Notes under the pieces: generated by a model
What the model saw: only the letters and a program-made list of their open reading frames with translations
What the model was told of the DNA's origin: nothing
Databases searched by the model: none
Shown here: positions 1-23,955 of the stretch, one piece after another
Position numbering within the stretch: the stretch's first letter is position 1
How the letters are laid out: every line of letters starts with the position of its first letter
Translations under genes and position numbers: made by a program
NCBI GenBank assembly: GCA_048882385.1
Contig: JBHLRQ010000045.1
Span: 1 to 23,955 of the forward strand
DNA from: Candidatus Thorarchaeota archaeon
Lineage (GTDB): Archaea > Asgardarchaeota > Thorarchaeia > Thorarchaeales > Thorarchaeaceae
Length of the DNA stretch: 23,955 nucleotides
Direction: 5' to 3'

Positions 1-1044
1 CTCGAAACGGAAACACTCTGGTCTTTTCTAGACAAAGAAGACGCTAGAAGAATAGCTGAAAAAGTCCCTAGAAAAATGGTCATTGCAGCTTGTGGCGGAG
101 TCAGTGATGGTTTCCAGCAAGCTGAGAAAGAATTCAAAGTGACGTACCAAGTCTTAGAAACATTATTGGACTATGGAATGCCAGTCTTTATCCTCACCAA
201 ATCAAGTCTTGTTCTTGAATACTTGGACCTTCTAAAGGAAATCCACAATCAAGCATTTGCAAGTATTGCATTCACAATTACATGTGCAGATGATGATGTG
301 CAGAGAGTGTTTGAGCCAAATGCAGCAACGACATCAGAGAGATTTGCCGCGCTCAAAAAGATCAGGCGAGCAGGCCTCTATGGAGGTGTCATGGCTACTC
401 CAATCATACCAACAATTGGAGATAATTATGAGAACCTGACTCAACTTGTAAAGGAGACAAAGAATGCTAATGGCGAATTCATTCAATTTGGTGGAATGAC
501 TTTGAAACCAGGTAGGCAGAAAGATTATTTCATGCGTGTAATCAAGAGAAAATATTCAACCAACTATAATGCAATTGAAAGGATTTACGAAAACAACAAC
601 ACTTACGGCCAACCTATTTGGAAGCGTCTTCCTGTTAATGTAATGACCATCGGACACCAAATATGCAAAGAGCATGGACTTAGAGACCGGACAGTTCGAC
701 ATAAAATACCTCATGAGCATGAGTCAAACAATCTCGTTTTGGGAGTCTTACTTGATATCGTCTTTCGGATGAGTATGCATCTCGGAATGCCAAGAAATGC
801 TGTAAAACCTTACTGGGAACTTGCTGCAAGAATCGAACGCGGCGTGAACGAGCTTGGTGAACTCAAAAATGCATGTGAGCTGAAACAGCACCTAATGATA
901 GATGATTCGATGACAAAAACAGTTGAGGAGATTCTGAAGTCAGGAACCTGCCAAGTATTGAAGAATCTAGAAGCAAGAATTGGTAGAATGGCTGAAACAG
1001 AACTTGGTGAAGAGGTCCGTGTGTCACCAGATGAATATTCATAG
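1..1044 (+). CDS. Radical SAM protein, SplB/spore-photoproduct-lyase-like (COG1533-type), 5'-truncated; C-terminal helix-hairpin-helix-like extension
   Basis: Frame is open from position 1 (LETETLWSFLDKEDARRIAEKVPRK-MVIA...), so the true start lies upstream of the window. Motifs GGVSDGFQQAE, ILTKS and FEPNAATTSERF match SplB-like radical SAM proteins. The CxxxCxxC motif is not visible and is presumably upstream. Stop TAG 1042-1044. Confidence 0.75.
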   Translation, partial: LETETLWSFLDKEDARRIAEKVPRKMVIAACGGVSDGFQQAEKEFKVTYQVLETLLDYGMPVFILTKSSLVLEYLDLLKEIHNQAFASIAFTITCADDDVQRVFEPNAATTSERFAALKKIRRAGLYGGVMATPIIPTIGDNYENLTQLVKETKNANGEFIQFGGMTLKPGRQKDYFMRVIKRKYSTNYNAIERIYENNNTYGQPIWKRLPVNVMTIGHQICKEHGLRDRTVRHKIPHEHESNNLVLGVLLDIVFRMSMHLGMPRNAVKPYWELAARIERGVNELGELKNACELKQHLMIDDSMTKTVEEILKSGTCQVLKNLEARIGRMAETELGEEVRVSPDEYS

Positions 1045-1049
1045 TAAAT

Positions 1050-1487
1050 TCACTTGGTGTAACGTTTCTCTAAGTTCTTGAACCACTTAGGAACTCGAGC
1101 ATCATCAACCCTGTCAGAGGATGGCATGTATGGTTTGATATCTAGAATTGGAGTCCCATCATTGGCGGATATCTGATCAACAATCAAATTCTTTGATTCT
1201 GTTTTTACTTCAATTAGTTTCACAATCGATAGACAGAGTAGGTTCGGTCTAACTGGTGATCTACTAGCAAAAACTCCGGACATCTCTGCACCATCAACGG
1301 GAGGTACATCCTTTAGATGACTACGATTTTCCTCGTTGTCAAGACCATCAGCCCACCAGATTATATGCAGATGAGAGAATTCCTCTATCCTTAATGTAGC
1401 ATCCCAATACTTTGGATCAATCAAGAGTTGGACTGGTTCACCTTCCTTCTTTTCTACATACCCTATTGGGTGGACATTGAAGTTCAT
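1050..1487 (-). CDS. trmO: TrmO/TsaA (YaeB-like) SAM-binding tRNA m6t6A37 methyltransferase family protein
   Basis: Motifs PIGYV, GVFASRSPVRPN and DGTPILDIKPY. ATG at 1487 follows an SD-like GGTGAGGAG. The alternative ATG at 1511 overlaps the upstream stop as ATGA. Confidence 0.88.
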   Translation of the reverse strand: MNFNVHPIGYVEKKEGEPVQLLIDPKYWDATLRIEEFSHLHIIWWADGLDNEENRSHLKDVPPVDGAEMSGVFASRSPVRPNLLCLSIVKLIEVKTESKNLIVDQISANDGTPILDIKPYMPSSDRVDDARVPKWFKNLEKRYTK

Positions 1488-1507
1488 ACTCCTCACCAAA
1501 CAACCAT

Positions 1508-1729
1508 TCATTCAGCAGATTTGAATAATACTATTTCATGAAGTGTTGAACCAGTTTCTTTATGTCTCTGACCTTCATGAGTTACCTCAAGTTCAAAATT
1601 GGAGAGTAATCTAAAGTATCCAGGCTTCAATCTTAGAACATTCTTCGCAAGGAATCGTAGAACGGTATTGAAATTGGTCAACATATCAACAGCCTCAAGA
1701 ACTCTAGAAACTTTAAGATTAGCCTCCAT
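1508..1729 (-). CDS. Small hypothetical protein; may really extend to 1827 through a frameshift
   Basis: 73-aa ORF filling the gap between the MFS gene and trmO on the same strand. The frame stays open upstream to 1873 with no ATG/GTG/TTG (see findings). Confidence 0.5.
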   Translation of the reverse strand: MEANLKVSRVLEAVDMLTNFNTVLRFLAKNVLRLKPGYFRLLSNFELEVTHEGQRHKETGSTLHEIVLFKSAE

Positions 1730-1873
1730 TTCATTAGGAACACGGATTCTGAGATTATGTGGATAGCTATGCTTTGCAATATTATTATACTCAAAATCAT
1801 CTATTGAAAATTGACTTGCTTGCTCATATCCAACACAACTAAGAAGATTTCTACGCAGTAGACTTCTACTTAC

Positions 1874-3148
1874 TTAAATATCCATCGAGGAAATGACATT
1901 ATTGTTTTCGGGTACATGAATGAACCGAAGAAGTATGACGATGAGTAAAGATGTAGCAAGCGCAACCACTCCAGCAACTCCGTAGACAATCCTGAGGCTT
2001 CCAGAGAGTTCCCAAATGGATGCTCCAACAAATTGTGCAATCATTGAAACAATTCCCATCAAAAGATCATATGTGCCTAGAGCTCGACCCTTGACCTCTT
2101 CAGACACAACCAAAACAATGATACTCTTTACGGATCCTGTCCATAGGACAAACGGAATTGCCCATGCTAAATTGATGACGTATAACCAAAACGCGCCACT
2201 CCCTACACTAAACCATAGAAGGACTAATGCATTTCCAAATACACCAGCAAAAAGAGTTGCTTTCAAGTTTCTATCAGCAAGAACACTCCCAGGATACATG
2301 AAGAGAGCACTGGTGAGGGAGAAGAGACTCCATGTCAGCCCATAAGTCACGGTATCCACTCCCCATGGTCCGACACTGAGGTTTCCTATGAATGGAATTG
2401 AGCTGGCCCAAGAAAACACAAACCCAAACATACCGAATGCGAGGAGCCAGAAGCTTCGACCGAATTTCCTGAGAGAGATTTTGGGTCCCAAACGAGCCTT
2501 CTTTATCACCTCTGTTCCTAATGACTCCTTTAGTAGAATGATTGAAGAAAGGAACGTAATGAAAGCGCAGAACGAACCGATGAAGTGTAAATTTCCTGAT
2601 TGATAACCAGAACTGAGGAGGAATGTTCCAACCGTAGGGCCAAGAGCGTCAACAAACCAAAGAGGCATCATGACCATCATGAGTCTACGTGCAGGATTCG
2701 CTCCATCATCCGCGGCAATTTCATCTGCTGGAATAGCTCTGGCCATGAGTCTTGCAGTGCTCATTCCAAACCATACAAGACCATATTGAATTGCTACATA
2801 GGGCCAAATTGGAAAGAAGGACATAGTGAATAGTCCAATCACAATTGGGAGAAAACCGATTGAAATAGTCCATTTCCTTCCAATAAAATCTGCAATATAT
2901 CCAGATCCTATACTCCCAATTAGACCGGTGAAAGTAGCAATCGAGAAAACCAAGCCAATTTGCCATGGTTCAAGGAATCCCTCAAGAAAGATTCCGAACT
3001 CCCACTTCCAAAGAGCGGTCGCAAACTGAGCGATAGCAATGACTGCAGCGAGTCTCCAAAGATTTCGACTGAGACCAAGGCGGCCAGGACGTGAATCACT
3101 AATAGAGGATTTGAGTTCTGGCGAATTCTGCCTACCGTCTTCAATCAT
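1874..3148 (-). CDS. Major facilitator superfamily (MFS) transporter
   Basis: 424 aa, about 12 hydrophobic segments. MFS motif A GYIADFIGRK, second-half analogue GSVLADRN, and KGRALG. Confidence 0.9.
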   Translation of the reverse strand: MIEDGRQNSPELKSSISDSRPGRLGLSRNLWRLAAVIAIAQFATALWKWEFGIFLEGFLEPWQIGLVFSIATFTGLIGSIGSGYIADFIGRKWTISIGFLPIVIGLFTMSFFPIWPYVAIQYGLVWFGMSTARLMARAIPADEIAADDGANPARRLMMVMMPLWFVDALGPTVGTFLLSSGYQSGNLHFIGSFCAFITFLSSIILLKESLGTEVIKKARLGPKISLRKFGRSFWLLAFGMFGFVFSWASSIPFIGNLSVGPWGVDTVTYGLTWSLFSLTSALFMYPGSVLADRNLKATLFAGVFGNALVLLWFSVGSGAFWLYVINLAWAIPFVLWTGSVKSIIVLVVSEEVKGRALGTYDLLMGIVSMIAQFVGASIWELSGSLRIVYGVAGVVALATSLLIVILLRFIHVPENNNVISSMDI

Positions 3149-3234
3149 ATGATAGCCTCGAATTTTTTATTTGACGAATCAGAGCTGCTTAAGTCACTGC
3201 CGATATTGACACGATGTAACACAAACTAAGTGCT

Positions 3235-4485
3235 TCAGAGAACTGGCACAGATATAAGGAAAGCAGCCCCAGTGCCTATTTTGGTTTCTAATAGTTCAAT
3301 CGTACCACCATATGATTCAACAATTCTCTTTGACAAGTATAGACCCAAACCCTTTCCTTCACCGCGTGTTGTGACTCCTTTTCGGAAAATTTTTGGTCGA
3401 ATTTCAGGATTAATTCCGGGCCCATTATCACGATATGTAATCAACAACATCTTCTCAACAAGACCAAGACGAATTGTAACGACTGCTCCCTCACCGGCGT
3501 AATCGAGTGTATTCCTCAACAGATTCTCAAGAACGAGGGGTAACAATATTCCTGGACGAATATCTGCAGATCTAACATCAGGTTCAAACATAAGACTAAC
3601 GTCTGCACCATCTCTAGTTCTTCTAGCGTTTTTCGCCATTGTTGTGAGCGTATCAAGAAAGTCATATTCACTGCTCCGTCCTACGACAGAGAACAGCTTG
3701 ATAACACTAGACATCCTCTCGCTTACAGCAATTGATGTTGACAAATACGACTCTAAGTTCGCAGGAATATCCATCCTTTCATTGAGAAGTTCAATGTGAC
3801 CTTTGACAATCTGCATGTCATTTCCTAGATCATGTGTCAGGACTGATGTATAAACCTCAAGTTCTCGTTGTCGCTGTTCCAAGAATTGTTTGTGTTCTTC
3901 AAGTTCTGCGATATAATAGTTAAGAGCCCAACTGAAGAACAATACCACTAAAGAGAGTGCAGCTTGGTCTATGATTGGTTCTATGGCTATTGTGAGTTCT
4001 ATTGCTTGATTTAGATCACAATAAATCAAGAGTCCAGCAGTTTCCCCGAAAATAAGTACTGTTTCAAATCGAGATGTAAGCCATTGACTACCAAATAACG
4101 CAGCAATAACAGGCCAGATGATAAGATTCATTGTTAATCTCACAGGGGTTTGGTTGAATTCAACTAGGAGAAAGAGATAGGGCATCATTGCTAATGACAA
4201 TGTCATGACAATTCCTGCAATCATAACGTACCTGGTCCGACTCAAGATGTATATGAAGAAGAAGATGGAGGTTGCAAAGATGAAGATTGTAATATTTTCA
4301 AACAATATCCCAAGTACTATTTGAATAGTAGGAAGCACTATTACTATCAATAGAAGTGCAAAAGACAATAATCTAGCCTTCACGCGAATAACGTCAGAGT
4401 CAATGGCCTGTGATGGCTCTACAAGAATATGACGAACTCTTCGGAATATTGAAGTTTCTAATTGTTCGCCTTCATCATCAGACAT
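3235..4485 (-). CDS. Membrane-bound sensor histidine kinase (HisKA + HATPase_c)
   Basis: About 6 N-terminal TM segments. H-box VLTHDLGND, N-box LENLLRNT, G1 DNGPGI, F-box IFRKGVTT, G2 GKGLGLYLSKRIVESYGG. ATG 4485 (MSDDEG) is preferred to the TTG at 4560. Confidence 0.9.
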   Translation of the reverse strand: MSDDEGEQLETSIFRRVRHILVEPSQAIDSDVIRVKARLLSFALLLIVIVLPTIQIVLGILFENITIFIFATSIFFFIYILSRTRYVMIAGIVMTLSLAMMPYLFLLVEFNQTPVRLTMNLIIWPVIAALFGSQWLTSRFETVLIFGETAGLLIYCDLNQAIELTIAIEPIIDQAALSLVVLFFSWALNYYIAELEEHKQFLEQRQRELEVYTSVLTHDLGNDMQIVKGHIELLNERMDIPANLESYLSTSIAVSERMSSVIKLFSVVGRSSEYDFLDTLTTMAKNARRTRDGADVSLMFEPDVRSADIRPGILLPLVLENLLRNTLDYAGEGAVVTIRLGLVEKMLLITYRDNGPGINPEIRPKIFRKGVTTRGEGKGLGLYLSKRIVESYGGTIELLETKIGTGAAFLISVPVL

Positions 4486-4564
4486 ACTATCCGCTCGTTT
4501 GAAATTTTCTGCATTTTTCGTTGTGAAAGTAGATATGTAAGGTTTAGTGGGTTGTTTCAAATAG

Positions 4565-6205
4565 TCAATCCTTTAGTAATTTGGGTATATATAACCAAAC
4601 AATCAGTACTGATACAAAGACCAGAACGCCTTGACTAACTAGACTGATAATTTGGGAACCTGCTATGAGCATCGTGATGCCATATGCCAGTAGAGGTACT
4701 ATTCCTGTTAATGCACCAACAGCAGCAGCGAAAAAGCCCATTGCTTGATCAGATGTCACATTGACTGCTACAGCTCTGCCGCCACCGCGTAGCCTAAACA
4801 CCGCTCCTCCAACAGCCATGCCAACAACATATCCGCAGGGTATCTGAATAAGTGGGATAAGTAGGAGAAGAGGTGTAATTGGGTTGTTAAGTAGAATCAT
4901 GATATCTATGGCAACCATACTCAAGATATATGGAACAAGGACAATTGATGTCTTACTCTTCAGAACCATTCGTGAACTAACCGGTAGACCTTCCTGAACT
5001 GAAGCACCTTGAGTATCAAACATCAGGATAGAAACAAGAGAGATTCCACCGAATAGATTTCCATATTCAACTGCTGTCAAAATAGCCATACTCCTTAGCA
5101 ATCCTAAATCATCCTTCCAATATTGTATCATTGGGAAAAGCATGACAACCAAGAATATCGGTATGGCAAATACAAAAGCTGAACCAATGTTTCTTGTCGC
5201 TAGTCTAAGATCTTTCCTAATCATTGCTTTAATTGGACTAGTTGTGTCAATACTGACTTCTCTTAGAACACTAGTCTGCGTTGAAATGACTCCGCCAGTA
5301 GTAACTAATCTCAGTGTTGTACCACTTCGACGATAGAGAATTACTGCAACAAGGGTGTAAAAACAGGCTCCTCCTACCGAAGCCAAGATTGTACTTGTCG
5401 GCATGGAAAAAGCTACCGATGCGGCAAGAAAGCCATATGAAAATGGAAAAATTAGTGCAAGACTAGTGAATGCAGTTTCTCCCCAAACACTCGAGAGTTG
5501 AATAATGAACCTCATCATATCTGGGAGATAACTACTAAGACCATATACACTGACCATGCCAATGACAATTCCAAATGAAGCCGCTATTCTAACAAAAGCT
5601 GAACCTCTAGATTCATCAGATGAATGAGATTTCCTATGAAACCATTTTGCCATTGCTATAAGAGCACCGATTGATATGGAGATCGTACTTGCACATGCAA
5701 TTAAACCAATGGCCGCCACCAAAGGGCCAAACACAAGTAAGCATCCAATGGGGAATATAGTGACAGAGAGTAAAACAGGTGCTAAGAATACTCTGGCAAA
5801 TGTCATAAACGAGAGATGTTCTAATTCCGCTTTTGTGAATGGGAGCATAGATGGTAATTTCATAGCTCCTGACGAGATTAGTCCAGTTGTTGTTGTTAGA
5901 TTTAGGAAAAAAACAACGACAAAGCTTAGTGCTAGATATATTGTGAAACCTACCGCTAGGCGTGCATCGGGGCTACCGATTGATACATCAAAAGCAGATG
6001 CTGCCAATGCGATGATTGCTATCATTCCTAGAATGATTGTAGTCATGAAATAACTAATACGACTGGATGATTTGATAGACCTAGCTATTCGCTCGGGATT
6101 CTCTTTTACACGAGCTAGGTTAGATGGATTCATTTCAAGGAACGCTTGGAATCGTGACTCCGTTGCAATAACTCCAGCTAGTTTCCAGCTCTCTGAGATT
6201 TTCAT
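4565..6205 (-). CDS. ABC-2-type exporter permease (polytopic membrane protein)
   Basis: 546 aa with many TM helices in two halves and KDLRLATRN at the start of the second half. Start overlaps the ATPase stop (ATGA at 6202-6205). Confidence 0.8.
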   Translation of the reverse strand: MKISESWKLAGVIATESRFQAFLEMNPSNLARVKENPERIARSIKSSSRISYFMTTIILGMIAIIALAASAFDVSIGSPDARLAVGFTIYLALSFVVVFFLNLTTTTGLISSGAMKLPSMLPFTKAELEHLSFMTFARVFLAPVLLSVTIFPIGCLLVFGPLVAAIGLIACASTISISIGALIAMAKWFHRKSHSSDESRGSAFVRIAASFGIVIGMVSVYGLSSYLPDMMRFIIQLSSVWGETAFTSLALIFPFSYGFLAASVAFSMPTSTILASVGGACFYTLVAVILYRRSGTTLRLVTTGGVISTQTSVLREVSIDTTSPIKAMIRKDLRLATRNIGSAFVFAIPIFLVVMLFPMIQYWKDDLGLLRSMAILTAVEYGNLFGGISLVSILMFDTQGASVQEGLPVSSRMVLKSKTSIVLVPYILSMVAIDIMILLNNPITPLLLLIPLIQIPCGYVVGMAVGGAVFRLRGGGRAVAVNVTSDQAMGFFAAAVGALTGIVPLLAYGITMLIAGSQIISLVSQGVLVFVSVLIVWLYIPKLLKD

Positions 6206-6999
6206 CCCGTAAGAGCCTCCCTGAGGACAGATACTCCTTCAGCAACTTCTTCTTCCTGCTCTGTGAGTTTAAGAAACAAACTCTCTAAAGTTGCTCCTTC
6301 CTTATGGGCTTTAATTCGGAGTTCATCTAGTGTACCTTCAGCAATCAAGACACCTTCATCGATGATTCCGACTCGATCACAAAGCCCTTCGGCAACCTCC
6401 ATAACATGAGTACTGAGTAAGACTGATCCACCATTTTCCGCATGTATCTTTACAATGTCCTTCATAATTTTCGCAGAACGAACATCCAGACTTGAAAATG
6501 GTTCATCAAGTATCAGTAGTTTTGGTGCATGAAGGAGAGCTGCAATTAACATAGTCTTCTGTTTGTTACCCTGCGAGAGTGTAACGATCATCTTGTCATA
6601 ATACTGCGCAAAATCTAGAGCTTTAACGAACTCACGAATCCGCTTGTTTATTTTCTCTTCAGGTAGTTTTCGAATTGATGCAATGAAATCAAAAAGTTCT
6701 CGTGGAGTTAGTGAGTCATAGAGCTCCTGTTCTTCAGGAACATACCCGACCATTTTCTTAACTTCTACTGGATCCTCAGTAGAGTTAACGCCAAATACAC
6801 TAGCTCTACCGTTATCTGGATCTAGGAGACCCATGAGCATTTTGATGGTTGTTGTTTTCCCAGCACCATTGGGTCCAAGTAGTGCATAGATTTCTCCTTC
6901 TCTTACAGTCAAGCTTAGGTCGTTAACAGCAACTAGTTCTCCGAATGATTTTACCAAATTTTCAATACTTACTGCTGACACTTCAACTCTTACTCCCAA
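6202..6999 (-). CDS. ABC transporter ATP-binding protein (ABC-2/multidrug exporter type)
   Basis: Walker A GPNGAGKTT, signature LSQGNKQK, Walker B LLILDEP, H-loop STH. Start is either TTG 6999 or GTG 6981. Confidence 0.95.
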   Translation of the reverse strand: MGVRVEVSAVSIENLVKSFGELVAVNDLSLTVREGEIYALLGPNGAGKTTTIKMLMGLLDPDNGRASVFGVNSTEDPVEVKKMVGYVPEEQELYDSLTPRELFDFIASIRKLPEEKINKRIREFVKALDFAQYYDKMIVTLSQGNKQKTMLIAALLHAPKLLILDEPFSSLDVRSAKIMKDIVKIHAENGGSVLLSTHVMEVAEGLCDRVGIIDEGVLIAEGTLDELRIKAHKEGATLESLFLKLTEQEEEVAEGVSVLREALTG

Positions 7000-7078
7000 T
7001 TAATAATGAGGCAACTTTTGGATGTGAGTAGTCTTTTTGAATAAATATAATCTTTAACAACTACGCGATAACTCATTT

Positions 7079-7531
7079 TCATGAAACCTCCAGATCTTCA
7101 GTCTGAACGCCACTGTTTCTAAGACTTACTTTTCTCTTCACAAATGTCCAGTAAGTGTAGAAAAGAGCCCATCCAACAGTTGGAATTGCTACAAAGATAT
7201 AGAACTCAAAAGCTGCGAAAAAGAAATAGATGTTGAAGAAGATCATCATTAGCACATTCATTATCCACGACCTCTTCTGCCACCCATAGCTAGATACAAT
7301 ATGTACTGCTCTTAGCGCTGCATATCCTCTACTGGTGAGTGTATACAATCCATCACTGTCAGTTGTTATGACAGATTCCATCTTCTTCAAATGGAAATCC
7401 AAGAGCCCTCCACTCTTAATCTTGAGTGTTCTCTTAAGGTCTGCAAACCGTCTAGGCTTTTTTGAGAGTTCTTTTAGAATCGCAATTCTCATTGGATGAG
7501 AAATCGCTTCAAACACTTCATCCGAGGTCAT
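7079..7531 (-). CDS. ArsR-like winged-helix transcriptional regulator with two C-terminal TM helices
   Basis: FEAISHPMRIAILKEL...FADLKRTL...LDFHLKKM...YTLTSRG is an ArsR-type wHTH. Hydrophobic segments MNVLMMIFFNIYFFFAAF and FYIFVAIPTVGWALFYTYWTFV are followed by KRK. Confidence 0.85.
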   Translation of the reverse strand: MTSDEVFEAISHPMRIAILKELSKKPRRFADLKRTLKIKSGGLLDFHLKKMESVITTDSDGLYTLTSRGYAALRAVHIVSSYGWQKRSWIMNVLMMIFFNIYFFFAAFEFYIFVAIPTVGWALFYTYWTFVKRKVSLRNSGVQTEDLEVS

Positions 7532-7562
7532 TTTTCTTCATGACAGATGTGGTATTGGAGGG

Positions 7563-7568
7563 ATATAA
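7563..7568 (-). promoter_or_regulatory. Putative archaeal TATA box (TTATAT) for the wHTH gene
   Basis: Minus strand reads GATTATATCC about 32 nt upstream of the ATG at 7531, a spacing compatible with an archaeal promoter. Confidence 0.4.
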
Positions 7569-7579
7569 TCCTACGTTCC

Positions 7580-7595
7580 TTGACCAGTCGGTCAA
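7580..7595. promoter_or_regulatory. Palindromic operator-like site TTGACC-N4-GGTCAA
   Basis: TTGACCAGTCGGTCAA in the divergent intergenic region. A further TTGACC half-site lies at 7602-7607. Confidence 0.55.
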
Positions 7596-7745
7596 TGACT
7601 CTTGACCTTAGTATCTATCTAGCGATTCTAAAAGAATAACATTTTCTTCAAAGTCATTATGAGTAGCAATCTCGTTTTTGGGTGTTTGAGATATTCCTAC
7701 TGAGACCAAAGGATGTATATTCATTCAGACAATGTGTCGCACTAC

Positions 7746-7764
7746 TTTCTCATATCGTGAGAAA
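7746..7764. promoter_or_regulatory. Inverted repeat TTTCTCA-N5-TGAGAAA upstream of uvrA (operator or hairpin)
   Basis: Perfect 7-bp arms at 7746-7752 and 7758-7764. Confidence 0.4.
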
Positions 7765-7774
7765 CCTCAAGCTG

Positions 7775-7831
7775 ACATCAGGCCATTGTGCCCCTTCATG
7801 TTGGAACGGAGGCAAGCGGTTGAACTGATGT
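7775..7831 (+). other. Long imperfect RNA stem-loop immediately before the uvrA Shine-Dalgarno sequence
   Basis: ACATCAG (7775-7781) pairs with CTGATGT (7825-7831). Inner pairings are GCC/GGT, TGCC/GGCA, CC/GG and TTC/GAA. SD GGGAGG at 7833-7838. Confidence 0.4.
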
Positions 7832-7847
7832 AGGGAGGCATGAATGC

Positions 7848-10682
7848 ATGAGAGAACACATTAGTGTAAAGGGAGCTAGGACTAACAATCTTAGAAATAT
7901 CGATGTGGATATTCCGCGAGACCAGCTCACCGTGATTACAGGAGTGTCGGGATCCGGAAAGACTTCGCTAGCTTTTGACGTTATTTTTGCAGAAGGTCAA
8001 CGTAAGTTTTTCGAATCTATGTCAGCAACGTCTCGATCTATGCTACCAATGCTAGAACGAGCTGATGTTGACTCCATACTTGGACTCTCCCCTGTTGTTG
8101 CTATTGAGCAACGTACTGGAACACAGAATCCAAGATCTACAGTCGGGAGCATGACTGATATCTCCAGCTACATGAGAATCCTCTTCTCAGTGCTGGGTCA
8201 GGCACATTGTCCCTACTGCAACAAGAAGGTCCACACACGTAACGCAAACCAAATTGTTGATCACCTCATGACACTTCCCGAAGGGACACGTGTCGAGATT
8301 CTTGCACCCGTGAACAAGATCTATGATGAGGACTATCCCTACATGTTCGACGATATACGAACAAAGGGATACAAGAGAATCAAGATTGATGGAGAACCGT
8401 TCACAATCAGCGATAAGATAGACCTCGATGAAGCGAAAGACTATCGAATCGAAGTCGTTGTTGACCGTATCATCATCAAGAAGGATCTCTATCATCAGTT
8501 TGCAATATCAATTGAGAATGCAAAAGAAGTAGGTAGTGGGTTCATTAGATTCGAATTCTCAGATGAGAAGATTCCTGAGGATATCTTAGGTAAGTTCTAT
8601 GAGAACTTTGGATGTAAAGACCACCATATTGTGATGCACACCCTGCTACCAGGAGCCTTCTCTGCAAACCTGCCTGACAACGCATGTCCTACATGTCTGG
8701 GTATGGGTATGTTAATGAAGGCAGACGCACGGCTTGTAGTCGTCGACCCAAGAAAGGGTATGAACGATGGTGCACTGAAGTGGTGGGCTAAGTACTGGGC
8801 ATATAGCATAAGTCAGCACCTAGGGTTCGAATTGAAGACTCCATGGCAGGACTTGTCAAAGGATATCCAGGACCAGATCCTATTTGGCATAAGAAAGGAG
8901 TTCATCCTTCAAGAACCGCCAGACTGGCCAAACAAGTATCGTCATCGCAATGTCGGACAGAAGGTCCGATTTCTGGGCATCTGTAAATATATTGACAGAC
9001 ACTATAGGAATGACAGAAAGAAGGGAGAGCGATACGAGTGGTATCGAAAACTGATGACTGAACATACATGTCCTGATTGTCAGGGAAAGAAGCTCATTCC
9101 CCAGCGCTTGCTTGTCACAGTGGACGGTAGGAATATCGATGAGCTAGGTGAATACTTCATCAACCATCTACTCGAGTATGTGGACTCCATCAAGATTCCC
9201 AAAGGCAAAGAGAAGGCAGGAAACCAGGTCATCTCAGAGCTTAGGAAACGAATCCAGCTCCTGGATGACATCGGTCTTTACTACCTAAGGCTGAATCGTC
9301 GTGCCAGAACTTTGAGTGCTGGAGAAGCTCAGAGAATCAAGCTATCAACACAATTGGGCTCAGAACTCATGGGGATGTTGTATGTGCTCGATGAACCATC
9401 GATTGGGCTTCATATACGTGATAGCAACAGAATCATTGACATCCTCAAACGACTGCGAGATACAGGAAATACCGTTATTGTCATCGAACATGACTTGGAT
9501 ACTATTAAACAGGCAGACAATATCATTGAGATAGGACCAGGACCGGGTGTACATGGCGGCAAGATCATGGCGCAGGGAGTGTACGATGATGTCCTTGAGA
9601 ATCCGAAGTTCCTCACAGGTCACTACCTAACAGGGAAGAAGCAGATTCCATATCTTGGGAAAGCCCGAAAGCCCAATGGTAAATTCTTGAAGGTAATAGG
9701 TGCGAAGGAGAATAATCTGAAGAATCTGTCAGTTGAGTTCCCTCTCGGAGTTTTCATCTGCATTACAGGAGTTTCTGGGAGCGGGAAAAGCACACTGATT
9801 GAGGATGTCCTGGGAAAGAAGCTTATCCATGACATGAGAGACCTTCGAGTCATTCACGGCAAACTGGACAAGATAGAAGGTATGGAGAATGTAGTGGATG
9901 TACGGATTGTTGACCAGTCACCCATTGGAAGACATTCCAGGAGTATACCTGCAACCTATGTTGGATTCTTCGATAAGATACGACGAGTTTTCGCTGACAC
10001 TGAGATGGCAAATGAACGTGGCTACAAGATTGGAAGATTCAGTTACAACTCAACTGAAGGACGCTGTGCAGAGTGTAACGGAGAAGGTCTCGTTCGCATC
10101 GAGCTGCAGTACATGCCGGATATTCAGACCATCTGTCCTATCTGTAAAGGAGCTCGCTTCTCTGAAGAAGTCCTCGAGATTAAGTACAAGGGTAAGAATA
10201 TCGGTGACGTTCTGAACATGACTATCGAAGAGGCTAACAAGTTCTTCAAAGATACTCGACTCATCTACCACAAGACCAAGACCATGATGGAACTCGGTCT
10301 AGGATATCTCAAACTAGGACAGCCAGCACCAACATTGAGCGGCGGAGAATCGCAACGTATCAAGCTTGCAAAGGAACTTGGAAAACTCAAGAAACTGAAA
10401 GACAACCTCTACATTATGGATGAACCAAGTGTGGGCTTGCATATGGAAGATATCCAGATGCTTCTGAAGACTATCAACAAGCTTGTGGATGCAGGAAACA
10501 CTGTCATCGTAATCGAGCACCATCTAGACATCATTAAGTCAGCGGATTGGGTGATTGACTTGGGTCCAGAAGGTGGAGCTGAAGGCGGTGAGGTCATTGC
10601 TGAAGGAACTGTCGAAGACATCATCAAGTGTGAGAAGTCATACACTGGTCAGTTCCTCCAGAATGTTGTGGAGACCTCCTAG
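7848..10682 (+). CDS. uvrA: UvrA-family ABC ATPase (excinuclease subunit A-like, divergent)
   Basis: 944 aa. Two Walker A motifs ([18 protein letters not shown]), signatures [11 protein letters not shown] and [11 protein letters not shown], Walker [12 protein letters not shown] and [11 protein letters not shown]. Zn ligands CPYC/CKDH, CPTC/CPDC and CAEC/CPIC. SD GGGAGG 9 nt upstream. Confidence 0.95.
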
Positions 10683-10702
10683 GCCAACAGGAGCTGTTGT
10701 AC

Positions 10703-12598
10703 ATGGAAGATCCACAAGTTAGAAAGATGTTTGATGAAGCACTTAGTCGCTTCATCGAACAAGCAAAGGAGGATAGTAGGGTCCTCGCTATCATCATCTA
10801 TGGTAGTATGGCATATGATGAGGTCACCGAACGATCGAACATCAATGCCTATGTCATTGTCGACGAGGGACAACATCGGACAGCAAGACTCGTAGAGTAT
10901 GGTGTTCCAATAGATGTTGGGATCTATAACAAGAATGAGTTCATGAGAAGAATTCAGCATACGAGAGGAAGAGGAATATGGCAGGTCCTCACCTATAGCA
11001 AGCTGGTCTTCTCCAGAGATTGTTCATTCACAGACTGGTATAAGAACCGGAGTAAGAATGTCGGAGTGAGGGACAGAGGGTATCTTCAGATGTTGTACTT
11101 TATGGCTGTTAAATTCGACCTGCAGAAAGCTGAGAAGTATCTCTATATCAAAAACGACCTTGCTCATAGCTTTCACTTCTTCCTTCATGGACTCAGTGAA
11201 CTGGGGTATCTACTCTGTTATCTCAATGATGTCTGGCCACCCCGAGAAGTAATTCTGAAGGGGAGAGAGTTTCTCCCAGACCTGTTCCCGAAGCTCTTTG
11301 ACGACCTCATTGACACCGAGGTGACAAAGGAGTCTCTAGACAAAGCCATTAGAACAGCCTACGAATACATGGACTCCATAGACCTAGAGGTTCACAAACC
11401 AGTCCTTGATTTCATCTCAGATGAGGGAGGAACTGCATCACAGACAGATATCATGACGAGATTCGGTCTCAAAGGAATGGTCATCTTCGAGGCAGAACAT
11501 CTTCATCGAAGACGAATTCTACGACGCACAGTCACCCCAGTAAAGCTCACGAAAAAAGGTGTTGTAGAATACAACGAACCACTTTATCACTTTAGTTGGA
11601 ACTCATTCAATCCAGATGCTGTTAAACCAACGCGAGTTGGACCTGCTGATGTTGAGAGAGAACGTGTTCATGCAGACTATCAGAGCGCATTAGATGAACT
11701 TACTGAGAAATGTGAGAGGGACGAATATGTCCTCAACTTCATGGTATCCGGTAGCCTCTCCTATGACACAGTATGGGAAAAATCCGATATCGATTTCATG
11801 ATAGTCGTTAGAGACGAACCGTATGGAAGACGTCGTGGTTTTGTTGAGAAAGATGTCTTCATGGAAGGGGAGGTTGTGACTCGTGATTATTTCAGAAGAG
11901 GAACTAATAGGGTAAAAGACGGAAGTATCTTCCACTCGTACTTTTCAAAGAGTAAACTGCTTGTGTCTAAAGATGATTCGATCATGGACTATTATGAAGA
12001 TGTGAATAACATGGGTTCTCGAGATGTGGAAGACCTTCTGTTACTGAACTACATCTTCTGTAAGGATCTCATAAACAAGGCACACAAGGCACTCTATGTA
12101 AAGGATAATCCTCACTTTGCATTGAACTTCATAATGTCTGGGATTCGGAGAATGGCTAATATCGAAGTGCTCCTCAATAGAGGGATTCCACTACGAGAGT
12201 CTACAGTACAAGCACTAGAGTACAATCCCGAGTTCTTCAAGACCATATTCCTAGATATGGTTCATTCGCCTGAGAAGACCTGTGAGGTCGTTAGCGATGT
12301 TTTAGAGAAGATGGAGAACTACTTGGATGAACACTTGAAGCAATTCATACAACCTGTTCTTCGCTTGCTCGAGAAGAAGGAAGAGATAACACATTATGAA
12401 CTAAAGGACCACTTTATTGACATCTGGCTACCAGTGGACATGAGAGAGTTCGTCGAAAAGGGATTCATTCGACAGACAAAAGCTCCCTTCAGGTTTACAA
12501 AGAAAAGCTCTGCTGAGATGATTCAACCTGCATACCAACTGGCATCATCAAGGTCAGAGCACGAGATTGCGATGGATGAGGAGTGGAAGTTAGTATAG
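10703..12598 (+). CDS. Tandem two-module Pol-beta-superfamily nucleotidyltransferase-like protein (N-module degenerate, C-module with intact GS...DxD)
   Basis: Internal duplication of about 300 aa: YGSMAYDEVTERSNINAYVIV versus SGSLSYDTVWEKSDIDFMIVV. AGGAG at 10689-10693 lies 9 nt before ATG 10703 (the ORF track starts at TTG 10697). 20 nt after the uvrA stop. Confidence 0.8.
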   Translation: MEDPQVRKMFDEALSRFIEQAKEDSRVLAIIIYGSMAYDEVTERSNINAYVIVDEGQHRTARLVEYGVPIDVGIYNKNEFMRRIQHTRGRGIWQVLTYSKLVFSRDCSFTDWYKNRSKNVGVRDRGYLQMLYFMAVKFDLQKAEKYLYIKNDLAHSFHFFLHGLSELGYLLCYLNDVWPPREVILKGREFLPDLFPKLFDDLIDTEVTKESLDKAIRTAYEYMDSIDLEVHKPVLDFISDEGGTASQTDIMTRFGLKGMVIFEAEHLHRRRILRRTVTPVKLTKKGVVEYNEPLYHFSWNSFNPDAVKPTRVGPADVERERVHADYQSALDELTEKCERDEYVLNFMVSGSLSYDTVWEKSDIDFMIVVRDEPYGRRRGFVEKDVFMEGEVVTRDYFRRGTNRVKDGSIFHSYFSKSKLLVSKDDSIMDYYEDVNNMGSRDVEDLLLLNYIFCKDLINKAHKALYVKDNPHFALNFIMSGIRRMANIEVLLNRGIPLRESTVQALEYNPEFFKTIFLDMVHSPEKTCEVVSDVLEKMENYLDEHLKQFIQPVLRLLEKKEEITHYELKDHFIDIWLPVDMREFVEKGFIRQTKAPFRFTKKSSAEMIQPAYQLASSRSEHEIAMDEEWKLV

Positions 12599-12636
12599 AC
12601 TATGCAACAGAGTCCAGTGAATTAGCATGGGACATA

Positions 12637-12649
12637 CCTTCTTTCTTTC
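12637..12649 (+). terminator. Pyrimidine-rich tract, possible archaeal terminator for uvrA-NTase
   Basis: CCTTCTTTCTTTC about 40 nt after the stop at 12598. Confidence 0.3.
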
Positions 12650-12717
12650 AAACTTAGACCCGTGAATTTAACAGGCACAAATCATCAGGTAAACATCGCA
12701 TCGTGAGTTGAAAGAGA

Positions 12718-13860
12718 ATGCAGTATAGGACTCTAGGAAAAGCAGGTAACAAAGTATCTGCACTTGGATTTGGGTGTATGCGACTTCCAACTCTTGAAGA
12801 TGGAAAAATCAATAGAGAAGAAGCAATCAAACTCATCCGCAAAGGAATTGATAATGGAATAACATATGTGGACACAGCCTGGACCTACCACGGTGGGGAA
12901 AGTGAAGTCGTTGTTGGATTAGCATTAAAAGATGGTTATCGAGAAAGAGTCACTCTGGTGACAAAATGCCCAGTGGGTCGCTCCGAATTCACAGAACCTG
13001 AACATTATGATGAACATCTCAAGGAACAGCTTGAACGGTTGGATGTAGACCATGTAGATTATTACTTGTTTCACGCTCTAAACAAAAAGTCATTTGAGGA
13101 GAAAGTATTGGGTCTAAATCTAATAGAACGGGCATTGAAAGCAAAGGAAGATGGGAAAATCAAGCATATCGGATTCTCTTTTCATGACACTACAGAAGCT
13201 TTGAAAGAAATCATTGATTCTAGCCACTTCGAATTAATGCTAGTTCAATACAATATCGTTGACCAGGTAAATCATGATATGATCAATTACGCAGGGGAGA
13301 AAGGTCTCGCGGTGGCAACGATGGGATCTGTTGGTGGTGGTAGATTGGCAGGAAAGGATCTTCCTGAAGAAATGAAGAAATGGCTGACACCTGGTCGTAC
13401 AAACTTTGCAGACCTAGCTTTCAAGTTTGTGCTAAGCAATCCAAATGTTTCTGTGGCATTATCAGGCATGGGAACTGAAGAGATGCTGGATGATAACCTC
13501 AGTATTAATTCACGAGAAGATTATGATCAACTTTCTAAAAGAGAGAGGGAGTCCATTGACAGTATTGCAGCACGATTCAAAGAACTCTGTGACAACATAT
13601 GCACACAATGCAAGTATTGTCAGCCCTGTCCAAACGAGGTCAATATCAGCTTCATTTTCGAGCAACTTCAGCGCTATCAGATCTATGGTGATCAAGAGAA
13701 AGCGAAGCGCTACTATTCGATGATTGGAAAAGCTCCATGGGCTGCAGGAAAAGATGCATCAGCATGTGAACAGTGTGGTGATTGTCTAGAGAAGTGTCCT
13801 CAAAACATAGAAATCATTAACCAGCTAGAAAAAGCTCATGAAGTTCTCCAGAACAAATAG
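12718..13860 (+). CDS. Aldo/keto reductase with C-terminal 4Fe-4S dicluster domain (COG1453-type)
   Basis: YRTLGK..VSALGFGCMRLP, YVDTAWTY (catalytic D/Y), LVTK, YLFH, GKIKHIGFSFH. C-terminal CTQCKYCQPCP and CEQCGDCLEKCPQ. Confidence 0.92.
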   Translation: MQYRTLGKAGNKVSALGFGCMRLPTLEDGKINREEAIKLIRKGIDNGITYVDTAWTYHGGESEVVVGLALKDGYRERVTLVTKCPVGRSEFTEPEHYDEHLKEQLERLDVDHVDYYLFHALNKKSFEEKVLGLNLIERALKAKEDGKIKHIGFSFHDTTEALKEIIDSSHFELMLVQYNIVDQVNHDMINYAGEKGLAVATMGSVGGGRLAGKDLPEEMKKWLTPGRTNFADLAFKFVLSNPNVSVALSGMGTEEMLDDNLSINSREDYDQLSKRERESIDSIAARFKELCDNICTQCKYCQPCPNEVNISFIFEQLQRYQIYGDQEKAKRYYSMIGKAPWAAGKDASACEQCGDCLEKCPQNIEIINQLEKAHEVLQNK

Positions 13861-13880
13861 ATGACTTAGGAGTTCAAACA

Positions 13881-14924
13881 ATGGATGATGATATTGATAT
13901 TTCCAACCCTTTCTTCTCAAGAGTAGAGAGAGAATTTCGCAGATGGGCAAGAGATCATCCAGATCAGGTCTATTCTGCCCCTCCCGATGCACTACAGGAA
14001 GGGTTTGAGTACTTCTTCACAACTCGAGCAGACAAAATGCCCAATGGTGGACCTTCCATAAGAAGAGTTGGAATGTTGGGAGAACGAGGGATGCCAAGAC
14101 GTGCTATGCCAGCTCTCATAAGAACCATGCTTACAATAATGAGAGGAATGAGCACAAGTTGGAAAGAAACCAACAGATACCTGGATAATCTGGATCCTAT
14201 ACCATTTGAGCCCAAACCTGAATTGTGGTCCGAGCTGAGTGAATGGGTGGGAAGAAAATGGAATGATGTGATTCTGGCCTTCACCGAACTCCCTGAACAG
14301 ATGATCTTCAAGGGCAAATCGACTCTCTTCAAATATGCACTGGTCGTAGGACAAGAGATGAAGAAGAAGGAAATCGACTATGCACCAGGATATAAAGCAG
14401 GCAAAGAAGTAATGCGAGTCTATGGAAGCCTTGGAATCGTTGTTAATGACATAGCTCATTGGCTTCGAAAGAGGGGAGTGCGTTGTCAGAGCAACCATCC
14501 ACTAGGAGGTCTTACTAATACAACTTCTTTGGCTGGAAAAGCTGGGATGGGATGGCAAGGCCGCAACGGTCTCCTGATTACACCTGAATATGGTCAGCGA
14601 TTACGCTTGGCTCCAGTCTTTGTTGAGCACAAATATTTCGAATACACTGACAATCGAGACCATGATTGGATTGAAGAGTACTGCGAGCTATGTAAACGAT
14701 GCGAAAAGGAATGTCCTCAACAGGCTATCTATAGTGACAAAGTAGTCCGGATTGAAGATGTACCTGGGGTTGGATCGCTTAAGACATGTATTGACAGAGA
14801 CCTTTGCTTTGATTTCTTCTGGAAGACAATGGGATGCTCTGTATGTGTCAAAGTCTGTCCATTTTCAAAAGCAGGTGACACATACGAGAAACTCAAAGCT
14901 GTGGTAGAAAACAGGTGGGAGTAA
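13881..14924 (+). CDS. Reductive dehalogenase / epoxyqueuosine reductase (RdhA/QueG)-like cobalamin-Fe-S protein
   Basis: AGKAGMGWQGRNGLLITPEYGQRLRL, CELCKRCEKECPQQAI, C..C...GCSVCVKVCPF. SD AGGAG upstream, 20 nt after the AKR stop. No twin-arginine signal peptide followed by a hydrophobic region. Confidence 0.8.
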   Translation: MDDDIDISNPFFSRVEREFRRWARDHPDQVYSAPPDALQEGFEYFFTTRADKMPNGGPSIRRVGMLGERGMPRRAMPALIRTMLTIMRGMSTSWKETNRYLDNLDPIPFEPKPELWSELSEWVGRKWNDVILAFTELPEQMIFKGKSTLFKYALVVGQEMKKKEIDYAPGYKAGKEVMRVYGSLGIVVNDIAHWLRKRGVRCQSNHPLGGLTNTTSLAGKAGMGWQGRNGLLITPEYGQRLRLAPVFVEHKYFEYTDNRDHDWIEEYCELCKRCEKECPQQAIYSDKVVRIEDVPGVGSLKTCIDRDLCFDFFWKTMGCSVCVKVCPFSKAGDTYEKLKAVVENRWE

Positions 14925-14938
14925 AGAAGAAAATTAGA

Positions 14939-14963
14939 AGAGAAGAGAAAGAATCTCTTCTCT
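14939..14963. terminator. Perfect hairpin between convergent genes (possible bidirectional terminator)
   Basis: AGAGAAGAGA (14939-14948) pairs with TCTCTTCTCT (14954-14963) around a 5-nt loop. On the minus strand it is followed by a U/C-rich tract. Confidence 0.55.
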
Positions 14964-14980
14964 ATTTGCTAGCCTATTAA

Positions 14981-16048
14981 TTATCTACGTTTAATGACTA
15001 TTACTAAACCGATAACGAGAACTGCAGCTCCAATTGAAATTGGCACAAGATTATCCGCAAGAAATTCGGGAATTGGTAGTGGGTTTCCACCTACTAGAAG
15101 AAGGTTCTCAAAACCAATCTTGGGATCGTGTATAATCTCATTTCCCTGAGGATAGTTCAAGAATATCTCCTGCTCAGTTGCAGTGACTTCATGAATGCTT
15201 GAATTGACAGGATAGGTGGTTCCATCAATCTCAGCAAACTCCTTCCAAGAGAAGAATCCAGTAATATCTGTTAGCAAGACATCCATCTCAGCCTCACTGA
15301 CAGCTCTTCCCTCATCTTCATCCTCAGTTGAATCATCAAATGAGGTTTCCACTTCAGTACTGAGCTCGACTTTCAGAGCAAGCTGTGAGGAACCATCAGT
15401 GAAATTGAAATTCATGATCATGACATCAATCTTCACTTGAGTTGGAACGATAATCGAGCCATTGATTTCAGTGAAGTCTCCAACAGCATAGACCCTTGCA
15501 CCGAACACACCATCAGTGGTCAACACATCAATGATGTGAACTGGTCCATCAGCAGTGTTCTCAACAGTGTAAACAAGTGGTTCGAAGCTGACAAGTTCCA
15601 CTGTCTGAAGTTCAGTGTCAATTGAATCATCATAGATACCATTTCCATTGACATCAAGATACTCAACAAGTTCAACGAATTGAACCTCGAATTCTCGCTC
15701 AGTCTCATTAGTTGTGCTTTCAGTTTCAAACTCGACCTTAAACTCTGCACCATTGGGTCCAACCGCAACCTCAATTTTGAAGGAGTCTTCGGTTCCTCCA
15801 GACTCAAGTTCGGACTGTATTTCAACAAGCGAGGGTGATGTTACTACTGATACTTCTCGATCGTTGAGACCGTCATCCTCTGTTGTTGTTGAATCAGGGG
15901 TTTCAGTTTCGGTGGTTGTATTATCATCCTCTTCGGTCGTGGTATTATCATCAGTGGTCGTTGTCGCATTGACATTGACTGCTGTTGTTACCAGCATAAA
16001 GAGGAGCATTCCAAGAATGACTTTGTTAATCGTAGCGTGCTTCATCAT
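14981..16048 (-). CDS. Acidic secreted, C-terminally anchored surface glycoprotein
   Basis: N-terminal signal peptide (KVILGMLLFMLVTTAVNVNA), Thr/Asp/Glu-rich linker, many N-x-S/T sequons (NAT, NTT x2, NET, NGS, NFT, NSS), DVNGNGIYD motif, C-terminal TM helix ending in KRR. Confidence 0.8.
   Translation of the reverse strand: MMKHATINKVILGMLLFMLVTTAVNVNATTTTDDNTTTEEDDNTTTETETPDSTTTEDDGLNDREVSVVTSPSLVEIQSELESGGTEDSFKIEVAVGPNGAEFKVEFETESTTNETEREFEVQFVELVEYLDVNGNGIYDDSIDTELQTVELVSFEPLVYTVENTADGPVHIIDVLTTDGVFGARVYAVGDFTEINGSIIVPTQVKIDVMIMNFNFTDGSSQLALKVELSTEVETSFDDSTEDEDEGRAVSEAEMDVLLTDITGFFSWKEFAEIDGTTYPVNSSIHEVTATEQEIFLNYPQGNEIIHDPKIGFENLLLVGGNPLPIPEFLADNLVPISIGAAVLVIGLVIVIKRR
15908..15952. 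repeat. Two-copy 21-nt direct repeat (24-nt period) encoding DDNTTTE twice
   Basis: TTCGGTGGTTGTATTATCATC (15908-15928) and TTCGGTCGTGGTATTATCATC (15932-15952). Confidence 0.6.
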
Positions 16049-16079
16049 TGAATCACTGCTATGAGTGTGAAAATTATTG

Positions 16080-16086
16080 TATATAA
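16080..16086 (-). promoter_or_regulatory. Putative TATA box (TTATATA) for the surface protein gene
   Basis: TTATATA on the minus strand about 31 nt upstream of the ATG at 16048. Confidence 0.4.
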
Positions 16087-16241
16087 CGTATGTTAACCAA
16101 ACTAATAAAACGCTAATCGTAAAGTCGGCTCATAAACCCTTTTTTGTTGATTAAACCTTTATGACGCTTCATAATTATTCAAATTCGAAATATCTCTTTG
16201 GAAAACTAGATATACCGACAAAAAGCTAGGTACATCAGGTG

Positions 16242-17504
16242 CTAGTGTGGATCCCGAAGATATTCCTGATATCGGTGATATAGAACGTAGAGAATCGTTA
16301 GCCAAATTGGAATTATAGGATCGAAACCAAGGAGTAGATAGTGGATCAATATTCCAATCGTAAAGAAAGCAAGCAGATTATTTGCTCCGGACCATAGAAT
16401 GTCCATATTTCGATCATCAGCCTTAGAATTAAATAATTCGAGCATTGATGGAGCCATAAATGCATACCAGACTGCTAGAAATAGGAACCACGAATCTGGA
16501 TAGACCAAAAGTATGAGGAAAGTCATGTCTGTGAAATGATGAAGATAGTTCTTCTTTCCGGAAGGTGTTCTTACAAACTTAGTATAGCTCCTCAGAAAAA
16601 TGAACCCACCCAGGATTACGATGATGCCAATTTGGATAAAGAAGGTGTCTGTTAATGGAATAAACACCAGAATGAGTTTTGTAAGACTCGTACTATGCTG
16701 TCCTGTCAGTTCTTCGAATAGATTCACCTCAATGAGTCCATTGAATGATGCTGGATAGACAATGAAATACAGGATGTTGGGAACCATGCTAAGGAGAAAT
16801 CCAACTAGTGCTCCTGTGCATTGTTTGACAGGGAATGTGAATTGAAAGCGACCCGTCATCGTTAATGGAAACAAGAATGGGAGGAATAAGAGGAAGAAAG
16901 GTTTCAGAGTAGTAGCCACTCCAATTAGTAAACCTGTCAGAATGCAGCATTTCCATGATTTTTGTGAAGATTGAAGGAGAAATAGTGCAAGTAGACTAAA
17001 GAGGATTGCCAGCTGAGTGATCTGTCCAAAAATGATATTGACGATATGTTGAGGTGCAATGAATACAAAGAGGAGTGTTTTCTCAAAGTTCTTTGTCGTT
17101 GCTGTGACTCCTCTTTGTAGACTTACTTGGAAAATAAGGTAAACTATTCCAACGTTGCAAAGCATCATCAAGGAAATGTTGACCAAATATAGACTAACCA
17201 TTGGTGCACCAACGAATAGTGCTGTGAACATAGCAAAAGATGGAAAATATCTGAATGGTAGTCCATTGGGATTTACAGTATAGATATCCGCAGGTGAATT
17301 CACAAACTCCAAACCTGCTTCGTAGAAGACTCGAAAATCAACGGTAAAGACTGTATCTAAGTAAGTTCCTTGAAGAAACAGGAAGAAAAATCCTGTAATG
17401 ACACCAATGTAGTAGATGAGATTGAAGGCCAGACCAATCTTGAGCAAGCGTGAACTTCTGAAGTAATCCATGAAAGACGGATTAGCTTCAAAGTGATCCT
17501 TCAC
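16242..17504 (-). CDS. GT-C fold membrane glycosyltransferase, GT87/DUF2029-like
   Basis: VDFRVFYEAG, PFRYFPSFAMF, FGQITQL and TLKPFFLL, with about 10 TM helices. GTG at 17504 overlaps the upstream TGA (GTGA). ATG 17471 is an alternative start. Confidence 0.78.
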   Translation of the reverse strand: MKDHFEANPSFMDYFRSSRLLKIGLAFNLIYYIGVITGFFFLFLQGTYLDTVFTVDFRVFYEAGLEFVNSPADIYTVNPNGLPFRYFPSFAMFTALFVGAPMVSLYLVNISLMMLCNVGIVYLIFQVSLQRGVTATTKNFEKTLLFVFIAPQHIVNIIFGQITQLAILFSLLALFLLQSSQKSWKCCILTGLLIGVATTLKPFFLLFLPFLFPLTMTGRFQFTFPVKQCTGALVGFLLSMVPNILYFIVYPASFNGLIEVNLFEELTGQHSTSLTKLILVFIPLTDTFFIQIGIIVILGGFIFLRSYTKFVRTPSGKKNYLHHFTDMTFLILLVYPDSWFLFLAVWYAFMAPSMLELFNSKADDRNMDILWSGANNLLAFFTIGILIHYLLLGFDPIIPIWLTILYVLYHRYQEYLRDPH

Positions 17505-18067
17505 CAAACTGGAACACCCCAAATAAACGCTTCAGCGATTAGTAGCGAAACTCCTGAAGAAACAAGGAGCCCAATAATAAGAACAGCTTGGGGCCATTTG
17601 TATCGTTTGGTTACTCTCACGTCAAGAAAGAAGAACGGGAGATACAGTATAACTATAATCAGTGCCATAAGGATAAGATAGGGCGGCTCAATATAGTTCC
17701 GGGCACCCATAAAGATCATGTAAATGGCCAACAAAACAACAGGGGGATGAAGGGTAAGTCTCTCAATAAAACCCCAACGCCAACTATTAGCCCAGTGATC
17801 CTGTGATTTGAACCTACGCATGAAATTAACATCCCAAATTGATGTAACAAGCAGAATGGGAAAAGCTACCATGACCATTACATTGAATGGCCAAAATCTA
17901 AGTTCGAAGACTAGGGCAAGACATGCGTAATATGAGAAGAAACGACTAAAGTACCGACGTCTGAACTCAAGTTCTTTTCTCAGTTTGACCTCGACTATCC
18001 ATATGCGGAATAGAAGAAATCCAATGCCTAGTAATGAGATGATCAAGATTTCAACCTCGGTTTTCAA
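17501..18067 (-). CDS. Hypothetical polytopic membrane protein
   Basis: 188 aa, about 5-6 hydrophobic segments, TTG start 11 nt after the peptidase stop, coupled to the glycosyltransferase. Confidence 0.7.
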   Translation of the reverse strand: MKTEVEILIISLLGIGFLLFRIWIVEVKLRKELEFRRRYFSRFFSYYACLALVFELRFWPFNVMVMVAFPILLVTSIWDVNFMRRFKSQDHWANSWRWGFIERLTLHPPVVLLAIYMIFMGARNYIEPPYLILMALIIVILYLPFFFLDVRVTKRYKWPQAVLIIGLLVSSGVSLLIAEAFIWGVPVW

Positions 18068-18078
18068 ACTGATGGGGA

Positions 18079-19272
18079 TTACTCTAAAATAAGGCTCTCC
18101 AAATCACGAGGATATTTTGTGAGGACGTCGATTCCATCATCAGTTACAACGAATGTATCACTATGACGGAATCCGCCCAAACCTCTCTCATATATTCCAG
18201 GTTCACAAGAGAAAATCATACCAGGTTGTAGAGTGTCCTCTGAACCCAGGTCCAAGAAAGGACGCTCATGACCTTCCATTCCCAAAGCATGTCCGGTATG
18301 ATGTCTGACAAGATGAATCACTCCATGATCTTTGAATGCCTGTCGAGCTGCTTTATCAACATCTGAACAATAGACACCAGGACCTGCTGCTTTAAGCGCT
18401 GCATCTTGAGCAGATAACATAGCTTCAAACAGTTTCTTCTGTTTCTTATCGGGCTCACCCATGAACATTGTTCGTTCAAGTTCAGACTGAACTCCGTAGA
18501 CATCAGATGATGCACCTGTGACAAGAGTGTCACCTTTATTGAAAATGAGTCCTCTTGATAATGCATGTGGGAAATATGAGTTTGGACCTATCTGACCTCT
18601 ATATAGAGCAATAGCAGGGAATAATGAGAACCCTGTTGGTCTATAGTCATCACCAAGCTCCGACACCATGTCTTGAGACCCACGTGTACTTGCCCGAATA
18701 GTCACGTCAATCTCGTTTGCACCAACTTCAGTGAATTCTTGGAGATACTTGTGAGCTCTGTCAGCCCACTTTGAAGATTCTTTCATCAACTCGATTTCTT
18801 CAGGTTCCTTAATCACCCGCATGTCCATGACTATATCAGGGAGGAGTTTGAATTTCAATCCAGTAATCTCTTCAAGAGTGGGTCCTTTATATCCCCAATA
18901 CCCTGGAGCACCTGCTGCTTCAGAAGCCACCTTTGCGGGACTTGCTTTGATCTCCATCATGAGAACACGTTGGAAATGTTTCATTGGATGGGTTTCGTCA
19001 GGATACTCAAAATATGAAAAGATCTCCGAAGCAAATGGAACTTGATGTCTAATATGATCAATCTCGAGAGATGGAACGAAGAAACTTATTTCACCTTTGT
19101 GAAGAATGAGAACTATTGGTCGTTCAGTAGGAATAAATGAGAGTCCTGTAAGGTAGAATATATTCTTGGCGTTGAATACAAGGAAGGTTTCCACATCTTG
19201 TTCATACAATTGAGTCTGAAGATTCTCTATCCGTTTCTTATGTTGCTCAGGCGAGAGACAAGTTCGGCTCAT
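18079..19272 (-). CDS. M24 (pita-bread fold) Xaa-Pro peptidase/creatinase-family hydrolase
   Basis: Creatinase-N-like NIFYLTG, RVIKEPEEIELM, HHTGHALGMEGHE, EPGIY, GGFRHSDT. Confidence 0.88.
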   Translation of the reverse strand: MSRTCLSPEQHKKRIENLQTQLYEQDVETFLVFNAKNIFYLTGLSFIPTERPIVLILHKGEISFFVPSLEIDHIRHQVPFASEIFSYFEYPDETHPMKHFQRVLMMEIKASPAKVASEAAGAPGYWGYKGPTLEEITGLKFKLLPDIVMDMRVIKEPEEIELMKESSKWADRAHKYLQEFTEVGANEIDVTIRASTRGSQDMVSELGDDYRPTGFSLFPAIALYRGQIGPNSYFPHALSRGLIFNKGDTLVTGASSDVYGVQSELERTMFMGEPDKKQKKLFEAMLSAQDAALKAAGPGVYCSDVDKAARQAFKDHGVIHLVRHHTGHALGMEGHERPFLDLGSEDTLQPGMIFSCEPGIYERGLGGFRHSDTFVVTDDGIDVLTKYPRDLESLILE

Positions 19273-19381
19273 AATGGTCCACTACTCCAGATTTTTCTTA
19301 CAACTGCTTCAGAGCAATAAAGCTTGTGAGAAGACGAATTGTCACTAATTGGTACGACCAGAAGAGGTTTGAGGAAGTGAA

Positions 19382-21619
19382 TCACATACCTGCTGATTGT
19401 AAACGAATGGTGAATAAGCGACCCTCACACTCATCCACTCTTTCATATCTATCAACTTTGAAATGACCATTCAGAGATTTCGTCATAAGTTTAGCTGCTG
19501 TAAGACCTAGCGTTCCACTACTATATTCTTGTTCAGCTTCTATGTTTCTTCCCATAGCTTTGATTTCAATCTGCCAGTAATCTTCTCCTGATATTCTGAC
19601 AGATTCAAGATCGATTTTAACAGATTCTCCTCTTAGACGACATTCCAAAGCACTGTAAAATATGTTCAAGAAAATATGCACAAGGAGATCATTGGCCATG
19701 ACGAATGCTTTTGCTTGTTCAGGGTGAAACTCTATAGTCAACTCTCCAGATCCAACTCTTTGGGTAAACAAATCCAATGAAGACACAATGGTTGAAACAA
19801 GATTAGTTGGTTCAAGTTTAGACTGTTCAAGGTTATCGGTTTCACTAAGAAGACGGACATTGGCAATCAATTGTTCTGAGAATGTGATGACTTGACAACC
19901 ATCATCAGCTAGACGTTGTCTTTGATCATCCGAGATTTCCTCGGATCCTAGGAGCTCGAGTGTTGTCATAACCATCTGGTTGTAATTACTAACATCGTGC
20001 ATAAGCAGGTCTGCGTACAAGCTCGCTCGATTATGTGAGTATTGTACATCCCTCATCGCTCTTACATACAACCAGATTAGAAGTGGAGGTCCAGCAAGAA
20101 GCCCTATGAAGAGAAGGATTTCTGATACCCACCACCCGGTAGACCAAGTTGTATAGTAGCTTTTCAGAATATTAGGAAGAACCCACATCCCTAGAAAGAA
20201 GACAACATACATCTCAACTGGCGGTTTTCCTCGAGAGCCATCCGAAAGAAGGAAGATAAGATAGGTGAATGCAAACATGATGACAAGATTTGTCCCTAAT
20301 ATGAGACTAGCTCCGTAGAGACTCTCTTCCAGTTCAGGATACACGCTCAACGTGATTTGATTCATTGTTTCTGCAGCTACAACCAATATCGTGAATACCG
20401 ATGTATAGGCAGCATAATCGAGGAGCGAAGGTGTTTCCTTTCCAGTCCTTGGATACATTGTCCAGCGGATTGCAAGTATAAGCAAAACCAGAGTTAATGC
20501 GCTCCCAACTACAACTGGAGTTATTGGCTCTCCTCGAAGAGTTACGGATGGAAAGGCAAAGACAAAAACAAGTAAGAATGACACCACAGCCCAAAGACTG
20601 AAAATCAGGACTAAAGGGACATGAACCCAAACTGATTCCTTTTTTGGATAGATATAGAGAAGAACCGCCATTGTGGCAGAAAGTGATGCCGCTCCAATGT
20701 GGATAATCGAATAGGCAAGAAAATTCAGAGGTTGGAGGATAATTATTAGTGCCAATGACTCGAATATTATTGTAAGCAGGAATGGTAGATATGCCATCAA
20801 CAGAAGACCAATAGTAATGGTATACGCAAATCGTCTTCGAAAACCAGACATTTTGAGAAAAGACACACCTAGAGAAATACAAATCAGAAGATATGCAGCC
20901 ATTTGCAAAGTTTCAGCCAATTCCCAATTTATTGAAGGATTTGACAAGTTTTGTATACTAGCTACCGAAGCCGCACCAAGTAAGAGTGTGGCACTTGCAA
21001 GGTATCCTTGATCAATCGGAATAGAACTTCTTTTAATTCCCAAGACAAGAATGGACGATAGCAAATAGGTTGCAACAGCTACTATGCCTATTATGTAGCT
21101 AATCGAAATTACCAGACTCAGTGAAAGATATGGAATACTCATCCATACTATAGCATGAAGAATCAATGGAATGAAAAGGAAACCTACGAGAAGCAGTCTA
21201 TTGGAAACAGCCTGAGCTTCATTAGTCGATTCTCTTCGGATGCAAATAATAGCCCCCATAAAAGAAACACCAATCAGGGAAAATTCGAGAAGATCACCAA
21301 CGGTATCAGAAAGTACTCTTTCAATATACGGTTCTGAAAGTACAAGCATGTTTTTTGCAGCACTTCCAATATGAATTACAAGGGTATAGACAAAAGCAGA
21401 AATCAACAAGATTTTCGATCTAAGTCTTTCCTTTTGAAATGCGAGTAACACAAGTGCCAATGGAATGGATATCCAGAAAGCTAGAAGAGAGTGAACTCCT
21501 ACTCGGGTTTCAGGAGTATATGAAACAATTCCTCCTGGACCAATAGCAAAGAGTATGGCAAATACAGCAAGAGGTACAAGTACCAATACTTTCACCATTG
21601 CTCGCTGTTTACCTTGCAT
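19382..21619 (-). CDS. Large polytopic membrane sensor with histidine-kinase-like C-terminus (degenerate ATPase domain)
   Basis: More than 14 TM segments followed by the H-box YADLLMHDVSNYNQ. N/G boxes are degenerate. Start is uncertain (TTG 21640, ATG 21619 or ATG 21598). Confidence 0.75.
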   Translation of the reverse strand: MQGKQRAMVKVLVLVPLAVFAILFAIGPGGIVSYTPETRVGVHSLLAFWISIPLALVLLAFQKERLRSKILLISAFVYTLVIHIGSAAKNMLVLSEPYIERVLSDTVGDLLEFSLIGVSFMGAIICIRRESTNEAQAVSNRLLLVGFLFIPLILHAIVWMSIPYLSLSLVISISYIIGIVAVATYLLSSILVLGIKRSSIPIDQGYLASATLLLGAASVASIQNLSNPSINWELAETLQMAAYLLICISLGVSFLKMSGFRRRFAYTITIGLLLMAYLPFLLTIIFESLALIIILQPLNFLAYSIIHIGAASLSATMAVLLYIYPKKESVWVHVPLVLIFSLWAVVSFLLVFVFAFPSVTLRGEPITPVVVGSALTLVLLILAIRWTMYPRTGKETPSLLDYAAYTSVFTILVVAAETMNQITLSVYPELEESLYGASLILGTNLVIMFAFTYLIFLLSDGSRGKPPVEMYVVFFLGMWVLPNILKSYYTTWSTGWWVSEILLFIGLLAGPPLLIWLYVRAMRDVQYSHNRASLYADLLMHDVSNYNQMVMTTLELLGSEEISDDQRQRLADDGCQVITFSEQLIANVRLLSETDNLEQSKLEPTNLVSTIVSSLDLFTQRVGSGELTIEFHPEQAKAFVMANDLLVHIFLNIFYSALECRLRGESVKIDLESVRISGEDYWQIEIKAMGRNIEAEQEYSSGTLGLTAAKLMTKSLNGHFKVDRYERVDECEGRLFTIRLQSAGM

Positions 21620-21774
21620 AGTGACCCAAATCCGTAACAAGTTACAGCACTTAAGACAGTGAAAAGAGTTTCTTGAGTGGAATCAGGTGTAAATACAACT
21701 CTGTCAAACTAAATGATATATTCGAAGTTAATTCATATTAGCAAAAAACTCTCTAACAATAGGAGGTTTCAGTT

Positions 21775-22665
21775 GTGGAAAAAGAAGTTAGCATATACAA
21801 CTTCTGTCCTTGTTTCAAAGACTTTGAGGGAGAACTAATTTGTCTAAATGACGACAGTCTTTGTGACATTGAACACTCGATTTTTGCAGCTGATATCCTA
21901 AATCAGGAAGCAACTTTGGAACTAGTCAAACAATTTGAAATAAAGGATGGTCATACTTGTTACTCGTCAGTTTACACGCATGATGGTTATACATATTGTT
22001 CATCTCAAGGAAATAAAATTCAAATTCACAAGGAGGATATAACCTCAGAAATGCTTCAACAGTCCATTAAACTCTACTCTCTAGGACCGACTGAAATCAC
22101 AGTGGATTGTGCCTCCTGCATCTATGGAATCCTCCTTGCACTTGTCTTAGCTCAAGACCAGGCATCAATCAAACGTTATCTTGATGAGTTTTCTCAGAGA
22201 GTAGCTATTAGCTTCACTGAAATGGAACTTGATGAGATTGATGAATCGGCTTCATATTTTGAAACAGTTCAGGCGTACCTTGTTAAACTCTTGGAGGATC
22301 AGTATTATTGGGAGGAGGTTCATGGTCAGCTCATAGAAAAAGGAGAGCCTGAATCATTAGTGGAACTTGTTAACAAAATGGAGATGTTGGATCGTTACCA
22401 ATTTCAGTTCTATAGTCAGGTCCTCAACATAAGAAGTATGCATAACTCAAGGATTCTTGTTCGTATGTTATCACATATTCTTCGTACTTCTAAGAACATT
22501 CTCGATCTTAATGAGGAGATTCATTCACTCGTTGCAACAAACTCGATCGGGGGATATGATCAAGACGTTGTACTCATCTCAAAAATTGAGGATTATATGG
22601 AGAAAAGTAGAACAATTGACCATTTCTTTGGTAATATTGCTGATATTATGAAAGGAACATCTTAA
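21775..22665 (+). CDS. Hypothetical protein (Cys-rich N-terminus, acidic helical C-terminus)
   Basis: 296-aa ORF with a GTG start preceded by a strong SD AGGAGGT (21761-21767). No family recognised. Confidence 0.7.
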   Translation: MEKEVSIYNFCPCFKDFEGELICLNDDSLCDIEHSIFAADILNQEATLELVKQFEIKDGHTCYSSVYTHDGYTYCSSQGNKIQIHKEDITSEMLQQSIKLYSLGPTEITVDCASCIYGILLALVLAQDQASIKRYLDEFSQRVAISFTEMELDEIDESASYFETVQAYLVKLLEDQYYWEEVHGQLIEKGEPESLVELVNKMEMLDRYQFQFYSQVLNIRSMHNSRILVRMLSHILRTSKNILDLNEEIHSLVATNSIGGYDQDVVLISKIEDYMEKSRTIDHFFGNIADIMKGTS

Positions 22666-22929
22666 TTGGCTATATCAAATCAAAGACCTGTCTGATTGCA
22701 TGGGTACCGGAAAAAAATCTCGTTTCTCTCATTTTTGACACAATGTACTATTTTTGAAACTGCGATGACTGAAGTAAGACAAATAAGCTAACTTGATTAT
22801 CATATTTTGGGAGGGAAATTCGTCAAGCAATCTATTGCGATCAAAACACATACGGTTATTGCTGAATGTGACCATGGAATCGATTTCCCTCTAGAGAGAG
22901 TCCAAACCACTGATAGAGGAATATTTCCA

Positions 22930-23955
22930 ATGAAGAGCAGAGGTCTCACACTTTGTTTTTCTACCTGTTATATAGTGGTCCTGCTATTAGGTTTTGGTGG
23001 TAATGTTTCGTACTCAAATTATGTTGACATGGGATTGATTAGATTTCAGAGAGACCACTTTCTGTCTTCATCGCTTGAGCAATATGTGGAAAACAACCTC
23101 TCAGATGTAGATGGTATGGGATCACTAGGGACTCATTCAAATTTCGCGAGCCAGCAAGCTGGACCTGATGCAACAGTAGATGTACTCACTGAAGAGAATA
23201 CGGAACCGATTCCTACTGATGCGGAGGACGATTATGATAGTTACGTTAGCGATGTTGACTCAACACCTGATGTAGGAACGGAAACAAATCCTACGAATGC
23301 ACAAGGATCTTCTCTTGATTTCCAATATATGACGCTTCAAGAGGAGGATACAGGAGCACCCTACCAATCTACATGGCTTGATACTGATCAGTATGATGGA
23401 CTTGTTGAGTCTAGTCTAACAACTGTTGGCACTTCCCCCTACCTTGATGTTCAGGATTATCCCACTAACTATGTAAGCACAAAAACACCAGGATCTCAAG
23501 GAGGATGGTGGCAATTCCCCAATACAACATTGACTGGAGAACTAACAGTAAATGTGTCAATCTATTGTTGGAATGTAGATGGTACTAATGATGATGGGTT
23601 TGATGTATACTATGACACATCTGGTGGTCCGGGTACACTCATAGGAAGAGTTGGGCAACACACAACACTACAATATGATGTATTGCCCATCTCTGGAACT
23701 TTCACGCAATCTCAGGTAGATTCACTTCGGATAATGCTGGTATTATACAAAAGTGGCGGTGCGGACTATGTTTATGCAGATCATATCCGCATCGGAGTTA
23801 GCTCCCCCAGTGTGACGAACTATGATGCAGATTTCGAGTATAGTTGGAATACTGCTGATAGTGACGAGAGTCATGAGGAGGTATGCATTAATATTGGAAC
23901 GATTGGGGGGACGGAGGATCTCAATGTAAGCTATTGGGATGGCAGCGGCTGGACC
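22930..23955 (+). CDS. Secreted acidic surface protein, 3'-truncated (not in the supplied ORF track)
   Basis: Own translation from ATG 22930 gives 342 open codons to the window end: MKSRGLTLCFSTCYIVVLLLGFGG (signal/TM)...YVENNLSDVDG...SYWDGSGWT. D/T/S/G-rich with several N-x-S/T sequons. Confidence 0.85.
   Translation, partial: MKSRGLTLCFSTCYIVVLLLGFGGNVSYSNYVDMGLIRFQRDHFLSSSLEQYVENNLSDVDGMGSLGTHSNFASQQAGPDATVDVLTEENTEPIPTDAEDDYDSYVSDVDSTPDVGTETNPTNAQGSSLDFQYMTLQEEDTGAPYQSTWLDTDQYDGLVESSLTTVGTSPYLDVQDYPTNYVSTKTPGSQGGWWQFPNTTLTGELTVNVSIYCWNVDGTNDDGFDVYYDTSGGPGTLIGRVGQHTTLQYDVLPISGTFTQSQVDSLRIMLVLYKSGGADYVYADHIRIGVSSPSVTNYDADFEYSWNTADSDESHEEVCINIGTIGGTEDLNVSYWDGSGWT

Follow-up and report, generated by a model that had tools for sequence, protein, structure and literature searches.

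Organization of the locus

The window analysed here, a 23,955-nt stretch of a Candidatus Thorarchaeota contig, carries a uvrA gene followed by a gene for a tandem YgxA/3C18-like nucleotidyltransferase (NT), with a structured leader in front of uvrA and a pyrimidine run behind the NT (Table 1). The TAG stop codon of uvrA and the ATG of the NT are separated by 20 nt that hold a separate Shine-Dalgarno (SD) sequence, and the database gene call for the NT, at 631 aa, corresponds to this ATG. The pyrimidine run begins 39 nt past the NT stop. A TATA-like AT-rich word is found at the same distance from the leader in related loci. We could not find UvrB or UvrC among the 17 scanned proteins of the window. 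The layout thus agrees with the first-pass annotation of this DNA, which had reported a uvrA without uvrB or uvrC nearby, an NT gene 20 nt downstream with its own SD, and a pyrimidine tract behind it. The leader was absent from that annotation.

Table 1. Coordinates of features at the uvrA-NT locus
Feature	Position	Strand	Remarks
TATA-like box	7713..7721	+	~33 nt upstream of first leader hairpin; putative promoter element
Structured 5' leader	7741..7841	+	16 instances aligned; candidate translational switch
uvrA paralog	7848..10682	+	open frame, 944 aa
UvrB-binding-type domain of UvrA paralog, aa 133-237	8244..8558	+	PF17760, E 4.7e-25
Shine-Dalgarno AGGAG of NT gene	10689..10693	+	6 nt past uvrA stop
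Tandem YgxA/3C18-like nucleotidyltransferase (NT)	10703..12598	+	631 aa; alternative TTG start at 10697
NT unit 1	10703..11608	+	metal-binding motif degraded
NT unit 2	11651..12553	+	metal-binding motif intact
Pyrimidine run, 13 nt	12637..12649	+	candidate archaeal-type terminator

The window uvrA is an extra paralog with a remodelled UvrB-binding surface

The annotation had called this uvrA an orphan and proposed a check for a separate canonical locus. Such a locus exists: a uvrB-uvrA-uvrA-uvrC cluster lies on another contig (C37) of the same genome. The window uvrA is therefore an extra paralog rather than an orphan, and a genome devoid of UvrBC is ruled out. Contamination or a chimeric assembly is ruled out as well, since the same neighbour genes surround the pair in genomes of the same genus.

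The paralog resembles class I UvrA (TIGR00630; PDB 9gxk, 3zqj, 2r6f, 3uwx, 3fpn), to which it is 40-45% identical, in its full domain set and in its ATPase and zinc sites. It scores above both NCBIfam cut-offs (TIGR00630, 1112.6 vs 729.8 bits; NF001503, 1151.2 vs 1147), and both the UvrB-binding domain (PF17760) and the insertion domain (PF17755) are found. The cysteines and histidine of the three zinc sites are kept, as are the Walker A lysines K38 and K647 and the Walker B residues D515 and D858, which are present in 62/62 members of the NT-linked clade; the DNA-contact residues R712 and R724 are kept in 62/62 and 60/62, respectively. The UvrB-binding domain has, in its predicted structure, the fold common to both groups (match to 3fpn_A, rmsd 2.1).

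In contrast to class I UvrA, however, the paralog belongs to a separate clade, whose genes are linked to an NT, are in every case additional copies and never lie beside uvrB or uvrC. The 62 NT-linked UvrAs form one clade among 98 sequences (FastTree support 1.0, stem 0.36); the clade receives an SH-aLRT of 100 (38 sequences) and is also contained in the best IQ-TREE tree. The window UvrA branches apart from the housekeeping UvrA (FastTree 1.0, SH-aLRT 100), so that the phylogeny suggested by the annotation places it outside canonical UvrA.

The two groups also differ in the UvrB-binding domain. The position equivalent to E. coli R216 is an arginine in only 1/62 NT-linked UvrAs, as compared to 28/32 other class I copies (the window UvrA has Q217 there and retains E222 as E223), and R216 and E222 occur jointly in 0/62 versus 27/32. 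The clade has residues of its own in this domain, E150, Y159 and E161 (E150 and E161 in 62/62), and aa 148-200 carry a net charge of -5.1, as opposed to +1.2 in the other class I copies. Judging from sequence and the predicted structure, the domain keeps its fold and carries a remodelled surface with an acidic patch.

These residues bear on one explanation of the pair, by which the paralog is an alternative sensor for ordinary excision repair that loads the genome's UvrB on special lesions, with the NT as an accessory or regulator. Consistent with this, the paralog passes both UvrA cut-offs, its UvrB-binding domain is predicted to fold normally, R177, R207 and E223 are kept in the window UvrA, and uvrB is present in 30/37 NT-carrying genomes. 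The tandem-type UvrAs retain the equivalents of E. coli R176, R206 and E222 in 14/14 cases, and strand-biased repair is reported to persist in an E. coli UvrA R216A E222A mutant (PMC3025350), so these UvrAs may still use UvrB. The absence of the R216/E222 combination argues against such a role, as does the free variation of the R176, R206, E219 and E222 positions in single-NT and metagenome UvrAs, where a different patch is invariant, and we found no uvrB or uvrC in any of 125 NT loci (45 Asgard and 80 metagenome). We therefore regard a UvrB-loading role as rather unlikely.

The annotation had also pointed to the stand-alone UvrA-like proteins DrrC and Ecm16 (class IIa; PDB 7sh1, 2vf7). The likeness lies in being an extra UvrA outside the repair operon, with a proposed anti-drug role that does without UvrBC, and does not extend to architecture. 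According to PMC9328131, class IIa proteins have neither a UvrB-binding domain nor the first of the zinc fingers, and Ecm16 gives echinomycin resistance without UvrA/B/C/D. Both elements are present in the paralog, which therefore is not a member of class IIa; it is ~40% identical to this class and lies far apart from it in the tree. Moreover, class IIa UvrA acts alone, whereas the NT-linked UvrA has a putative dedicated partner.

uvrA and NT form a conserved unit

The adjacency of the two genes is conserved, as the annotation had suggested checking. uvrA lies beside the NT, on the same strand and within 2 kb, in 42/45 Asgard NT loci and 62/80 metagenome loci (54/58 where at least 500 nt are available downstream), related genomes among the counted loci not being independent samples. 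At three metagenome loci we could not find uvrA within 500-700 nt downstream of the NT. The reverse search of 400 genomes, using a clade UvrA profile built from the same NT-linked loci that it recovers, gave 45 places, of which 42 are beside an NT, two are at contig ends and one stands alone. This adjacency is far beyond chance; with the separate UvrA clade, it supports the proposal of a two-gene unit with a divergent UvrA, and neither result is of the kind that the annotation had named as refuting it.

It is very improbable that these are two independent resistance genes that merely share a promoter. One genome (L195) does keep a tandem-type uvrA and the leader with the NT gone, and an alpha/beta hydrolase is inserted between uvrA and NT in three loci. 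However, the linkage holds in both directions and in both of the gene orders that exist, the other neighbours all change, and start and stop codons overlap: in all 21 single-NT junctions examined, the stop codon overlaps the start codon or is no more than 2 nt away from it.

The NT is patchily distributed, being present in 44/400 Asgard genomes, and it is often lost: sites of deletion still carry remains of the leader and the NT. A GTDB scan with a single protein query gave one locus. We infer that loci L082-L161 are bacterial because of their GC content (43-71%, where computed), their sigma-70 fusions, and homologs in Planctomycetota, Caloramator and Poribacteria. In the open text of PMC and bioRxiv we found no paper on the uvrA-NT pair or on the leader.

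The NT is a tandem enzyme with one intact metal-binding motif

The NT gene contains two Pol-beta nucleotidyltransferase stretches; its two halves align over 306 aa with 26% identity (E 2e-29). Each unit consists of a nucleotidyltransferase domain, a helical bundle and a winged helix. The best profile match is to YgxA/3C18-like proteins (E 2e-8), and PDB 3c18 is also the best fold match of the whole unit, including its C-terminal domain (Z 17.9, 279 aligned), at just 12-14% identity; the corresponding Pfam family PF22339 matches 9/21 NT family members (best E 3e-4). No function for 3c18 was found in the open literature. With a nucleotidyltransferase domain followed by a four-helix bundle, as in the KNTase-like branch of the Pol-beta superfamily, the fold also matches the kanamycin nucleotidyltransferase (KNTase) ANT(4') (Z 14.2, 236 aligned, rmsd 3.5-3.6) and, lower down, Hailong HalB (Z 9.6) and MNT antitoxins (Z below 8). 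An MNT-HEPN toxin-antitoxin module was considered and rejected, the NT unit being a three-domain protein of 310 aa and not a minimal MNT of ~100 aa; the window NT scores 17 bits against the cut-off of 60 for the MNT family NF047752, and a HepT-like gene lies near just 1/48 metagenome loci.

The double nucleotidyltransferase of the annotation is borne out by the two Pol-beta stretches, but a metal-binding DxD is left in one of them only. The Pol-beta motif hG[GS]x9-13DhD is intact in unit 2 (GSLSYDTVWEKSDID; G350-S351...S361-D362-x-D364, with the D-x-D at 11786-11794), whereas unit 1 has N46-x-N48 (10838-10846) in place of DxD and an invariant helix K142-A-E144-K145 (11126-11137). By its motifs, the window NT is a pseudo-dimer of one putatively dead half and one intact half.

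Single NTs keep DxD and KxxK at frequencies of 0.96-0.98 (n=178), those nearest the tandem clade carrying NxD. Among tandem NTs, an intact DxD is found in 0/65 first units and 59/66 second units. The other tandem fusions have exactly one DxD in 8/8 cases; in 6/8 the DxD unit is without the first KxxK lysine, whereas a basic residue is retained at this position in the unit with the broken DxD. Active sites shared between two subunits are described for KNTase and LinB (PMC4631478). The complementary loss of DxD and KxxK supports, at the level of sequence, a putative site shared between the two NT units.

ANT(4')-Ia and LinB dimers have in common with the NT the nucleotidyltransferase domain and helical bundle, the GS...SDxD motif and a sequence pattern as expected for a shared site. 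The NT differs by its extra winged helix and its obligate-looking ATPase neighbour, and the acidic drug-binding and base residues of these enzymes, of E76/E145 type, are not evident in it. At the third carboxylate position, single NTs mostly have H, N or Q (tandem unit 2 has E or D), and by eye we found no evident match to the proposed KNTase base E145; an hhalign comparison with KNTase aligned 41 columns only, at 10% probability, covering the motif and not reaching the E145 helix. An aminoglycoside-type acceptor therefore appears doubtful. Around the predicted site, conservation falls on basic residues (R80, K145, K148 and R184 in profile numbering), and the C-terminal winged helix has a conserved basic wing.

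A candidate RNA switch and a candidate repressor

The leader of ~100 nt was found at 16 loci. It comprises a hairpin P1 (7746-7764), an anti-SD CCTC (7765-7768) whose predicted pairing partner is the GGAGG of uvrA (7834-7838), a helix CATCA/TGATG, and a long variable inner stem; an alternative hairpin is available to it in predicted folds. We propose that it is a candidate translational RNA switch that would hide the uvrA SD. The helices P1 and P2 never vary across the instances, and therefore neither has covariation support. No Rfam family matches the region 7500-7950 (best E 4.3, with scores well short of the gathering thresholds), and the leader model has no clear match at the single-NT and metagenome loci (two weak partial ones, E 0.024 and 0.24). 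A protein operator formed by the first inverted repeat was rejected, as its loop length varies between 5 and 7 nt.

In its predicted pairing of anti-SD with SD, and in having an alternative hairpin, the leader resembles translational riboswitches that mask the SD, such as the yjdF azaaromatic riboswitch. Unlike known SD-masking riboswitches, the leader is archaeal, has a two-hairpin layout and no Rfam match, and could be controlled by a protein.

In ~10/28 single-NT Asgard loci an ArsR-GyrI-like small-molecule-binding protein is encoded directly upstream (3 calls confirmed by Pfam, the rest made by visible likeness). LexA-type boxes occur in 7/55 upstream regions (3.6 expected; shuffle maximum 7), and a sigma-70 promoter scan gave chance level, as expected for an archaeon.

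Gene neighbourhoods, signalling and repair

We could not find a drug-biosynthesis context or a conserved third gene among the scanned neighbours of the pair. The NT is in several cases fused to ECF sigma factors (P0095, P0097, L087, L092, L109) and once to AraC (P0105). These fusions could point to damage signalling, with the UvrA paralog as a sensor that activates the NT, and the NT making a messenger or short oligonucleotide or nucleotidylating a protein (UvrA or a regulator). The basic residues near the predicted NT site would suit an anionic acceptor, and HalB and the MNT antitoxins among the lower fold matches point the same way. Nevertheless, the loci examined share no effector, toxin or receptor gene next to the pair, PADLOC gave just short NTase-motif matches, and no relatives were found in viral contigs or plasmids with the queries used. 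We consider signalling unlikely, if the strongest of the rival readings.

Non-canonical repair is, in our estimate, slightly less probable still. Here the NT would replace UvrB, modifying DNA at an end, nick or adduct, or clamping it via the winged helices, and would hand the site to general repair. The basic wing of the NT and the retained R712 and R724 of UvrA are compatible with this, and repair genes lie within ~2 kb in 6/48 metagenome loci by raw count (UvdE, AlkZ-like, HhH-GPD, a ligase and two polymerase exonuclease domains). However, there is no linked nuclease or helicase, the NT fold is that of small-molecule nucleotidyltransferases, and the regulator is of a drug-binding type.

Discussion

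Our tentatively preferred explanation, ranked above non-canonical repair and signalling, is resistance or detoxification: UvrA and NT may together form an inducible defence that acts on DNA-binding small molecules or their adducts and is predicted not to need UvrB or UvrC. A drug or stress signal would open the leader or, in single-NT loci, free the ArsR-GyrI repressor, and UvrA and NT would then be made by coupled translation. The UvrA dimer would scan DNA and stall at a drug-bound or adducted site, in the manner of Ecm16 and class I UvrA. The NT, acting as a dimer or, as here, as a pseudo-dimer within one chain, could dock on the acidic, remodelled UvrB-binding domain and also contact DNA via its basic winged helix. 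In a composite site, to which one unit would contribute the DxD and the other the KxxK helix, the displaced drug or adduct would finally be nucleotidylated and thereby kept from rebinding.

In a bolder form, which we put forward as a possibility of lower probability, a new branch of the UvrA system in bacteria and Asgard archaea would have swapped UvrB for the NT, so that ATP-driven recognition of lesions or drugs on DNA leads directly to nucleotidyl transfer and not to excision; in Thorarchaeota and one other Asgard family, a natural archaeal riboswitch sensing the DNA-binding compound would switch the operon on.

Additional copies of UvrA are common, and most of them lack an explanation. To our knowledge, those that have been characterised have no UvrB-binding domain and act alone. 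The NT-linked clade keeps this domain, alters its surface and accompanies one specific enzyme in what appear to be two domains of life. The pair therefore offers a direct two-protein test of whether a UvrA can pass a damaged site to a partner other than UvrB. It would also place the YgxA/3C18-like fold in a functional context for the first time, and the leader offers a concrete candidate for a natural RNA switch that acts on translation in archaea.

Conservation of the uvrA-nucleotidyltransferase pair

The layout described in the first-pass annotation was confirmed in the window: uvrA, a 20-nt gap, and a gene with its own Shine-Dalgarno (SD) for a two-unit YgxA/3C18-like nucleotidyltransferase (NT), followed by a pyrimidine run. 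The two NT units share 26% identity over 306 aa, and named homologs of this protein are mostly from Thorarchaeota.

Features of the uvrA-NT locus and of related loci (G, genome; C, contig; L, retrieved locus; G000, genome of the window)
Feature	Coordinates	Strand	Remarks
Radical SAM gene	76-1044		Weak likeness to Rv2578c/PA0069 and spore photoproduct lyase; truncated by contig start; second candidate DNA-repair gene of the contig
Leader	7741-7841		Candidate translational switch
uvrA	7848-10682	+	944 aa, above both NCBIfam UvrA cut-offs
Possible translational-coupling hairpin	10661-10712		Last uvrA codons able to pair with NT SD
NT gene	10703-12598	+	ATG start preceded by AGGAG; 631 aa
Pyrimidine run	12637-12649	+	3' of NT gene
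Aldo-keto reductase with 4Fe-4S tail	12718-13860		Also 3' of NT in several same-genus genomes
Reductive-dehalogenase/QueG-like Fe-S protein	13881-14924		Under both cut-offs; after aldo-keto reductase
Tandem-type uvrA with intact leader, no NT	L195:2740-5689		Genome G376
Short intergenic repeat CTCAC..TTGAGCACCCTTT	L074:3193, 4426, 6120, 8373		Four copies within 9 kb of G356:C59
Housekeeping uvrB-uvrA-uvrA-uvrC	G000:C37:15485-25676		Two different uvrA, in tandem in Thorarchaeota; see also L166-L174
Double UvrA-like protein	G000:C6:42573-48562		1652 aa

Searching 400 genomes of the phylum with the single protein recovered NT in 50; a profile at 1e-15 recovered it in 44, and in none of the 135 in the largest family. 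Among 45 Asgard NT loci retrieved, 42 carry a co-directional uvrA no more than 2 kb away, one lies at a contig edge and two are NT remnants. In 28 loci a single 310-aa NT precedes uvrA; in 14, uvrA precedes a tandem NT, with gaps of 15-34 nt (nine loci), a gap of about 150 nt (two) or an intervening alpha/beta hydrolase gene (three). Start and stop codons overlap or lie at most 2 nt apart at all 21 single-NT junctions listed. At L044-L052 the last uvrA codons could pair with the first NT codons, another possible translational-coupling hairpin.

In metagenomes, 562 stretches encode an NT relative. Among the best 80 of these, uvrA lies within 2 kb downstream of NT in 62. Of the 58 loci whose downstream sequence extends to 500 nt or more, 54 have it; one of the four exceptions has a uvrA interrupted by a transposase-like insertion and three carry other sequence. 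The adjacency seen in the window is conserved across genomes. Neither uvrB nor uvrC occurs at any of the 125 loci (45 Asgard, 80 metagenome), and no conserved third gene was found in the metagenome loci (94 plus 29 neighbouring proteins scanned). For a reverse search, a profile was made of the UvrB-binding domain of the clade, from the same loci that it recovers. It gave 45 places, spread over 38 of 400 genomes: 42 adjoin NT, two are at contig ends and one is intact without NT. It is quite probable that UvrA and NT act together; that the two genes are merely co-regulated seems very improbable.

Within genus and family the operon was lost more than once. At decayed loci (L060, L062, L212-L214, from G348, G365, G343, G351 and G361) the leader is joined to an NT C-terminal remnant, or stands alone between unchanged flanking genes. 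The UvrA of L195 has several changes in conserved motifs, and its gene is followed by CAAX-protease-like, metallo-beta-lactamase-like and PadR-like genes (labelled by eye).

NT-linked UvrAs form a distinct clade

The UvrA phylogeny suggested in the first-pass annotation separates the NT-linked proteins as a single clade (FastTree support 1.0, stem 0.36; SH-aLRT 100 in a 38-sequence subset). The tree of 98 sequences holds 62 NT-linked, 32 other class I, two short Asgard and two class II-type UvrAs; its reference set is small, with nine of the other class I copies from named bacteria. The NT-linked UvrAs show no variation at the Walker A and B residues or at the last two zinc sites, and hardly any at the first; they also retain R712 and R724 (residue roles from PMC3025350). 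The UvrB-binding domain is present, with a predicted fold like 3fpn_A. Membership of the Ecm16/DrrC-type class IIa, as defined in PMC9328131, is ruled out by this domain, and the likeness to these drug-removing proteins drawn earlier fails in architecture.

The surface of this domain differs from that of other class I UvrAs: E. coli R216 is found in one of 62 NT-linked copies versus 28 of 32 others, E150 and E161 in all 62 and Y159 in 60, and mean net charge over aa 148-200 is -5.1 versus +1.2. Two points speak against over-reading this change. All 14 tandem-type UvrAs retain residues aligned to R176 and R206, which have an interface role, and to E222. The E. coli double mutant R216A E222A, moreover, is not dead (PMC3025350). 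That the UvrA paralog serves as alternative sensor for normal UvrBC is a reading we consider distinctly unlikely.

The uvrA of the window is an orphan only locally. Its genome (95% complete) has seven UvrA matches, which fall in the window gene, a double protein on contig C6 and two tandem uvrA copies on contig C37. The C37 copies are 43-45% identical to the window UvrA and are flanked by uvrC and by a uvrB matched as two pieces around unresolved bases. UvrA matches occur in all 37 NT-carrying Asgard genomes, mostly several each, and a uvrB match in 30; the other seven genomes are 60-93% complete. In two other Asgard families both housekeeping uvrA are fused into one protein of 1,920-1,975 aa, and such tandem or fused pairs suggest a heterodimeric UvrA. 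The double UvrA-like protein of contig C6 has counterparts of about 1,620-1,680 aa in many Asgard genomes; its gene is directly followed by one for a 345-aa protein resembling prenyltransferase/squalene-cyclase repeats, and an AlkD-like gene lies nearby (both by eye).

The nucleotidyltransferase

The NT structure model (46 sequences, pLDDT 89.9, pTM 0.88) best matches 3c18 (Foldseek E 3e-12; Z 17.9 over 279 residues), followed by ANT(4') (Z 14.2), LinB (11.4) and HalB (9.6); the C-terminal 65 residues of the unit resemble winged helices (Z about 7). A profile search gave 545 representatives at 1e-10. Leaving out units with at least 40 gaps, both DxD aspartates and both KxxK lysines are each 96-98% conserved in 178 distinct single units. 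The double nucleotidyltransferase of the first-pass annotation stands as two units, of which only unit 2 carries DxD (59 of 66); unit 1 has it in 0 of 65, with NxN in 60 and K-x-E-K in all. Eight other tandem fusions, among them proteins with Hermod, Odin and Poribacteria names, have exactly one DxD each; according to the tree they arose in three or more additional duplications. In six of them the first KxxK lysine is missing from the unit with DxD, and the other unit has a basic residue at that position.

In KNTase and LinB, each site combines one subunit's NTase domain with the other's bundle, the partner supplying K149 (PMC4631478). We infer that NT may be a dimer with sites shared between subunits, where a single site would suffice; that one is retained in every case speaks for real nucleotide chemistry. 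KNTase K149-W150 can be matched by eye to the second KxxK lysine and the aromatic residue after it, but the proposed base E145 of KNTase has no evident counterpart. In single NTs, moreover, H, N or Q usually occupies the third carboxylate position, and a few of them have NxD. An aminoglycoside is an improbable acceptor. The target of NT is the weak step in the mechanism proposed below. Damage signalling by the pair is an unlikely alternative, and DNA modification as non-canonical repair ranks after it.

Regulation

A leader of 100-120 nt precedes all tandem-type uvrA genes examined. A CUCA-N5-7-UGAG hairpin is followed by the SD complement CCUC and by a CAUCA/UGAUG helix; beyond the helix come a bulge of 4 nt and a long, variable stem. 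The SD is predicted to be paired in the minimum-energy fold of 10 of 11 sequences (z -1.35 to -4.93) and no more than 12% unpaired in 15 of the 16 ensembles, with a freeing cost of 1.4-7.3 kcal/mol; an alternative hairpin, UGAG-AAAC-CUCA, would hide the anti-SD. The 17 named pairs are formed in 98.5% of cells, in sequences that are kin; four pairs, all in inner helices, changed on both sides, and the first two helices are invariant. Rfam gave no match for the leader. The leader model matched 16 of 86 genomes of the family, namely the 11 training loci and five weak matches, of which those in G343, G348 and G351 are remnants of a deleted operon and that in G361 probably is.

About 10 of the 28 single-NT Asgard loci are preceded by an ArsR plus GyrI-like protein gene. 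GyrI-like domains bind small molecules, DNA-alkylating drugs included. Some NTs are fused to an N-terminal ECF sigma factor (P0095, P0097, L087, L092, L109) or an AraC domain (P0105). The leader, ArsR-GyrI and these fusions therefore point to inducible control by differing means in different lineages.

Further upstream elements were noted. Before the ArsR-GyrI gene, L063-L068, L070, L072-L074 and L076 share the word TTCAGTAAAA(T/A)TAGTACT, overlapping the likely promoter and probably an operator. Upstream of the L087 fusion, CTCA-N6-TGAGAAACCTC resembles the Asgard leader start; the leader model gave no score there. In Hodarchaeales-type single-NT loci (L077-L081, L043, L178-L181), 100-145 nt upstream of the NT start, CCTCC[GA]GC pairs with GC[CT]GGAGG over the SD, with compensatory change; because a BRE/TATA-like word lies between the arms, these may form an inverted repeat in the DNA and not part of a leader RNA. 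The Bacillota LexA box has the consensus GAAC-N4-[AG]TTC, and similar words occur about 42-80 nt upstream of NT in L140, L154 and L160. Over 55 upstream regions, LexA-type boxes were present in 7, where 3.6 were expected and shuffled sequences reached at most 7.

A proposed function

Both folds are already known, and we found no description of the pair or its leader in the open-access literature. The uvrA-NT pair is real and conserved, and apparently an undescribed system. We tentatively propose, at somewhat less than even confidence, an inducible module independent of UvrBC: once the pair is turned on, UvrA would find a drug or adduct bound on DNA, and NT docked on UvrA would nucleotidylate it.

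Follow-up and report, generated by a model that had tools for sequence, protein, structure and literature searches.

The window, the whole stretch of 23,955 nucleotides from a Candidatus Thorarchaeota archaeon that was analysed, carries on its forward strand a tandem nucleotidyltransferase-like (NTase) gene, which lies directly behind a gene for a UvrA paralog with a structured leader. The features are the following:

7740..7860, + strand: conserved structured 5' leader, candidate cis-regulatory RNA (conserved in Asgard)
7848..10682, + strand: UvrA paralog, conserved partner gene (directly upstream of the NTase gene, 20-nt gap, same strand)
10703..12598, + strand: tandem nucleotidyltransferase-like gene, 631 aa (open ORF 10697/10703..12598, stop codon included)
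10703..11053, + strand: module 1 NTase domain, residues 1-117 (Pfam PF18765 over residues 19-106)
10838..10846, + strand: N-I-N instead of D-x-D in module 1 (codons AAC ATC AAT)
11054..11386, + strand: predicted HEPN-like helical domain of module 1, residues 118-228 (model helices H122-149, H153-174 and H209-230)
11126..11137, + strand: intact K142-A-E144-K145 motif of module 1 (conservation in Asgard relatives)
11387..11602, + strand: predicted winged-helix domain of module 1, residues 229-300 (separate model, pLDDT 89.2)
11603..11653, + strand: inter-module linker, residues 301-317 (model without secondary structure over 301-318)
11654..12004, + strand: module 2 NTase domain, residues 318-434 (Pfam PF01909 over residues 331-381)
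11786..11794, + strand: D-I-D, predicted Mg2+-binding pair of the live site (D362 and D364 in the translation)
12005..12343, + strand: predicted HEPN-like helical domain of module 2, residues 435-547 (VIA matches 2hsb and 6un8_B)
12077..12088, + strand: K459-A-H461-K462, eroded copy of the K-A-E-K motif in module 2 (conservation in Asgard relatives)
12344..12553, + strand: predicted winged-helix domain of module 2, residues 548-617 (3c18_A alignment and domain alignment)

The likely start of the NTase gene is ATG 10703, which is preceded by GGAG at 10690-10693; relatives are likewise 631 aa long and start at the equivalent position. Residue numbers are counted from this ATG. The halves of the protein, 1-311 and 312-631, are homologous end to end, with 80 of 306 positions identical (BLASTP, 101 bits, E 2e-29), so that the similarity between the modules is far beyond chance. 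The first-pass annotation of this DNA had read the protein as two modules of about 300 aa in tandem, and all five motif pairs that it quoted recur in the BLASTP alignment. The AlphaFold2 model of the whole protein has a mean pLDDT of 90.3 and a pTM of 0.88, the latter value implying a confident relative placement of both modules.

Both halves have the Pol-beta NTase fold, as had been proposed, according to Pfam, Foldseek and VIA. The whole protein scores 44.2 bits with PF18765 (cut-off 26.9) and 32.9 bits with PF01909 (cut-off 21). Taken alone, the modules stay just below the PF18765 cut-off (module 1 with 25.0 bits, E 2.1e-5, and module 2 with 22.4 bits, E 1.4e-4), and module 2 reaches 21.3 bits with PF01909 against the cut-off of 21. 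Module 1 has this fold without its catalytic signature: G34-S35 is retained, and N46 and N48 replace the metal-binding pair. The codons AAC (10838-10840) and AAT (10844-10846) give S-N-I-N, while module 2 carries G350-S351 and D362-I-D364; the contrast between S-N-I-N and S-D-I-D drawn at first pass is thus confirmed by codons and translation.

Motif states were counted in 56 full-length Asgard relatives. Module 1 has NxN in 52 of them, NxD in 2, DxN in 2 and DxD in none, whereas module 2 has DxD in all 56. The GS motif is present in each module in 56/56. The third acidic position of the fold varies in the live module, a point against the explanation preferred below. The two modules are equally conserved, with a mean pairwise identity of 0.613 for module 1 and 0.612 for module 2. 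The suggestion that the paired D-to-N change was selected is upheld by these counts, and a search among the 56 relatives for homologs keeping D-x-D in module 1, which would have pointed to drift, returned none.

That N-x-N arose by neutral decay of a redundant duplicate, or that the gene pair serves anti-phage defence, is in our view very improbable. The gene is indeed accessory and patchy, being found in 25 of 251 Asgard genomes and, within the same genus, in 5 of 15 genomes apart from its own. Neutral decay is nevertheless rejected, since module 1 is constrained as strongly as module 2 and has no reversion to DxD (0/56).

In the model, each module begins with a minimal NTase, continues with a HEPN-like helical domain and ends in a winged helix. 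By fold, the nearest relatives are 3c18 and the ANT(4')/KNTase enzymes. The former, a “nucleotidyltransferase-like protein” of Exiguobacterium sibiricum (structural genomics; YgxA-like, PF22339), has the same three-domain unit and is the best match by fold and by profile: chain 3c18_A aligns 279 of 290 residues with model residues 325-615 (VIA, Z 18.1), and the family profile A2 matches it at E 3.7e-14. Unlike the tandem protein, 3c18 is a single module, without the second Asp and without the K-A-E-K motif. Next, ANT(4') 6un8_B matches module 2 (model residues 320-565) with Z 13.9 over 236 residues at an rmsd of 3.6, and ANT(4')-IIb 4ebj matches module 1 (model residues 3-309) with Z 12.9. Over the two-domain KNTase/ANT(4') fold, 229-238 residues are aligned, with Foldseek E values from 6e-9 to 7e-7.

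The likeness to ANT(4')-Ia (1kny, 6un8) and ANT(4')-IIb (4ebj) covers the order of domains, with a minimal NTase at the N-terminus and a helical bundle behind it, and a GS motif with an acidic pair for Mg2+. The differences are that identity is only 14-16%, that a C-terminal winged helix is added to each module, that the units are fused with one site disabled, and that the gene has a UvrA paralog as its linked neighbour and is no resistance-cassette gene. NCBIfam models for ANT and Lnu reach only 12-22 bits against cut-offs of 340-540, so the protein has no sequence-level membership in these families; its best match among them is Lnu(F), with 21.9 bits against 450. The ANT(9) model is matched only by the relative P0150 (17.1 bits, cut-off 340). 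A search of the PDB with the module 2 sequence gave no meaningful match, the best being an unrelated protein at E 0.058, and it took the family profile to reach 3c18. A Pfam scan at E up to 1 did not detect PF22339 in the window protein; in relatives it is found with 29.3 bits in P0063 (cut-off 27) and 24.7 bits in P0117.

Single domains have their own matches in VIA. MntA (7bxo) matches model residues 11-134 with Z 8.7, and the HEPN protein 2hsb matches residues 440-550 with Z 10.5, followed by 5yep_C with Z 9.1. The NTase and helical domains therefore resemble MntA and HEPN proteins, as in the MNT-HEPN pairs (MntA/HepT, type VII toxin-antitoxin). The tandem protein differs from these pairs in having its domains in one chain, in a context that is not toxin-antitoxin, and in lacking the HEPN nuclease motif Rx4-6H, which is absent from the translation of residues 118-228 and 435-547. 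For the module 1 winged helix, 50 of the 50 VIA matches listed are winged-helix domains (Z 6.8-8.0).

The first-pass annotation had compared the protein to OAS2/OAS3 and proposed a dead sensor module that regulates a separate live one. There is a likeness, in that both are tandems of NTase-fold units with the catalytic acidic residues in only one. OAS units are self-contained. The protein appears to belong to another branch of the NTase superfamily, and its sites are probably shared between the modules. OAS2 (9h1z_A) matches only at a Foldseek E of 0.016, with a probability of 0.14 and a TM of 0.14, and is absent from the best 50 VIA rows. As an explanation of this protein, module 1 as a non-catalytic sensor or binding module that allosterically regulates a self-contained module 2 is unlikely, and as first proposed it finds no support in a KNTase-type fold and a K-A-E-K motif kept in module 1 in all 56 relatives. 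Several observations do agree with a sensor: N-x-N is conserved under a constraint equal to that of module 2, the phosphate-binding GS and S45 are retained in the dead site, and module 1 owns an Arg-rich winged helix, HLHRRRILRR, conserved in 12/12 of the Asgard module-1 rows shown. What counts against it is the type of fold, with composite sites between subunits, together with the distribution of the helical motif.

In passages of PMC4631478, KNTase and LinB are described as homodimers with composite sites made from both subunits, the KNTase site combining D50/E52 of one subunit with E145/K149 of its partner. The tandem appears to mimic within one chain the composite sites of the ANT(4')/KNTase homodimer. 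The K-A-E-K motif was equated with KNTase E145/K149 by alignment ranges (offset about 313), not by residue-level superposition. In module 1, K142, E144 and K145 are each present in 56/56 Asgard relatives. In module 2, the Glu at position 461 is found in just 2/56, and the next Trp/Tyr position is Ala in 56/56. An invariant motif in module 1 next to an eroded one in module 2 is the opposite of what a wholly dead module 1 would leave. As K-A-E-K is intact in module 1 and has lost its Glu in module 2, module 1 likely gives half of the live site. Judged from these motifs, module 1 most likely supplies in trans half of a single live site, and the dead part is most likely one composite site, not one module. 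By the same reasoning K459-A-H461-K462 would face the dead N-I-N site, which may have a regulatory role.

The same complementary pattern is seen elsewhere. A mirror image of the Asgard protein is found in 46 Poribacteria-type tandems, where the live N module has a YAEKQ-type motif (46/46) and the dead C module has KAEKW or KVEKW (46/46). In P0119, P0125, P0120, P0122 and P0153, erosion runs in the same direction as this pattern, and P0117 and P0118, which are recent duplications, retain both helical motifs. This complementary erosion, like the pTM of 0.88, lends indirect support to composite sites shared by the two modules.

A purely trans erosion of the helical domain was considered and is ruled out, as some positions erode in cis. 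Asgard module 1 no longer has the consensus residues of the family at alignment columns 265 (A), 272 (E), 291 (Q), 292 (A) and 297 (N), which correspond to G168, L171, K186, G187 and L191 of the window protein, and PxRE is replaced by PxRK in the dead module of Poribacteria. Such cis erosion counts against the composite-site explanation. Complex prediction with two copies of P0129, a single-module relative (alignment A3), scored 0.39, 0.41 and 0.37 where the mark is 0.42 (controls 0.00), values that weigh neither way.

The common form of the family is the single module, and 64 of 72 single-module relatives carry GS..DxD. Every tandem examined retains exactly one DxD. In other lineages the dead NTase is the C module, so there is no fixed order of sensor and then enzyme, a further point against a sensor. 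Identity between N and C modules is 71% in P0117, 59% in P0153, 52% in P0118, 41-47% in Poribacteria and 23-26% in Asgard, compared with at most 37% for modules across lineages. Within-tandem identities above the cross-lineage value indicate several separate duplications, and these comparisons point to clearly separate events for P0117, P0153 and P0118 only. The AU test did not reject trees in which the dead modules of the Asgard and Poribacteria tandems group together (p 0.283), nor trees in which their N modules do (p 0.266), and separate duplications are thus not claimed for these two groups. P0117, in spite of its 71% identical modules, already carries N-I-N, and the D-to-N pair is almost the sole change in its motif region since the recent duplication, which also speaks for a sensor.

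The partner gene encodes a full-length UvrA paralog, with 1151.2 bits for NCBIfam PRK00349 (cut-off 1147) and with the UvrA_inter and UvrA_DNA-bind domains. It is like class I UvrA in having the UvrB-binding and DNA-binding insertion domains. Resistance-type UvrA paralogs are described as being without the UvrB-binding domain. In contrast to class I UvrA and to the paralogs Deinococcus UvrA2, DrrC and Ecm16, the NTase-linked UvrAs form one separate clade of their own (100 SH-aLRT), apart from the canonical UvrAs of the same genomes. An additional uvrB-uvrA-uvrA-uvrC cluster lies on contig C37 of the same genome.

The suspected link to UvrA holds across the loci compared. UvrA is directly upstream in 13/13 Asgard loci and directly downstream in 50/53 single-module bacterial loci, and the linked UvrAs fall into the one clade. 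Within the Thor family, UvrA paralogs of >80% identity adjoin the tandem NTase gene in 7/7 other genomes with both coordinates. A point against the preferred explanation is that Poribacteria-type tandems have an adjacent UvrA in only 1 of 14 loci. The paired loci retrieved come from Asgard, Paenibacillaceae, other Bacillota, Latescibacterota, Gemmatimonadota, Chloroflexota, Armatimonadota and Poribacteria. A search for a UvrA docking surface specific to the NTase-linked clade gave only 20 scattered type-II positions and no cluster. In a literature search that had subscription journals and supplements outside its scope, no paper was found on an NTase partner of UvrA, on the function of YgxA or on the tandem NTase.

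Upstream regions of the bacterial genes were searched for LexA boxes. The strict pattern GAAC-N4-GTTC was found in 0 of 42. Scored against the general LexA-box consensus, with mismatches tolerated, boxes of at least 8/10 were found in 8 of 25 Firmicute promoters, compared with 1.12 on average, and never more than 5, in 300 shuffles. The canonical uvrB promoters in two of those Firmicute genomes share the GAACAAAYATTC core. These SOS boxes indicate DNA damage and count against anti-phage defence, for which two matches could be cited: Hailong HalB is among the fold matches (VIA, Z 10.3), and the UvrA matches the MADS mad3 model of PADLOC. The PADLOC matches are generic, covering a minimal NTase of ~100 aa (E 7e-8) and the ABC half of UvrA, and the flanking genes are neither defence genes nor conserved between loci.

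On balance, the protein is probably a covalently fused KNTase/ANT(4')-like pseudo-homodimer that has kept one composite site and works with the UvrA paralog. The kept site would be formed by G350-S351, S361, D362 and D364 of the module 2 NTase, together with K142-A-E144-K145 of module 1. The other composite site would have been dismantled on both sides, through N46/N48 and through the loss of the Glu and the aromatic residue in module 2. Nucleotidyl transfer is predicted at one asymmetric site. The disabled site, with GS, S45, K459 and K462 retained, would be maintained by selection, either for its structure or as a pocket that binds nucleotide without catalysis. The UvrA paralog and the NTase, presumably co-transcribed, would make up an accessory, horizontally spread two-gene module tied to DNA damage. 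On the reading that we prefer, the two winged helices would position the enzyme on nucleic acid, where it would nucleotidylate something associated with DNA; a lesion, a DNA-bound genotoxin, a DNA end and the UvrA paralog itself are the candidates. Of all this, the duplication, the motif states, the folds, the gene linkage and the SOS boxes were observed, while the arrangement in trans, the catalysis and the substrate are predictions.

If this is correct, KNTase-type dimers became single chains on several occasions, with one of the shared active sites disabled in every case, in two lineages through an identical pair of Asp-to-Asn changes. Where the fusion is older, the partner motif of the opposite module has eroded too. 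This would amend the view that a dead module sits beside a live one, and would offer a natural experiment on site loss in pseudo-dimers. The result also draws attention to a conserved and as yet uncharacterised gene that partners a distinct clade of UvrA paralogs. Should the pair act on damaged DNA or DNA-bound toxins, a nucleotidyl-transfer step would be added to UvrA-based damage handling.

Finally, the leader at 7740..7860 extends over both the Shine-Dalgarno GGAGG and the start codon ATG of uvrA. Its candidate pairings are CCUC/GGAGG and UUUCUCAU/AUGAGAGA. No Rfam family matches the leader, with two chance matches at about E 4. As an archaeal operon leader, it would rank among the few candidate cis-regulatory RNAs in Asgard archaea. 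A conserved structured leader in the Asgard operon is one of the observations that agree with a different role, in which the protein would mainly regulate the transcription or translation of the uvrA-paralog operon. The NTase core would then sense a ligand, either an NTP or a small molecule, with catalysis secondary or absent, and the winged helices would bind an operator or the leader RNA. Each module does end in a winged helix, 3c18 as the closest solved relative lacks the second Asp, and regulator genes are typically adjoined by their targets. Furthermore, single-module relatives are fused to ECF sigma-70 regions 2 and 4 (P0115, P0140, P0142, L066) or to AraC HTH domains (P0147, L082), fusions which suit a regulator no less than a repair enzyme. 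We consider this role quite unlikely all the same, given that GS and DxD are kept in 56/56 live modules and 64/72 single modules, a degree of retention that is difficult to account for unless it reflects catalysis or the binding of Mg-NTP. A conserved operator was not found, and linkage to one UvrA clade across distant phyla, in both gene orders, is more typical of functional partners.

An extension of the fused pseudo-dimer would give the disabled site and the leader a role of their own, and we offer it as a tentative and rather unlikely one. The N-I-N site would be a non-catalytic ligand or nucleotide pocket that turns the protein into an asymmetric switch. Together with its UvrA paralog, this switch would form an undescribed accessory branch of DNA-damage processing that depends on nucleotidylation, exchanged between bacteria and Asgard archaea, placed under SOS control in some Firmicutes and under a riboswitch-like leader in Asgard. 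The Asgard leader would in that case hide the ribosome-binding site and the start codon. As an archaeal operon leader, it would rank among the few candidate cis-regulatory RNAs in Asgard archaea.

The tandem nucleotidyltransferase (NTase) is a protein of 631 aminoacids, with two homologous halves of about 300 residues that we call module 1 and module 2. Its gene was placed as follows.

Features of the tandem NTase gene in the window
10697..12598, plus strand: open reading frame
10703, plus strand: likely start ATG, with GGAG before it at 10690-10693
10838-10840 (AAC) and 10844-10846 (AAT), plus strand: Asn codons of S-N-I-N in module 1, read in DNA and translation
11786-11794, plus strand: D362-I-D364 of module 2, read in translation

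The database relatives are likewise 631 aminoacids long, and their first residue is the same Met. The first-pass annotation had described two modules aligning end to end, with S-N-I-N in the first and D-I-D in the second. Both observations hold, the motifs being seen in DNA and translation. Residues 1-311 and 312-631 align by BLASTP over their whole length (101 bits, E 2e-29, 80/306 identical), and all five motif pairs listed in that annotation lie within the alignment. In terms of Pfam domains, Polbeta (PF18765) is found in both halves and NTP_transf_2 (PF01909) matches best in the second.

A word-indexed search returned 115 relatives, of which 102 with 600-670 aminoacids were aligned and 13 shorter fragments or fusions were left out. 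The Asgard set contains 56 sequences at 49-100% identity that, where named, are Thorarchaeota or Asgard, with one labelled Zixibacteria. Module 1 has NxN in 52, NxD in 2 and DxN in 2, with GS in 56/56; module 2 has GS...DxD in 56/56. As for module 1 DxD, it is absent from these close homologs (0/56), so the N-x-N state is conserved and not the result of drift. The two modules are nearly equal in mean pairwise identity (0.613 in module 1, 0.612 in module 2), which means that the module without the metal-binding pair (“dead”) is constrained as strongly as the one that has it (“live”). Together, motif conservation and equal constraint support the proposal that module 1 was inactivated under selection.

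The other 46 aligned proteins, of about 630 aminoacids and about 30% identity, form the Poribacteria-type set, named after matching loci titled Candidatus Poribacteria. This clade is a mirror image of the Asgard tandems: GS...DxD is found in module 1 in 46/46, while in module 2 SN replaces GS in 46/46 and the metal positions are NxN in 25, DxN in 12 and other states in 9, with no DxD. An exhaustive HMMER search gave 361 representatives at E up to 1e-3, among them seven further tandem representatives, each with one DxD and never two, located in the C module of P0117 and P0153 and in the N module of P0118, P0119, P0120, P0122 and P0125. The same search gave many single-module proteins of about 300-320 aminoacids, and among single-module relatives of 285-335 aminoacids GS...DxD is present in 64/72. 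The single module is thus the usual form, and activity is predicted for it.

The whole chain was modelled with AlphaFold2 from a 45-sequence alignment (mean pLDDT 90.3, pTM 0.88) and compared using Foldseek and VIA-align. Both halves have the expected Pol-beta NTase fold, and both were placed with enzymes of the kanamycin nucleotidyltransferase (KNTase) type.

Structural matches of the model
Residues 325-615: 3c18_A, Z 18.1, 279 of 290 residues
Residues 320-565: ANT(4') 6un8_B, Z 13.9
Residues 3-309: ANT(4')-IIb 4ebj_A, Z 12.9
Residues 324-582: LinB, Z 11.3
Residues 440-550: HEPN protein 2hsb, Z 10.5
Residues 26-362: Hailong HalB, Z 10.3
Residues 11-134: MntA, Z 8.7

The family profile also matches 3c18 (E 3.7e-14). 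A separate model of the C-terminal 72 residues of module 1 (pLDDT 89.2) returned only winged-helix domains among the best 50 rows of an unbiased search (Z 6.8-8.0), including MarR, ArsR, PadR, TFE, Z-alpha and residues 221-289 of 3c18. On these fold matches and the winged-helix search, each module is predicted to have three domains in a row: a minimal NTase, a helical domain of HEPN-like fold and a winged helix. Among known architectures KNTase is the nearest and not OAS, with OAS2 (9h1z) matched by Foldseek only at E 0.016 and probability 0.14.

[quoted passage not shown] By aligned ranges (model 320..565 against chain 6..253, offset ~313), KNTase 145-149 corresponds approximately to K459-A-H461-K462 of module 2, whose counterpart in module 1, equally approximate, is K142-A-E144-K145. 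In single-module relatives (n=72) this motif reads K in 66, then A, E in 38, K in 70 and W in 47.

State of the helical motif in tandem proteins
Asgard (56), module 1, dead NTase: K 56, E 56, K 56
Asgard (56), module 2, live NTase: E 2/56; K 49 and R 7; Ala for the aromatic residue 56
Poribacteria type (46), module 2, dead NTase: KAEKW or KVEKW in 46
Poribacteria type (46), module 1, live NTase: YAEKQ-type in 46

Erosion in the same direction was found in P0119, P0125, P0120, P0122 and P0153, and both motifs are still intact in the young tandems P0117 and P0118. The simplest reading of these sequences is that the tandem preserves one whole composite site, made of the live NTase and the helical motif of the other module, and that the other whole site would have been dismantled from both sides. 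Module 1 would then not be a pseudo-enzyme in its own right and would supply part of the single live site. A purely trans arrangement is opposed by several helical positions that erode in cis; T187 of KNTase, a cis contact according to PMC4631478, falls in their region. At alignment columns 265, 272, 291, 292 and 297, Asgard module 1 no longer has the consensus residues of the family (A, E, Q, A and N), the window protein having G168, L171, K186, G187 and L191 there, and the dead Poribacteria module has PxRK in place of PxRE. GS, S45 and two Lys remain in the dead Asgard site, from which the metal ligands and the Glu are gone, a pattern that would fit nucleotide binding without catalysis.

The earlier reading therefore stands in part. 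Selected inactivation is retained, given the kept N-x-N and the equal constraint. The OAS-like model, in which a sensor module regulates an enzyme module, gives way on account of the KNTase-type fold, the sites shared between subunits in KNTase-type enzymes, the weak OAS2 match and the intact helical motif in the dead-NTase module. Better support exists for a pseudo-dimer of the KNTase type fused into one chain, with one composite site kept and the other dismantled, that sits within an uncharacterised UvrA-paralog module.

In a tree of 120 modules, the N and C modules of P0117 are nearest relatives (SH-aLRT 100), those of P0153 group together with single-module P0243 (SH-aLRT 100), and those of P0118 with single-module P0135 (SH-aLRT 99). 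Identity between N and C modules is 71% in P0117, 59% in P0153, 52% in P0118, 41-47% in Poribacteria and 23-26% in Asgard, and across lineages it is at most 37%. From the tree pairing and the N-to-C identity above the cross-lineage level, these three younger duplications are clearly separate from the Asgard one. A four-group tree speaks for separate duplications in Asgard and Poribacteria (SH-aLRT 99-100), but an AU test of these two groups rejected neither a union of the dead modules (p 0.283) nor one of the N modules (p 0.266). The N module of P0117 already reads ...WEKSNIN... and its C module ...WEKSDVD..., so the double Asp-to-Asn change appears to be specific and to come early after duplication.

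Three single-module proteins, P0185, P0190 and P0230 (genomes G201, G144 and G132), fall together with the dead Asgard N module in the tree (SH-aLRT 96), and their own second Asp is degenerate (DIQ, DLH, DLS). One possibility is that they are free-standing dead partners, a split form preceding the fusion.

Directly upstream of the NTase gene lies a UvrA gene with a conserved leader.

Features upstream of the tandem NTase gene
Around 7714-7721: TATA-like element; the leader block lies between it and the ATG
7740-7860, plus strand: conserved structured 5' leader of ~120 nt, upstream of uvrA; also in loci L003-L015
7848-10682: full-length UvrA gene, ending 20 nt before the NTase gene

This UvrA matches PRK00349 at 1151.2 bits (cut-off 1147) and contains the UvrB-interaction and DNA-binding insertion domains. 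Further UvrAs on contigs C37 and C6 of the same genome share 43-45% identity with it, so the window UvrA is an extra paralog. C37 carries a uvrB-uvrA-uvrA-uvrC cluster (15560-25637) with two different full-length UvrA genes and a uvrB matched in two pieces, model positions 218-334 missing in between, and C6 has a double-length UvrA frame of 1652 aminoacids (42651-47519).

Linkage was examined in 80 loci from reference genomes, using tblastn with the window UvrA. In Asgard tandem loci UvrA is directly upstream on the same strand in 13/13, in single-module bacterial loci it is directly downstream in 50/53, and in Poribacteria-type tandem loci it is adjacent in 1/14. The 53 single-module loci come from Paenibacillus, Cohnella, Alicyclobacillus, a clostridial genus, Latescibacterota, Gemmatimonadota, Roseiflexaceae, Chthonomonadaceae and Armatimonas, and their three exceptions are short records (3.0-3.6 kb) that stop where the NTase match ends or a few bases from there. 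Of five bacterial genomes checked, four (G001, G002, G003 and G005) have a higher-scoring canonical UvrA elsewhere, at 1333-1512 bits, the linked copy scoring 1139-1196. The fifth, G004 (Poribacteria), has a single UvrA that the tree places in the linked clade. All 21 linked copies and the sole UvrA of G004 form one clade (SH-aLRT 100, stem length 0.46), separate from the canonical copies. At the position of window UvrA residue 259, Cys of the sampled canonical UvrAs is His in this clade. The clade has 20 such fixed differences specific to it, and this one may be part of a zinc module.

Beyond UvrA and NTase, flanking genes showed no conservation between the loci compared. The NTase is patchy in the Asgard phylum, with 25/251 sampled genomes and, the window's own genome aside, 5/15 of the same genus; several Asgard genomes that are 90-99% complete do not have it. 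In a family sample, UvrA copies above 80% identity occur in eight other genomes, and the tandem NTase directly adjoins them in 7/7 genomes common to both samples (G092, G125, G145, G169, G190, G208 and G229; the eighth, G261, was outside the NTase search). Genomes in both samples without the NTase have only canonical UvrA copies of 42-46% identity. The NTase and the UvrA paralog are an accessory, horizontally spread two-gene module. No description of the pair or of the tandem was found in the literature outside subscription journals and supplementary files.

Alignment of nine Thorarchaeota loci revealed the leader as a near-invariant block of ~120 nt upstream of uvrA. RNAalifold predicts a hairpin CUCAU/GUGAG, a helix CAUCAG/CUGAUG, pairing of an upstream CCUC with the Shine-Dalgarno GGAGG, and a GGCC/GGU helix that closes a variable hairpin. 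A covariance model seeded with the nine sequences found the leader in 14/14 Asgard loci searched, including five more divergent non-seed loci (L008-L011 and L013, mostly labelled Heimdallarchaeota; E 1e-13 to 1e-9), and in 0/11 bacterial and 0/3 canonical-UvrA loci. It occurs once in the own genome and in 9/61 family genomes, where it always adjoins the uvrA paralog at its start, with one weak match elsewhere (26.9 bits). In the 14 sequences, aligned by fitting to the covariance model, which favours structure in these figures, 92.9% of cells pair, against 33-42% with partners slid one to three columns, and the covariation score is 0.216, against 0.124 in shuffles (reached in 0/500). Seven pairs show double changes, and the inner helices covary. 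In minimum-energy folds (z-scores -1.76 and -3.05), the 5' UUUCUCAU pairs instead with AUGAGAGA at the start codon, which in comparison with the RNAalifold helices suggests alternative structures that would hide the ribosome-binding site and start codon. No Rfam family matches the leader, a candidate new cis-regulatory RNA.

As for the possible function, NTase-uvrA promoters of Firmicutes were scored for LexA (Cheo)-like boxes. Boxes scoring at least 8 of 10 were found in 8/25 loci (mean 1.12 and maximum 5 in 300 shuffles).

LexA (Cheo)-like boxes
Upstream of position 6001: L023, L027, L028, L031, L054, L059, L060, L061

Several boxes sit between the -35 and -10 elements, and canonical uvrB promoters in two of the same genomes (L103 and L104) have the GAACAAAYATTC core as well, just past the -10. 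These boxes are a clue that the NTase-uvrA operon may be under DNA-damage control.

ECF sigma-70 regions 2 and 4 are fused N-terminally to the single-module relatives P0115, P0140, P0142 and the L066 protein, and an AraC-type HTH to P0147 and the L082 protein. The fusion genes L066:5059-6897 and L082:5695-6996 are still directly upstream of the UvrA paralog. Such fusions and the winged helices tie the family to DNA and transcription. An Arg-rich winged-helix stretch, HLHRRRILRR or a close variant, is present in all 12 Asgard module-1 rows displayed. Comparison with known defence systems gave only generic domain matches. With moderate confidence, we predict that the tandem protein transfers nucleotidyl groups at a single site and works with the UvrA paralog on a DNA-associated target. 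The main functional rival is a regulator role.

Other Paenibacillus loci (L018, L020, L021, L024, L027, L029, L043 and L068) share an upstream motif, TGATAG-N16-GCATCTA, about 20-60 nt before the NTase start, which may be an operator or a promoter of the ECF-sigma type. A AAAACAGGATTT block is also shared by some of these loci further upstream.

Elsewhere in the window, a 355-aminoacid protein (14981-16048, minus strand), for which Pfam gave no match, starts with a signal-like segment, contains a low-complexity stretch rich in Thr, Asp and Glu, and ends in a hydrophobic anchor; it may be located at the cell surface. The divergent intergenic region contains a perfect 6-4-6 palindrome, TTGACC AGTC GGTCAA (7580-7595). 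Adjoining it is the gene for a 150-aminoacid HTH protein (DUF7347/HTH_20; 7082-7531, minus strand), which is the first of a minus-strand cluster that also encodes an ABC ATPase, a membrane protein with 12 TM segments, an ATPase of histidine-kinase-like type and an MFS transporter. A similar TTGACC...GTCAA is found upstream in L014.
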